Origin: a virus
Lineage: Duplodnaviria > Heunggongvirae > Uroviricota > Caudoviricetes
Direction: 5' to 3' (one strand)
IMG/VR virus record: IMGVR_UViG_2531839476_000007
Location: 1 to 12,109 of that record
DNA: 12,109 nucleotides
The translations under genes were made by a program, and so were the position numbers. Below the pieces are notes generated by a model. That model did not search any database. It was not told the DNA's origin and saw only the letters and a list, made by a program, of their open reading frames with translations. Of this stretch, positions 1 through 12,109 are shown piece after piece (positions within the stretch are counted from its first letter, which is position 1; every line of letters starts with the position of its first letter).

Positions 1-149
1 ACAAAATCTATAACCATGAATTAATTCATTCACAAGACCTGATCATGCTGCGGTCTGGTGAATTTTCTAAATCGCCTATTCGAGTTTCATTTTGCCCGTT
101 CTGTGGTGAAAGTCTGAAAACGTGGGAAGCGGAGGCAACCAGTGAATAA
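1..149 (+). CDS. 3' end of an upstream gene, 5'-truncated by the window edge; hypothetical protein with a C-terminal CxxC pair
   Basis: Frame 3 is open from the window start to TAA at 147-149 (…MLRSGEFSKSPIRVSFCPFCGESLKTWEAEATSE). Its stop overlaps the GTG start of the next ORF (GTGAATAA), typical of coupled phage genes. Not in the ORF track because it is short and partial. Confidence 0.3.
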   Translation, partial: KIYNHELIHSQDLIMLRSGEFSKSPIRVSFCPFCGESLKTWEAEATSE

Positions 150-786
150 CCGCTTTTACATGATGTGCTTGCGTGAAACTGTGGGTAATAACGCCTCATT
201 CCATTGCCATAACGGCAATGGTTACAGTTCTGATATCGATCGCGCTCATGTTTACACGCTGGAAGAAGCCCAAAAAGCCTGGAATTGTGGACGAGATATC
301 GATCAGCCTGTTTGCGCTGATAGCGTGGATGCAATGGCTGTGTGGCACGTTGATTGCCAGTACATCCCCACAGAAAGCCTGATTGAGTCAGATTGCACTG
401 CGTATGTGGCCTACAAAAAAGGTAGCTGGAACGGCAACGATGTTTACTGGCTTCAACACGGTGGATTGCCAACAGATGACTTCAGTAAAGCGACCATCTT
501 TAGCGTCGCCAACAAAAACGAACCAGGAATAGTTTGGTTGCCATTTTCCATTGCTGATGCAGCAAAGCGTCGGACGTTCAATATCAATAACTTTAACCGC
601 AGAACAATGGTTCAGGGCGCAGGTTTGGTCATGCCTGACTGGTTGAAAGAGCAGAACAGAAGAAAGAAGTCGCGAAGCGGGAAGGTGCGTTGGAATTGTC
701 CGCATTGCGGAAAAATAACCTGGCAGTACAGCCCATATGATTTTGAAGGCTGTAGTGATTACAACTGTGAAGGATGGCGAGAATGA
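142..786 (+). CDS. hypothetical phage protein, 214 aa, with a C-terminal Cys cluster (CPHCGK…CSDYNCEGW)
   Basis: ORF-track ORF. GTG start at 142 is preceded by GGAGG at 131-135 (6-nt spacing); ATGs at 160/163 are alternatives. No family recognised. Confidence 0.55.
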   Translation: MNNRFYMMCLRETVGNNASFHCHNGNGYSSDIDRAHVYTLEEAQKAWNCGRDIDQPVCADSVDAMAVWHVDCQYIPTESLIESDCTAYVAYKKGSWNGNDVYWLQHGGLPTDDFSKATIFSVANKNEPGIVWLPFSIADAAKRRTFNINNFNRRTMVQGAGLVMPDWLKEQNRRKKSRSGKVRWNCPHCGKITWQYSPYDFEGCSDYNCEGWRE

Positions 787-1529
787 CAATTGACTATCAG
801 GCACTGCGTGAGGCGGCAGAGCGTGCAATTCCGGCAATGGAACACCTGTTAATGTTGCCAGTTGATGATGATTTGTTAACTGAACAGGAACTTAAGGATT
901 ACGGTGTGGATATTGATGCGCTCAACGCCTTCAAATTTCTGACCGGACCAGAAACCGTGCTGGCACTACTGGATGAACGGGAAAGAAACCAGCAATACAT
1001 CAAACGCCGCGACCAGGAGAACGAGGATATTGCGCTAACGGTTGGGAGGCTGCTAATCGAAAACGGCCAGCTTGTTGCCGATACGCTACGCCACTTAGCT
1101 GATAACGAAATCGACTCTGATTATTTTGCTATCACCTCAACGAATGAGAACGGTACTGAAATTGATCATGAGATGGCTATTACCGATTACGCACTGCAAG
1201 CTGCCGGAACTGTAGACGAATTGGTTGCAGCGCTGGAATCCGCAGAGAAGCGCATAGCAGAACTGGAAGCACGGGAAATAAAACCAGCCAAAGGCGAAGT
1301 TCTTGTCGTTGTATCTGGTTTTACTGGTTGCGGAAAAAGCGCCATTGCCGGGGAAATAGAAATCGCGATGAAGGCTATTGGTGTACCGGTTAAGTGGACT
1401 AATGGCGATGCAGAAAAGCGCATGACTGGCGCTGACTGGCTGACAGCGATTGAGATGTACAAACCAACTGTGCGCATCGCGGAAGTTAATGTGCCACGCG
1501 CCGCTGGCATTCGCATCAAAGGAGAGTGA
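783..1529 (+). CDS. hypothetical acidic/coiled-coil phage protein (about 248 aa) with a Walker-A-like GFTGCGKS motif near the C-terminus
   Basis: ORF-track ORF 774..1529; start is ATG 774 or ATG 783 (MTIDYQALREAAERA…). Overlaps the stop of the preceding ORF. P-loop-like motif is encoded around 1314-1340. Confidence 0.6.
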   Translation: MTIDYQALREAAERAIPAMEHLLMLPVDDDLLTEQELKDYGVDIDALNAFKFLTGPETVLALLDERERNQQYIKRRDQENEDIALTVGRLLIENGQLVADTLRHLADNEIDSDYFAITSTNENGTEIDHEMAITDYALQAAGTVDELVAALESAEKRIAELEAREIKPAKGEVLVVVSGFTGCGKSAIAGEIEIAMKAIGVPVKWTNGDAEKRMTGADWLTAIEMYKPTVRIAEVNVPRAAGIRIKGE

Positions 1530-1534
1530 GTGAT

Positions 1535-1732
1535 ATGGATAAAAACACCACTGCTTACTGGAATCTGTCACTTGATACCGAATGCCCCAAATGTGGTCAC
1601 AATTTCGATCTGCTCTGTGATGCTGATTTCTGGGAGTTTTCTGGAGCAAAACAGGCATGTGAAGAAATAAAAGGTTACGAAACATGCTGCCCAGAATGTA
1701 ACCATGAATTTAAAACAGATTTTGTGTATTGA
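1535..1732 (+). CDS. small Cys-rich zinc-ribbon-like protein, about 65 aa (CPKCGH … CCPECNH)
   Basis: ORF-track ORF 1526..1732. ATG at 1535 sits 8 nt after GGAGAG (1521-1526); the GTG at 1526 overlaps the previous stop. Two CxxC pairs about 40 residues apart. Confidence 0.55.
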   Translation: MDKNTTAYWNLSLDTECPKCGHNFDLLCDADFWEFSGAKQACEEIKGYETCCPECNHEFKTDFVY

Positions 1733-1742
1733 GGCATAACGA

Positions 1743-2933
1743 ATGACCACTTTTACTAAAGAACAATTAATAGAGATAATTAAGCGCAATATAACGGTTA
1801 TGGATCGTTATCCTGATTTAGTAACTGCACAAATGGATCTGGAAGTATACAAAATCGCGCTGGCATCACTGGAAGCAGAACCAGTTGCTTATATTTTCAA
1901 ACATCCGGCCGGGAAATTATTCTGGGCTTTAACGGATGAAAGCAATAAAGAGCAACCGGACGTTATTCCTGTTTATGCTGACTCACCTGCGCCGGTTGTG
2001 CCGGATGAAATAGACGTAAACGATGTACCAAGGGCGGTGACATATTTCAAGACACACAGAGATTGTTACGCAGATGGCTGGAACGCCTGCCGCGCCGCCA
2101 TGCTTCAGTCCGGAAACTTTCGGGAAAATAAGAATTCGTCAACCAATAATTTTCGGGAAATCGCGGAAACGTCAACCAACTATCCGGTAATTCCTAGTGA
2201 GGTGTTGTCCGCAATCCTGAAGGTTGCCAAGATTCGTGCCGATTTCGATGATTTTGACGGTGACAGGCGAGGTATCGGTGATTGTCTGGATGAGGCTGAG
2301 CAAGAGCTTATCGTTACCATTAACAAATATGCCAGTCAGTTGGCAGCAGAACCGATAGCGACTAATGACGTTCGAGAGCAAACAGCCGTTCCGCCAGTTC
2401 CTGTAATACAGGCTGATGTCGCGCAGGCAATTGAAAAACTCAAACGGAAATTAGTGGAATGCAATCGCTATAACTACTGCGCAGATGCAGTTAAGGGCGT
2501 TGAGTATGCCTGCCACGCTGCCATGCTTCAGGGTAGCCAACCTGTAAGCCAAACTTACAAGTTTCCAGTTAATACACCTTGCCAGGATGCGCCAGCCCAT
2601 ATCTGGCTGCAAACAGCTGGAGTATGGCCAGAAGATGGCGAGTTAAGCGAATTAACGTGGTGCAGCCACAATCAGCACCATGATGACACGCTATATGTTC
2701 GAGCTGACTTGGTAAATGGCAATTCTCAGGTAACTCCGGATGGTTGGATAAGCTGTAGTGAGCGAATGCCCGCTCAAGATGATTGGATTTTAATTTATTC
2801 AAAGCACGGTGAGTATATGGCAGGACAGGTGCAAGGGGAATACGTGGAGTTGAGCGACGGCACTTTATCCTGGTTAGGGAACGCCTTGTTCTGGATGCTG
2901 CTACCAGAACCTCCCCAGGAGGCAGGTCAATGA
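1743..2933 (+). CDS. DUF551-type phage protein, 396 aa, with internal duplications
   Basis: ATG 1743 preceded by GAGG at 1731-1734. The C-terminus (WISCSERMPAQDDWILIY…FWMLLPEPPQ) resembles the DUF551 pattern recalled from enterobacterial prophage proteins (W…ER(L/M)P…W…(M/L)P(L/E)PP). Contains a 33-bp tandem duplication and a repeated AAMLQ motif. Confidence 0.7.
   Translation: MTTFTKEQLIEIIKRNITVMDRYPDLVTAQMDLEVYKIALASLEAEPVAYIFKHPAGKLFWALTDESNKEQPDVIPVYADSPAPVVPDEIDVNDVPRAVTYFKTHRDCYADGWNACRAAMLQSGNFRENKNSSTNNFREIAETSTNYPVIPSEVLSAILKVAKIRADFDDFDGDRRGIGDCLDEAEQELIVTINKYASQLAAEPIATNDVREQTAVPPVPVIQADVAQAIEKLKRKLVECNRYNYCADAVKGVEYACHAAMLQGSQPVSQTYKFPVNTPCQDAPAHIWLQTAGVWPEDGELSELTWCSHNQHHDDTLYVRADLVNGNSQVTPDGWISCSERMPAQDDWILIYSKHGEYMAGQVQGEYVELSDGTLSWLGNALFWMLLPEPPQEAGQ
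2118..2183 (+). repeat. in-frame imperfect 2 x 33-bp tandem duplication inside the DUF551 gene
   Basis: Unit 1 (2118-2150) tttcgggaaaataagaattcgtcaaccaataat and unit 2 (2151-2183) tttcgggaaatcgcggaaacgtcaaccaactat share 24/33 nt, including exact 10-mer and 9-mer blocks. They encode FRENKNSSTNN / FREIAETSTNY. Confidence 0.8.
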
Positions 2934-3013
2934 GCTGGCCTGAAGCATTCGCAACGGTAGGAATTGTGATGGCGGCAGCACTGGGTTTGTATTCAATTTG
3001 TCGCTGGTGGTAA
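2930..3013 (+). CDS. unlisted small hydrophobic peptide, 27 aa (MSWPEAFATVGIVMAAALGLYSICRWW)
   Basis: Perfect Shine-Dalgarno AGGAGG at 2917-2922, 7 nt before ATG 2930. The ATG overlaps the upstream TGA (ATGA) and the stop TAA 3011-3013 lies 2 nt before the next ATG. Predicted single transmembrane helix. Below the track's 60-aa cutoff. Confidence 0.45.
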   Translation: MSWPEAFATVGIVMAAALGLYSICRWW

Positions 3014-3015
3014 CG

Positions 3016-3249
3016 ATGAGGAAATTAACTTTTGTAGTCGAATTTGAGGATGGTAAAGAGCCACCTGTTAGCGCCAATCTTGATGTTGCTGGTGGAAGGC
3101 TTGTTTCGGTTCTATTTGGTGACTACCGAGATGACTTCTTCCAACCAGAAGAAGTTGATGTAGTGCGAGAGGCATTAAACGAGTTAAGTGTTGACAACGA
3201 TGATGCTCATGCGGAAATCATCCAAAAAATGGAACTGCTAACTCACTAA
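3016..3249 (+). CDS. hypothetical acidic protein, 77 aa
   Basis: ORF-track ORF 2998..3249 (TTG start); ATG 3016 (MRKLTFVVEF…) is more plausible and sits directly after the small ORF. No family recognised. Confidence 0.5.
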   Translation: MRKLTFVVEFEDGKEPPVSANLDVAGGRLVSVLFGDYRDDFFQPEEVDVVREALNELSVDNDDAHAEIIQKMELLTH

Positions 3250-3297
3250 ATTATCAATTATGGTGCTATAACCTACGACACCGAGAGAAAATTTATA

Positions 3298-3420
3298 ATG
3301 TCAAAAGTAAATGTTTTGATTTTTTCAGCAATTGTTGGCTTTGGTTTTACTGCCGGAGTGCAGATTTATATTACGTGGGAAAAAATCATCAACTACGCAT
3401 GGAGTTGTTTTATTAAGTGA
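3298..3420 (+). CDS. unlisted small membrane protein, 40 aa (MSKVNVLIFSAIVGFGFTAGVQIYITWEKIINYAWSCFIK)
   Basis: ATG 3298 to TGA 3418-3420. The stop overlaps the GAGG RBS of the next gene. An extended -10-like TGCTATAAC lies at 3264-3272 upstream. Hydrophobic N-terminal helix. RBS is weak (GAGAGA). Confidence 0.35.
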   Translation: MSKVNVLIFSAIVGFGFTAGVQIYITWEKIINYAWSCFIK

Positions 3421-3427
3421 GGTAAGT

Positions 3428-3721
3428 ATGTGGAGAGGTAATAATCATGGCAAAAGCCAGATGATACTTACCGAATATAAGCTAGACCACAAAACCAATA
3501 AATCACGCTCAGTATATTTGCTCCGGCACAATAGTCGCGTAAGAAATACCGTGCTGGAACAAAATCTGACAGTTGAAATGGATAATTACGGGGGATTCAA
3601 GCCAACAATTTCACTTGATGATTTTCCTCGTGGTTTAAGCGAAAGAGAAGCAATGCTGAAATTAGCAGAATGGCTACAAAGATTAAGCATTGCTATTGAA
3701 GATAACTGGTCTGAACCTTAA
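3428..3721 (+). CDS. hypothetical protein, about 97 aa
   Basis: In frame with track ORF 3332..3721. ATG 3428 is preceded by GAGG (3419-3422, 5-nt spacing). The track's upstream start at 3332 has no RBS and lies inside the small ORF. Confidence 0.5.
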   Translation: MWRGNNHGKSQMILTEYKLDHKTNKSRSVYLLRHNSRVRNTVLEQNLTVEMDNYGGFKPTISLDDFPRGLSEREAMLKLAEWLQRLSIAIEDNWSEP

Positions 3722-3727
3722 ATTTAT

Positions 3728-4102
3728 ATGATGACACTAAAACATTTTCTTGACCGCCCATTATGGGCGGCAGCCGCAGGCTATGACTTTAATTATATGG
3801 ATTGCATGTCTTATACCGCCAATGCATACGACCATTCCTTCAGTCTGCTGTTTAATTCTTTAAGAATATTGCCGCAAACAGAAGTTGGAGAGCTTCATTT
3901 ATGGCTATTGGGCTTTATCGCGGCTGTCGTTGGTATTGCTGTATGGCCTTTTATTTTCTGGCTGGTGGCTGTTGTAGTGTGGGTTAAGTGCAAGACATAC
4001 CGGAAAAAGTATTTCTTAGGTGATGGAATGACTGATATTGCCAAAATGAACATTGAAGAATGGACTAAGGAATGTGAAAAGAAATGGCGCAAAAAGAAAT
4101 GA
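3728..4102 (+). CDS. hypothetical membrane protein, 124 aa
   Basis: ORF-track ORF. Long hydrophobic segment LWLLGFIAAVVGIAVWPFIFWLVAVVVWV followed by a basic C-terminus (…KKWRKKK). The 3' end overlaps the next gene. Confidence 0.55.
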   Translation: MMTLKHFLDRPLWAAAAGYDFNYMDCMSYTANAYDHSFSLLFNSLRILPQTEVGELHLWLLGFIAAVVGIAVWPFIFWLVAVVVWVKCKTYRKKYFLGDGMTDIAKMNIEEWTKECEKKWRKKK

Positions 4103-4734
4103 CCAGAATCACTGAAGAGCGCATATCAGAGATTATTTCCCGTATCGAAATGTATGGTCACGGTGCTGGATATACGGCAGATGAAGTATTGGAAATAGCC
4201 CAGCAGATGCTGGCCTTGAGACAAAAAGAGCAACATGAAAGTAATACGTGTAGATTGAATTTTGAGCATTGGCTGGAACAGCAACGCGGGAAAATCGATG
4301 TGGACTGTGGTTGTGTGTCCACTGAAACATTCATGCACTGGCTGCGGGTAGCTTACGAGGCTGGCAACTATCCGGATATTCCGGATAGTTCGGTGCCAGC
4401 ACCAGGAAAGGGCGTCACCGGTGAACGTATCCGAATTAAGCCGCATGTTTATCGCGAACTGGTTAACCGTCTCCACGATACAGCGATCAAGTGTGCTGGC
4501 ACCCAGCAATTACGAGAAAGAATTAGCCGTGTTTTGGGCGACGTTATTACACCAGATCATCATAAACAAGCCGAGAAAAGTGGCCTGGAAAGGTGTCGCC
4601 TTGAGGCGGCATTAAACATTAAGCCGGGGCATACGCTTGGCATTATTGATGCACTATTGGTTCATAAGATGGCCAGGGCTTTATTGCCGCTGGTGGCTGA
4701 AAAGCATGAGGTGGACCATGCCAACGAAAGCTGA
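4084..4734 (+). CDS. hypothetical soluble phage protein, 216 aa
   Basis: ORF-track ORF. Start ATG 4084 overlaps the previous gene (alternative ATG 4099). No family recognised. Confidence 0.55.
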   Translation: MAQKEMTRITEERISEIISRIEMYGHGAGYTADEVLEIAQQMLALRQKEQHESNTCRLNFEHWLEQQRGKIDVDCGCVSTETFMHWLRVAYEAGNYPDIPDSSVPAPGKGVTGERIRIKPHVYRELVNRLHDTAIKCAGTQQLRERISRVLGDVITPDHHKQAEKSGLERCRLEAALNIKPGHTLGIIDALLVHKMARALLPLVAEKHEVDHANES

Positions 4735-5002
4735 ATTACAGGTGCGCGTAGATGAGCTTGAAAAAGAGAACGCGAGCCTCAAAAAAATGCTGTCGCGGGC
4801 GGAAAGGGAATTATCAGGCAAATTATTGCCAGAAGAACTGCCACCAGCAGATATACCTGATCGAGTGTCCTGGTGGATGAAGTATTTCCGTGCACCGTGG
4901 GAGGCGTTTTGGTGCTACGACCATCGCAGATGGTGTGATGAACTTGATAGCAATTTTCCCTACTTTGCGGAAGGGAACACCTGCCCTCAATGCAGGGGAT
5001 AG
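4718..5002 (+). CDS. hypothetical protein, about 94 aa, coiled-coil N-terminus and C-terminal CPQCRG
   Basis: In frame with track ORF 4637..5002. ATG 4718 is preceded by GAGGTGG (4708-4714) and overlaps the end of the previous gene. Last gene of the left-hand + strand block. Confidence 0.5.
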   Translation: MPTKAELQVRVDELEKENASLKKMLSRAERELSGKLLPEELPPADIPDRVSWWMKYFRAPWEAFWCYDHRRWCDELDSNFPYFAEGNTCPQCRG

Positions 5003-5337
5003 CATTTGACGAAATCGATCACCCTATCCTGAACTTCAGAAAGAAGGTCTTTTTCACGCGCCAGGACGTCAGGATATTGACGTTCTGGCCTTACCAGATG
5101 CCGGAGCTTCCCATTAAGCAGAATGGCCTCAGAAAACACTTTTACGCTGTGCTTTATCCCCTCTGTTTCACTTTTCAGCGTCAAAATAAAGCGCAATTGC
5201 TTATTAGCCTGATTCGGATTCAATACACGAATTTGCAGTTCGTCTATGCTGTTCCGCAATGGGATTGATGCCACCACACTGGTGCAGTCTCTGATTGTCT
5301 GAATTGAACGGCTAACATTGAGAACGTTATTGTGCAT
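4987..5337 (-). CDS. doubtful antisense ORF, 116 aa, in the gap between the left gene block and hot
   Basis: Only long ORF covering the 367-bp gap 5003-5369, but there is no convincing RBS (AGGAG lies about 14 nt upstream of the ATG) and no recognisable family. A + strand ORF 4990..5268 competes for the same DNA. Confidence 0.2.
   Translation of the reverse strand: MHNNVLNVSRSIQTIRDCTSVVASIPLRNSIDELQIRVLNPNQANKQLRFILTLKSETEGIKHSVKVFSEAILLNGKLRHLVRPERQYPDVLAREKDLLSEVQDRVIDFVKCYPLH
5060..5089. repeat. 12-bp-stem inverted repeat (hairpin) centred on GACGTC
   Basis: gccaggacgtca (5060-5071) / ggatat loop / tgacgttctggc (5078-5089); 11 Watson-Crick pairs plus one G-T. Lies 58 nt after the stop at 5002. 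No adjacent U-tract on either strand. Confidence 0.5.
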
Positions 5338-5369
5338 GTGCCTGATCCACTAACTCCTGGAGGTTTCTT

Positions 5370-5621
5370 GTGTCAGATCGAAATATAGCAGCTAAAAGCC
5401 AGGAAGAGCGAGACAAGGTGAACGTAGACCTTGCCGCCAGCGGCGTTGCTTACAAAGAACGGCTGAATATACCTGTGATTGCAGAGCAGGTGGCCCGTGA
5501 GCAACCGGAAAACCTGCGCGCCTATTTCATGGAACGGCTACGGCACTACCGGCAGTTAAGCCTCCAGTTGCCAAAAGGGAGCGATCCGGTGTATCAGAAC
5601 GAGGATGCACCAAAAAAATAA
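5370..5621 (+). CDS. hot: Hot, homolog of the DNA polymerase III theta subunit (HolE), 83 aa
   Basis: GTG 5370 is preceded by GGAGG (5359-5363). The core [43 protein letters not shown] matches my recollection of E. coli theta ([43 protein letters not shown]). Position before humD fits the P1 gene order. Confidence 0.8.
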
Positions 5622-5680
5622 CGGCAAGATGGGGGAGAAATGTGATTAGCCCCCAGCGTGGCGCGCCTACAAACCCCGCT

Positions 5681-5726
5681 TTCACAAACTATGCCTTTTC
5701 AATGTATACTGTATGAATAAACAGTA
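5681..5726 (+). promoter_or_regulatory. SOS-type promoter with a LexA box overlapping the -10, upstream of humD
   Basis: -35 TTCACA (5681-5686), -10 TATACT (5705-5710), and TACTGTATGAATAAACAGTA (5707-5726), which fits the LexA consensus TACTG-N10-CAGTA. RBS GAGG 5732-5735 and ATG 5745 follow. Confidence 0.8.
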
Positions 5727-5744
5727 TCATTGAGGTAAAACGCT

Positions 5745-6134
5745 ATGGGCTTCCCTTCTCCTGCGGCGGATTATGTTGAAAGCCGAATTTCTCTTGATCA
5801 GCAGATAATTAGACATCCTTCAGCGACCTACTTCATGCGGGCAGCTGATAGCCATCACCGTGAGGGAATATTGCAGGGTGCTTTGCTGGTGGTTGATTCC
5901 TCGCTTACTCCGGTTGATGGTTCTCTGCTTGTGTGCGCTATGGAGGGTGAATATCGCATAAAGAGATACAGGAAGTATCCGCGCCAGCACCTGGAGGACT
6001 TAAGCACCGGGAAGAAAGAGGCGTTACCAGTAGATGACGATGGATACACGGGCAGTAATGCTGTTTTTGGTGTGATCACTCATGTCATCAATGATGCCCG
6101 AAGTGGGGAATTTGATGATTGTCCGGTTATTTAA
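5745..6134 (+). CDS. humD: HumD, a UmuD'-like S24-family protein lacking the UmuD N-terminal pro-segment, 129 aa
   Basis: Begins MGFPSPAADYVE…, aligning with UmuD residues just after its Cys24-Gly25 self-cleavage site (…CG/FPSPAADYVE). Ser in ADSH and Lys in YRIKRYRK align with the UmuD Ser/Lys dyad. An in-frame TAA at 5736-5738 rules out a longer N-terminus. Confidence 0.85.
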   Translation: MGFPSPAADYVESRISLDQQIIRHPSATYFMRAADSHHREGILQGALLVVDSSLTPVDGSLLVCAMEGEYRIKRYRKYPRQHLEDLSTGKKEALPVDDDGYTGSNAVFGVITHVINDARSGEFDDCPVI

Positions 6135-6169
6135 GCTGCAAAGTGCTGGTGCTTTATGCCTGTGAAGTT

Positions 6170-6198
6170 TATAATTGTGTACACATAACGAGTACACG
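6170..6198 (+). promoter_or_regulatory. phd-doc promoter -10 and two palindromic operator half-site pairs
   Basis: Perfect -10 TATAAT (6170-6175), then perfect 10-bp palindrome TGTGTACACA (6176-6185) and imperfect palindrome CGAGTACACG (6189-6198, 8/10), centres 13 bp apart. This is the arrangement expected for Phd autorepression. Confidence 0.6.
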
Positions 6199-6206
6199 AG
6201 GTGTTT

Positions 6207-6428
6207 ATGCAATCCATTAACTTCCGTACCGCGCGTGGCAACCTTTCTGAAGTGCTCAACAATGTTGAAGCCGGGGAAGAGGTTGAAATCACCCGCAGAG
6301 GCCGTGAGCCAGCAGTAATTGTCAGCAAGGCTACTTTCGAAGCCTACAAAAAAGCGGCGCTGGATGCTGAATTTGCATCCCTGTTTGACACCCTGGACTC
6401 CACCAACAAGGAACTGGTTAACCGATAA
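6207..6428 (+). CDS. phd: Phd antitoxin (prevent host death), 73 aa
   Basis: [73 protein letters not shown] matches my recollection of P1 Phd. Stop TAA overlaps the doc ATG (TAATG at 6426-6430). Confidence 0.92.
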
Positions 6429-6808
6429 TGAGACATATATCACCGGAAGAACTTGTTGCGCTTCATGATGCGAATATAAGCCGCTACGGCGGCCTGCCGG
6501 GAATGTCTGATCCGGGTAGGGCAGAGGCCATTATCGGGAGAGTTCAGGCCAGAGTTGCCTACGAAGAGATCACCGACCTTTTCGAAGTCTCCGCCACCTA
6601 CCTGGTGGCTACAGCGAGAGGGCATATATTCAATGATGCCAATAAGCGTACCGCGCTAAACAGTGCGCTGCTATTTCTACGCCGTAACGGGGTGCAGGTA
6701 TTTGATTCACCTGAACTGGCAGACCTTACCGTAGGCGCTGCGACTGGCGAGATATCTGTATCTTCTGTCGCCGACACGTTACGTAGATTGTATGGTTCTG
6801 CGGAGTAG
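6428..6808 (+). CDS. doc: Doc toxin (death on curing), Fic-fold kinase, 126 aa
   Basis: [39 protein letters not shown]… matches recalled P1 Doc and contains the Fic-type motif HIFNDANKR. Translationally coupled to phd. Confidence 0.92.
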
Positions 6809-6812
6809 ATTA

Positions 6813-6992
6813 ATGGCACGTAAATACAACAAGTTGTCCCGTGAAGCGTTAAAGATGCTTCTTGATGGCGTGAGCCGCCGCAAGGTAAAGCAATACCTGG
6901 TTGGTAAGCAAATTGGAGTCAGGACCGCTATTGCTGTGTTATGCCGTCAGGAAATGGTTGTGCTTAAACAGAGAATGCCGGGCAGCAGATAA
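6813..6992 (+). CDS. pdcA: PdcA-like small basic protein (post-doc), about 59 aa
   Basis: ATG 6813 preceded by GGAG (6802-6805); in frame with track ORF 6792..6992. Named from its position directly after doc in the P1 gene order, not from sequence recognition. Confidence 0.45.
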   Translation: MARKYNKLSREALKMLLDGVSRRKVKQYLVGKQIGVRTAIAVLCRQEMVVLKQRMPGSR

Positions 6993-7019
6993 AGCCCAAT
7001 CAGTGATTAAAGGTGTGAT

Positions 7020-8063
7020 GTGAAAGCCATAATTACTCCCTTTGTACAGAAAGAGCTTGGCCTCGCCACGTTCAAAGTGGATCAGGAGGTCAGAAAGCTG
7101 GTGGAGGCTGGCCGTAAATTTATTATGGAGCCGGTGCCGCGTGAGTTAATCGAGCACATGGAAGACGGCCTCGTTGTTACCGAGCAAACCATGGCAACAA
7201 ATGAGGCGTTGCAGCCGTTTTTTAACAGCGATGAACTGTTTCGCCGTATTGGTGGAATTGACTCGCTGGTGGCGTGGTTGCGTAGGAAAGAGGGTCAATG
7301 CCAGGCCGCAGATCGTAGTTGGTGTGACAACCATATTGTCCACGCTGAACGAGACAATAGCGCGGTGTTGTTGTGCTGGCATCACGATAACCATTACCGG
7401 ATGCGTGGTTTTAATGAGCTGAAAGAAACGCTGCACAATAATCGCGTTAACTGGATACTGGATGTCGCCCGTCAGGAAATGGGCCTTTCAAATAGCCATG
7501 ATTTAAGTATTCAGGAGCTGTGCTGGTGGGCTTTCATGCGCAACATGATGCACCTGATGCCGGAAGAAGTCTGCCGCATATCAATAAATAAGATGAAGGC
7601 TACTCCGCAGGATAGCGGACCTCTGAAAGAGGCGGATATTCGCCCGTATGACGATCGCGCTACAGCATATGTTCAGATGATGGAAGAACGCGCCGCGCCG
7701 ATGCGTGCAAAAGTATGCCCTGTGGATGTTGACTCCGACCCAGGTATGGCGCATTTCAAAATACCAAAACTTCAATCGCTAAAATTGCCCGAGTACATGG
7801 ACTTTGTGGCTTCCCGTCCATGCTGTGGCTGTGGAGCTGCGGGAGCTGGCGCTCACATTACGCCTTATATCGTTCGTCATAGTCGATTATGCGCGCATGA
7901 CATTTATGCTATTCCTCTGTGCCAGTCATGCCAGCGTGATATTGAGCGTGACCGCGATAATTGGGAGAAGACGCACGGTAGGCTGGCGATGCATCAACGA
8001 TTGTTCTTTGATTACGCGCTTGGAGTCGGCGCTATCACAAGTCATTCGTCGAGTGTTAGATAA
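7020..8063 (+). CDS. pdcB: PdcB-like protein, 347 aa, with Cys/His-rich HNH-like motifs
   Basis: GTG 7020 preceded by AGGTG. Contains CWHHDNH and a C-terminal cluster PCCGCG…[29 protein letters not shown] resembling the HNH pattern CxxC…H…N…LCxxC. Name is by position in the P1 order. Confidence 0.65.
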
Positions 8064-8064
8064 A

Positions 8065-8107
8065 ATTGCTCTAATGTATTGCTATTTCTTTAATCGAGGG
8101 TATTATA
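8065..8107 (+). promoter_or_regulatory. C1-repressor operator-like site overlapping the -35 of a putative lpa promoter
   Basis: ATTGCTCTAATGTATTG (8065-8081) matches the recalled asymmetric C1 operator consensus ATTGCTCTAATAAATTT at 14/17, first 11 positions exact. Candidate -35 TTGCTA (8079-8084) and -10 TATTAT (8101-8106) / ATTATA (8102-8107). Confidence 0.55.
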
Positions 8108-8115
8108 TTCGACGT

Positions 8116-8139
8116 TGATTAGTTGACATGGGCTAATCA
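8116..8139. repeat. 7-bp perfect inverted repeat TGATTAG-N10-CTAATCA in the lpa leader
   Basis: TGATTAG (8116-8122) and CTAATCA (8133-8139) flank a spacer containing TTGACA (8123-8128). Sits between the putative -10 and the lpa RBS AGGTGA (8142-8147). Confidence 0.5.
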
Positions 8140-8151
8140 GTAGGTGACAGG

Positions 8152-8604
8152 ATGTTACTTAACTGGCAGGGACGCCACTTCATGGAAATAAATCACTCAC
8201 GAATAACATCGTACGAGATTGCGGATTACATGATCCGCACTAAATCTCTTCTATCAGCGAAAGAACTCGCAGCAATTCTTGAAAAGGAATACCCGCATCT
8301 GGATGTCGATAAGCGCGATGTTTATCTGCGCTTAAAGGCTATCGCTGTGTCTAAGTATTCGTCTGTTTTGATTGATGACAGTACACGCCCACGTAGATTT
8401 CAGATCCACTCTCTGAATCCTGAATTCTTTCGCCGCAGCCGCGCTCCGCGCCGGTTTGATGAAAAACTCCAGAACGAACTCTATATGACGCAGGACGAAA
8501 AGGAACGCCGGGAGCACCAGCCTTGGGTGATGGCGCGTCAACTTTTCAATAAGGTGGTCCGTCAGCACCGTCATTACGGTAATGCCACATCCGCACGTAT
8601 CTGA
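8152..8604 (+). CDS. lpa: Lpa-like late promoter activator (P1 gene 10), 150 aa
   Basis: ORF-track ORF; ATG 8152 with RBS AGGTGA (alternative ATG 8182, MEINHSRI…). Assigned from its position immediately upstream of pacA and the C1-operator-like site upstream. I do not recall the Lpa sequence itself. Confidence 0.6.
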   Translation: MLLNWQGRHFMEINHSRITSYEIADYMIRTKSLLSAKELAAILEKEYPHLDVDKRDVYLRLKAIAVSKYSSVLIDDSTRPRRFQIHSLNPEFFRRSRAPRRFDEKLQNELYMTQDEKERREHQPWVMARQLFNKVVRQHRHYGNATSARI

Positions 8605-8614
8605 TTGATTGCTT

Positions 8615-8633
8615 GCCCGTTCCGGGCCTTTTG
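8615..8633 (+). terminator. weak intrinsic terminator-like hairpin between lpa and pacA
   Basis: GCCCG-TTC-CGGGC (8615-8627) followed by CTTTTG (8628-8633). Short 5-bp GC stem and only four U's, so at best a partial terminator. Confidence 0.3.
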
Positions 8634-8690
8634 ACATGTGACTTTCGTTACCCTCGCGTCAAAAAGAGTTTTATACGAAAGGAAGCATAA

Positions 8691-9884
8691 GTGACCTGGG
8701 ACGATCACAAGAAGAATTTTGCTCGCCTGGCGCGAGATGGTGGTTACACCATCGCACAGTATGCCGCCGAGTTTAATCTTAACCCTAATACCGCACGTCG
8801 TTATCTCCGTGCCTTCAAAGAAGACACCAGGACAGCGGACAGCCGCAAGCCAAATAAGCCAGTCAGGAAGCCTCTAAAAAGCATGATCATTGATCACGCT
8901 AATGATCAACGTGCATGTGATCACATTGTGGCTGAAATGGCTGAAAAACAAAGAGTTAATGCTGTTGTCAGTGCCGCAGTCGAGAACGCTAAGCGCCAAA
9001 ATAAGCGCATAAATGATCGTTCTGATGATCATGACGTGATCACCCGCGCCCACCGTACCTTACGTAATCGCCTGGAACGCGACACCCTGGATGATGATGG
9101 TGAACGCTTTGAATTCGAAGCTGGCGATTACCTGATAGATAACGTTGAAGCGCGGAAGGCCGCGCGCGCTATGTTGCGTCGGTCCGGGGCCGATGTTCTG
9201 GAAACCACTCTTCTGGAAAAGTCTCTTTCTCATCTCCTTATGCTGGAGAACGCCAGGGATACGTGTATTCGCCTGGTGCAGGAAATGCGCGATCAGCAAA
9301 AAGACGATGATGAAGGTACTCCGCCTGAATACCGTATCGCGAGCATGCTAAACAGCTGTTCCGCGCAGATAAGCAGCCTGATCAACACCATTTACAGCAT
9401 CCGGAATAACTATCGAAAAGAAAGCCGGGAGGCGGAAAAGCACGCTTTATCTATGGGGCAAGCTGGCATTGTTAAGCTGGCATACGAACGAAAGCGTGAA
9501 AATAACTGGTCAGTGCTGGAAGCGGCTGAATTCATCGAGGCGCATGGAGGAAAAGTGCCTCCCCTGATGCTGGAGCAAATCAAAGCCGATCTGCGTGCTC
9601 CTAAGACCAATACCGATGATGAGGAAAACCAAACAGCATCTGGCGCTCCATCACTTGAAGATCTGGATAAAATCGCGCGAGAACGGGCCGCCAGCCGCCG
9701 CGCTGATGCCGCATTGTGGATTGAGCATCGTAGAGAAGAAATTGCCGATATCGTCGATACAGGTGGTTATGGTGATGTCGATGCGGAAGGCATATCAAAC
9801 GAAGCATGGCTTGAACAGGATCTGGACGAAGACGAGGAGGAAGACGAAGAAGTTACCCGCAAACTGTACGGGGATGATGATTAA
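8691..9884 (+). CDS. pacA: PacA, small terminase / pac-site recognition subunit, 397 aa
   Basis: GTG 8691 with RBS AAGGAAG (8680-8686). Begins [28 protein letters not shown]… and contains the pac hexamer clusters within its 5' third, as described for P1 pacA. Stop overlaps the pacB ATG (TAATG at 9882-9886). Confidence 0.88.
8884..9042 (+). other. pac packaging site: 4 + 3 TGATC(A/G) hexamers, each carrying a GATC Dam site
   Basis: Left cluster TGATCA at 8884-8889, 8891-8896, 8903-8908, 8918-8923. Right cluster TGATCG 9014-9019 and TGATCA 9026-9031, 9037-9042. Span of about 160 bp inside pacA matches the recalled architecture of the P1 pac site. Confidence 0.8.
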
Positions 9885-11368
9885 TGGCCAGAAGTTGCGT
9901 AACGGACCCACGTTGGCGCGAGCTTGTGGCGCTATATCGTTATGACTGGATTGCGGCCGCTGATGTGTTGTTTGGGAAGACACCAACCTGGCAGCAGGAT
10001 GAGATCATTGAGTCCACGCAGCAGGACGGCAGTTGGACAAGTGTGACCTCCGGCCATGGTACTGGTAAATCGGATATGACGAGTATCATTGCAATACTCT
10101 TCATCATGTTTTTCCCCGGCGCTCGCGTCATTCTGGTCGCTAACAAAAGACAGCAAGTCCTTGATGGTATTTTCAAATACATAAAGAGCAATTGGGCTAC
10201 TGCTGTTAGCAGATTCCCGTGGTTGTCGAAGTATTTCATTCTTACAGAAACGTCTTTTTTTGAGGTGACTGGCAAGGGTGTTTGGACAATATTGATAAAG
10301 TCCTGTCGCCCCGGGAATGAGGAGGCGTTGGCTGGTGAACACGCCGATCATCTCTTGTATATCATCGACGAAGCGTCGGGTGTGAGTGATAAAGCATTCA
10401 GTGTGATAACAGGTGCGCTGACCGGTAAGGATAACCGTATTCTGCTTCTTTCCCAGCCTACGCGACCTTCAGGCTATTTCTACGATTCACACCACAGACT
10501 AGCTATTCGCCCGGGAAATCCTGATGGATTGTTTACTGCGATAATACTGAATAGTGAAGAATCTCCGCTTGTAGATGCAAAATTTATACGAGCAAAACTT
10601 GCGGAGTATGGCGGTCGTGATAACCCCATGTACATGATCAAAGTACGTGGTGAATTTCCCAAATCTCAAGATGGCTTTCTTCTTGGTCGTGATGAGGTTG
10701 AGCGGGCGACGCGGCGAAAGGTCAAGATTGCCAAAGGATGGGGCTGGGTTGCATGTGTTGACGTTGCTGGTGGCACAGGACGAGATAAGTCCGTTATTAA
10801 TATCATGATGGTGTCCGGCCAGCGAAATAAACGCCGTGTAATCAACTATCGTATGCTGGAATACACAGACGTTACAGAAACGCAGTTAGCCGCCAAGATT
10901 TTCGCAGAATGTAACCCAGAACGGTTCCCGAACATAACCATAGCTATTGATGGCGATGGCTTGGGGAAATCGACGGCTGATCTAATGTACGAACGCTATG
11001 GCATTACCGTCCAGCGTATCCGCTGGGGTAAAAAGATGCACAGCCGTGAAGATAAAAGCCTTTATTTCGATATGCGCGCTTTCGCGAATATTCAGGCGGC
11101 AGAAGCTGTAAAATCAGGGCGTATGAGGCTTGATAAGGGGGCTGCGACTATAGAGGAAGCATCAAAGATACCGGTAGGGATAAATTCCGCAGGTCAATGG
11201 AAGGTGATGTCAAAGGAAGATATGAAGAAAAAACTCAACCTGCACTCACCGGACCATTGGGATACATATTGTTTCGCTATGTTGGCGAACTATGTTCCCC
11301 AGGATGAAGTGCTTAGCGTCGAAGACGAAGCGCAGGTTGATGAAGCTCTGGCATGGCTTAATGAATAA
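9884..11368 (+). CDS. pacB: PacB, large terminase (ATPase/nuclease) subunit, 494 aa
   Basis: ATG 9884 coupled to the pacA stop. Walker A GHGTGKS and Walker-B-like [11 protein letters not shown] are present. Size and position match P1 pacB. Confidence 0.88.
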
Positions 11369-11418
11369 CTCATTAACCATGCCGGATAGAAACTATTGCG
11401 CGCTTTCGGGGTTGTCGT

Positions 11419-12109
11419 TTACTGGCTGCCCCTTCTTAGTTTTACGGCTGCGCGTAACTGATGCGGCTGATTTGACCTTTTTCTCTTCGCGAGTGATGGC
11501 AATTGTTTTTTTACATTTTCAATATCTGCCAGGCGATATATTTTTGCCTGCGGCCAGCGGTCGCAGATGATCGGTTCTATAGAGTCATAAAGGCTAAATT
11601 TTGCTTTCTCGAATTCACCGTTGATGATGATTCCATCACGGAGAGTTTCATCGCAGATAAACACACCACACAGCGGCACATGGTAACTAACTGATTTACC
11701 ATCATTGTAGTTAGGGCTACTGGAAATGTAATGGACGCGCAGCATTGTTTCGCTAAAGCCGTGTACACGCATACGGAATTTTTCATCCTCCGGGTACTGC
11801 TTCATTAGCTCTTTTGTTGCTTCCAGGTTCTCTATGTATTTCGCACTGTGCTCATTGATCCCCGCGCTTTTCTGGATGCGAATGTCCTTATCAATCAGAT
11901 GAATAATGCGGCCAGCGGTCATGTTGACGCTGTTCACAGCTTCTGTCTGATAAGTTGTAACCTTACGCACACCGCGAAGGATGTTAGGCACTGGATATAA
12001 AATAGTCTTTGGGATATTGAGGTCTGGGTACTGTTCCAGTTCTCGCGCCATTAAAGTCCATTTATCAATTTCAGCCTGAATGCTGTCCGTTTCTTTGAAC
12101 GGCAGAACG
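11419..12109 (-). CDS. c1: c1 immunity repressor, 3' portion only; the 5' end lies beyond the window
   Basis: The - strand frame is open from the window edge (…VLPFKETDSIQAEIDKWTLMARELEQ…) to the stop at 11419-11421, so the track's 210-aa ORF is an N-terminally truncated view. Convergent with pacB, as in the P1 map. Sequence recognition is partial. Confidence 0.65.
   Translation of the reverse strand, partial: VLPFKETDSIQAEIDKWTLMARELEQYPDLNIPKTILYPVPNILRGVRKVTTYQTEAVNSVNMTAGRIIHLIDKDIRIQKSAGINEHSAKYIENLEATKELMKQYPEDEKFRMRVHGFSETMLRVHYISSSPNYNDGKSVSYHVPLCGVFICDETLRDGIIINGEFEKAKFSLYDSIEPIICDRWPQAKIYRLADIENVKKQLPSLAKRKRSNQPHQLRAAVKLRRGSQ

Follow-up and report, generated by a model that had tools for sequence, protein, structure and literature searches.

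An almost never annotated 27-codon micro-gene of lambdoid prophages, which travels with its own Shine-Dalgarno sequence and probably encodes a membrane peptide

The question raised by this locus is whether a 27-codon open reading frame, which is absent from the ORF list and squeezed between two genes of a tailed phage, is a real gene, and if so, what its product might do. The window, namely the whole stretch of 12,109 nucleotides that was analysed (positions 1 to 12,109 of the IMG/VR virus record IMGVR_UViG_2531839476_000007), carries the following features around this frame.

1743..2933, + strand: upstream gene of 396 aa, coding for a mosaic protein whose C-terminus carries a DUF551 domain (ORF list and domain match)
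2917..2922, + strand: Shine-Dalgarno (SD) sequence AGGAGG, 7 nt before the ATG; it lies within the 3' terminal part of the preceding gene and belongs to the mobile cassette
2930..2933, + strand: ATGA start/stop overlap with the upstream gene, a geometry suited to termination-reinitiation coupling
2930..3013, + strand: 27-codon micro-gene, ATG to TAA, encoding MSWPEAFATVGIVMAAALGLYSICRWW, a predicted single hydrophobic helix with conserved ends
3016..3249, + strand: downstream gene of 77 aa (MRKLTF...), phrog_3876 (ORF list and PHROG match)
3298..3420, same operon as the micro-gene: phrog_5525, a 40-aa small membrane protein

The layout described by the first-pass annotation agrees with the window sequence in every detail: AGGAGG is separated from the start codon by a 7-nt spacer (2923-2929), the ATG at 2930 overlaps the TGA of the DUF551 gene (2931-2933), and the TAA (3011-3013) is followed 2 nt later by the next ATG at 3016. 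Moreover, the SD-like GGTGG of the downstream gene is made from the last codons of the micro-gene (TGG TGG).

Taken by itself, a 27-codon ORF is within chance, since the ORFs of 20 aa or more that overlap this 1 kb of the window number 18; however, a conserved frame together with third-position variation and a pN/pS of 0.36 goes far beyond chance. In fact the family comprises 34 peptide variants and 56 unique DNA sequences, with 27 codons throughout except for SJ46 (24 codons), and within this set of unique DNA versions the interior pN/pS is 0.42, while the entropy at codon positions 1, 2 and 3 is 0.54, 0.31 and 0.99, so that the variation peaks at the third position. A second sample consisted of 118 sites picked via the upstream flank only, without reference to the ORF; here 62 copies are intact and 3 disrupted (62/65 intact), and about 50 of the sites hold other genes in the slot. 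With flank-anchored sampling, free of ORF bias, the pN/pS is 0.36 (bootstrap 95% CI 0.24-0.52), with none of 2000 replicates reaching 1, and E5, F7, G11, C24, R25 and G27 are fixed with their codons varying synonymously. W3, P4, A6, G11, R25 and W26 were likewise found invariant despite synonymous change. The conserved ends of the peptide can be written as MxWPEAF...YSICRW, although the 24-aa allele of SJ46 is without the YSICR motif, which means that the motif is not indispensable in every lineage. Codon 2 always begins with A (S/T/N/I), including in samples that were not selected with an ATGA-containing pattern. As judged from the substitutions, a pN/pS of 0.36 reads as moderate constraint, which is what one would expect of a membrane helix with a core that has only to stay hydrophobic. 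The first-pass annotation had suggested comparing the frame, the ribosome-binding site and the synonymous and non-synonymous changes across P1-like genomes; the comparison finds the frame intact in hundreds of diverged copies, the SD kept and the amino acids constrained. Such patterns make the 27-codon frame almost certainly a real protein-coding gene.

It is barely conceivable, then, that the frame is no gene at all, being either a chance ORF in a conserved non-coding element (an RNA, a terminator or a recombination site) or the reflection of an opposite-strand gene. Nearly all records leave the ORF without annotation, and one antisense frame likewise has a pN/pS of 0.36 and no stops; on the other hand, third-position periodicity is evident, the start, stop and SD are conserved, no Rfam family matches, and the folding z-score is +0.72. 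The antisense frame in question shares its wobble positions with the sense frame, which is a known mimic of coding, and it takes more than 50 boundary combinations in 83 contexts, often with no start codon, hence has no conserved start or stop. The 58-aa antisense ORF of the window itself (2901..3077) lies in a frame having stops in 39 of the 56 copies and a pN/pS of 2.2. Antisense coding was therefore rejected, and so was an RNA element, with neither an Rfam match nor a structure signal. By the codon-level analysis, the non-gene explanation is largely refuted.

As for the initiation signals, the duplex with the anti-SD sequence has a median energy of -11.6 kcal/mol over 36 distinct upstream contexts versus a background mean of -2.8, and only 0.1% of the background windows have a duplex as strong. 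Unrelated upstream genes converge on ...AGGTGAATCA-ATGA or ...GGAGGATATTTTACG-ATGA, and every upstream context cluster shows the start/stop overlap, as ATGA or, for copies of the BP-4795 type, as TGATG; in 18 of 22 of these clusters the upstream frame is open for at least 66 codons. The 5-bp CCUCC/GGAGG hairpin seen in the window is not conserved in the other contexts. Such an arrangement invites the thought that only the act of translation matters, the ORF being a coupling or spacer element that prevents Rho-dependent polarity or passes ribosomes to the next gene, as the ATGA overlap upstream, the 2-nt gap downstream in the window, the GGTGG drawn from the last codons, and the many contexts with the next gene at +2 or +4 would fit. 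This explanation seems very improbable, since it does not account for the selection on amino acids (pN/pS 0.36, with the invariant residues listed above) or for a length fixed at 27 codons; furthermore, the same peptide is kept where a terminator or a separate promoter directly follows, so that there is nothing to couple to.

The borders of similarity coincide with those of the frame. Similarity between contexts begins at the SD/ATG and stops at the stop codon, and in blastn the alignments with Stx phages and with many E. coli chromosomes cover the ATG-to-stop interval and nothing beyond it. The flanks fall into about 22 clusters per side and 48 combinations; one identical allele occurs in at least 4 upstream and at least 7 downstream contexts, and 6 or more alternative genes are found behind the same SD junction. 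Upstream genes without DUF551 include 933W p77, ArgO145 gp10, TH18 EaA and SJ46 eaa, for which reason an obligate partnership with DUF551 was rejected. A DUF551-peptide fusion by -1 frameshift was rejected as well: DUF551 contexts do leave the peptide frame open on its upstream side, but in 933W it is closed 7 codons upstream, there is no slippery site, and the 121-aa 'DUF551' members that share the 90% cluster proved not to be fusions. Downstream, the contexts include DUF4222-xis-int, a hok/sok promoter, intrinsic terminators and others, and in many of them the next gene starts at +2 or +4. A simple terminator detector flagged only 5 of 54 downstream contexts, and some further ones show long-loop hairpins and T-runs by eye, so that the count is no firm measure of how often the ORF ends its operon. 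In many Stx phages the cassette directly adjoins a hok/sok module or a toxin-antitoxin pair. Whatever the combination, the micro-gene always closes the accessory 'ea' gene block on its promoter-distal side, and its ATG overlaps with the stop codon of the gene before it. Among phage genomes of E. coli and its relatives it is a self-contained cassette, handed on whole between lambdoid prophages and a number of P1/SJ46-like phage-plasmids. The argument of the first-pass annotation, that the tight packing is hard to explain unless the ORF is translated, thus gains from frame conservation, purifying selection, a kept SD and overlap, and cassette borders that coincide with ORF borders, the support for translation being evolutionary rather than direct.

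The distribution of the micro-gene is wide. Copies of the 27-codon frame turned up in 95 phage records and 178 plasmids; among complete E. coli genomes, 1,457 of 5,426 (~27%) carry it, with 2,232 copies in E. coli altogether and a maximum of 6 in one genome. Its carriers are mostly lambdoid prophages including Stx prophages, for example 933W, VT1/VT2-Sakai, BP-4795 and ArgO145. The idea of the first-pass annotation that this is a feature of P1-like genomes has to be revised, for it is mainly an accessory cassette of lambdoid prophages and only a subset of the P1/SJ46-like plasmids carries it; it is absent from RCS47, and RCS47/P1-type records matched the surrounding region of the window in parts only. 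No family member was found in any of the five prophage regions of E. coli K-12, and K-12 Ribo-seq catalogues are inapplicable because this strain has no copy. In spite of its prevalence the micro-gene is almost never annotated. A 40-aa in-frame extension of the peptide, searched in large protein collections, returned only 8 unnamed clusters; the peptide strings were not found in searchable full-text literature, nor in the supplements of the Sakai Ribo-seq and Enterobacteriaceae microproteome papers, where the EHEC (Sakai) small-gene survey left out ORFs below its 30-aa minimum by design, so that its silence on a 27-aa ORF is uninformative. Altogether, no name, family model or literature was found for the micro-gene.

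With regard to the product, AlphaFold2 (AF2) predicts a single helix over residues 3-26 (W3-W26), long enough to span a membrane, with a mean pLDDT of 85.6, and residues 6-24 have a GRAVY of about 2.0. The peptide has one E and one R, thus zero net charge, and the helix is without polar or charged residues. The earlier description of the product as essentially one transmembrane helix is borne out by this hydrophobic core and by the confident single-helix model, and the product is very likely a membrane peptide as far as such predictions go. No family match was obtained in Pfam, PHROG, NCBIfam, PADLOC or PDB; Pfam DUF7512, at 16.5 bits against a gathering threshold of 27 and over 19 residues of hydrophobic helix, was rejected. 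A test for conservation along one face of the helix, a pattern that would have spoken for a packing interface, gave no significant result (p = 0.33).

Combining these lines, we consider it somewhat better than an even guess that the locus is a translated cassette, made of its own SD and 27 codons, whose inner-membrane peptide modulates a partner protein. The micro-gene would be translated by termination-reinitiation coupling and its strong SD whenever the operon carrying it is transcribed, and in the window, translation of the 396-aa upstream gene would deliver ribosomes to it. In lambdoid phages transcription would come from the pL early-left operon, hence after induction or infection. The peptide would insert in the inner membrane with its N-terminus out and its C-terminus in, the acidic W-P-E/D-A-F end being periplasmic and the Y-S-I-C-R-W end lying at the cytoplasmic face by the positive-inside rule; this proposed topology depends on that rule and a single Arg. 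It may then act via its conserved juxtamembrane ends and the invariant G11xxxA15 rather than by pore formation, its target for binding and modulation being a membrane protein that belongs to the host, to the carrying phage or to a phage that is entering the cell. No conserved neighbour points to a partner, and no membrane-complex genes stand among the neighbours examined, so that synteny of the KdpF/CydX type was not seen.

That the peptide is a modulator rather than a toxin is a preference we state tentatively and at somewhat less than even confidence; the modulator is favoured over a Hok-like toxin because of the strong SD, the translational coupling, the missing antisense RNA and the zero net charge. 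According to the competing explanation, the peptide would damage membranes so as to kill the host or time its lysis, acting like the type I toxins Hok, Ibs, ShoB, DinQ and TisB; it would be silent in lysogens only through repression of the early operon, and when that operon is switched on, the inner membrane would lose its potential or become permeable. The peptide is comparable to type I toxins in size and hydrophobicity (27 aa, one helix); phages carry it, many Stx phages directly beside a hok/sok module or a toxin-antitoxin pair; and by established lambdoid biology its operon would be one that is repressed in lysogens. However, neither Hok/Gef nor any other toxin model matches it (Pfam, NCBIfam, PHROGs, PADLOC), and no promoter-like site was found on the minus strand across the ORF, nor any Rfam match, sRNA or unusual RNA structure. 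The flanks outside the SD-to-stop unit are unrelated between contexts, which means that no conserved antitoxin RNA travels with the ORF, and a strong accessible SD with translational coupling stands against the repressed translation of type I toxins. The lack of net charge and of any polar or charged helix residue also speaks against it, and the adjoining hok module has its own promoter, beginning after the micro-gene stop, and has no repeat in common with the cassette. A 9-aa antisense resemblance inside the hok leader of 933W was put down to chance, there being no inverted repeat with the cassette. In the contexts examined, lysis genes never adjoin the micro-gene, its neighbours being the ea block, xis/int, hok and terminators, and a location in a holin/lysis cassette was not found. 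The likeness to toxin peptides drawn by the first-pass annotation thus comes down to size and hydrophobicity, with no toxin model match, antisense RNA or repressed translation, and we regard a toxin or lysis-timing role as unlikely.

A more specific version of the modulator idea is that of a superinfection-exclusion or anti-phage accessory peptide, which would either obstruct some inner-membrane component required by competing phages to bring in their DNA, or shield the lysogen or the infected cell in another way. The lambdoid early-left accessory end is a site of non-essential fitness genes, and the slot of the micro-gene is this moron-like end, beside toxin-antitoxin and hok modules. The cassette is optional, as seen from the DUF551-flank sites where other genes take its place, and an accessory trait under selection would fit its high prevalence and its repeated presence within single genomes. 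A published precedent is DicB, a prophage small protein which protects by inhibiting inner-membrane receptor proteins (PMC6832061). Against this, PADLOC gives no match, no contextual link leads to any receptor, and a repressed early operon would give a stable lysogen no protection without a constitutive promoter, none of which was detected in the window. We therefore hold exclusion to be quite improbable in this specific form. Returning to the modulator reading in general, a bolder form of it, which is speculative though perhaps not far-fetched, is that phages use the peptide as a dedicated effector, one of the smallest known, whose WPEAF and YSICRW ends dock on a particular inner-membrane machine of E. 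coli, which might be a protease, a transporter or a route of DNA entry. If this were true, a quarter of E. coli strains, including major Stx-phage lysogens, would carry a factor for host manipulation or superinfection exclusion that has escaped recognition and passes from phage to phage as an 84-nt plug-in, bringing its own ribosome-binding site.

Annotation systematically overlooks small membrane proteins, though several of them are potent regulators, and the present micro-gene is unusually well backed by comparative evidence, being carried by 27% of complete E. coli genomes, by the reference Stx phages 933W, VT1-Sakai and VT2-Sakai, and by P1-like resistance-associated phage-plasmids. It also shows that gene exchange between lambdoid and P1-like elements can work on units as small as an SD and 27 codons. 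A new family model would correct thousands of genome annotations, and an 84-nt gene is a cheap and concrete target for asking what phage accessory micro-proteins do.

Compared with known systems, the micro-gene resembles the type I toxins (Hok/Gef, IbsC, ShoB, DinQ, TisB) in that these are very small (19-50 aa), form one hydrophobic helix and are often found on prophages or plasmids, but it differs from them by having no toxin-model match, antisense RNA or structured leader, and by its strong SD, operon coupling and zero net charge. K-12 YpdJ (46 aa, CPS-53 prophage, between yfdT/DUF551 and torI) occupies the same genomic slot, its tiny ORF running over the end of a DUF551 gene and preceding an excisionase gene; its sequence MGYDSRLDHLAATSWYPFFNNVTTRGEIIEPYSLTLDEACQFLKIS, however, is polar and resembles an excisionase remnant, and it was rejected as a homolog. 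Closer at hand, phrog_5525 is also a tiny one-helix protein of the same operon, and in one viral contig a homolog of it takes the post-DUF551 SD slot of the micro-gene, although its sequence is unrelated and it is already in PHROGs and annotated in some records. Small inner-membrane proteins of E. coli include KdpF (29 aa), CydX/CydH, AcrZ, MgtS, PmrR and MgrB, and proteins of this sort act on a larger membrane protein by binding it and are chromosomal, usually beside or co-regulated with their partner. The micro-gene shares with them a single helix of 25-50 aa, conserved juxtamembrane residues and a small-xxx-small motif (here G11xxxA15), while it differs in being phage-borne with shuffled neighbours, and neither sequence similarity nor a match in a PDB profile search links it to them. 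Accessory 'ea'/moron cassettes and mosaic junctions at gene boundaries are well established in lambdoid-phage genomics, and the micro-gene is like such cassettes in occupying the distal early-left slot before DUF4222-xis-int, in being optional and in having its homology breakpoints at gene borders; unlike its neighbours it has been missed by annotation, and its 84 nt are unusually few for an exchange unit. Its family can be placed as a new one within a known kind, namely the phage-encoded small single-pass membrane proteins.

IncY, P1/SJ46-like phage-plasmids from E. coli and Salmonella match the window at 99% identity. The genes of the window run from an ea-like accessory block by way of hot, phd/doc and the terminase genes as far as c1. 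The features around the 27-codon open reading frame (ORF), called here the micro-gene, are as follows.

Features of the window around the micro-gene
1743..2933, plus strand: upstream gene, a 396-aa mosaic of which only the last ~60 residues are a DUF551 domain
2917-2922, plus strand: Shine-Dalgarno (SD) sequence AGGAGG
2930..3013, plus strand: micro-gene, 27 codons plus TAA, product MSWPEAFATVGIVMAAALGLYSICRWW
3016..3249, plus strand: downstream gene, 77-aa protein, phrog_3876
3298..3420, plus strand: another very small one-helix ORF of this operon, 40 aa, product MSKVNVLIFSAIVGFGFTAGVQIYITWEKIINYAWSCFIK, full-length match to phrog_5525

The packing described by the first-pass annotation proved exact to the base when the sequence was re-read: the SD lies 7 nt from the micro-gene ATG, this ATG shares bases with the TGA of the 396-aa gene (ATGA), and the downstream ATG at 3016 is two bases past the micro-gene stop. 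The upstream gene is itself a patchwork, its several parts matching six or more different PHROGs, which suggests repeated recombination inside it. In the window the AGGAGG can also pair with a CCUCC five bases upstream in a hairpin (2910..2922, plus strand; 5-bp stem, 3-nt loop) present in the MFE prediction as well as the centroid one, and this would mask the SD unless the upstream gene is being translated; other contexts have CCGCC, so that the hairpin is not conserved and is probably incidental. A 27-codon ORF is by itself unremarkable in this kilobase, where 18 ORFs of 20 aa or more are found, and the case for it rests on cross-sequence comparison.

Every copy of the family has 27 codons with the exception of that in Salmonella phage SJ46 (record L002, 2309..2383), a 24-codon allele with the product MSWPEAFAIVGVAMAIAAIFIFWG, which keeps the N-terminal motif and both junctions and is without the YSICR motif; the same 24-aa peptide has also been deposited from a phage MAG. 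The pattern used to collect copies prescribed M-x-W-P-[DE]-A...R-W-x-stop and nothing else. It gave 56 unique DNA versions, and in these no stop occurs in the 18 interior codons left free, which have an entropy of 0.54, 0.31 and 0.99 at codon positions 1, 2 and 3 and a pN/pS of 0.42. Because such a set could favour intact ORFs, viral contigs were rescanned with a pattern lying wholly inside the commonest upstream flank. At the 118 sites anchored in this way an intact micro-gene comes next in 62 and a disrupted one in 3 (stops at codons 3, 20 and 26), while at the others quite different genes are attached at the same SD junction. The pN/pS over all codons in this sample is 0.36 (bootstrap CI 0.24-0.52; 0 of 2,000 replicates reach 1), and E5, F7, G11, C24, R25 and G27 are fixed despite synonymous codon change. 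Conservation of the frame and of the encoded residues, proposed by the first-pass annotation as a check on the ORF, is borne out. Pseudogene copies are seen in two IMG/VR contigs with stops at codons 20 and 26, and in phage POCJ13 (L009, 1201..1284; W3 to TAG), a record separate from the 65-copy sample.

Other explanations for the conserved stretch were also considered. An antisense frame has a similar pN/pS; it shares wobble positions with the sense frame, its start and stop are not conserved (more than 50 boundary combinations in 83 contexts), and its translation is polar and featureless. The window also has a 58-aa antisense ORF, whose frame is interrupted in 39 of the 56 copies. The micro-gene region has no match in Rfam, folds no better than shuffled sequences (z = +0.72), and contains promoter-like and terminator-like sites in numbers within shuffle expectation. 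A frameshift fusion to DUF551 was rejected, the peptide frame being closed seven codons upstream in phage 933W and no slippery site being visible. What the comparison establishes is a conserved, selected, SD-equipped and stop-overlapping micro-gene for a hydrophobic helix, swapped as a unit; we judge it a real gene.

The swapping is seen at its edges, as the matches of the window to Stx phages and many chromosomes run from the ATG, or from slightly before it, as far as the stop codon. The flanks of the 129 copies in which they are complete fall into about 22 sequence clusters per side and 48 upstream/downstream combinations, and the commonest allele, identical to the letter, follows four or more kinds of upstream gene and precedes seven or more downstream contexts. 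The upstream genes are in part DUF551 proteins, and those without this domain include 933W p77, ArgO145 gp10, TH18 'EaA' and SJ46 'eaa'; downstream follow the phrog_3876 gene at +2 (P1-like), DUF4222-xis-int at +4, a hok/sok promoter, hairpin-plus-T-run terminators and others. In all contexts the upstream stop overlaps the micro-gene ATG, as ATGA or, for BP-4795-type copies, as TGATG. Moreover, the anti-SD duplex energy over 36 distinct contexts has a median of -11.6 kcal/mol, a strength reached in only 0.1% of background windows, and such an overlap with a strong SD is the classical geometry for a putative termination-reinitiation coupling. The micro-gene always lies at that end of the accessory 'ea' block which is farthest from the promoter; in lambdoid phages, by established phage biology, the block belongs to the pL early-left operon. 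Judged by its junctions, the micro-gene is a mobile cassette bringing its own predicted ribosome-binding site.

Several observations concern the same junctions. In IMG/VR loci six or more unrelated genes follow one and the same DUF551 C-terminal/SD junction, ...CCGCAGGAGGTGAATCA-ATG; among them are xis-like and exonuclease-like genes and several small membrane ORFs. The junction behaves as a recombination linker would where two genes meet. A phrog_5525 homolog, MNKCNALLYAMVIGFGLVAGIRVYITWESLINLAWSAIRG, fills the post-DUF551 SD slot in one viral contig, and this slot seems to gather small membrane proteins. A hok/sok module neighbours about 40 of 134 micro-gene copies; in 933W (L004, 1588..1660) it (hokW) appears to start directly after the micro-gene stop codon, and the flank aligns by eye with what we take to be the 5' end of R1 hok mRNA, ~45 nt downstream.

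As for the product, M1, W3, P4, A6, G11 and W26 are invariant and E5, A15, C24 and R25 nearly so; the termini, M-x-W-P-E-A-F and Y-S-I-C-R-W-G, carry most of the conservation, and the core between them varies in sequence but is hydrophobic in every case (GRAVY ~2). AlphaFold2, run on the single sequence with four non-native residues added for minimum length, gives a single predicted helix spanning W3-W26 (mean pLDDT 85.6), in agreement with the single transmembrane helix supposed from the sequence alone. The acidic residue near the N-terminus and the sole basic residue near the C-terminus suggest, by the positive-inside rule, an N-out/C-in orientation. Conservation on one helical face is not significant (p = 0.33), so the G11xxxA15 motif is a lead and not evidence.

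The peptide is probably translated along with the accessory operon and inserted into the inner membrane. As to its role we favour, by analogy with small regulatory membrane proteins, a peptide that would bind a membrane protein. One specific version would be superinfection exclusion, with a precedent in the prophage protein DicB (PMC6832061). A Hok-like toxin is rated less probable, though the peptide may still be toxic: the resemblance to toxin peptides noted in the first-pass annotation holds for the small hydrophobic helix, but the peptide has no net charge, its helix lacks polar residues, no toxin model matches it, and no antisense RNA or translational repression device accompanies the cassette. 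The idea that translation alone matters and the peptide is irrelevant conflicts with the selection acting on the amino acids, and with the same peptide being kept where a terminator or an independent promoter directly follows.

The micro-gene family is widespread. A tblastn search with the 27-aa peptide gives 95 phage records, with 80% or more of the peptide covered in 93, at identities down to ~50-58%; most are lambdoid, such as 933W, VT1-Sakai, VT2-Sakai, Stx2 II, Min27, BP-4795, ArgO145 and many Stx-converting phages. By blastn the micro-gene is present in 178 plasmids and, among complete E. coli genomes, in 1,457 of the 5,426 searched; the 2,232 occurrences in these genomes (2,071 chromosomal) number up to six per genome. 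In a one-genome-per-species scan credible matches are confined to Escherichia and Shigella, the rest being chance matches with internal stops or tiny contigs identical to E. coli phage alleles. Two such short contigs, from Xanthomonas pisi (L017, 431 nt) and Acinetobacter idrijaensis (L022, 369 nt), have peptides identical to E. coli phage/plasmid versions, and most likely reflect assembly contamination rather than a wider host range.

Annotation of the micro-gene is absent from 813R1, 933W, ArgO145, Stx2 II, BP-4795, POCJ13, TH18, PhiR12_1, VT1-Sakai and VT2-Sakai, and likewise across the PGAP-annotated plasmids and chromosomes inspected. A few submitters deposited the product as 'hypothetical protein' or 'bacteriophage protein', and PGAP now and then outputs N-terminally extended products of 43-45 aa. 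The peptide has zero matches among Pfam, PHROG, NCBIfam and PADLOC models and PDB sequences, and its strings were not found in the searchable literature or the supplements of two relevant smORF surveys; an EHEC Ribo-seq survey excluded ORFs below 30 aa and is hence blind to it.

E. coli K-12 has no copy. There the slot is occupied by ypdJ (L212, 12095..12235), annotated as the 46-aa YpdJ and overlapping the end of yfdT, which in K-12 corresponds to the DUF551 gene, yet it is unrelated to the micro-gene; its last residues, ...EPYSLTLDEACQFLKIS, look like the N-terminal part of an excisionase or AlpA-type protein, and ypdJ may be a gene remnant and not a real small protein. The micro-gene family appears to be unnamed, unmodelled and uncharacterised in spite of its prevalence, while its kind is well known: a phage-borne small membrane protein, an optional accessory cassette at a mosaic junction; and bulk catalogues of phage-borne smORFs are available (e.g. 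PMC11188072).

Follow-up and report, generated by a model that had tools for sequence, protein, structure and literature searches.

Among small hydrophobic peptides, Hok, TisB and those of the pinholin type make up a pore-forming or depolarising class. The closest catalogued relatives of the gene described here are of another kind: they belong to phrog_5525, a 40-position profile of PHROGs v4 listed as of 'unknown function', and are encoded in lambdoid prophages by a small gene lying between the replication genes and the nin/Q region, directly 3' of a gene for a DUF551 protein. A further comparison, at the level of class, is with the small single-pass membrane proteins that bind larger membrane proteins (reviewed in PMC12648545 and PMC11323111), which the product of our gene, ORF40, resembles in having fewer than 50 residues, one predicted transmembrane helix, a small-xxx-small face, an operon location and a history of being missed by annotation; the resemblance is one of class only, no homology to any characterised member having been found. 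We show here that ORF40 shares the length of phrog_5525 and its GFG-x2-AG / YI-x-W / IN-x-AW motif, but differs in being a divergent branch, with about 50% identity to the family consensus, and in its detached position, where a 48-nt spacer and a weak Shine-Dalgarno (SD) sequence replace the overlapping stop and start codons with GGAGG.

The stretch of DNA analysed, referred to as the window, comprises 12,109 nucleotides of a Caudoviricetes record in IMG/VR (IMGVR_UViG_2531839476_000007). Sequence comparison assigns it to the variable accessory region of an SJ46/P1-like phage-plasmid, since the 1.25-kb stretch around ORF40 is 97-99.8% identical to about 200 plasmids of 90-100 kb from E. coli, Salmonella and Klebsiella, and to phages SJ46 and vB_EcoM-813R1 (genus Punavirus), and humD, phd, doc, pdcA, pdcB, lpa and pacAB, all of them genes of P1, lie in the right half of the window. 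The left block is a run of small plus-strand ORFs of the lambdoid 'ea/nin' type (Ead/Ea22, DUF551 and several PHROGs of unknown function), and PADLOC-DB profiles run against all nine of its proteins matched in 0 families. Around ORF40, and all on the plus strand, this block contains a DUF551-domain gene of 396 aa (1743-2933; Pfam DUF551, E=4.9e-9), a hydrophobic 27-aa ORF sharing an ATGA overlap with the DUF551 stop (2930-3013), a 77-aa gene of phrog_3876 (3016-3249, stop at 3247-3249; PHROG E=4e-52, and a PGAP CDS in the copy L001), a 97-aa gene of phrog_1258 (3428-3721) and a gene for a 124-aa protein of phrog_2638 (3728-4102) with a hydrophobic stretch of about 31 residues (Kyte-Doolittle, KD, value above 1.6 in windows starting at residues 52-72), the last three being of unknown function. 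The module formed by the 97-aa and 124-aa genes is common to RCS47-type P1 phages, which carry both genes and no ORF40, with the left breakpoint of homology at about 3422. The idea that ORF40 and the 97-aa gene are conserved partners was considered and discarded, as ORF40 is absent in RCS47 and beside the 97-aa homologues of Citrobacter, Winslowiella and Symbiopectobacterium.

ORF40 occupies positions 3298-3420 of the plus strand, from an ATG through 40 codons to a TGA at 3418-3420, and encodes MSKVNVLIFSAIVGFGFTAGVQIYITWEKIINYAWSCFIK. The layout given in the preliminary description is present in every feature: the 48-bp gap at 3250-3297 is the largest between plus-strand ORFs of the left block, the others measuring 2-10 bp; the 40-aa ORF does contain a hydrophobic helix, its best 19-residue Kyte-Doolittle window reaching 1.83 over LIFSAIVGFGFTAGVQIYI; its stop codon overlaps the ribosome-binding site of the next gene, here GAGG at 3419-3422, with 5 nt between that motif and the ATG (3428) of the 97-aa gene; and three hydrophobic products, from the 27-aa ORF (maximum KD 1.98), ORF40 and the 124-aa gene (2.6), are encoded within 1.17 kb. 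The complete stop/SD/start junction (3418-3430, plus strand) varies little, with a pi of 0.015. On the 5' side, the alignment of copies reveals a purine-rich, SD-like GAGAGAA at 3283-3289 of the same strand, 8-10 nt before the ATG, which is kept as GAAAGGAA or GATAGGAA in divergent types of the gap. Taken one by one, these local features say little in statistical terms. The length of the ORF alone stands out somewhat, since shuffling the 178-nt interval 3250-3427 yields a closed ATG frame of 40 codons or more in about 2% of cases; a hydrophobic window as good as that of ORF40 occurs in 12% of stop-free shuffles of the T-rich sequence and is matched by 6 of the 46 random small ORFs of the window. 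The interval has no PGAP annotation in RefSeq plasmids, and ORF40 is annotated in one phage record (URC10368.1, phage vB_EcoM-813R1). Folding of 3250-3430 gave no sign of structured RNA on either strand (z = +0.37 and -0.41 against shuffles), and an Rfam scan of the region matched no family. Two other candidate features were rejected, namely an N-terminal extension of the 97-aa gene from a TTG at 3332, whose frame has a dN/dS of 1.44 and stop variants and where homology to RCS47 begins only at about 3422, and a promoter-like site on the minus strand (3453-3425, 9/12 match), which is at chance level and lies inside conserved coding sequence.

Comparative data, with no reliance on these local statistics, are what establishes ORF40 as a real gene at the sequence level. 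An exhaustive phmmer search over 1.84 billion representatives returned calls of 58-60 aa with 51% identity to ORF40, in which an internal Met gives a 40-aa peptide, and the profile search that followed retrieved 72 clusters, mostly of 40-41 aa, at 42-63% identity and with E values for family members from 4e-22 to 1e-17; the hosts were Klebsiella, Citrobacter, Pantoea and E. coli chromosomes. ORF40 matches phrog_5525 with E=1.2e-24, residues 1-40 aligning on positions 1-40, and the consensus of the lambdoid main family (MSKC[DN]ALLYAMV[VI]GFGLAAGIRVYIAWESLINLAWxAIxG) does so with E=7.6e-30; tblastn of that consensus against all phage records recovers in turn the SJ46/813R1 locus at 2e-7 to 3e-8. 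All 11 invariant columns of a six-sequence alignment (K3, G14, F15, G16, A19, G20, I25, W27, I31, N32 and W35) are preserved in ORF40, which also carries Y24, the family residues here reading Y24-I25. In a broader alignment of 41 sequences K3 and G14 are invariant and 14 further positions are conserved at 90% or more (M1, L7, Y9, M11, F15, G16, A19, G20, Y24, I25, W27, L30, I31 and W35); ORF40 agrees at 12 of these 16, the differences being at Y9 (F), M11 (A), L30 (I) and I31 (N32 in that column). Members, which are found in prophages of Enterobacterales, mostly measure 40-41 residues, and up to 46 in a Pantoea-type branch, the 40 aa of ORF40 falling within this range.

The DNA of the family bears the marks of selection on protein sequence. 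Among 75 additional loci for which DNA was available the small gene is intact in every one and has exactly 40 codons in 62, and it is present in full in 164 of 5,426 complete E. coli genomes. Codon positions in the main family differ in pi (0.137/0.052/0.236), with 18/11/30 of 39 columns variable (p=8e-5), and dN/dS is 0.20 in frame versus 0.92 and 2.57 in the shifted frames; comparing the P1-type clade with the main family likewise gives 0.20, versus 0.72 and 1.60 in the other frames. The conservation of the 40-codon frame, which the preliminary description had left to comparative genomics, is thus borne out, and from homologues of the same length at about 50% identity together with in-frame purifying selection we conclude, on these sequence comparisons, that ORF40 is a protein-coding gene under purifying selection and a divergent, relocated member of the already catalogued, uncharacterised phrog_5525. 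That the 178-bp interval is non-coding and its open frame an accident of T-rich sequence, as the missing PGAP call, the weak local statistics and the uninformative dN/dS of the shallow clade might suggest, is hardly credible when distant homologues keep both length and motif under strong selection in frame, and we regard this explanation as effectively refuted.

Within the P1-type clade, constraint on ORF40 is far less apparent. This clade is shallow (pi about 4% over 98 copies), and the frame is intact in 94 of them, the four disrupted copies comprising one frameshift, one ATG-to-CTG change and two stop-to-Trp extensions; a frameshifted variant was seen besides these, one plasmid carries an IS1 element inserted inside ORF40, and the disruption rate per codon exceeds that of the neighbouring genes. 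Within the clade ORF40 has a dN/dS of 0.57-0.73, values that the wrong frames also give (0.39-1.44 over all five), versus 0.06 for the 77-aa gene, which is under strong purifying selection, and 0.13 for the 97-aa gene, and its pi by codon position is flat (0.030/0.035/0.044, the gap standing at 0.049) where the neighbours display the classic pattern (0.025/0.002/0.082 and 0.016/0.017/0.071). Such measures, like the nulls for stop avoidance and hydrophobicity, are underpowered or uninformative for ORF40, and the flat pattern probably reflects low power combined with weaker constraint in the P1-type lineage. With IS1 and frameshifts tolerated in some copies, and ORF40 missing altogether from RCS47-type phages, the gene is dispensable.

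The same observations would fit a decaying or neutral relic in the P1-type lineage, relaxed after leaving DUF551 and kept mainly as a coupling or 'spacer ORF' for the 97-aa gene, a reading with which the tolerated IS1 insertion, an SD weaker than the family norm and the fact that in distant relatives some ORF always closely precedes the 97-aa gene also agree. We nevertheless consider it unlikely. The window and the E. albertii copy L194, which share the same P1-type context at 73% amino acid identity, differ with a dN/dS of 0.30 versus 1.46 and 1.62 off-frame; ORF40 retains the family positions listed above; substitutions in the transmembrane core of P1-type copies are conservative and introduce no charged residue; and in RCS47 the 97-aa gene has a GGAG SD of its own, from which it would be expressed with no ORF40 ahead of it. 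Even the most divergent P1-type copies (L009 type, 84% nucleotide identity), with a 9-bp in-frame insertion, keep the stop codon and an AGGA SD.

The position of ORF40 is unusual for its family. At 70 of the 75 loci a plus-strand upstream ORF of at least 50 codons ends overlapping the start of the small gene, by one base (TGATG or TAATG) at 66 loci and by four (ATGA) at three, and the family SD, GGAGG, lies inside a conserved tail of the upstream gene, ...HWMPLPEPPQEVK*. ORF40 has neither the start/stop overlap nor the GGAGG, and instead follows the 77-aa gene after the 48-nt spacer, with GAGAGAA as SD. At locus L121, where the upstream protein is not of the DUF551 type, the small gene is still accompanied by this tail, which by itself occurs in 2,142 of 5,426 E. 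coli genomes, ahead of a wide variety of genes; as these genomes far outnumber the 164 with the full small gene, the tail behaves as a mosaic junction. In four lambdoid loci (L150, L156, L157 and L160) the C-terminal 60 aa of DUF551 are nearly identical to those of the DUF551 protein in the window and are followed by the main-family 40-aa gene. In the window the corresponding slot is occupied by the 27-aa ORF, for which the DUF551 tail ...LPEPPQEAGQ* carries the SD (AGGAGG, with the ATGA overlap), and ORF40 is located 365 bp downstream of the slot, behind the 77-aa gene and the spacer. The 27-aa ORF was intact in 36 of 36 copies retrieved, and tblastn finds relatives of it, 58-77% identical, in 88 phage records, for the most part of Stx phages, which supports, by sequence similarity, its belonging to a conserved small-peptide family. 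In Stx2 phage II a relative of this ORF adjoins a MokW/Gef-like gene.

The by-product of this analysis that we find most interesting is the recurrence of this DUF551-tail junction, coupling interchangeable genes for tiny membrane peptides. Found at the junction are the 40-aa phrog_5525 gene, the 27-aa family (2930-3013 in the window), a 25-aa ORF of phrog_5907 and a 42-aa ORF. It is possible, if doubtful, that the tail (…PLPEPPQE-x-x*, with DNA CAGGAGG…TGATG) is a dedicated docking junction, which would both recombine such genes and couple them translationally to DUF551 proteins. Were this so, a two-part system would be at hand, consisting of a soluble DUF551 protein and a swappable membrane anchor or effector peptide, and the window would carry two such peptides, one coupled and one orphaned.

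In contrast to the coding frames, the untranslated 48-nt spacer at 3250-3297 (plus strand) is the most variable stretch of the region, with 0.54 distinct variants per site versus 0.17-0.26 in the genes. The preliminary description had placed in it a promoter-like element, and this part of its account is not sustained. The extended -10-like motif TGCTATAAC is indeed present, at 3264-3272 of the plus strand, and it shares with the sigma-70 extended -10 promoter (TGnTATAAT) the TG and five of six hexamer positions, but the pattern TGNTATAAY occurs once in the window against 0.81 occurrences expected by chance; its hexamer, TATAAC, has C at the highly conserved -7 T; and neither a -35 hexamer for it nor any call at the gap from a consensus promoter scan was obtained. 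In an alignment of 98 full-length homologues, representing 53 distinct sequences and taken from genomes, plasmids, IMG/VR and metagenomes, the motif reads TGCTATAAC in 6, all of them nearly identical to the window, TGCTATCAC in 87, TGCCATCAT in 3 and TTCTATCAC in 2; since 87 of the 98 read TGCTATCAC, TGCTATAAC is a private allele created by a C-to-A change at 3270. In the wider family, moreover, upstream intergenic space is absent, the start of the ORF40 homologue overlapping the preceding stop. A perfect TATAAT at 3294-3299 was set aside as a -10 element: it has no -35 or TG, runs into the start codon and is missing from copies of the L009 and L194 types. Neither was a terminator found near or before ORF40, nor a P1 C1 operator within 3250-3297 when matches to the consensus ATTGCTCTAATAAATTT (PMC8546580) with up to three mismatches were sought; the only operator-like sites in the window are at 8065-8081, upstream of lpa, and at 10580-10596.

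A conserved promoter ahead of ORF40 is thus not supported by the sequence comparisons. All variants of the gap keep GTGCYATMAY, with which a weak TGn-type promoter may be compatible, although nothing supports one. ORF40 could still be conceived as a 'moron-like' unit, transcribed independently (for example in the lysogen) from its own extended -10 promoter and joining the other small membrane ORFs in exclusion, the timing of lysis or abortive infection, as the block has no other intergenic space of comparable size, TGCTATAAC matches the promoter consensus at 8 of 9 positions, every gap variant retains a TG followed by four to five of the six hexamer bases, and the three hydrophobic products are clustered. 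We judge this very unlikely in view of the chance-level, privately held motif and the low conservation of the gap just described, and of the lack of matches in PADLOC, Pfam or NCBIfam for any of the three membrane ORFs. For ORF40 as such, a part in superinfection exclusion, lysis timing or abortive infection is conceivable, though nothing in these profile searches speaks for it. As to the origin of the spacer, its 3' end (CCGATAGGAATTGAACGATG in the L009 type) is loosely similar to the family junction (CCGCAGGAGGTGAAGTGATG), a resemblance suggesting that 3250-3297 probably derives by decay from the tail of the upstream gene, which elsewhere in the family overlaps the start.

With regard to the product, AlphaFold2 modelling on the 41-sequence alignment returned one continuous helix over residues 3-39 (mean pLDDT 91.6). 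Residues 6-26 are hydrophobic, with a mean KD of 1.82 and a low hydrophobic moment, whereas residues 27-40 are amphipathic (hydrophobic moment 1.33), and the peptide is accordingly predicted to form a single long helix in which a transmembrane segment (about residues 6-26) is followed by an amphipathic juxtamembrane tail (27-40). The putative single-pass assignment is based on the KD of 1.83 over 19 residues, a hydrophobicity that 12% of composition-matched shuffles equal, and on the single predicted helix. The predicted transmembrane segment carries a conserved face of small residues, G14-F-G16-x-x-A19-G20, and terminates in an aromatic belt with Y24 and W27, W35 lying in the tail. Such a G14-x-G16-x-x-x-G20-like face, in company with aromatic residues (Y24, W27, W35), is typical of transmembrane helices that pack against other helices. 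No meaningful match was obtained in Pfam, NCBIfam or PADLOC, where YnhF/CydH and DUF2109 scored far below the cut-offs, and the peptide strings occur in none of the papers searched.

The size of the peptide, its single hydrophobic helix and its glycine-zipper-like face are also reminiscent of type I toxins and small holin-like peptides (Hok/Gef, TisB, pinholins), and the relative of the 27-aa ORF next to a MokW/Gef-like gene points in the same direction. ORF40 might on these grounds be a membrane-damaging peptide (type I toxin-like, holin-like or a viroporin), expressed at a low level and serving plasmid addiction or lysis. This we hold to be highly improbable: there is no similarity to toxin or holin families in Pfam, NCBIfam or PADLOC, the fold statistics and the Rfam scan of the region give no antisense RNA, structured leader or other stable RNA signal, and the family gene lies in an operon of the early region, distant from the lysis genes, where it is translationally coupled behind a strong SD, an arrangement contrary to the tight repression under which type I toxins are typically kept.

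Taken as a whole, the explanation that we consider likely is that ORF40 is a real gene of phrog_5525 encoding a single-helix membrane peptide, which would be transcribed polycistronically with no promoter of its own. Coding status, family membership, the helix prediction, the gene architecture and the lack of a conserved promoter come directly from the analysis of ORF40, and around them a sequence of events can be proposed. Members of phrog_5525 lie in the early accessory arrays of lambdoid prophages, among replication genes, Ead/Ea22, DUF551 and nin/Q, from which mosaic exchange would have brought ORF40 into the variable region of SJ46-type P1-like phage-plasmids, to be co-transcribed there with the polycistronic block of the plus strand. 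Lambdoid members would be translated by termination-reinitiation after a DUF551-type gene, through the GGAGG SD within the ...PEPPQEVK* tail and the TGATG overlap; in the window the coupling to DUF551 would have been lost and ORF40 would be read from its stand-alone, weaker SD, GAGAGAA. Ribosomes terminating on ORF40 may in turn be delivered to the start of the 97-aa gene, whose SD the stop codon overlaps. The peptide itself would insert in the inner membrane as a single-pass protein, and its most likely action would be a helix-helix association in which the glycine face contacts a second copy of the peptide or a membrane protein of the host or the phage, making ORF40 a presumably dispensable accessory modulator.

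Our findings turn an unannotated 178-bp 'gap', present in hundreds of RefSeq P1-like phage-plasmids that carry AMR, into a supported gene call, and tie it to a family of small membrane proteins that is widespread in E. coli, Klebsiella, Citrobacter and Pantoea and has no Pfam or NCBIfam model. They also illustrate that dN/dS within a shallow clade can overlook real small genes, which deeper homologues reveal. Finally, the recurrent coupling at DUF551 tails provides a handle both for hidden small phage proteins and for the function of DUF551.

A perfect TATAAT hexamer lies at window 3294-3299 and overlaps the ORF40 start codon; it is accompanied by neither a -35 element nor a TG, and is missing from the corresponding gaps of both the 84%-identical type (L009) and the E. 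albertii-type plasmid (L194). Elsewhere in the window two C1-operator-like sites, each with 3 mismatches to ATTGCTCTAATAAATTT, were found at 8065-8081 (+) and 10580-10596 (-), as against 0.06 expected by chance. The former is placed directly 5' of the lpa homologue, a position consistent with P1 regulation. A sub-threshold Rfam match to the eukaryotic mir-67 family at 5339-5423 (-) (25.3 bits, the gathering score being 53; E=0.051) was taken as chance.

Comparison of the segment made up of the spacer and ORF40 (window 3250-3420) with its L194 counterpart (2952-3123) yielded a pS of 0.34 and a pN of 0.12, whereas the pS of the flanking 77-aa and 97-aa genes in the same pair was far lower (0.10-0.14). 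This higher divergence of spacer and ORF40 than of their flanks suggests either that the segment is a mosaic patch of local extent or that it evolves faster. The same segment is flanked by a 13-nt inverted repeat, 85% complementary (3239-3251 / 3412-3424; TAACTCACTAAAT / ATTAAGTGAGGTA), which overlaps the two stop codons as well as the Shine-Dalgarno sequence of the 97-aa gene, and which may be due to chance. In plasmid pAVS0973-B (L013, NZ_CP124473.1) ORF40 is interrupted by an IS1B element at the equivalent of window ~3368, which accounts for a chimeric 57-aa protein (P0006); this insertion is a natural knockout of the gene.

Exactly the slot held by the 40-aa family in lambdoid prophages is occupied in the window by a 27-aa hydrophobic ORF (2930-3013, +), whose ATGA overlaps the DUF551 stop and whose Shine-Dalgarno sequence is AGGAGG. 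Its relatives, with 58-77% identity, were retrieved by tblastn from 88 phage records, mainly of Stx-converting phages, in which the ORF is mostly unannotated; in Stx2 phage II it shares bases with the stop codon of ORF c34 and precedes a MokW/Gef-like gene. The GGAGG…GTGATG overlap with an upstream gene is also used by two other tiny hydrophobic ORFs, namely a 42-aa one (L196, 666-794; MFSSHGYGAAIVIFAIVCAVVGWGVIEFTLWLFSFVHISFGG) and a 25-aa Brenneria ORF of phrog_5907 (L008, 2915-2992) located between DUF551 and a homologue of the 97-aa gene. An overlapping ORF of ~100-115 aa with the start …KSPAERKAAQRAR… and, in its longer versions, a Cys-rich C-terminus comes after the 40-aa gene in ~60 of the 75 main-family loci (e.g. 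L122 4107-4418, L185 2131-2478 and L149 2116-2454); this ORF matches no Pfam family and is not present in the window. The DUF551 C-terminal tail (window 2900-2933 and the junctions of loci L118-L193; protein ending in …HWMPLPEPPQEVK before the stop, DNA CAGGAGGTGAAGTGATG) was also searched for by itself in 5,426 complete E. coli genomes. Matches occur in 2,142 of them, and the genes found 3' of the tail vary widely, including a 3'-5' exonuclease, NinX, DUF4752 and small TM ORFs. The tail behaves as a shared mosaic junction and, probably, as a coupling device.

Follow-up and report, generated by a model that had tools for sequence, protein, structure and literature searches.

The 367 bp that precede hot in the stretch of viral DNA analysed here (12,109 nucleotides, referred to as the window) are occupied by a conserved - strand gene, 4987..5337, which we call gene A and which is a real protein-coding gene under purifying selection. 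Gene A encodes a basic alpha/beta protein of 13 kDa; its family is uncharacterised and confined to Enterobacterales, and the members, judging from their gene neighbourhoods, normally appear in a linked pair with a second gene, B, encoding a protein with a predicted GNAT fold. In the explanation that we regard as the best overall, to which we assign a probability of roughly 0.55, the copy in the window is a solo member of this cassette that would act in an antidote-like manner, and the strong hairpin in the interval is part of its coding sequence. Gene A itself is unremarkable, having already been annotated as encoding a hypothetical protein; what is new here is the context of its family, namely the A-B cassette with its predicted GNAT-fold partner and the solo copies around hot.

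Positions 4500 to 5900 of the window share 99.9% identity with RCS47, an Escherichia phage and P1-like phage-plasmid (Punavirus) in which window position 4500 corresponds to NC_042128 position 96444, and 98% identity with phage D6 over 86% of that length, while P1 itself aligns to them in patches only. The original prediction gave the size of the interval 5003-5369 correctly, as the preceding + strand ORF stops at 5002 and hot starts with GTG at 5370, but its description of the interval as a gap is at odds with the following layout:

4718..5002, + strand: convergent gene upstream, 94 aa from the ATG at 4718, phrog_3797.
4987..5337, - strand: gene A, annotated CDS of 116 aa plus stop, with a match to phrog_2594.
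4990..5268, + strand: 92-aa ORF in the mirror frame of A, not a gene (neutral ω, no family match).
5060..5089, no strand assigned: 12-bp inverted repeat in gene A codons 83-93 (RPERQYPDVLA).
5338..5369, no strand assigned: 32-nt spacer between the divergent start codons of A and hot, holding the Shine-Dalgarno sequence of hot.
5359-5363, + strand: Shine-Dalgarno sequence GGAGG of hot, conserved.
5370..5621, + strand: hot, DNA polymerase III theta subunit homologue (Pfam DNA_pol3_theta, E 2.8e-33; annotation).
5382..5390, - strand: candidate extended -10 element for A, TGcTATATT, found by eye in the first codons of hot.

The upstream gene (phrog_3797, E 2.9e-59 on residues 28-121 of the ORF 4637..5002) overlaps the 3' end of A with its last 16 nt; PGAP annotates the equivalent position in plasmids, and the RCS47 RefSeq record carries no annotation there. 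Its product has a coiled-coil-like N-terminal half and a Cys/His-rich C-terminus, and PGAP names an identical protein 'antitoxin PHD' in plasmids. On the other side, A and hot are divergent, with start codons a constant 32 nt apart in all related loci. The left homology border of this block falls at 4987, exactly the stop codon of A, and the flank to the left of it varies between elements. The region is part of RD-5 (pap to lxr), a recombination hotspot of P1-like elements (PMC6906374).

The 116-aa - strand ORF, which begins with ATG, is present as originally described. It corresponds to RCS47 FDJ53_gp049 (YP_009624953), D6 orf106 and, in RefSeq plasmids, PGAP WP_000551789, all of which are labelled hypothetical protein, and its product (13.4 kDa, pI 9.3) is a full-length match to phrog_2594, with residues 2-116 aligned to positions 1-115 of the 118-position profile (E 1.1e-46). 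An exhaustive HMMER search returned 11 representatives at 50% identity and a profile search about 115 clusters at 90% identity, in both cases all from Enterobacterales and named 'hypothetical'. The homologues reach down to 27-48% identity with the motifs RSIQTIRDCT and PxxQYP kept, the latter being P84-x-x-Q87-Y88-P89 in the window. Of 5426 complete E. coli genomes, 105 carry gene A, 102 times on a plasmid (about 90-100 kb). It is also present in about 100 PLSDB plasmids and 35 IMG/VR contigs, and in the great majority of these plasmids and viral contigs the reading frame has stayed intact.

Counting changes by codon position in eight close alleles gave too few differences, and one frameshifted record (L004) distorted the counts, so selection was measured as dN/dS on more divergent alleles. 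Between the window and the most divergent allele (L031/L032) there are 25 synonymous and 14 non-synonymous differences in A, which gives a dN/dS of 0.13 at a dS of 0.41; the ratio ranges from 0.13 to 0.25 within the P1-like alleles, and that of hot in the same loci (0.13-0.15) equals that of A. Indels among the alleles are in frame. Aligned across P1-like genomes, the - strand frame of A is conserved and the competing + strand frame is not: ω of the + frame was 1.15-2.0 against 0.13-0.25 for the frame of A in four of five comparisons, with 0.59 in the fifth (L072), which holds only 9 substitutions. The + strand ORF 4990..5268 does exist, with 92 aa, as had been noted; its ATG is, however, replaced in L031 and followed by a stop in L005, and Pfam and PHROG profile searches returned no family for it. 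We rejected it as a gene on the grounds of neutral evolution and of the start codon lost in some alleles, and the same two observations mark it as a by-product of gene A. Of the earlier suggestion of a degraded or novel antisense gene, the antisense gene stands, with an intact and selected CDS, whereas degraded and novel do not, since the gene is already annotated.

Since the N-terminus is shared across the family alignment, the ATG at 5337 is the right start. The claim that this start has no usable RBS was overstated: a weak GGA/GGGGA lies 8-9 nt upstream of it. AGGAG, at 16 nt from the ATG, is stronger but varies between alleles, in contrast to the GGAGG of hot on the opposite strand, so that A is left with the weak Shine-Dalgarno sequence only. 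The candidate element TGcTATATT (5390-5382 read along the - strand) is identical in all A-bearing alleles, the most divergent included; a sigma-70 consensus scan of both strands from 4600 to 5680 found no promoter, and a search for the -22 box of P1 late promoters (AAGTTACTT) near hot gave nothing above chance.

AlphaFold2, run with a 47-sequence alignment, predicts for A a mixed fold of alpha helices and beta sheet with a pLDDT of 85.7 and a pTM of 0.81. Neither A nor B matched Pfam, NCBIfam or PADLOC, whether searched as single sequences or with every alignment member, and the PADLOC-DB 2.0 defence models gave no match to either at E values up to 1. PDB searches with sequence profiles of A and B returned chance-level matches only, a fold search of A against the viral structures of BFVD found nothing below E 0.066, and no DNA-binding domain was detected in A by sequence or fold. 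Literature searches under the accession numbers and locus tags of A and B returned nothing on either protein.

The original prediction had also raised the possibility that the P1 locus lxr corresponds to something in this interval. In the P1 annotation, lxr (573 nt, - strand, 190 aa) sits between hot and humD, and the slot upstream of hot is taken by upfM, upfN and upfO on the + strand; nothing similar to any of the four was found anywhere in the window, Lxr being searched by both tblastn and blastp. Given this position in P1 and the lack of similarity, the suggestion is wrong. These P1 genes and A belong to the same variable region around hot, RD-5, and lxr resembles A in lying on the - strand, but it differs in position, in length and in sequence, while upfM, upfN and upfO occupy the slot of A in P1 only and are absent from the window. 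In the window, hot and humD are separated by a 123-nt spacer with a consensus LexA box, CTGTATGAATAAACAG, at 5709-5724, which is overlapped by a sigma-70-like promoter, TTCACA-18-TATACT (5681-5724); in P1, lxr shares the LexA box before humD, and it is absent here. For the annotation of this region, it follows that there is no unexplained gap before hot, that the - strand CDS is real and the + strand ORF spurious, and that lxr is absent from this variant of P1.

The family of A takes a different form outside P1-like elements. In every non-P1 locus examined, an A gene of 127-140 aa (pI 9-10) is followed by a B gene (phrog_3307) that encodes an acidic protein of 233-262 aa (pI about 5), with a 16-nt overlap between A and B in seven of the eight pairs, SSU5 itself having B annotated 32 nt downstream of A (SSU5_031/032). 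The pair is found (i) in SSU5 itself and in SSU5-like phage-plasmids from E. coli, Klebsiella and Cronobacter, flanked by the lysis genes on one side and by parA/parB-DnaB-primase on the other, (ii) in a P2-like prophage, whose A is more similar to that of the window (48.6% identity) than any other paired A found, and (iii) in chromosomal islands set among housekeeping genes, between tldD and aaeR in Pectobacterium and between rep and gppA in Erwinia. These islands are bare A-B pairs (L021 6001-7136; L024 6001-7166), with no integrase visible nearby. A and B diverge together (Spearman 0.83 and 0.71), and a profile-profile comparison found no homology between them. The structure predicted for B has a GNAT (acetyltransferase-like) fold, and Acetyltransf_1 is the commonest sub-threshold Pfam match among its members. 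Palindromes occur upstream of A in some of the cassettes (L008, L024, L037), inconsistently, and there is none in the window; in a DNA search of E. coli genomes, only 2 of 45 matches covered the cassette, B being too divergent for a search at the DNA level. A-B is a mobile cassette, and a previously unstudied family gains a context, that of a mobile two-gene cassette in the two commonest groups of phage-plasmids of Enterobacteriaceae.

In the window, the gene stands alone. A tblastn search with five B proteins found nothing better than E 0.26, the - strand downstream of A faces the converging + strand gene in the place of B, and the copy accordingly falls outside the definition of the cassette used here (a phrog_3307 gene directly downstream, with the 16-nt overlap). 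The A proteins of P1-like elements have a C-terminal linker about 20 residues shorter than those of paired A, and that of the window is only 43-49% identical to any paired A found. They are otherwise recognisable members of phrog_2594: RCS47 gp049, D6 orf106 and SSU5_031 share with the A of the window the same N-terminus and both motifs, and it is the solo state and the short linker that set the P1-like copies apart from the SSU5-type, prophage and chromosomal members, which are paired with phrog_3307. Solo A is kept under purifying selection in the window and in about 100 P1-like plasmids.

Some P1-like plasmids hold a second solo paralogue, P0116, of 117 aa and 66% identical to E. coli SSU5-type A, on the + strand just downstream of hot, where P1 has lxr (5001-5354 in L027, L029 and L030, 2161-2511 in L005 and L007, and 5001-5354 in L028). 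P0116 does not contain the PxxQYP motif; some elements hold both paralogues, and L028 holds P0116 only. This second paralogue indicates that P1-like elements acquired solo A at least twice, on either side of hot. Truncated versions of A of 64-77 aa and frameshifted copies also exist. In the Salmonella plasmid pSa1423-90k (L004, 1473-1923), the A region shows several frameshifting indels, and 7 nt are duplicated beside the hairpin; the record is unannotated across this region, and the changes reflect either a pseudogene or assembly errors; L075 has a 1-nt insertion in a hairpin arm. Elsewhere in loci L027-L035, downstream of phd/doc, a - strand block with a Tad2-like protein (PF11195), a dUTPase and two unknown proteins replaces the pdcA/pdcB region of the window.

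With regard to what the solo gene does, two readings are about equally probable, and both are tentative. By analogy, solo A might be an antidote-like or modulating partner of B-type proteins: acting through the same interface as in the A-B pair, it would bind those produced in its host by other elements, and would thereby benefit a P1-like element that shares, or invades, a cell with an A-B cassette. Several observations speak against this. The charges of the pair, basic for A and acidic for B, are opposite to those usual for antitoxin and toxin; A has no RHH or HTH domain of the kind typical of type II antitoxins; the databases of families and defence systems, as described above, recognise neither protein; and the low identity to any paired A makes it uncertain that the A of the window would recognise a B protein. 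For the best explanation as a whole, it also counts that some A alleles are truncated or frameshifted and that the adjacency to hot may only reflect the RD-5 hotspot (PMC6906374).

Alternatively, the function of solo A may have nothing to do with B, for example if A is a small basic nucleic-acid-binding or regulatory protein acting on hot/humD or on a target in the host. The high pI, the constant 32-nt divergent pairing with hot, the presence of two independent solo A genes flanking hot, purifying selection where B is missing, and the distance from any paired A would all fit such an autonomous role. On the other hand, searches by sequence and by fold detected no DNA-binding domain, every member examined outside P1-like elements is paired with B, and the adjacency of A and hot is explained by the known recombination hotspot in which hot lies.

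The hairpin described by the original prediction is present at 5060-5089, with arms of 12 nt (5060-5071 and 5078-5089) that are complementary at 11 of 12 positions and, as had been noted, with no U-tract on either side. It is not centred on GACGTC: this hexamer (5065-5070) is in the left arm, and the centre is the loop GGATAT. The structure is coding sequence, overlying PxxQYP, the most conserved motif of the A family, and it is stronger than expected by chance. The single mismatch of the arms is G-U in + strand RNA and A-C in - strand RNA; folded as + strand RNA, the sequence reaches -22.1 kcal/mol with 13 pairs including the G-U (z -5.75, none of 200 shuffles as good), against -17.7 kcal/mol (z -3.1) in the sense of A. 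It ranks in the top three of all 40-nt folds on the + strand of the window (12.1 kb) and is more stable than the best fold (-21.0) in any of 20 block-shuffled windows. Rfam gave no family at its gathering threshold; its one match, mir-67 (5339-5423, - strand, 25 bits against a gathering threshold of 53), is over the start of hot, outside the hairpin, and is a chance match. In the window, the strongest local fold on both strands is a near-perfect palindrome, CAACTATCCGGA-TAT-TCCGGATAGTT, at 4360-4400 (+/-) within the coding region of ORF 4084..4734 (-28.9 kcal/mol, z -5.7); a further hairpin at 11347-11386 (+; -24.4 kcal/mol, z -5.3), with no obvious U-tract, spans the stop of a 494-aa ORF, 9884..11368, whose position is consistent with pacB.

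Roughly 50 P1-like loci carry the gene, and the 48 of them that span the hairpin were compared. Three differences are transitions: the G-U position of the reference, T>C at sense position 20, and G>A at position 39. Each of them leaves the + strand RNA paired and produces an A-C mismatch in the mRNA of A. In one allele a G-C pair is regained; two further differences, both transversions, unpair the ends of the stem. Across alleles, the + strand fold ranges from -17.9 to -25.0 kcal/mol, while the sense fold drops to -8.6. As the natural variants preserve pairing only as + strand RNA, the suggestion of a protein-binding DNA palindrome is disfavoured, and the pattern mildly suggests selection on a + strand hairpin RNA, antisense to A. 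Any role of the hairpin itself would be expected in + strand RNA, past the end of the converging operon.

Compatible with the best explanation is, then, a reading in which the hairpin is a + strand RNA element embedded antisense in A, serving the operon that converges on A and reads into hot by stabilising its 3' end, offering a processing site or acting as a partial barrier to transcription. We regard this as possible but doubtful. In its favour are the stronger fold of the + strand, its rank in the window and its position beyond all 20 shuffles, the three of three transitions that keep + strand pairing together with the restored G-C pair, its location 58 nt past the stop of the converging gene, and the lack of a hairpin at the QYP motif of five paired distant homologues (z -0.7 to +1.7), which are not antisense to an operon. 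Yet a bias of three transitions out of three towards one strand has a p of only about 1/8, pairs at the stem ends are lost through two transversions, there is neither a U-tract nor an Rfam match, and the invariant PxxQYP codons constrain the arms as well, so that the conservation of the hairpin does not go beyond coding constraint. Its G+C-rich stem of 12-13 bp, its short loop and its location downstream of a + strand stop are shared with Rho-independent terminators; unlike these, it has no U-tract on either strand and its stem lies inside coding sequence. An intrinsic terminator was rejected, as there is no T-run on either strand and the terminator scan did not report the stem.

A more far-reaching reading, which we consider improbable, combines these elements: A-B would be a new toxin-antitoxin, addiction or abortive-infection module, with a divergent GNAT-fold effector and a small non-RHH partner, distributed over SSU5-like phage-plasmids, P2-like prophages and chromosomal islets; P1-like elements would have captured the antidote A twice, which would let them coexist with, displace or infect cells carrying A-B; and the hairpin, as a + strand RNA element lying antisense within A, would regulate read-through of the converging operon into A and hot.

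Much less probable still is a decaying, non-functional remnant of the cassette that has lost B. The missing partner, the linker about 20 aa shorter than in paired A and the truncated and frameshifted copies would fit such a remnant, but a dN/dS of 0.13, equal to that of hot, makes it very unlikely, and the ORF is intact in most copies, its indels are in frame and its predicted fold is confident. A reading in which the - strand of the interval codes for nothing and the + strand ORF, the lxr locus or a small RNA is the actual feature is scarcely credible, since the + frame, open though it is over about 92 codons in all alleles, evolves without constraint, loses its ATG in some alleles and matches no family, and lxr lies elsewhere in P1 and Rfam reports no RNA here above threshold.

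Compared with known two-gene systems, the cassette differs in several respects from the type II toxin-antitoxin systems with GNAT toxins, TacAT, AtaRT, KacAT and ItaRT. Their antitoxins are RHH/DUF1778 proteins, while A is a basic alpha/beta protein that contains no such domain; the possibility that A is an RHH/DUF1778 antitoxin was rejected, given the predicted fold and the lack of a match in Pfam and NCBIfam. B, at about 250 aa, is longer than the GNAT toxins (about 170 aa), its acetyl-CoA motif is only partly recognisable, the pattern of charges in the pair is reversed, and there is no match at the sequence level. A parallel for the solo gene may be found in orphan antitoxin and immunity genes, such as Dmd of T4, which acts against RnlA/LsoA, and the chromosomal ccdA-type anti-addiction genes. 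Like these, solo A is the lone small partner of a two-gene module, kept by selection on a mobile element, and it shares its hosts with elements that carry the full module; the likeness is one of analogy only. Phage-plasmids often carry resistance genes, and if A-B should prove to be an addiction or defence module to which solo A is the antidote, the region upstream of hot would offer a case of conflict between phage-plasmids.

Follow-up and report, generated by a model that had tools for sequence, protein, structure and literature searches.

Organization of the humD region

The stretch of DNA analysed here, 12,109 nucleotides in full and referred to below as the window, is a segment of a P1-like phage-plasmid of the RCS47/SJ46/P7 type and, taken as a whole, a mosaic of that family. 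The region from 5300 to 6900 is 98.7% identical to phage RCS47 and 95–98% identical to P1, P7, SJ46 and D6. The following genes and features bear on the analysis.

5370–5621, plus strand: hot, a DNA polymerase III theta homologue (Pfam DNA_pol3_theta, E = 2.8e-33; annotated as hot in RCS47)
5680–5686, plus strand: predicted –35 element of humD, TTCACA (5681–5686) in this sequence and TT(G/T)CAC (5680–5685) in the register of the family
5705–5710, plus strand: predicted –10 element TATACT, from a consensus scan, its last 4 nt lying inside the LexA box
5707–5726, no strand assigned: predicted LexA operator (SOS box) TACTGTATGAATAAACAGTA, the sole exact TACTG-N10-CAGTA of the window, assigned from its matrix score and its homology to P1 and P7
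5732–5735, plus strand: Shine-Dalgarno sequence GAGG of humD, read from the sequence and kept in nearly all related loci
5745–6134, plus strand: humD, 129 aa, pre-truncated UmuD΄-like (Pfam Peptidase_S24, PF00717, E = 6.8e-9)
6207–6428, plus strand: phd, forming an addiction module with doc (Pfam PhdYeFM_antitox)
6428–6808, plus strand: doc, forming an addiction module with phd (Pfam Fic/DOC)
Between doc and pdcB, plus strand: pdcA, from gene order
7020–8063, plus strand: pdcB, from gene order
8065–8081, before lpa: C1-operator-like site ATTGCTCTAATGTATTG, with 3 mismatches, corresponding to Olpa of P1
8152–8604, plus strand: lpa, from gene order
3΄ of lpa, plus strand: pacA and pacB, from gene order

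The upstream neighbour of humD is hot, which is co-directional; 123 bp separate its stop codon from the humD ATG at 5745, and the LexA box ends 18 nt before the same ATG. The HumD protein is 98.5% identical to that of P1 and 42% identical to E. coli UmuD, with a BLASTP alignment that begins at Gly25 of UmuD. Gly25 is the first residue of processed UmuD΄, from which the 24 N-terminal residues of UmuD have been removed. No umuC partner lies next to humD; phd and doc follow, and humD-phd-doc-pdcA-pdcB-lpa-pacAB forms a co-directional array on the plus strand, uninterrupted as far as pacA.

Sequence and strength of the LexA box

The gammaproteobacterial SOS box is a 20-bp palindrome, TACTG(TA)5CAGTA, in which CTG-N10-CAG is invariant. 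A consensus scan of the whole 12,109-base window found one exact match to TACTG-N10-CAGTA, namely TACTGTATGAATAAACAGTA at 5707–5726, in which perfect arms enclose an A/T-rich spacer; the first-pass annotation had described the conserved ends as an exact fit, and this description was correct. Five further matches each carried two mismatches, and the six matches found in all, against 3.75 expected, are at chance level.

We also scored the window with a symmetric LexA weight matrix constructed from 24 E. coli LexA sites, of which the recA and umuDC entries are exact with respect to MG1655 DNA. The humD box scored 26.06 bits, and with the same matrix the reference scores were 27.1 bits for umuDC, 22.9 for sulA and 22.8 for recA (range of the 24 training sites, 12.5–27.1 bits). 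The maxima obtained from shuffled sequences (n = 200 shuffles) averaged 9.4 bits and peaked at 18.47 bits. A heterology-type index, an approximate measure re-derived from the same sites and not the published Lewis matrix, was 2.45 for the humD box, which places it in the strongest tier. The humD box is far beyond chance and ranks with the strongest real SOS boxes.

A weight-matrix scan for further LexA boxes had likewise been proposed at first pass. The second-best matrix score within the window was just 11.07 bits, inside the range of the shuffles, and neither the matrix nor the consensus scan of the whole window detected an additional LexA box beyond chance. A raw excess of CTG-N10-CAG (7 found, compared with 2.5 expected) was dismissed as being due to coding-sequence matches of at most 11 bits each.

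Conservation in P1-like loci and distant phages

The P1-like set consisted of 80 IMG/VR loci together with P1 and P7; the 82 loci with enough upstream DNA were aligned and represented 31 unique sequences. CTG-N10-CAG before humD was kept in every P1-like locus, with the CTG and CAG triplets invariant in 82/82 loci and spacer positions 5714–5716 and 5719 varying freely. Invariant arms combined with a variable spacer are the pattern expected of a LexA operator. The –10 sequence TATACT was conserved in 81 of the 82 loci, the exception being P1 itself, which has TGTACT.

The DNA upstream of humD belongs to at least three unrelated module types, namely the P1/P7 type with a divergent lxr-like gene, the type of the window with hot, and a third. 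These three types align without gaps from the –35 element onward. Conserved across them are TT(G/T)CAC (5680–5685) and TT.AATGTATACTG (5698–5711), whereas positions 5686–5697 are variable; among the 31 unique sequences from the three module types, positions 5680, 5681, 5683 and 5685 were invariant and position 5684 was nearly so. The conservation of TT(G/T)CAC at a fixed distance across three modules is a slightly new observation. This footprint supports the view that the –35, –10 and box may form a self-contained promoter–operator cassette. As a separate observation, some P1-like contigs carry a deletion, seen in the IMG/VR locus L078 at the window equivalent of approximately 5440–5672, that joins the middle of hot (...GCTTACAAA) to ...CCCCGCTTTCACAAAC; the 3΄ part of hot is lost, and the –35, the –10 and the LexA box are intact.

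We further examined 12 distant phage umuD/umuD΄-like genes, from N15, phiKO2, HK140, vB_Ecl_MII_003, BTP1, Huey, an Aeromonas phage, a Hafnia phage, CMS-2020a, PHB10, Oslo and ENT39118. A LexA box of 19–27 bits was present upstream in 12/12 of these homologues, in which protein identity fell to approximately 39%, and the box lay approximately 15–25 nt before the start codon in 10 of the 12. The exceptions were phiKO2, whose box ends approximately 44 nt before the annotated start, and HK140, whose box precedes a small upstream ORF.

Two details of these exceptions are recorded here in their own right. The phiKO2 record annotates a lexA site before the umuD-like gene, and the top-scoring box in this locus (L084), TACTGTATGCATATACAGTA at 437–456, lies just upstream of the annotated ‘lexA binding site’ (455–475). 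The annotated feature contains one good half-site only, and either the annotation may be offset or the sites may be tandem. In HK140 (L085), the box at 219–238 is flanked by a divergent dinI on one side and a small hypothetical ORF on the other; this ORF directly precedes the umuD΄-like gene, with a one-base overlap, which implies a two-gene SOS operon.

Homologous sites and promoters in P1 and P7

The humD LexA site is already known, being annotated in the records of both P1 and P7. The P1 record (AF234172) contains a protein_bind feature at 87545–87564, the homologous 20-mer TACTGTATAAATGAACAGTA, described as ‘LexA binding site in the regulatory region of lxr and humD’, and the P7 record (AF503408) annotates the homologous site at 94404–94423 as ‘LexA; regulation of humD expression’. 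In addition, humD has been called a LexA-regulated SOS gene (PMC9603915). The proposal made at first pass, that humD is under host SOS control, agrees with these two annotations and with the published statement, and the sequence of the window is consistent with it.

The promoter annotation of P1 is located elsewhere. PhumD of P1 is predicted approximately 480 bp upstream, inside lxr and not at the box. In P1, hot and humD are separated by lxr (‘LexA regulated function’), a minus-strand gene of 573 bp, and comparison with the P1 locus (1747–2499) showed that the corresponding interval of the window, 5622–5744, is without lxr. The lack of lxr means that the P1-type distal PhumD is also absent, and no match to the annotated PhumD of P1 was found anywhere in the window. 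This arrangement, lacking both lxr and PhumD, is a slightly new point. Among plasmids the variant is common, with 638 records that match 5622–5800; coverage reaches at least 80% of the query in 202 of them, and identity is 99% or higher in 162.

The predicted humD promoter and alternative explanations

The TTCACA/TATACT pair, with a spacer of 18 nt, agrees with the promoter consensus at 10 of 12 positions and is the sole plus-strand promoter-like site in 5000–7200. Promoter-like sites numbered 2 in the region, compared with 2.5 expected, and such matches are individually no rarer than chance. The LexA box overlaps the predicted –10 by 4 nt, as had been claimed in the first-pass annotation, and the footprint of this overlap is conserved across relatives. 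The –35 named there was upheld in part: TTCACA is present at 5681–5686 with an 18-nt spacer, but it is specific to this variant, and the register of the family is TT(G/T)CAC at 5680–5685, which gives a spacer of 19 nt. Under either register, the non-consensus –35 and the spacer of 18–19 nt predict that humD has a rather weak sigma-70 promoter. An alternative –10 within the box (TATGAA here, TATAAA in P1) was rejected because it has no acceptable –35 at 16–18 nt upstream. Taken together, the sequence comparisons suggest that the box-proximal promoter is probably the real humD promoter across the family.

Our main reading is that the palindrome at 5707–5726 is a genuine and very strong operator for host LexA on the humD promoter, to which we assign a probability of about 0.88. 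The alternative that retains the most plausibility, although we consider it unlikely, accepts the LexA site as real but supposes that humD is transcribed mainly from upstream, from hot or from distal PhumD-like promoters, that TTCACA/TATACT arose by chance, and that LexA acts as a roadblock attenuating read-through. Such transcription would be in keeping with the position of the P1 PhumD annotation, with the co-directional orientation of hot, with a hot-humD spacer that has no terminator-like site or significant hairpin, and with the finding that promoter-like matches in the region are no commoner than chance. However, the P1 PhumD sequence and the entire lxr gene are missing from the window, and three divergent upstream modules have kept TT(G/T)CAC and the –10, always the same distance apart. 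Moreover, the box still directly precedes the gene in distant homologues whose upstream genes are unrelated (tail fibre, gtrA, dinI), which speaks for a self-contained promoter–operator cassette.

The operator function on the humD promoter proposed above can also be weighed against the idea that the box mainly regulates a divergent minus-strand gene, comparable to lxr in P1 or dinI in phiKO2, and that its proximity to humD is incidental. The P1 site is indeed annotated for both lxr and humD, and phiKO2 and HK140 have a divergent dinI beside their boxes; in the window, however, hot, the gene upstream, shares the strand of humD, the only minus-strand ORF there (5527–5685, 52 aa) is antisense to hot and without a promoter-like site, and the box has been kept although lxr is gone. 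We regard this explanation as highly improbable. Equally hard to credit is the idea that the palindrome matches by chance, or survives as a relic without function, and is not bound by LexA in vivo: it scores 26 bits, whereas the shuffles reached at most 18.5, its arms are invariant in 82/82 loci around a variable spacer, and a box is kept in 12/12 distant homologues.

Independence from C1 and possible transcriptional read-through

The control of humD had been proposed at first pass to be separate from the phage repressor C1. We scanned the window with a 17-bp asymmetric ATTGCTCTAATAAATTT-like consensus, allowing at most 3 mismatches, and found no C1 operator near humD (5600–5760). The only C1-operator-like matches in the window were located at 8065–8081, before lpa, and at 10580–10596 (2 found, compared with 0.06 expected), so that even the nearest is far from humD, in accordance with the proposal. 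In the literature, humD has been treated as one of the P1 genes outside C1 control (PMC4713147).

With regard to the two matches themselves, the Olpa-like site overlaps a promoter-like TTGCTA-16-TATTAT just before lpa (8065–8106). The second, TTTGCTCGTATAAATTT at 10580–10596, is on the minus strand inside pacB and has 3 mismatches; the occurrence of two such matches is unusual.

Neither the hot-humD nor the humD-phd spacer contained a terminator-like site or a significant hairpin (z-scores of 0.41 and 0.17). A simple scan for intrinsic-terminator-like sites on the plus strand from humD to pacA (6134–8700) found none except for a weak one inside doc (6652–6667). With no terminator-like site after humD, read-through into phd-doc and beyond is permitted, and it is possible that transcription from the predicted humD promoter continues into phd-doc, which in P1 has a promoter of its own (annotated as Pphd). 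A stronger version, in which SOS-induced humD transcription would enter phd-doc, bypassing its autoregulation, and even lpa, the late-promoter activator, bypassing C1, appears doubtful to us. If it were true, the read-through would constitute a second, C1-independent SOS input into plasmid addiction or late gene expression of P1-like phage-plasmids.

Proposed regulation of humD

In the regulation that we propose, the assignment of the promoter, its occupancy by LexA and its induction by damage are what we infer for humD. As long as the lysogen is undamaged, a LexA dimer would occupy the box, cover the end of the –10 and the predicted start region and block RNA polymerase, keeping humD expression low. 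Upon DNA damage, RecA-stimulated self-cleavage of LexA would free the promoter, and humD would be transcribed. Made in the truncated UmuD΄ form, HumD would skip the RecA-dependent cleavage that normally delays the activation of UmuD. Because HumD would be made already activated, transcriptional repression by LexA may be the main remaining SOS checkpoint, as judged from the established umuDC pathway.

Phage-plasmids of the P1 family would in this manner link the SOS response of the host to a UmuD΄ mutagenesis factor that is ready-made, a relationship already present in the P1 and P7 annotations. For the variants without lxr, which occur in hundreds of E. coli and Salmonella plasmids, a P1-type distal PhumD is impossible, and the box-proximal promoter is the conserved candidate. 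Annotation pipelines could accordingly transfer the LexA site and the box-proximal promoter instead of the P1 PhumD feature.

Comparison with known systems

The locus resembles those of P1 and P7 in that the box lies 18–19 nt before the humD ATG, the arms read TACTGTAT...AACAGTA, the box overlaps TATACT or TGTACT, and humD-phd-doc is arranged downstream. It differs from them in two spacer bases of the box (TATGAATAAA in the window, compared with TATAAATGAA in P1 and P7) and in the DNA to the left of approximately 5697, where the sequences diverge and P1 and P7 have a divergent gene (lxr, upf94.2), whereas the window has hot.

Among the more distant phages, N15 gp26, phiKO2 gp23, BTP1, HK140 and others have a single strong upstream box, as humD does, in the company of unrelated flanking genes. 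The records of N15 and phiKO2 show an annotated terminator downstream of the umuD΄-like gene, whereas nothing terminator-like lies between humD and phd in the window. PHB10, Oslo and ENT39118 have an adjacent umuC, unlike the humD locus.

The chromosomal system to which humD can be compared is E. coli umuDC. In that system, a UmuD-family gene is preceded by the near-consensus box TACTGTATATAAAAACAGTA, which overlaps the promoter; 19 nt separate the box from the start codon, compared with 18 nt in humD. The right half-site of the humD box, ATAAACAGTA, resembles that of umuDC, AAAAACAGTA, and recA has exactly the same left half-site, TACTGTATGA. Unlike E. coli umuDC, however, humD encodes the already-processed UmuD΄ form and is accompanied by no umuC partner, the next gene being phd.

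Follow-up and report, generated by a model that had tools for sequence, protein, structure and literature searches.

humD of a P1-like phage-plasmid very probably encodes a LexA-controlled, ready-made UmuD′ analogue

UmuD is a protein of 139 residues whose N-terminal 24 residues are removed, with Cys24 at the cleavage site and S60 and K97 as active-site residues (PMC5342242). Phage P1 carries a homologue, HumD, whose gene is annotated in the P1 RefSeq record as 'DNA repair; functionally complements E. coli UmuD'' and whose product is given there as 69% identical to N15 gp26. A passage of PMC7092418 cites McLenigan et al. 1999 (J Bacteriol 181:7005) for a genuine UmuD′-like complementation by HumD. 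The genes humD-phd-doc are described as a cluster common to P1-like phage-plasmids, in which humD is called LexA-regulated (PMC9603915).

We analyzed a humD locus in a stretch of DNA of 12,109 nucleotides, the whole of which is referred to as the window (Table 1). The gene order hot, humD, phd, doc, pdcA, pdcB (DUF968), lpa, pacA, pacB and the start of c1, together with the Pfam matches and the identity to RCS47 and P1, identifies the source of the window as a P1-like phage-plasmid (Punavirus). DNA comparison of positions 5400-6900 revealed 98.6% identity to Escherichia phage RCS47 and 95.5% identity to P1, the latter split into two pieces; the closest relatives of this phage-plasmid are RCS47, SJ46 and vB_EcoM-813R1.

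Table 1. Features of the humD locus and of related loci. Positions are those of the window unless a locus or phage is named.
Feature	Position	Strand	Basis or remark
Ead/Ea22-like gene	774-1529		within left 5 kb
DUF551 gene	1743-2933		within left 5 kb
116-aa ORF without family	4987-5337	-	RCS47 annotation: conserved unknown
hot, DNA polymerase III theta subunit homologue, upstream neighbour of humD	5370-5621	+	Pfam DNA_pol3_theta 2.8e-33; P1, RCS47 annotation
Putative sigma-70-like humD promoter (TTCACA, 18-nt spacer, TATACT; 10/12 consensus matches)	5681-5710	+	consensus match
LexA (SOS) box TACTGTATGAATAAACAGTA, overlapping the -10 hexamer, 19 nt before the ATG	5707-5726	+	sequence match; P1 annotation
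Ribosome-binding site GAGG, suitable for humD	5732-5735	+	direct sequence reading
In-frame stop TAA, directly after GAGG and two codons before the ATG	5736-5738	+	direct sequence reading
humD coding sequence, 129 codons + TAA	5745-6134	+	
Ser36 (AGC), aligned to UmuD Ser60	5850-5852	+	
Lys73 (AAG), aligned to UmuD Lys97	5961-5963	+	
Acidic C-terminal tail SGEFDDCPVI (codons 120-129), family-specific, not in UmuD	6102-6131	+	family alignment
phd, antitoxin-toxin operon with doc	6207-6428	+	Pfam PhdYeFM 3e-13; P1, RCS47 annotation
doc, toxin-antitoxin operon with phd	6428-6808	+	Pfam Fic/DOC 7e-9; P1, RCS47 annotation
c1, C1 repressor gene, residues 46 onwards, running off the right window end	11419-12109	-	
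DinI homologue beside humD-type gene	5439-5681 (loci L003-L006); ~5676-5918 (L007-L010)	-	prophage loci
LexA box of the umuDC-like operon of Cronobacter phage ENT39118	852-867 (locus L016)		

The humD product, which begins MGFPSPAADYVE, is identical to P1 HumD at 127/129 positions (98%), with the two substitutions I21/L and G103/C; it is also 127/129 identical to HumD of RCS47 and 100% identical to that of phage vB_EcoM-813R1. Against the NCBIfam equivalog NF051876 ('HumD family translesion DNA polymerase') it scores 220.3 bits (cut-off 120, 5.8e-66) with all of the 129 model positions (1-129) covered, and the score of HumD against the canonical UmuD model NF007621 ('Pol V autoproteolytic subunit') is 87 bits, below the cut-off of 110. 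Pfam Peptidase_S24 (PF00717) is found with 35.9 bits (cut-off 23.3, 6.8e-9). A phmmer search of PDB sequences placed UmuD′ first (1umu_A, E 4.5e-23), and an AF2 model built from a diverse alignment (mean pLDDT 74, core 80-86) retrieved with Foldseek the UmuD′ entries 1UMU and 1AY9, followed by the C-terminal domains of LexA and lambda repressor. Judged from these comparisons, the similarity between HumD and UmuD is far beyond chance. Some databases name homologues LexA-like repressors; we rejected this reading because the S24 domain stands alone, without a DNA-binding domain.

HumD Gly2 aligns to residue 1 of UmuD′, which is Gly25 of full-length UmuD (8gmt_B 25-136). The preliminary description had placed the HumD start at the first residue after the UmuD self-cleavage site, and the alignment to UmuD confirms that the N-terminus corresponds to the UmuD′ start, immediately after the Cys24|Gly25 bond, and that the dyad residues are not lost. 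The in-frame TAA upstream of the ATG blocks any extension, so that a longer product or a translated N-terminal arm is excluded. A search for a vestige of the UmuD arm in the three frames of positions 5622-5744 found stops in all of them and no resemblance to the arm. The same start recurs in the family: a Met directly before G-FPSP is the annotated start in 103/120 of the homologues listed (66-97% identical over full-length matches), and the longer proteins among those listed have a miscalled upstream start with the same internal M-G-FPSP. Among the 39 pre-cleaved representatives of the wider comparison described below, 38 start with this Met. The scissile Ala/Cys-Gly bond and removable N-terminal segment of the S24 family are absent from HumD, where the initiator Met alone precedes the Gly. 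HumD, as its residues predict, is an S24-family derivative unable to self-cleave.

The putative humD promoter, which RCS47 conserves and P1 conserves for the most part, is the sole promoter-like site found in positions 5300-6900. The LexA core CTGT-N8-ACAG (CTGTATGAATAAACAG, 5709-5724) is the single perfect match in the 12.1-kb window, with 0.11 expected by chance, and alignment shows the box conserved in P1 and RCS47. In the P1 RefSeq record the homologous site is the 'LexA binding site in the regulatory region of lxr and humD'. The lxr gene (573 bp, LexA-regulated, opposite strand) separates hot and humD in P1 (3229-3975 region) and is missing here and in RCS47; the hot-humD gap of the window is 123 bp (5622-5744), and the LexA box within it would serve humD alone. 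As the LexA box is retained, SOS transcriptional control would be kept and only the post-translational step, RecA-dependent cleavage, dropped. The earlier proposal that HumD needs no RecA-mediated processing thus stands for the cleavage step, but the gene itself is still behind a LexA box. A UmuD′2C-type complex still requires RecA*/ATP for activation (Pol V).

Downstream, humD is followed by the phd-doc toxin-antitoxin operon, which is a neighbour outside humD function. The phd promoter/operator region (6147-6200) begins 13 nt past the humD stop. Since no terminator-like site is predicted between the humD stop and phd, some transcription from the SOS-controlled humD promoter may conceivably continue into phd-doc. 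None of the window ORFs matches the Y-family polymerase (IMS) domain, which agrees with the earlier observation that phd-doc follows directly and that no umuC-like partner is encoded. Two further expectations drawn from this arrangement, that HumD relies on host UmuC and that the phage thereby modulates host translesion synthesis, are in line with the published description of P1 HumD, and the window holds no polymerase subunit of the phage.

Positions 1-5340 have no match to the pmgT-upfO region of P1 and form a mosaic partly common to SJ46, RCS47, lambdoid and Stx phages, with 512 phage records matching portions of it; several ORFs without family also lie there. The P1 pac site is found inside pacA (8884-8923, 9014-9042) as four TGATCA and three TGATC[GA] hexamers flanking ~90 bp, and TGATCR is over-represented in the window as a whole (33 found, 15 expected). 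The C1 protein of the window is nearly identical to P1 C1 until about residue 247; its last ~27 residues are unrelated and it ends earlier.

We examined 17 related loci for the neighbourhood of humD. A umuC-type polymerase gene (IMS) was sought beside humD in the window, P1, RCS47, N15, a Hafnia phage and 12 prophage loci, and none was found. Every pre-cleaved gene examined has a LexA box, or a variant with one mismatch, just upstream and no polymerase partner, and these genes usually occupy a moron-like position. The products of those in N15 (gp26), the Hafnia phage and the Citrobacter, Salmonella and E. coli prophages begin M-G-FPSP, like that of the window. Perfect LexA boxes with the same spacing as in the window precede the humD-type genes of N15, the Hafnia phage and an E. 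coli prophage. The surroundings vary: N15 gp26 lies after a tail fibre gene and adjoins sopBA, the gene of Hafnia phage Pocitis76 lies between gtr genes and an integrase, and that of the E. coli prophage follows a tailspike gene and has TACTGTATTTTTATACAGTA upstream. Intact ORFs of 125-130 aa with 44-75% identity were found in phages and prophages of Escherichia, Salmonella, Citrobacter, Enterobacter, Klebsiella and Hafnia. The arm-bearing UmuD of Cronobacter phage ENT39118 overlaps its polymerase gene.

A gene for an 80-aa DinI homologue lies divergent to the humD-type gene in Citrobacter and Salmonella prophages; between the two are CTGG-N8-ACAG boxes, which deviate from the consensus by one mismatch. 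DinI inhibits RecA*-mediated UmuD cleavage, and its pairing with a pre-cleaved UmuD′ would therefore be coherent. The Citrobacter loci also contain an extra 80-aa ORF without a Pfam match (L003 5756-5998) immediately upstream of humD.

HumD reaches 10 residues past the end of UmuD. The HumD clade shares the terminal pattern ND-x-R-x-x-E-F-D-D-x-P-[VCF]-[MIL]-COOH, which in the window reads NDARSGEFDDCPVI, and 90% or more of 116 close homologues share each of the tail residues E122, F123, D124, D125, C126, P127 and V128. The motif is kept at 40-50% identity (...EFDDTPF, ...EWDDLPVI, ...EFDEIPCI, ...EFHDNLPF); it occurs in 11/39 pre-cleaved representatives and in 1/47 scored arm-bearing representatives, the latter being a garbled HumD. 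AF2 confidence in the tail is low (mean pLDDT ~50 for residues 121-129, <50 for 126-129), as expected for a flexible peptide, and the tail is probably flexible.

The acidic C-terminal tip of SSB has the full sequence MDFDDDIPF. Its hexapeptide DDDIPF is named in a passage of PMC5872125 and its length of nine residues in a passage of PMC10018359, and access of translesion synthesis polymerases to the fork is governed by SSB-tip interactions, as in the case of Pol IV (PMC3401449). Over a span of eight residues, from [DE]-F-D-D to a hydrophobic C-terminus, the HumD tail and the SSB tip are alike, a likeness which is a resemblance only. From this resemblance it is conceivable, if doubtful, that the tail is a short linear motif mimicking the SSB tip. 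Were it so, HumD would bring its own docking peptide for SSB-interacting proteins (chi subunit, RecQ, ExoI, PriA, Pol IV and others) or would dock to an SSB-tip pocket on Pol V, and the HumD2-UmuC complex would gain access to the replication fork by a path not available to host UmuD′2C. The literature searched, which covered sources other than the primary HumD paper, contained no description of the HumD tail as an SSB-tip mimic.

We find it very likely that humD of this P1-like phage-plasmid encodes a LexA-controlled, ready-made UmuD′ analogue that pairs with host UmuC for translesion synthesis. The residue laid bare in UmuD by RecA*-stimulated self-cleavage is precisely where the humD frame opens, so that the protein would be born as a UmuD′ analogue. 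Host LexA, bound at the box overlapping the -10 element, would repress humD until the SOS response releases its transcription, and HumD would then bypass the slow RecA*-dependent cleavage step. After dimerising it would join host UmuC, its presumed partner because the phage encodes no polymerase subunit, to form a Pol V-like translesion polymerase, and the resulting HumD-UmuC enzyme may make the lysogen or infected cell more tolerant of damage and raise its mutagenesis. UmuD′ complementation is published for the 98%-identical P1 HumD and would extend to this protein. P1 HumD is also reported to dimerise and to bind UmuC and RecA filaments, and the same is expected here. Native expression of HumD is reportedly poor, and complementation is said to be best from a high-copy plasmid and weak at low copy number.

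An ORF that lacks the first 24 umuD codons and has no umuC beside it could be a 5′-truncated pseudogene remnant of umuD or an artefact of gene calling. The chance of this is negligible: the M-G-FPSP start in 103/120 homologues listed and 38/39 pre-cleaved representatives, the intact 125-130-aa ORFs at 44-75% identity across the enterobacterial phages and prophages named above, the putative promoter, LexA box and ribosome-binding site that humD has of its own, and a curated equivalog model all speak against it, as does the published function of P1 HumD. Conservation, regulatory signals and published complementation effectively refute it. HumD could otherwise be mainly a modulator or inhibitor rather than a polymerase subunit, its complementation being a side effect of overexpression. 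Through RecA filament binding, heterodimers with host UmuD/UmuD′ or the conserved acidic C-terminal tail, it would damp recombination or SOS, or redirect replisome partners for the benefit of the phage. The strong conservation of a tail missing in UmuD suggests an additional partner, and the divergent DinI homologue (a RecA modulator) in Salmonella and Citrobacter prophages, the adjoining hot gene (Pol III theta homologue) in P1-like phages and the reportedly weak low-copy complementation by P1 HumD point the same way. A genuine UmuD′-like complementation has nevertheless been published, according to the RefSeq note and the passage of PMC7092418, the HumD core is ~45% identical to UmuD′, and nothing in the present data supports inhibition; we consider a mainly modulatory role improbable.

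The Ser/Lys dyad raises the alternative that HumD is still a protease, which in HumD/UmuD heterodimers would cleave the arm of host UmuD in trans and activate the host protein faster. Ser36 and Lys73 occupy the aligned positions, and trans cleavage by an arm-truncated UmuD, acting on the arm of a UmuD S60A partner, has been described (PMC5342242). The preliminary description held that HumD keeps the dyad context; the two residues are indeed in place, but their surroundings are poorly kept, as phmmer aligns A-(gap)-D-S-H of HumD to S-G-D-S-M of UmuD, a degraded GDSM context with a one-residue deletion. Among 116 close homologues, the Ser36 position is Ser in 75, Thr in 40 and Ala in 1, and the position of UmuD Met61 is His in 107. 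To compare more distant proteins, we used an exhaustive phmmer search over 50%-identity cluster representatives (3427 relatives) and aligned the best-scoring ones of 105-200 aa. Among these best-scoring relatives, Ser is kept by 5 of the 39 pre-cleaved representatives, Lys by 13 (15 have Arg) and the pair by 2; of the 47 arm-bearing ones, 40 have Ser, 42 have Lys and 39 have both (2/39 vs 39/47, Fisher p = 4e-14). These counts include some metagenomic predictions that contain errors, and the alignment near the one-residue gap is uncertain. The loss of the pair in 37/39 pre-cleaved representatives indicates that the dyad is not under selection in this lineage: as these alignments suggest, the protease dyad decays once the arm is gone, and Ser36/Lys73 in P1-type HumD are probably vestigial and no longer a protease dyad. 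This decay counts against cleavage of host UmuD in trans, which we regard as highly improbable.

The reading of HumD as a pre-activated UmuD′ is supported, yet P1 HumD was named and tested experimentally as such by McLenigan et al. in 1999, the reading is now part of RefSeq and NCBIfam annotation, and finding it again adds nothing new. What it would mean is that a temperate phage circumvents one of two safeguards on SOS mutagenesis, keeping LexA repression and dropping RecA*-dependent cleavage, while borrowing the polymerase subunit of its host. Of modest interest beyond this are the decay of the dyad, the DinI pairing, the SSB-tip-like tail and the family-wide lack of a polymerase partner together with an upstream LexA-type box.

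Compared with known systems, the locus is nearest to P1 HumD (P1 gp103, YP_006569), with which it shares the start, the length, the C-terminal tail, the upstream LexA box and the immediately downstream phd-doc; it differs in the residues at positions 21 and 103 and in that P1 has the divergent lxr between hot and humD. N15 gp26 and the proteins of phiKO2, HK140, BTP1 and Pocitis76 are likewise pre-cleaved (125-129 aa) and share the conserved tail, and their genes sit in moron-like positions, 15-35 bp downstream of a LexA box, with none adjoining a polymerase gene; they are 44-69% identical, however, and are encoded in other neighbourhoods, after tail-fibre genes or beside sopAB or an integrase gene. 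The mucAB, rumAB, impAB and samAB operons and phage umuDC-like operons such as that of Cronobacter phage ENT39118 also encode UmuD homologues on mobile elements under LexA control; in contrast to humD, these homologues have retained the N-terminal arm together with the [CA]-G cleavage site and a G[DE]SM/Lys dyad, and are translationally coupled to a Y-family polymerase of their own. E. coli UmuD/UmuD′ (1UMU, 1AY9, 1I4V, 8GMT) has the same S24 peptidase fold, a nearly identical G-FPSPAADYVE-RI-L region and a Ser and Lys at the positions aligned to the HumD dyad. It differs in its 24-residue arm, which needs cleavage, whereas HumD is translated from the post-cleavage residue, and in having GDSM where HumD has A-DSH; relative to UmuD, HumD has a short insertion (~residues 100-103) and the additional tail, and is encoded without umuC in its operon.

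Follow-up and report, generated by a model that had tools for sequence, protein, structure and literature searches.

DUF968 proteins form, together with those of DUF1364, group 7 of a survey of His-Me finger proteins, with YdfU and YbcO as members and YbcO (PDB 3g27) as the solved structure (PMC5714182), and an earlier paper had described DUF968 proteins as ending in a zinc-finger HNH motif (PMC4118853). Lambda Rap (NinG), assigned to group 24, is also predicted to end in a His-Me finger (PMC5714182), and an Orf-like domain was proposed for some of the DUF968 proteins that Gram-positive phages encode (PMC4118853). The lambdoid genes for Rap and Orf (NinB), which stand between the replication genes and Q, have a genomic niche similar to that of the YdfU-type genes. 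YbcO itself (DLP12 prophage, DUF1364) is a single finger of 96 aa, with a general-base histidine (H32) and a second histidine (H58) that belongs to a C-x2-C-H motif.

PdcB, the product of a gene of P1-like phage-plasmids, has the same length as YdfU of the E. coli K-12 Qin prophage and the lambdoid YdfU-type proteins, with which it is collinear over residues 1-340 at about 25% identity, and it shares with them an N-terminal segment, a putative N-terminal zinc module, the DUF968 middle and a C-terminal zinc finger of the His-Me type. Both genes come shortly before the late-gene regulator of their phage, although in different company: ydfU is found in the lambdoid ninR region after rusA and before Q, whereas P1 pdcB follows phd-doc-pdcA and precedes lpa. 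Where they differ is in the residues of the finger, which read DPHH..KAHD..H-x3-H in the YdfU-type proteins and TPYI..CAHD..Q-x3-E in PdcB. Compared with YbcO, PdcB has I284 and Q305 at the columns of H32 and H58, and some 255 additional N-terminal residues. In its active-type relatives, strand 1 ends in a pair of neighbouring histidines and two more are spaced by one helical turn, which is the pattern of the HNH motif of the colicin E7 and E9 DNases (HH...N...H...H). PdcB lacks all four of these histidines and, unlike the colicin DNases, would have a structural Cys4 zinc site. P1 encodes another HNH protein, the RecA-dependent endonuclease Ref (PDB 3plw), to which PdcB has no detectable sequence similarity; in Ref the HNH active site is intact and nuclease activity has been demonstrated, neither of which applies to PdcB.

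The pdcB gene and its neighbours

The window, i.e., the whole stretch of 12,109 nucleotides analysed here, is a mosaic segment of a P1-like phage-plasmid. Its best single record is Salmonella phage SJ46 (77% coverage, 95% identity), and the 1.5 kb around pdcB are 98.6% identical to P1 and 99.1% to SJ46. The features around the gene are the following:

6201-6428: phd, upstream of pdcB
6428-6808: doc, upstream of pdcB
6792..6992, plus strand: pdcA, an ORF of 66 aa overlapping doc by 17 nt, the partner gene upstream of pdcB (ORF list and P1 annotation)
7009..7015, plus strand: Shine-Dalgarno sequence AAAGGTG, 4 nt ahead of the pdcB GTG (read directly from the sequence)
7020..8063, plus strand: pdcB coding sequence, 347 aa, GTG start and TAA stop (ORF list and sequence; 98.6% nucleotide identity to P1 pdcB)
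8065..8080, plus strand: C1 repressor operator Olpa (ATTGCTCTAATGTATT), beginning 2 nt past the stop codon of pdcB and overlapping the lpa promoter at its -35 (pattern search and P1 annotation)
8152..8604, plus strand: lpa, late promoter activator, downstream of pdcB (Pfam BPP1_LPA, E 2e-57)

The order phd, doc, pdcA, pdcB, lpa, pacA/pacB agrees with the first-pass annotation, which had placed the gene after a toxin-antitoxin pair and before the late activator. The PdcB N-terminus (MKAIITPF) is conserved in relatives from residue 1 on; the true start of pdcA may be the ATG at 6813, since the alignment to phrog_3345 begins at residue 8. The search with the Olpa pattern gave one match where 0.03 were expected, and a promoter-like site lies at 8079-8106. 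Neither a promoter nor a convincing terminator was found between Pphd and pdcB, which makes co-transcription of pdcB with phd-doc-pdcA plausible.

The neighbourhood of the toxin-antitoxin pair, however, seems incidental. The pdcB homologues of Cronobacter phage JK004 and of a metagenome contig (L002) have other genes upstream and an lpa homologue directly downstream, and a functional tie of pdcB to phd/doc was rejected because the pair is missing there. The intact relatives in lambdoid phages are genes of ninR that follow rusA and directly precede Q or lie close to it. A distant member of the P1 clade (P0021, degenerate like PdcB) lies among the early accessory genes of a 95-kb contig with no adjoining lpa. 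Terminase-associated HNH proteins of the HK97 gp74 type are needed for DNA packaging and are encoded beside the terminase genes; PdcB as a protein of this type was rejected, since pdcB is dispensable and is separated from pacA by lpa and its promoter.

Membership in the DUF968/YdfU family

PdcB matches Pfam DUF968 (PF06147) with 170.4 bits against a cut-off of 27.8 (E 4.6e-50), its residues 161-337 covering profile positions 1-171. The protein also matches PHROG 96, named 'HNH endonuclease', over its full length (E 3e-128), and its residues 2-134 match phrog_11007, a family of unknown function. The label 'HNH endonuclease' is already attached in RefSeq to P1 pdcB and to P7 upf95.7. At the level of the fold, then, the earlier suggestion of an HNH protein is right, but it is not new, being contained in RefSeq, in PHROG 96 and in the published work on DUF968. 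Its description of the gene as functionally uncharacterised holds for experiments, but not for the HNH label, which RefSeq and PHROGs already carry.

Searched exhaustively with a profile, 1.84 billion representative proteins contained 204 relatives only (E up to 0.001). With tblastn, full-length collinear matches to residues 1-340 at about 25% identity were obtained in 155 phages, mostly lambdoid and several of them annotated as ydfU; the span of residues 1-340 is covered in 171 of 175 phage records. The P1 record gives PdcB 25% identity to P76162. An alignment of 46 full-length relatives was made and rebuilt as a clean alignment of 36 sequences (A2), to whose profile all 173 collected proteins were aligned with hmmalign. 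Apparent fusions of the N-terminal part to tail-fibre, portal and GpJ domains (P0048, P0085, P0086, P0033 and P0056) were discarded as chimeras assembled from a single YdfU-like gene, since they share their N-terminal sequence while the virion proteins joined to it are unrelated.

Alignment of the 36-sequence family to YbcO with hhalign gave a probability of 83% (E 8e-6), in a register where the family HH corresponds to A31-H32 of YbcO and the family [C/H]-H to C57-H58; the YbcO sequence used was confirmed to be that of 3g27. Other searches with PdcB were negative: no match in NCBIfam, none in PADLOC for either PdcB or PdcA at E up to 1, and among PDB sequences a single, meaningless match to a designed protein (E 5.3). 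An hmmsearch of the PDB with the 36-sequence family profile matched no entry, YbcO included. DUF968 apart, no Pfam HNH model is matched by PdcB; the HNHc_6 model finds weak matches in active-type relatives and none in PdcB. On these alignments PdcB is clearly a protein of the DUF968/YdfU family, and thereby belongs within the His-Me (HNH) finger superfamily.

A C-terminal finger with conserved cysteines and replaced catalytic residues

The part of PdcB where an HNH active site is expected consists of the following elements, the counts being those of the 36 aligned relatives:

7785..8039, plus strand: C-terminal His-Me (HNH-type) zinc finger, catalytically degenerate, residues 256-340 (Pfam DUF968 positions 78-171; hhalign to YbcO)
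7821..7832, plus strand: C268-C-G-C271, first cysteine pair of the putative finger zinc site (C268 in 36/36, C271 in 27/36; both invariant in the P1 clade)
7866..7871, plus strand: Y283-I284, where the family has its catalytic HH (H in 31/36 and 32/36)
7890..7901, plus strand: C291-A-H293-D294, counterpart of the family K-A-H-D, with K replaced by C and H and D kept (K in 31/36, H in 28/36, D in 36/36)
7920..7946, plus strand: C301-Q-S-C304-Q305-R-D-I-E309, second cysteine pair followed by Q and E at the two helix-histidine columns (alignment counts)

All the motifs quoted in the first-pass annotation are present, i.e., CWHHDNH (119-125), PCCGCG (267-272), the 11 residues at 279-289, LCAHD (290-294) and PLCQSCQRD (299-307), and the abundance of cysteines and histidines in them is not a chance clustering: among the 12 cysteines and 16 histidines are eight positions at which relatives of only about 25% identity have C or H as well (C94, C/H102, C119, H/C122, C268, C271, C301 and C/H304). 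The zinc half of the proposed HNH site is well founded, since the paired cysteines are conserved around a predicted beta-beta-alpha unit, but its catalytic half is not, the catalytic columns holding Y283, I284, C291, Q305 and E309. As for the two histidines in the quoted 11 residues, H279 lies in a four-residue insertion peculiar to close relatives of P1, with H287 beside it, and both vary even among P1-like phages.

In the full-length model, strands are predicted at 281-286 and 295-300 and a helix at 302-310 (pLDDT 54-86, moderate confidence), which gives the finger the beta-beta-alpha-metal topology, with the cysteine pairs CxxC ... Cxx[C/H] at the flanks of the beta-hairpin. In about 31 of the 36 aligned full-length relatives the finger reads CxxC..DPHH..KAHD..PLCRx[C/H]HxxLH, and outside the P1 clade its general form is C-x2-C ... 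D-P-H-H-[I/L] ... G-x-K-A-H-D ... P-L-C-R-x-[C/H]-H-x-x-L-H. PdcB has the structural part of this pattern. C301 is found in 29/36 relatives and position 304 is C in 16 and H in 11 of the 36; within the P1 clade C268, C271, C301 and C304 are all invariant and H293-D294 is kept, D294 being aligned with the D of YbcO K-P-P-D and thus occupying the place of the Asn/Asp that braces the hairpin (the 'N' of HNH). The remaining part is missing. The column of I284, where strand 1 ends and a general-base histidine is expected, aligns with H32 of YbcO, and positions 305 and 309, which are H in 31/36 relatives each, hold Q and E in PdcB in place of the metal-binding His/Asn of the helix.

These replacements are no peculiarity of a single phage. 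In the alignment of all 173 proteins, they occur in every sequence of the P1 clade, including P0020 and P0021, which are only 37-38% identical, whilst outside the clade a single relative with a complete finger (P0065) is degenerate. Within the clade, position 283 is Y or F, position 284 is I, L, M or Q, position 305 is Q, Y or A, and position 309 varies between A, E, R, V and S. Still, the finger does not look like a decaying one: its mean pairwise identity in the P1 clade is 81%, compared with 70% for the N-terminal module, and the degenerate finger has, against JK004, a pN of 0.18 and a pS of 0.70, the latter near saturation. The finger is therefore under purifying selection, and the module must still be used for something.

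In the colicin DNases, the Cas9 HNH domain, endonuclease VII, I-PpoI and the Serratia nuclease, the general base is a histidine located where strand 1 ends. We know of no characterised His-Me nuclease that lacks it, and an aliphatic residue at its position should abolish the canonical mechanism. This bears directly on the idea that PdcB is an active metal-dependent HNH/His-Me endonuclease, which would cut DNA via its C-terminal finger in recombination, host DNA attack or defence. Family membership, the beta-beta-alpha and Cys4 architecture, the invariant D294, the conserved H293, D311 and Q305 and the strong purifying selection on the finger all speak for it, and some His-Me nucleases hold Mg2+ via Asn, Asp or Glu instead of His. 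Q305, E309, D294 and D311 might thus hold Mg2+ in PdcB, with H293 as substitute base, and the strong selection on the finger would be expected just as much if an unconventional activity had been retained. Nevertheless, we regard an active nuclease as unlikely, in view of a general-base column that is non-histidine across the clade with Y/F as its neighbour, the replacement of the lysine and of both helix histidines, the want of matches to any Pfam HNH model besides DUF968, and the dispensability of pdcB for lytic growth and lysogeny.

The N-terminal module and the middle region

The remaining three quarters or so of the protein hold a second cysteine-rich unit and the first half of the DUF968 profile:

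7020..7187, plus strand: conserved N-terminal segment, residues 1-56 (80% mean pairwise identity in the P1 clade; pLDDT <50 in the full-length model; part of phrog_11007)
7188..7499, plus strand: N-terminal putative zinc beta-beta-alpha module, residues 57-160 (predicted structure)
7299..7301, plus strand: C94, first putative zinc ligand of the N-terminal module (C in 35/36 relatives)
7323..7325, plus strand: C102, second putative zinc ligand of this module (C in 23 and H in 11 of 36; covaries with position 122)
7374..7394, plus strand: CWHHDNH, residues 119-125, putative zinc knuckle where hairpin and helix meet (putative ligands C119 and H122)
7500..7784, plus strand: first half of the DUF968 profile, residues 161-255 (LSxxELCWWA helix, KE(A/S)D motif and VDxDPG..PK motif)

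The full-length AlphaFold model, built from 13 sequences, is confident for residues 60-180 only and poor outside them (mean pLDDT 59). A second model, restricted to residues 57-165 and built from a 38-sequence alignment (A3), reached a pLDDT of 95 and a pTM of 0.86, and predicts three helices, a hairpin (106-111/114-119), a helix starting at W120 (120-129) and a long helix (132-153). In this model the hairpin comes after C94 and C102, its second strand ends with C119, and H122 lies in the first helical turn, so that, as modelled, the ligands are arranged as in a beta-beta-alpha finger stabilised by zinc. In the relatives the four columns hold C, C/H, C and H/C, and the second and the last of them (102 and 122) covary, with 44 cases of C+H, 29 of H+C, 13 of H+H and one of C+C (Fisher 8e-12, not corrected for phylogeny), which supports a single metal site in this module.

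CWHHDNH, read by the first-pass annotation as part of the same HNH finger as the C-terminal motifs, belongs to this separate module. It could be asked whether the module is the real catalytic HNH centre of PdcB, having taken over from a dead C-terminal finger. We consider this highly improbable: W120 and D123 are conserved, but H121, N124 and H125 vary outside the P1 clade, and there is no conserved histidine in residues 105-111, at the end of strand 1, nor a general-base histidine in any relative. Pfam searches with the N-terminal 160 residues and with 38 N-terminal modules returned no HNH or zinc-finger family, no Pfam family covering the module, and Foldseek found no match to it in the PDB at E below 1.6. 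With hhalign, the module has a probability of 2% against the C-terminal finger and 0.2% against YbcO; an internal duplication is not claimed, because the alignment of the two modules, though in structural register, scores a probability of only 0.022.

Residues 185-255 have a pLDDT <50 in the full-length model, and no strands are predicted in residues 161-255, at low model confidence; residues 201-255 are all the same the best conserved part of the protein within the P1 clade (86%). A lambda Orf-like domain in this middle region was rejected, hhalign against lambda Orf (1PC6) giving a probability of 0.1-0.3%.

Discussion

Papers that mention pdcB give its function as unknown (PMC10067587, PMC10695390, PMC9603915). 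In conservation it ranks with the foremost genes of P1-like phage-plasmids (PMC9603915). The gene is non-essential: its deletion is tolerated and its knock-down by CRISPRi leaves an efficiency of plating of 0.68 (PMC10695390), and pdcB::kan phages form stable lysogens (PMC10067587, PMC10999674). The packaging-associated role considered in the first-pass annotation was rejected, since knock-down and deletion of pdcB are tolerated and pacA and pacB are essential (PMC10695390).

The results of this work show PdcB to be the P1-lineage member of the YdfU/DUF968 family. It contains two modules (residues 57-160 and 256-340) that would both be zinc-stabilised beta-beta-alpha units. The N-terminal one probably binds its zinc via C94, C102, C119 and H122. 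The C-terminal one is a genuine His-Me/HNH finger, in which most relatives have all the catalytic residues: strand 1 ends with HH, strand 2 is preceded by K-A-H-D, and the helix bears H-x3-H. Since the HH, the lysine and the helix histidines have been replaced in PdcB and the Cys4 set and H293-D294 kept, the protein most likely folds and binds zinc like its relatives without cleaving by the HNH mechanism. Whereas family membership, the conserved zinc ligands, the replaced catalytic residues, the purifying selection and the gene context are shown here, we infer zinc binding, a loss of activity and DNA binding, the last in the sense that PdcB would still bind the nucleic-acid substrate that its ancestors cut.

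On balance we lean towards seeing PdcB as a zinc-stabilised, non-cutting relic of a nuclease of the ninR His-Me type, which probably survives as a non-catalytic, dispensable accessory protein and probably still binds nucleic acid. The chances seem about even that it is, more specifically, a conserved pseudo-nuclease, i.e., that an HNH nuclease of the ninR type was inherited by the P1-like phage-plasmid lineage and inactivated there through the changes HH to YI, K to C, H to Q and H to E, the zinc scaffold being kept by strong selection for a new job other than cutting. Candidates for such a job could be structure-specific DNA binding, an lpa-linked regulation, or the role of a decoy against a nuclease-based system of the host or of a rival.

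The binding of nucleic acid is the part of this interpretation that a different one would dispense with. PdcB could act off nucleic acid altogether, its zinc modules being protein-interaction scaffolds that serve, for instance, in regulation around lpa or late expression, or as a decoy or inhibitor of a nuclease of the host or of a rival. The order pdcB-lpa is kept in P1-like elements without phd/doc and ydfU adjoins Q in lambdoid phages, which fits such a role, as does the location of the best conserved stretch of the clade in the unstructured region 201-255. The charge of the protein, acidic to neutral, points the same way: PdcB is mildly acidic (pI 6.5) and the net charge of its finger is about 0, which lends no support to a strong non-specific DNA binding. 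However, a position before the late regulator may merely reflect operon layout, at the end of the early or nin region; neither a partner nor a regulatory phenotype is known, PADLOC gave no match, and plating is unaffected by the knock-down of pdcB, whilst that of lpa is lethal (PMC10695390). A role confined to protein contacts is for these reasons quite unlikely, and we keep to the non-cutting relic that would still hold nucleic acid.

With the HNH-type fold already in the databases, the recognition of HNH-like motifs in PdcB adds little by itself. What the alignments add is the loss of the catalytic residues throughout the P1 clade with the putative zinc scaffold kept. As the catalytic residues are gone and the scaffold is retained, the label 'HNH endonuclease' is probably misleading for this clade. 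The matter is of some practical weight: geneticists use P1 as a standard tool, resistance genes are spread by P1-like phage-plasmids, and pdcB serves in PCR as a marker and in constructs as a neutral site for insertions. If the pseudo-nuclease interpretation is true, a label that is spreading through P1-like genomes would be functionally wrong. A comparison of PdcB with an intact YdfU-type relative would offer the first functional handle on the YdfU/DUF968 family.

Gene neighbourhood

Compared with P1, the left part of the window (positions 1-5400, with pmg, upf, hot and lxr genes) is a mosaic, and any given phage record matches at most 77% of the whole window in one place. Such mosaicism agrees with the published 'highly variable region' that lies between pmgT and humD in P1-like phage-plasmids. 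Further along, the pdcA ORF (6792-6992) shares 17 nt with the end of doc, and the alignment of phrog_3345 to its product begins only at residue 8; the true start of pdcA may be the ATG at 6813, immediately past the doc stop. PdcA itself found no match in Pfam, NCBIfam or PADLOC.

Sequence features of the PdcB/YdfU family

In PdcB, the following regions are of concern here:

7323-7325, codon of residue 102, putative zinc ligand
7383-7385, codon of residue 122, putative zinc ligand
7620-7784, residues 201-255

Residues 102 and 122 covary among 90 non-identical relatives, where they occur as C+H in 44, H+C in 29, H+H in 13 and C+C in only one (by a test uncorrected for phylogeny), and the N-terminal site to which they would belong seems to prefer three cysteines and one histidine. 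At the C-terminal finger, one YdfU sub-clade of 11 proteins (P0037, P0045, P0055, P0058, P0074, P0076, P0092, P0101, P0122, P0169 and P0170) is the inverse of PdcB, having lost zinc ligands whilst keeping the full HH..H..H catalytic set: the C271 column is T, N or S in all members, and the C301 and/or C304 columns are S, H, R, A, E or Q in most of them.

Residues 201-255 are the best-conserved stretch within the P1 clade, at 86% mean pairwise identity, and contain the family-wide motifs KE(A/S)D and VDxDPG..PK. AlphaFold could not model this stretch (pLDDT below 50), which may serve in binding and take up its fold only on a partner.

A representative search also returned seven proteins (P0033, P0048, P0056, P0064, P0085, P0086 and P0148) in which a YdfU-like N-terminus is followed by a C-terminus of tail-fibre, portal, tip-attachment (GpJ) or glycine-rich type. 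Real domain fusions are disfavoured, since the N-terminal sequence is identical on these differing C-termini; the seven seem instead to be chimeras of metagenome assembly or junctions left by prophage recombination.

Association with late-gene regulators

In unrelated phage types, a late-gene regulator lies directly downstream of, or near, the PdcB/YdfU-family gene, whilst the upstream phd/doc pair is not kept among these loci:

7020-8604, window
3001-4582, L003
376-1940, L002 (metagenome contig)
3501-4819, L004
4633-8057, L007

P1-like elements have lpa in this place and lambdoid phages have Q; the two regulators are non-homologous. Between pdcB and lpa, the window carries:

8065-8080, Olpa, C1 repressor operator, ATTGCTCTAATGTATT
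8079-8106, lpa promoter

Olpa begins 2 nt past the stop codon of pdcB and shares sequence with the -35 element of the lpa promoter, so that any read-through from pdcB in a lysogen would hit a repressor-bound site.

Follow-up and report, generated by a model that had tools for sequence, protein, structure and literature searches.

The window analyzed here is the whole stretch of viral DNA under study, 12,109 nucleotides long. A 1-kb query around its lpa site (pdcB, lpa, pacA) is 99.6% identical to Salmonella phage SJ46 and 98.4% identical to P1, and the genes of the window run in the order pmg-like genes, humD, phd, doc, pdcB, lpa, pacA, pacB and c1. This identity and gene order assign the window to a P1-like (Punavirus) phage or plasmid prophage. 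P1 has the same neighbours, with pdcB upstream and lpa, then pacA, pacB and c1 downstream. The window is an SJ46-like variant of the P1 family: over the lpa region (8059-8159) its sole difference from P1 is one base at 8111, upstream of the transcription start, and the regulatory DNA itself is otherwise that of P1. The segment 8065-8151 is the early promoter-operator of lpa together with the first 38 nt of its mRNA. The features of the locus are the following.

7020-8063, + strand: pdcB (DUF968/HNH-like), from the list of open reading frames and the annotation of P1, SJ46 and plasmids
8065-8081, + strand: C1 operator Op94/Olpa, monovalent and asymmetric, 17 bp, ATTGCTCTAATGTATTG; the same 17-mer is found in M95666, AF234172 and AF503408
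8079-8084, + strand: -35 hexamer TTGCTA of the sigma-70 promoter Pr94/Plpa, from a promoter scan and the P1 annotation
8101-8106, + strand: -10 hexamer TATTAT of Plpa, from a promoter scan and the P1 annotation
8114, + strand: transcription start, a G, mapped base for base from the M95666 entry 'Transcriptional initiation site of Pr94, G at 4030'
8116-8122, + strand: 5' arm of the hairpin called HP1, TGATTAG, mRNA +3 to +9, from a repeat scan and folding
8123-8132, + strand: loop of HP1, TTGACATGGG, from RNAfold
8133-8139, + strand: 3' arm of HP1, CTAATCA, mRNA +20 to +26, from a repeat scan and folding
8141-8161, + strand: predicted hairpin HP2, UAGGUGACA-GGA-UGUUACUUA (stem 8141-8149/8153-8161), from single-sequence folds and the RNAalifold consensus
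8152-8604, + strand: lpa (gene 10, late promoter activator), 150 aa as annotated in P1, from tblastn and annotation
8164-8177, + strand: predicted hairpin HP3, UGGC-AGGGAC-GCCA (stem 8164-8167/8174-8177), from single-sequence folds and the RNAalifold consensus
11419-12109, - strand: c1 repressor gene, truncated by the end of the window, from its translation compared with P1 C1

The stop codon of pdcB lies 1 nt upstream of the operator. The original prediction had placed a C1-operator-like site at 8065-8081, with 14 of 17 positions matching the consensus, and this proved exact: ATTGCTCTAATGTATTG departs from the C1 consensus ATTGCTCTAATAAATTT at positions 12, 13 and 17. A consensus scan allowing up to 3 mismatches returned two matches in the window, against 0.06 expected from shuffles. 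On a weight matrix made from 17 annotated P1 operators, with the lpa operator left out, Olpa scores 16.5 bits, which is the top of the window and the low end of the training range (15.7-28.7). Furthermore, the site is already annotated in this phage family. M95666 (P1 gene 10, phd, doc) has the identical 17 bases at 3981-3997 as 'c1 repressor binding site, regulation of gene 10 expression', and additionally annotates the -35, the -10, the start, the RBS and the gene 10 CDS; AF234172 (P1) lists 89904-89920 as 'monovalent C1-controlled operator Olpa; former Op94' on 'sigma 70 promoter Plpa; former P94'; and the P7 record AF503408 gives the same 17-mer as 'Op(lpa)'. Control of Lpa by C1 is described, and the consensus operator stated, in PMC8546580. 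Judged from the shared sequence, it is almost certain that 8065-8081 is the known C1 operator Op94/Olpa. The link between late-gene activator and immunity repressor that had been proposed from the sequence was already established by these annotations and by the literature. Operator and promoter are the known Op94/Pr94 of P1, and this half of the finding adds nothing new; it re-finds the link by which C1 holds the late-gene activator off.

Olpa belongs to the same asymmetric 17-bp family as Oc4/Op51, Odmt/Op68 and OpmgT/Op88, with the invariant core GCTCTAAT, and these operators share its geometry, their 3' end lying at or reaching into the -35. It is among the weakest matches of the P1 operators (16.5 bits, against 19.5-28.7 for most others), and the bases of its 3' third (GTATTG) are imposed by the -35 TTGCTA. 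The weak match fits the reported need of Olpa for Bof/Lxc for full repression, and Lxc/Bof presumably acts as a co-repressor that assists C1 at this operator. The original work on Op94/Pr94, including the contribution of Bof/Lxc, is reportedly that of Lehnherr et al. in J Bacteriol in 1992. Operator positions 1-11 and 14-17 are kept in loci whose Lpa is just 65-71% identical, and the genome of Cronobacter phage JK004 (Lpa 65-67% identical) contains 16 consensus C1 sites, including one in the equivalent position ahead of lpa. In the window the cognate repressor is encoded on the same element as its lpa operator: the C1 of the window equals P1 C1 from residue 46 to about 243, with a single exception at the c1.100 site of the P1 record, and an apparent 1-nt deletion around 11504, close to the 3' end of c1, frameshifts the C-terminal tail.

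The last 3 bp of the operator overlap the -35 TTGCTA, which is invariant across the six leader types described below. The predicted overlap with a candidate -35 was borne out, since this hexamer (8079-8084) is paired with the -10 at 8101-8106 (TTGCTA-16-TATTAT, a 16-nt spacer, 9/12 in the promoter scan), and in all relatives the -10 reads TATTAT or TATCAT. The start at G8114 is carried over to this window from the P1 GenBank annotation, the sole source for its position. C1 bound at 8065-8081 would cover part of the Plpa -35 and repress lpa, as shown for P1, whose sequence here is identical. With the operator over the -35, Lpa and the whole late-gene programme are expected to be off in lysogens and on when C1 is inactivated. 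A promoter-like arrangement on the minus strand, ATGTCA-16-TATAAT (8129 to 8102, 10/12), was treated as a chance match because its -35 is not kept in JK004-type leaders.

Downstream of the promoter, the inverted repeat TGATTAG-N10-CTAATCA was found exactly where the prediction had it, between the -10 and the SD/ATG (8142-8154), with arms 100% complementary and TTGACA in the loop, at 8123-8128. RNAfold additionally pairs U8123 with G8132 and U8124 with G8131, which leaves a loop of 6 nt. Counted from the P1 start (G8114), the stem starts within 0-2 nt, at 8115 or 8116, which leaves 1-2 nt unpaired; it ends at 8139-8140, 2-3 nt before the SD, with neither SD nor start codon inside it. The HP1 sequence of the window folds with -9.3 kcal/mol (z about -3.4 to -3.5; as good a fold in 0/200 and 1/500 shuffles). 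The repeat taken alone is unremarkable, since the window contains 24 perfect 7-bp inverted repeats with loops of 3-15 nt (9.6 +/- 3.6 in shuffles), and it becomes significant only by its position and by comparative evidence. The loop TTGACA was also considered as a -35 and rejected: no -10 follows it at a distance of 16-18 nt, none of the five other leader types has it, and one P1-type locus has TTTACA instead. An intrinsic (Rho-independent) terminator was likewise rejected, as the HP1 stem is AU-rich and followed by GTAGGTGAC, with no U-run, and a terminator scan was negative on both strands. As for earlier descriptions, the P1 record (535 features) has no annotation between the -10 and lpa, the Rfam 15 covariance models match nothing in the lpa leader at E <= 1 (their only match in the window is a sub-threshold mir-67 elsewhere), and a literature search whose scope was the sources other than Lehnherr et al. 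1992 and Lobocka et al. 2004 returned no description of an lpa leader hairpin.

For comparison, lpa loci were gathered from phage, plasmid, viral-contig and metagenome collections. Besides the P1 type these comprise five diverged lineages, namely Cronobacter phage JK004, two viral contigs (L098 and L101), a Salmonella Newport plasmid and an S. arizonae plasmid, with Lpa 65-71% identical where measured. The stem arms of HP1 in these leaders are as follows.

P1 type: TGATTAG/CTAATCA
JK004: TTGGTTGGG/CTCAACCAA
L101: TTGGTTAACC/GGTTAACCAA
S. arizonae plasmid: TGGTTAGTC/GACTAACCA
Newport plasmid: ATTAGCTGAG/CTCGACTAAT

Six sequence-distinct versions of HP1 thus occupy the same slot: the next conserved block, GTGACAGG, always follows the -10 by 36-37 nt, and in the types other than P1 the stem starts 6-8 nt past the -10. 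Each of the six versions folds significantly; z ranges from -3.5 to -6.1, and no more than 2/500 shuffles did as well. When columns were permuted so that relatedness was kept, the mean MFE was -3.8 +/- 1.0 kcal/mol against -12.4 kcal/mol observed, and none of 3000 permutations reached the observed value. In an alignment of the six hairpins from stem base to stem base (A5), 94% of the cells are paired and 7 of 9 pairs show double changes; its covariation score is 0.74, compared with 0.25 in shuffles (0/500 reach it) and at most 0.13 in slid controls, and because the boundaries of this alignment were set at the stem base, that is, using the structure, the test leans towards structure. The unbiased column-wise tests miss HP1, with no significance in the MAFFT (A2) and covariance-model-fitted (A4) alignments and no HP1 in the RNAalifold prediction on a further alignment (A3), since the stem registers differ by +/-1 column between types.

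The manner in which HP1 varies is also informative. Between types it is the least conserved stretch of the region, with 32-59% identity (a range that excludes the near-duplicate JK004/L098 pair and L101) against 84-97% in its flanks, and it diverges faster than the neighbouring promoter spacer. Within the P1 type, by comparison, 82 loci have no segregating site in the HP1 arms, while 9 of 16 positions of the promoter spacer and 3 of the 9 bases just before the start segregate; the loop has one singleton variant, TTTACA, and its sequence is unconserved in the other types. Pattern scans of the viral and metagenome collections turned up, apart from duplicates, a single new distinct sequence, which was a variant of the P1 type. 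Searched with the whole-leader covariance model (R1), the P1 genome yielded no further copy, and the lpa loci of D6 type and of Pantoea type yielded no match. Comparison of these lineages shows, at the level of sequence, that selection keeps the structure of HP1 and lets its sequence change. HP1 is apparently an undescribed element of an ordinary kind, for which the comparative support is good.

These observations bear on what the repeat is, for which the original prediction had offered two options, a second protein-binding site or an RNA hairpin modulating lpa translation. Pure coincidence, which the abundance of perfect 7-bp repeats in the window (24, with about 10 expected) might suggest, is hardly credible, being already contradicted by six sequences that fold at one position, by the 0/3000 permutations, by the double changes in 7/9 pairs and by the absence of arm polymorphism in 82 loci. 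A palindromic site in double-stranded DNA at +3 to +26, bound by a second repressor or a roadblock protein, would account for a perfect 7-bp dyad just downstream of the start, the classic position of a roadblock operator. Yet the half-site sequences are freely replaced between types and only their complementarity is kept; G.T pairs, tolerable in + strand RNA, break the dyad symmetry of the DNA in two types; P1 and JK004 each have the palindrome just once in their genome, so that it defines no regulon; and its arms score -4.8 bits or worse on the C1 matrix. A protein-bound DNA site is accordingly disfavoured, and we consider it very improbable. The strand preference points the same way: the + strand fold is more stable than the - strand fold in all six types (for example -9.3 versus -5.0 and -15.3 versus -9.4), and wobble (G.U) pairs appear in the + sense only, with the series C-G, U.G, U-A at one position. 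Taken together, the wobbles, the strand stability, the unique palindrome and the lack of likeness to C1 sites favour a cis-acting + strand RNA. The hairpin option is thus supported by compensatory evolution in the relatives (7/9 double changes, 0/3000 permutations), and HP1 is very probably a selected + strand RNA structure.

The leader continues beyond HP1 with the two further predicted hairpins. HP2 encloses the annotated SD (AGGUGA, 8142-8147) and the annotated ATG (8152-8154), and HP3 presents a purine-rich loop, AGGGAC, upstream of a second ATG. Both are predicted in every single-sequence fold except that of L101, and in the RNAalifold consensus. In HP2, 97% of the cells are paired and the changes are one-sided and pair-preserving only (G.U to A-U, U-A to U.G), and the stem of HP3 never varies; for these reasons the two hairpins are plausible and unproven by covariation. 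The segment that contains them, 8141-8177, shows no variation in the 82 P1-type loci and keeps 84-97% identity between lineages that are about 65-70% identical in coding DNA. HP2 shares its anatomy with the leader hairpins that sequester an SD (translational operators), with the SD in its 5' arm and the AUG at the junction of loop and 3' arm; HP1 differs from them in containing neither SD nor start codon.

The annotated start codon is at odds with this conserved segment. In L098 the ATG at 8152 is replaced by AAG and in L101 by ACG, and its frame to the second ATG is interrupted by 1-nt insertions in L101 and in the S. arizonae plasmid. In the RefSeq record of SJ46 lpa begins at the second ATG (8182 in the window), as it does in the annotations of JK004 and of the Newport plasmid, and the D6 and Pantoea homologues align from about the same codon. 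No NCBIfam model matches Lpa. The loss of the first ATG or of its frame in relatives, the starts annotated in SJ46, JK004 and the Newport plasmid, and the D6 and Pantoea alignments indicate that the conserved lpa start is probably ATG 8182, giving a protein of 140 aa. The conservation of 8141-8177 is at the level of nucleic acid and not of protein. The D6 and Pantoea lpa leaders have hairpins of their own, and these are not comparable with the hairpins described here, as the predicted -10 would place the transcription start inside them.

As to the function of HP1, its anatomy excludes direct occlusion of the ribosome binding site as well as termination, because the hairpin contains no SD or start codon and no U-run follows it. 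The proposal that it modulates lpa translation finds no support in this anatomy either, as the HP1 stem ends before the SD and a separate hairpin, HP2 (8141-8161), is predicted to bury SD and ATG. The pathway of RppH and of the 5' sensor of RNase E needs a single-stranded 5' end, and hairpins appended to the 5' end stabilise mRNAs regardless of sequence (reviewed in PMC3997798). In the lpa message the inverted repeat would be transcribed as nt +3 to +26 and form a stem-loop 0-2 nt from the 5' end; such a paired end may hinder RppH and the 5'-end-dependent entry of RNase E, and in that case HP1 would stabilise lpa mRNA independently of its own sequence. A further possible effect is to prevent the 5' end from disturbing the fold of HP2 and HP3 downstream. 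The hairpins of ompA, papA and engineered bla described in the same review (PMC3997798) lie, like HP1, within 0-2 nt of the 5' end, and the dependence of ompA-type stabilisers on structure and not on sequence matches the replacement of HP1 sequence with pairing retained. HP1 differs from the ompA type in its stem, which in the P1 type is shorter and richer in AU, in belonging to a phage regulatory gene, and in being followed by two conserved hairpins. Three features define the ompA class: HP1 shares the stem beginning within a few nt of the 5' end and the independence of sequence, and the third would be a longer mRNA half-life that depends on RppH and RNase E. The P1-type stem is short and AU-rich and, if the flanking U.G pair does not form, leaves 2 nt unpaired at the 5' end, so that it may not fully block RppH. 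From a constraint on structure alone at the 5' end, we tentatively propose that HP1 is a 5'-terminal mRNA stabiliser, a role that we rank first among several candidates.

Next in this ranking comes indirect translational control through the neighbouring fold, in which HP1 would alter the access of ribosomes to the lpa start by stabilising HP2 or competing with it, or would offer its G-rich loop as a standby site. HP1 abuts HP2, which sequesters AGGUGA and AUG 8152; all six HP1 loops contain GGG or GGA; the P1-type loop UUGACAUGG resembles the HP2 5' arm GGUGACAGG and could compete for the HP2 3' arm; and in a delta-hfq host the induction of lpa transiently overshoots, a hint of post-transcriptional control (preprint 10.64898/2025.12.28.696737). 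However, the HP1 stem, ending at 8139-8140, holds no SD or start codon, the resemblance of loop to HP2 is confined to the P1 type and missing from the five others, and HP1 and HP2 stand side by side in every fold, with no alternative pairing predicted. We regard this kind of control as unlikely. Less likely still is that HP1 serves as a recognition hairpin for a co-evolving, type-specific partner (an RNA-binding protein of phage or host, or a small RNA) that would give each type its own lpa control. HP1 does look like a hypervariable cassette (32-59% identity) amid conserved flanks, outpacing the promoter spacer in its rate of change, and across 82 P1-type loci its loop is almost constant (1 singleton); both traits would fit such a partner as well as they fit a stabiliser. 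The low diversity of the P1 type, however, accounts for the constancy of the loop equally well, and compensatory evolution by itself doubles the count of substitutions in a stem. Examination of C4 RNA and of complementarity within P1 yielded no candidate partner: P1 C4 RNA forms no better a duplex with the leader than with shuffled versions of it, and the only long complementarity in P1 is a perfect one of 15 nt, inside rlfA, to 8139-8153. This match has no counterpart in JK004, which lacks rlfA, and is for that reason probably due to chance.

The stabiliser role thus remains our preferred function for HP1. For the full explanation, in which C1 represses lpa at Olpa and the message begins with a selected leader hairpin that acts as a stabiliser, we estimate a probability of roughly 55%. 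The mRNA of lpa, the master switch of P1 late development, very probably begins with a hairpin preserved as a shape. A wider and distinctly more speculative reading, which we think has less than an even chance of being correct, is that the lpa message has a dedicated, unannotated leader of three hairpins, the fast-evolving HP1 followed by the near-invariant 37-nt HP2/HP3 module (8141-8177), with the P1 start at 8152 optional or wrong and 8182 the real one; the level and timing of lpa would then be set also after initiation, through stability, translation or autoregulation by Lpa. Of the leads from this locus, the conserved module next to HP1 and the question of the start codon are the most interesting. 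A few mutants would suffice to test directly for a post-transcriptional layer in the early-to-late switch. Such a layer would bear on tools derived from P1, since Lpa-dependent reporters and P1 phagemids depend on correct expression of lpa, and it may help to interpret the mis-timing of lpa in an hfq mutant (preprint 10.64898/2025.12.28.696737).

Autoregulation by Lpa could in principle act through ATGTTACTT (8152-8160), a late-promoter-like box in the P1-type leader, and this is a low-probability lead. About 4 nt after the box, where a -10 hexamer TANNNT would be expected, the sequence is AACT-GGCAGG and contains no such hexamer; furthermore, the invariant A at position 6 of the -22 box is a G in 4 of the 6 leader types. 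Compared with the 9-bp -22 box of late promoters, AAGTGACTT, the leader box scores 11.3 bits, just below the training range of 11.9-15.1, and it ranks second in the window after the true LPpac box (8636-8644, 12.4 bits).

The Shine-Dalgarno sequence and the ATG at 8152 that are annotated for lpa, the late promoter activator gene, both lie within a nearly invariant leader module. The features of the leader and its immediate surroundings are the following.

8141-8184: leader module, nearly invariant, with two predicted hairpins
8141-8161: HP2, predicted hairpin, part of the module
8164-8177: HP3, predicted hairpin, part of the module
8152-8160: ATGTTACTT, similar to the -22 box of P1 late promoters (11.3 bits)
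8139-8153: segment complementary to part of rlfA, a P1 early gene (P1 AF234172 51778-51792, equal to L005 3778-3792)
8129-8102, minus strand: promoter-like ATGTCA-16-TATAAT, 10/12 match, directed into pdcB, the gene upstream of lpa

In relatives the equivalent of ATG 8152 is AAG, ACG, or an ATG that is not in frame with the second ATG, and in the RefSeq annotation of SJ46, in Cronobacter phage JK004 and in a Salmonella plasmid lpa begins at the equivalent of 8182. Since the upstream codon is not kept and these other annotations begin at the downstream one, the start of the 150-aa P1-style annotation may be optional or wrong.

The late-promoter-like site ATGTTACTT ranks second in the window for the -22 box, the first being the real box of LPpac, the Lpa-dependent late promoter. 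Viral contig L098 carries a perfect AAGTTACTT at the equivalent position, and position 6 of the box is G in four of the six leader types; no -10 was found downstream of the site. It may be an Lpa-related site, or else a coincidence of the HP2 stem. Within rlfA, 15 nt are exactly the reverse complement of a segment of the lpa leader (AGTAGGTGACAGGAT), a match expected about 0.005-0.01 times by chance. JK004 has neither an rlfA homologue nor a counterpart of the complement, and for this reason we consider the complementarity to be probably fortuitous. As for the minus-strand promoter-like sequence, its -10 overlaps that of the lpa promoter, and its -35, located within the loop of the 5'-terminal hairpin HP1, is unconserved among JK004-type leaders.

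More distant lpa leaders appear to represent differing solutions for lpa control. In the S. arizonae plasmid CP053320 (locus L102, 1462-1506), the upstream ATG begins an 11-codon uORF, and the TGA that closes it shares bases with the start codon of lpa (ATGA). D6-type leaders (L008 and L011, about 1465-1495) have a CCCCU/GGGGG hairpin with the Shine-Dalgarno sequence as its 3' arm, and three of four Pantoea lpa promoters (L010, L016 and, in variant form, L017, about 1480-1500) have a GGATT-ACAC-AATCC repeat immediately 5' of the TAGAAT -10.

Further features were found within lpa and downstream of it.

8220-8239: a second perfect 7-bp inverted repeat, TGCGGAT-N6-ATCCGCA, inside lpa
within 8615-8654: terminator-like hairpin GCCCG-TTC-CGGGC followed by CTTTT, directly after the lpa stop (8604)
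8636-8644: LPpac -22 box ATGTGACTT, downstream of the terminator-like hairpin
8649-8654: LPpac -10, TACCCT
10580-10596, minus strand: second C1-operator-like 17-mer of the window, TTTGCTCGTATAAATTT, inside pacB (3 mismatches, 13.2 bits)
about 11504-11505, minus strand: 1-nt deletion in c1 relative to both P1 and SJ46

JK004 has a hairpin and T-run in the equivalent place after lpa, stronger than that of the window, and lpa may form an early unit that is for the most part monocistronic. The repeat at 8220-8239 lies within the most conserved lpa segment (codons for EIADYMIR), and relatives retain 6 of its 7 pairs; coding and structural constraint cannot be separated here. The whole window holds 24 inverted repeats that have perfect 7-bp arms and a loop of 3-15 nt, against 9.6 +/- 3.6 in shuffles, a roughly 2.5-fold excess. 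Upstream of the operator, the last ~20 nt of pdcB, GCTATCACAAGTCATTCGTC (8031-8050), show 94% identity between lineages, where the background level is about 65-70%.

Elsewhere, a sub-threshold Rfam match to mir-67 (5339-5423, minus strand; 25.3 bits, where the gathering score is 53; E = 0.05) is almost certainly due to chance. The pacB 17-mer is present unchanged in P1, where it carries no operator annotation, and is probably non-functional because the operator core CTCTAAT reads CTCGTAT. The c1 deletion (AAAAAAAC-AAT versus AAAAAAACAAAT in the comparison with P1 and SJ46) could be an error of sequencing or could mean that the repressor is altered; it frameshifts the final ~40 codons, giving a shorter, different C-terminal tail.
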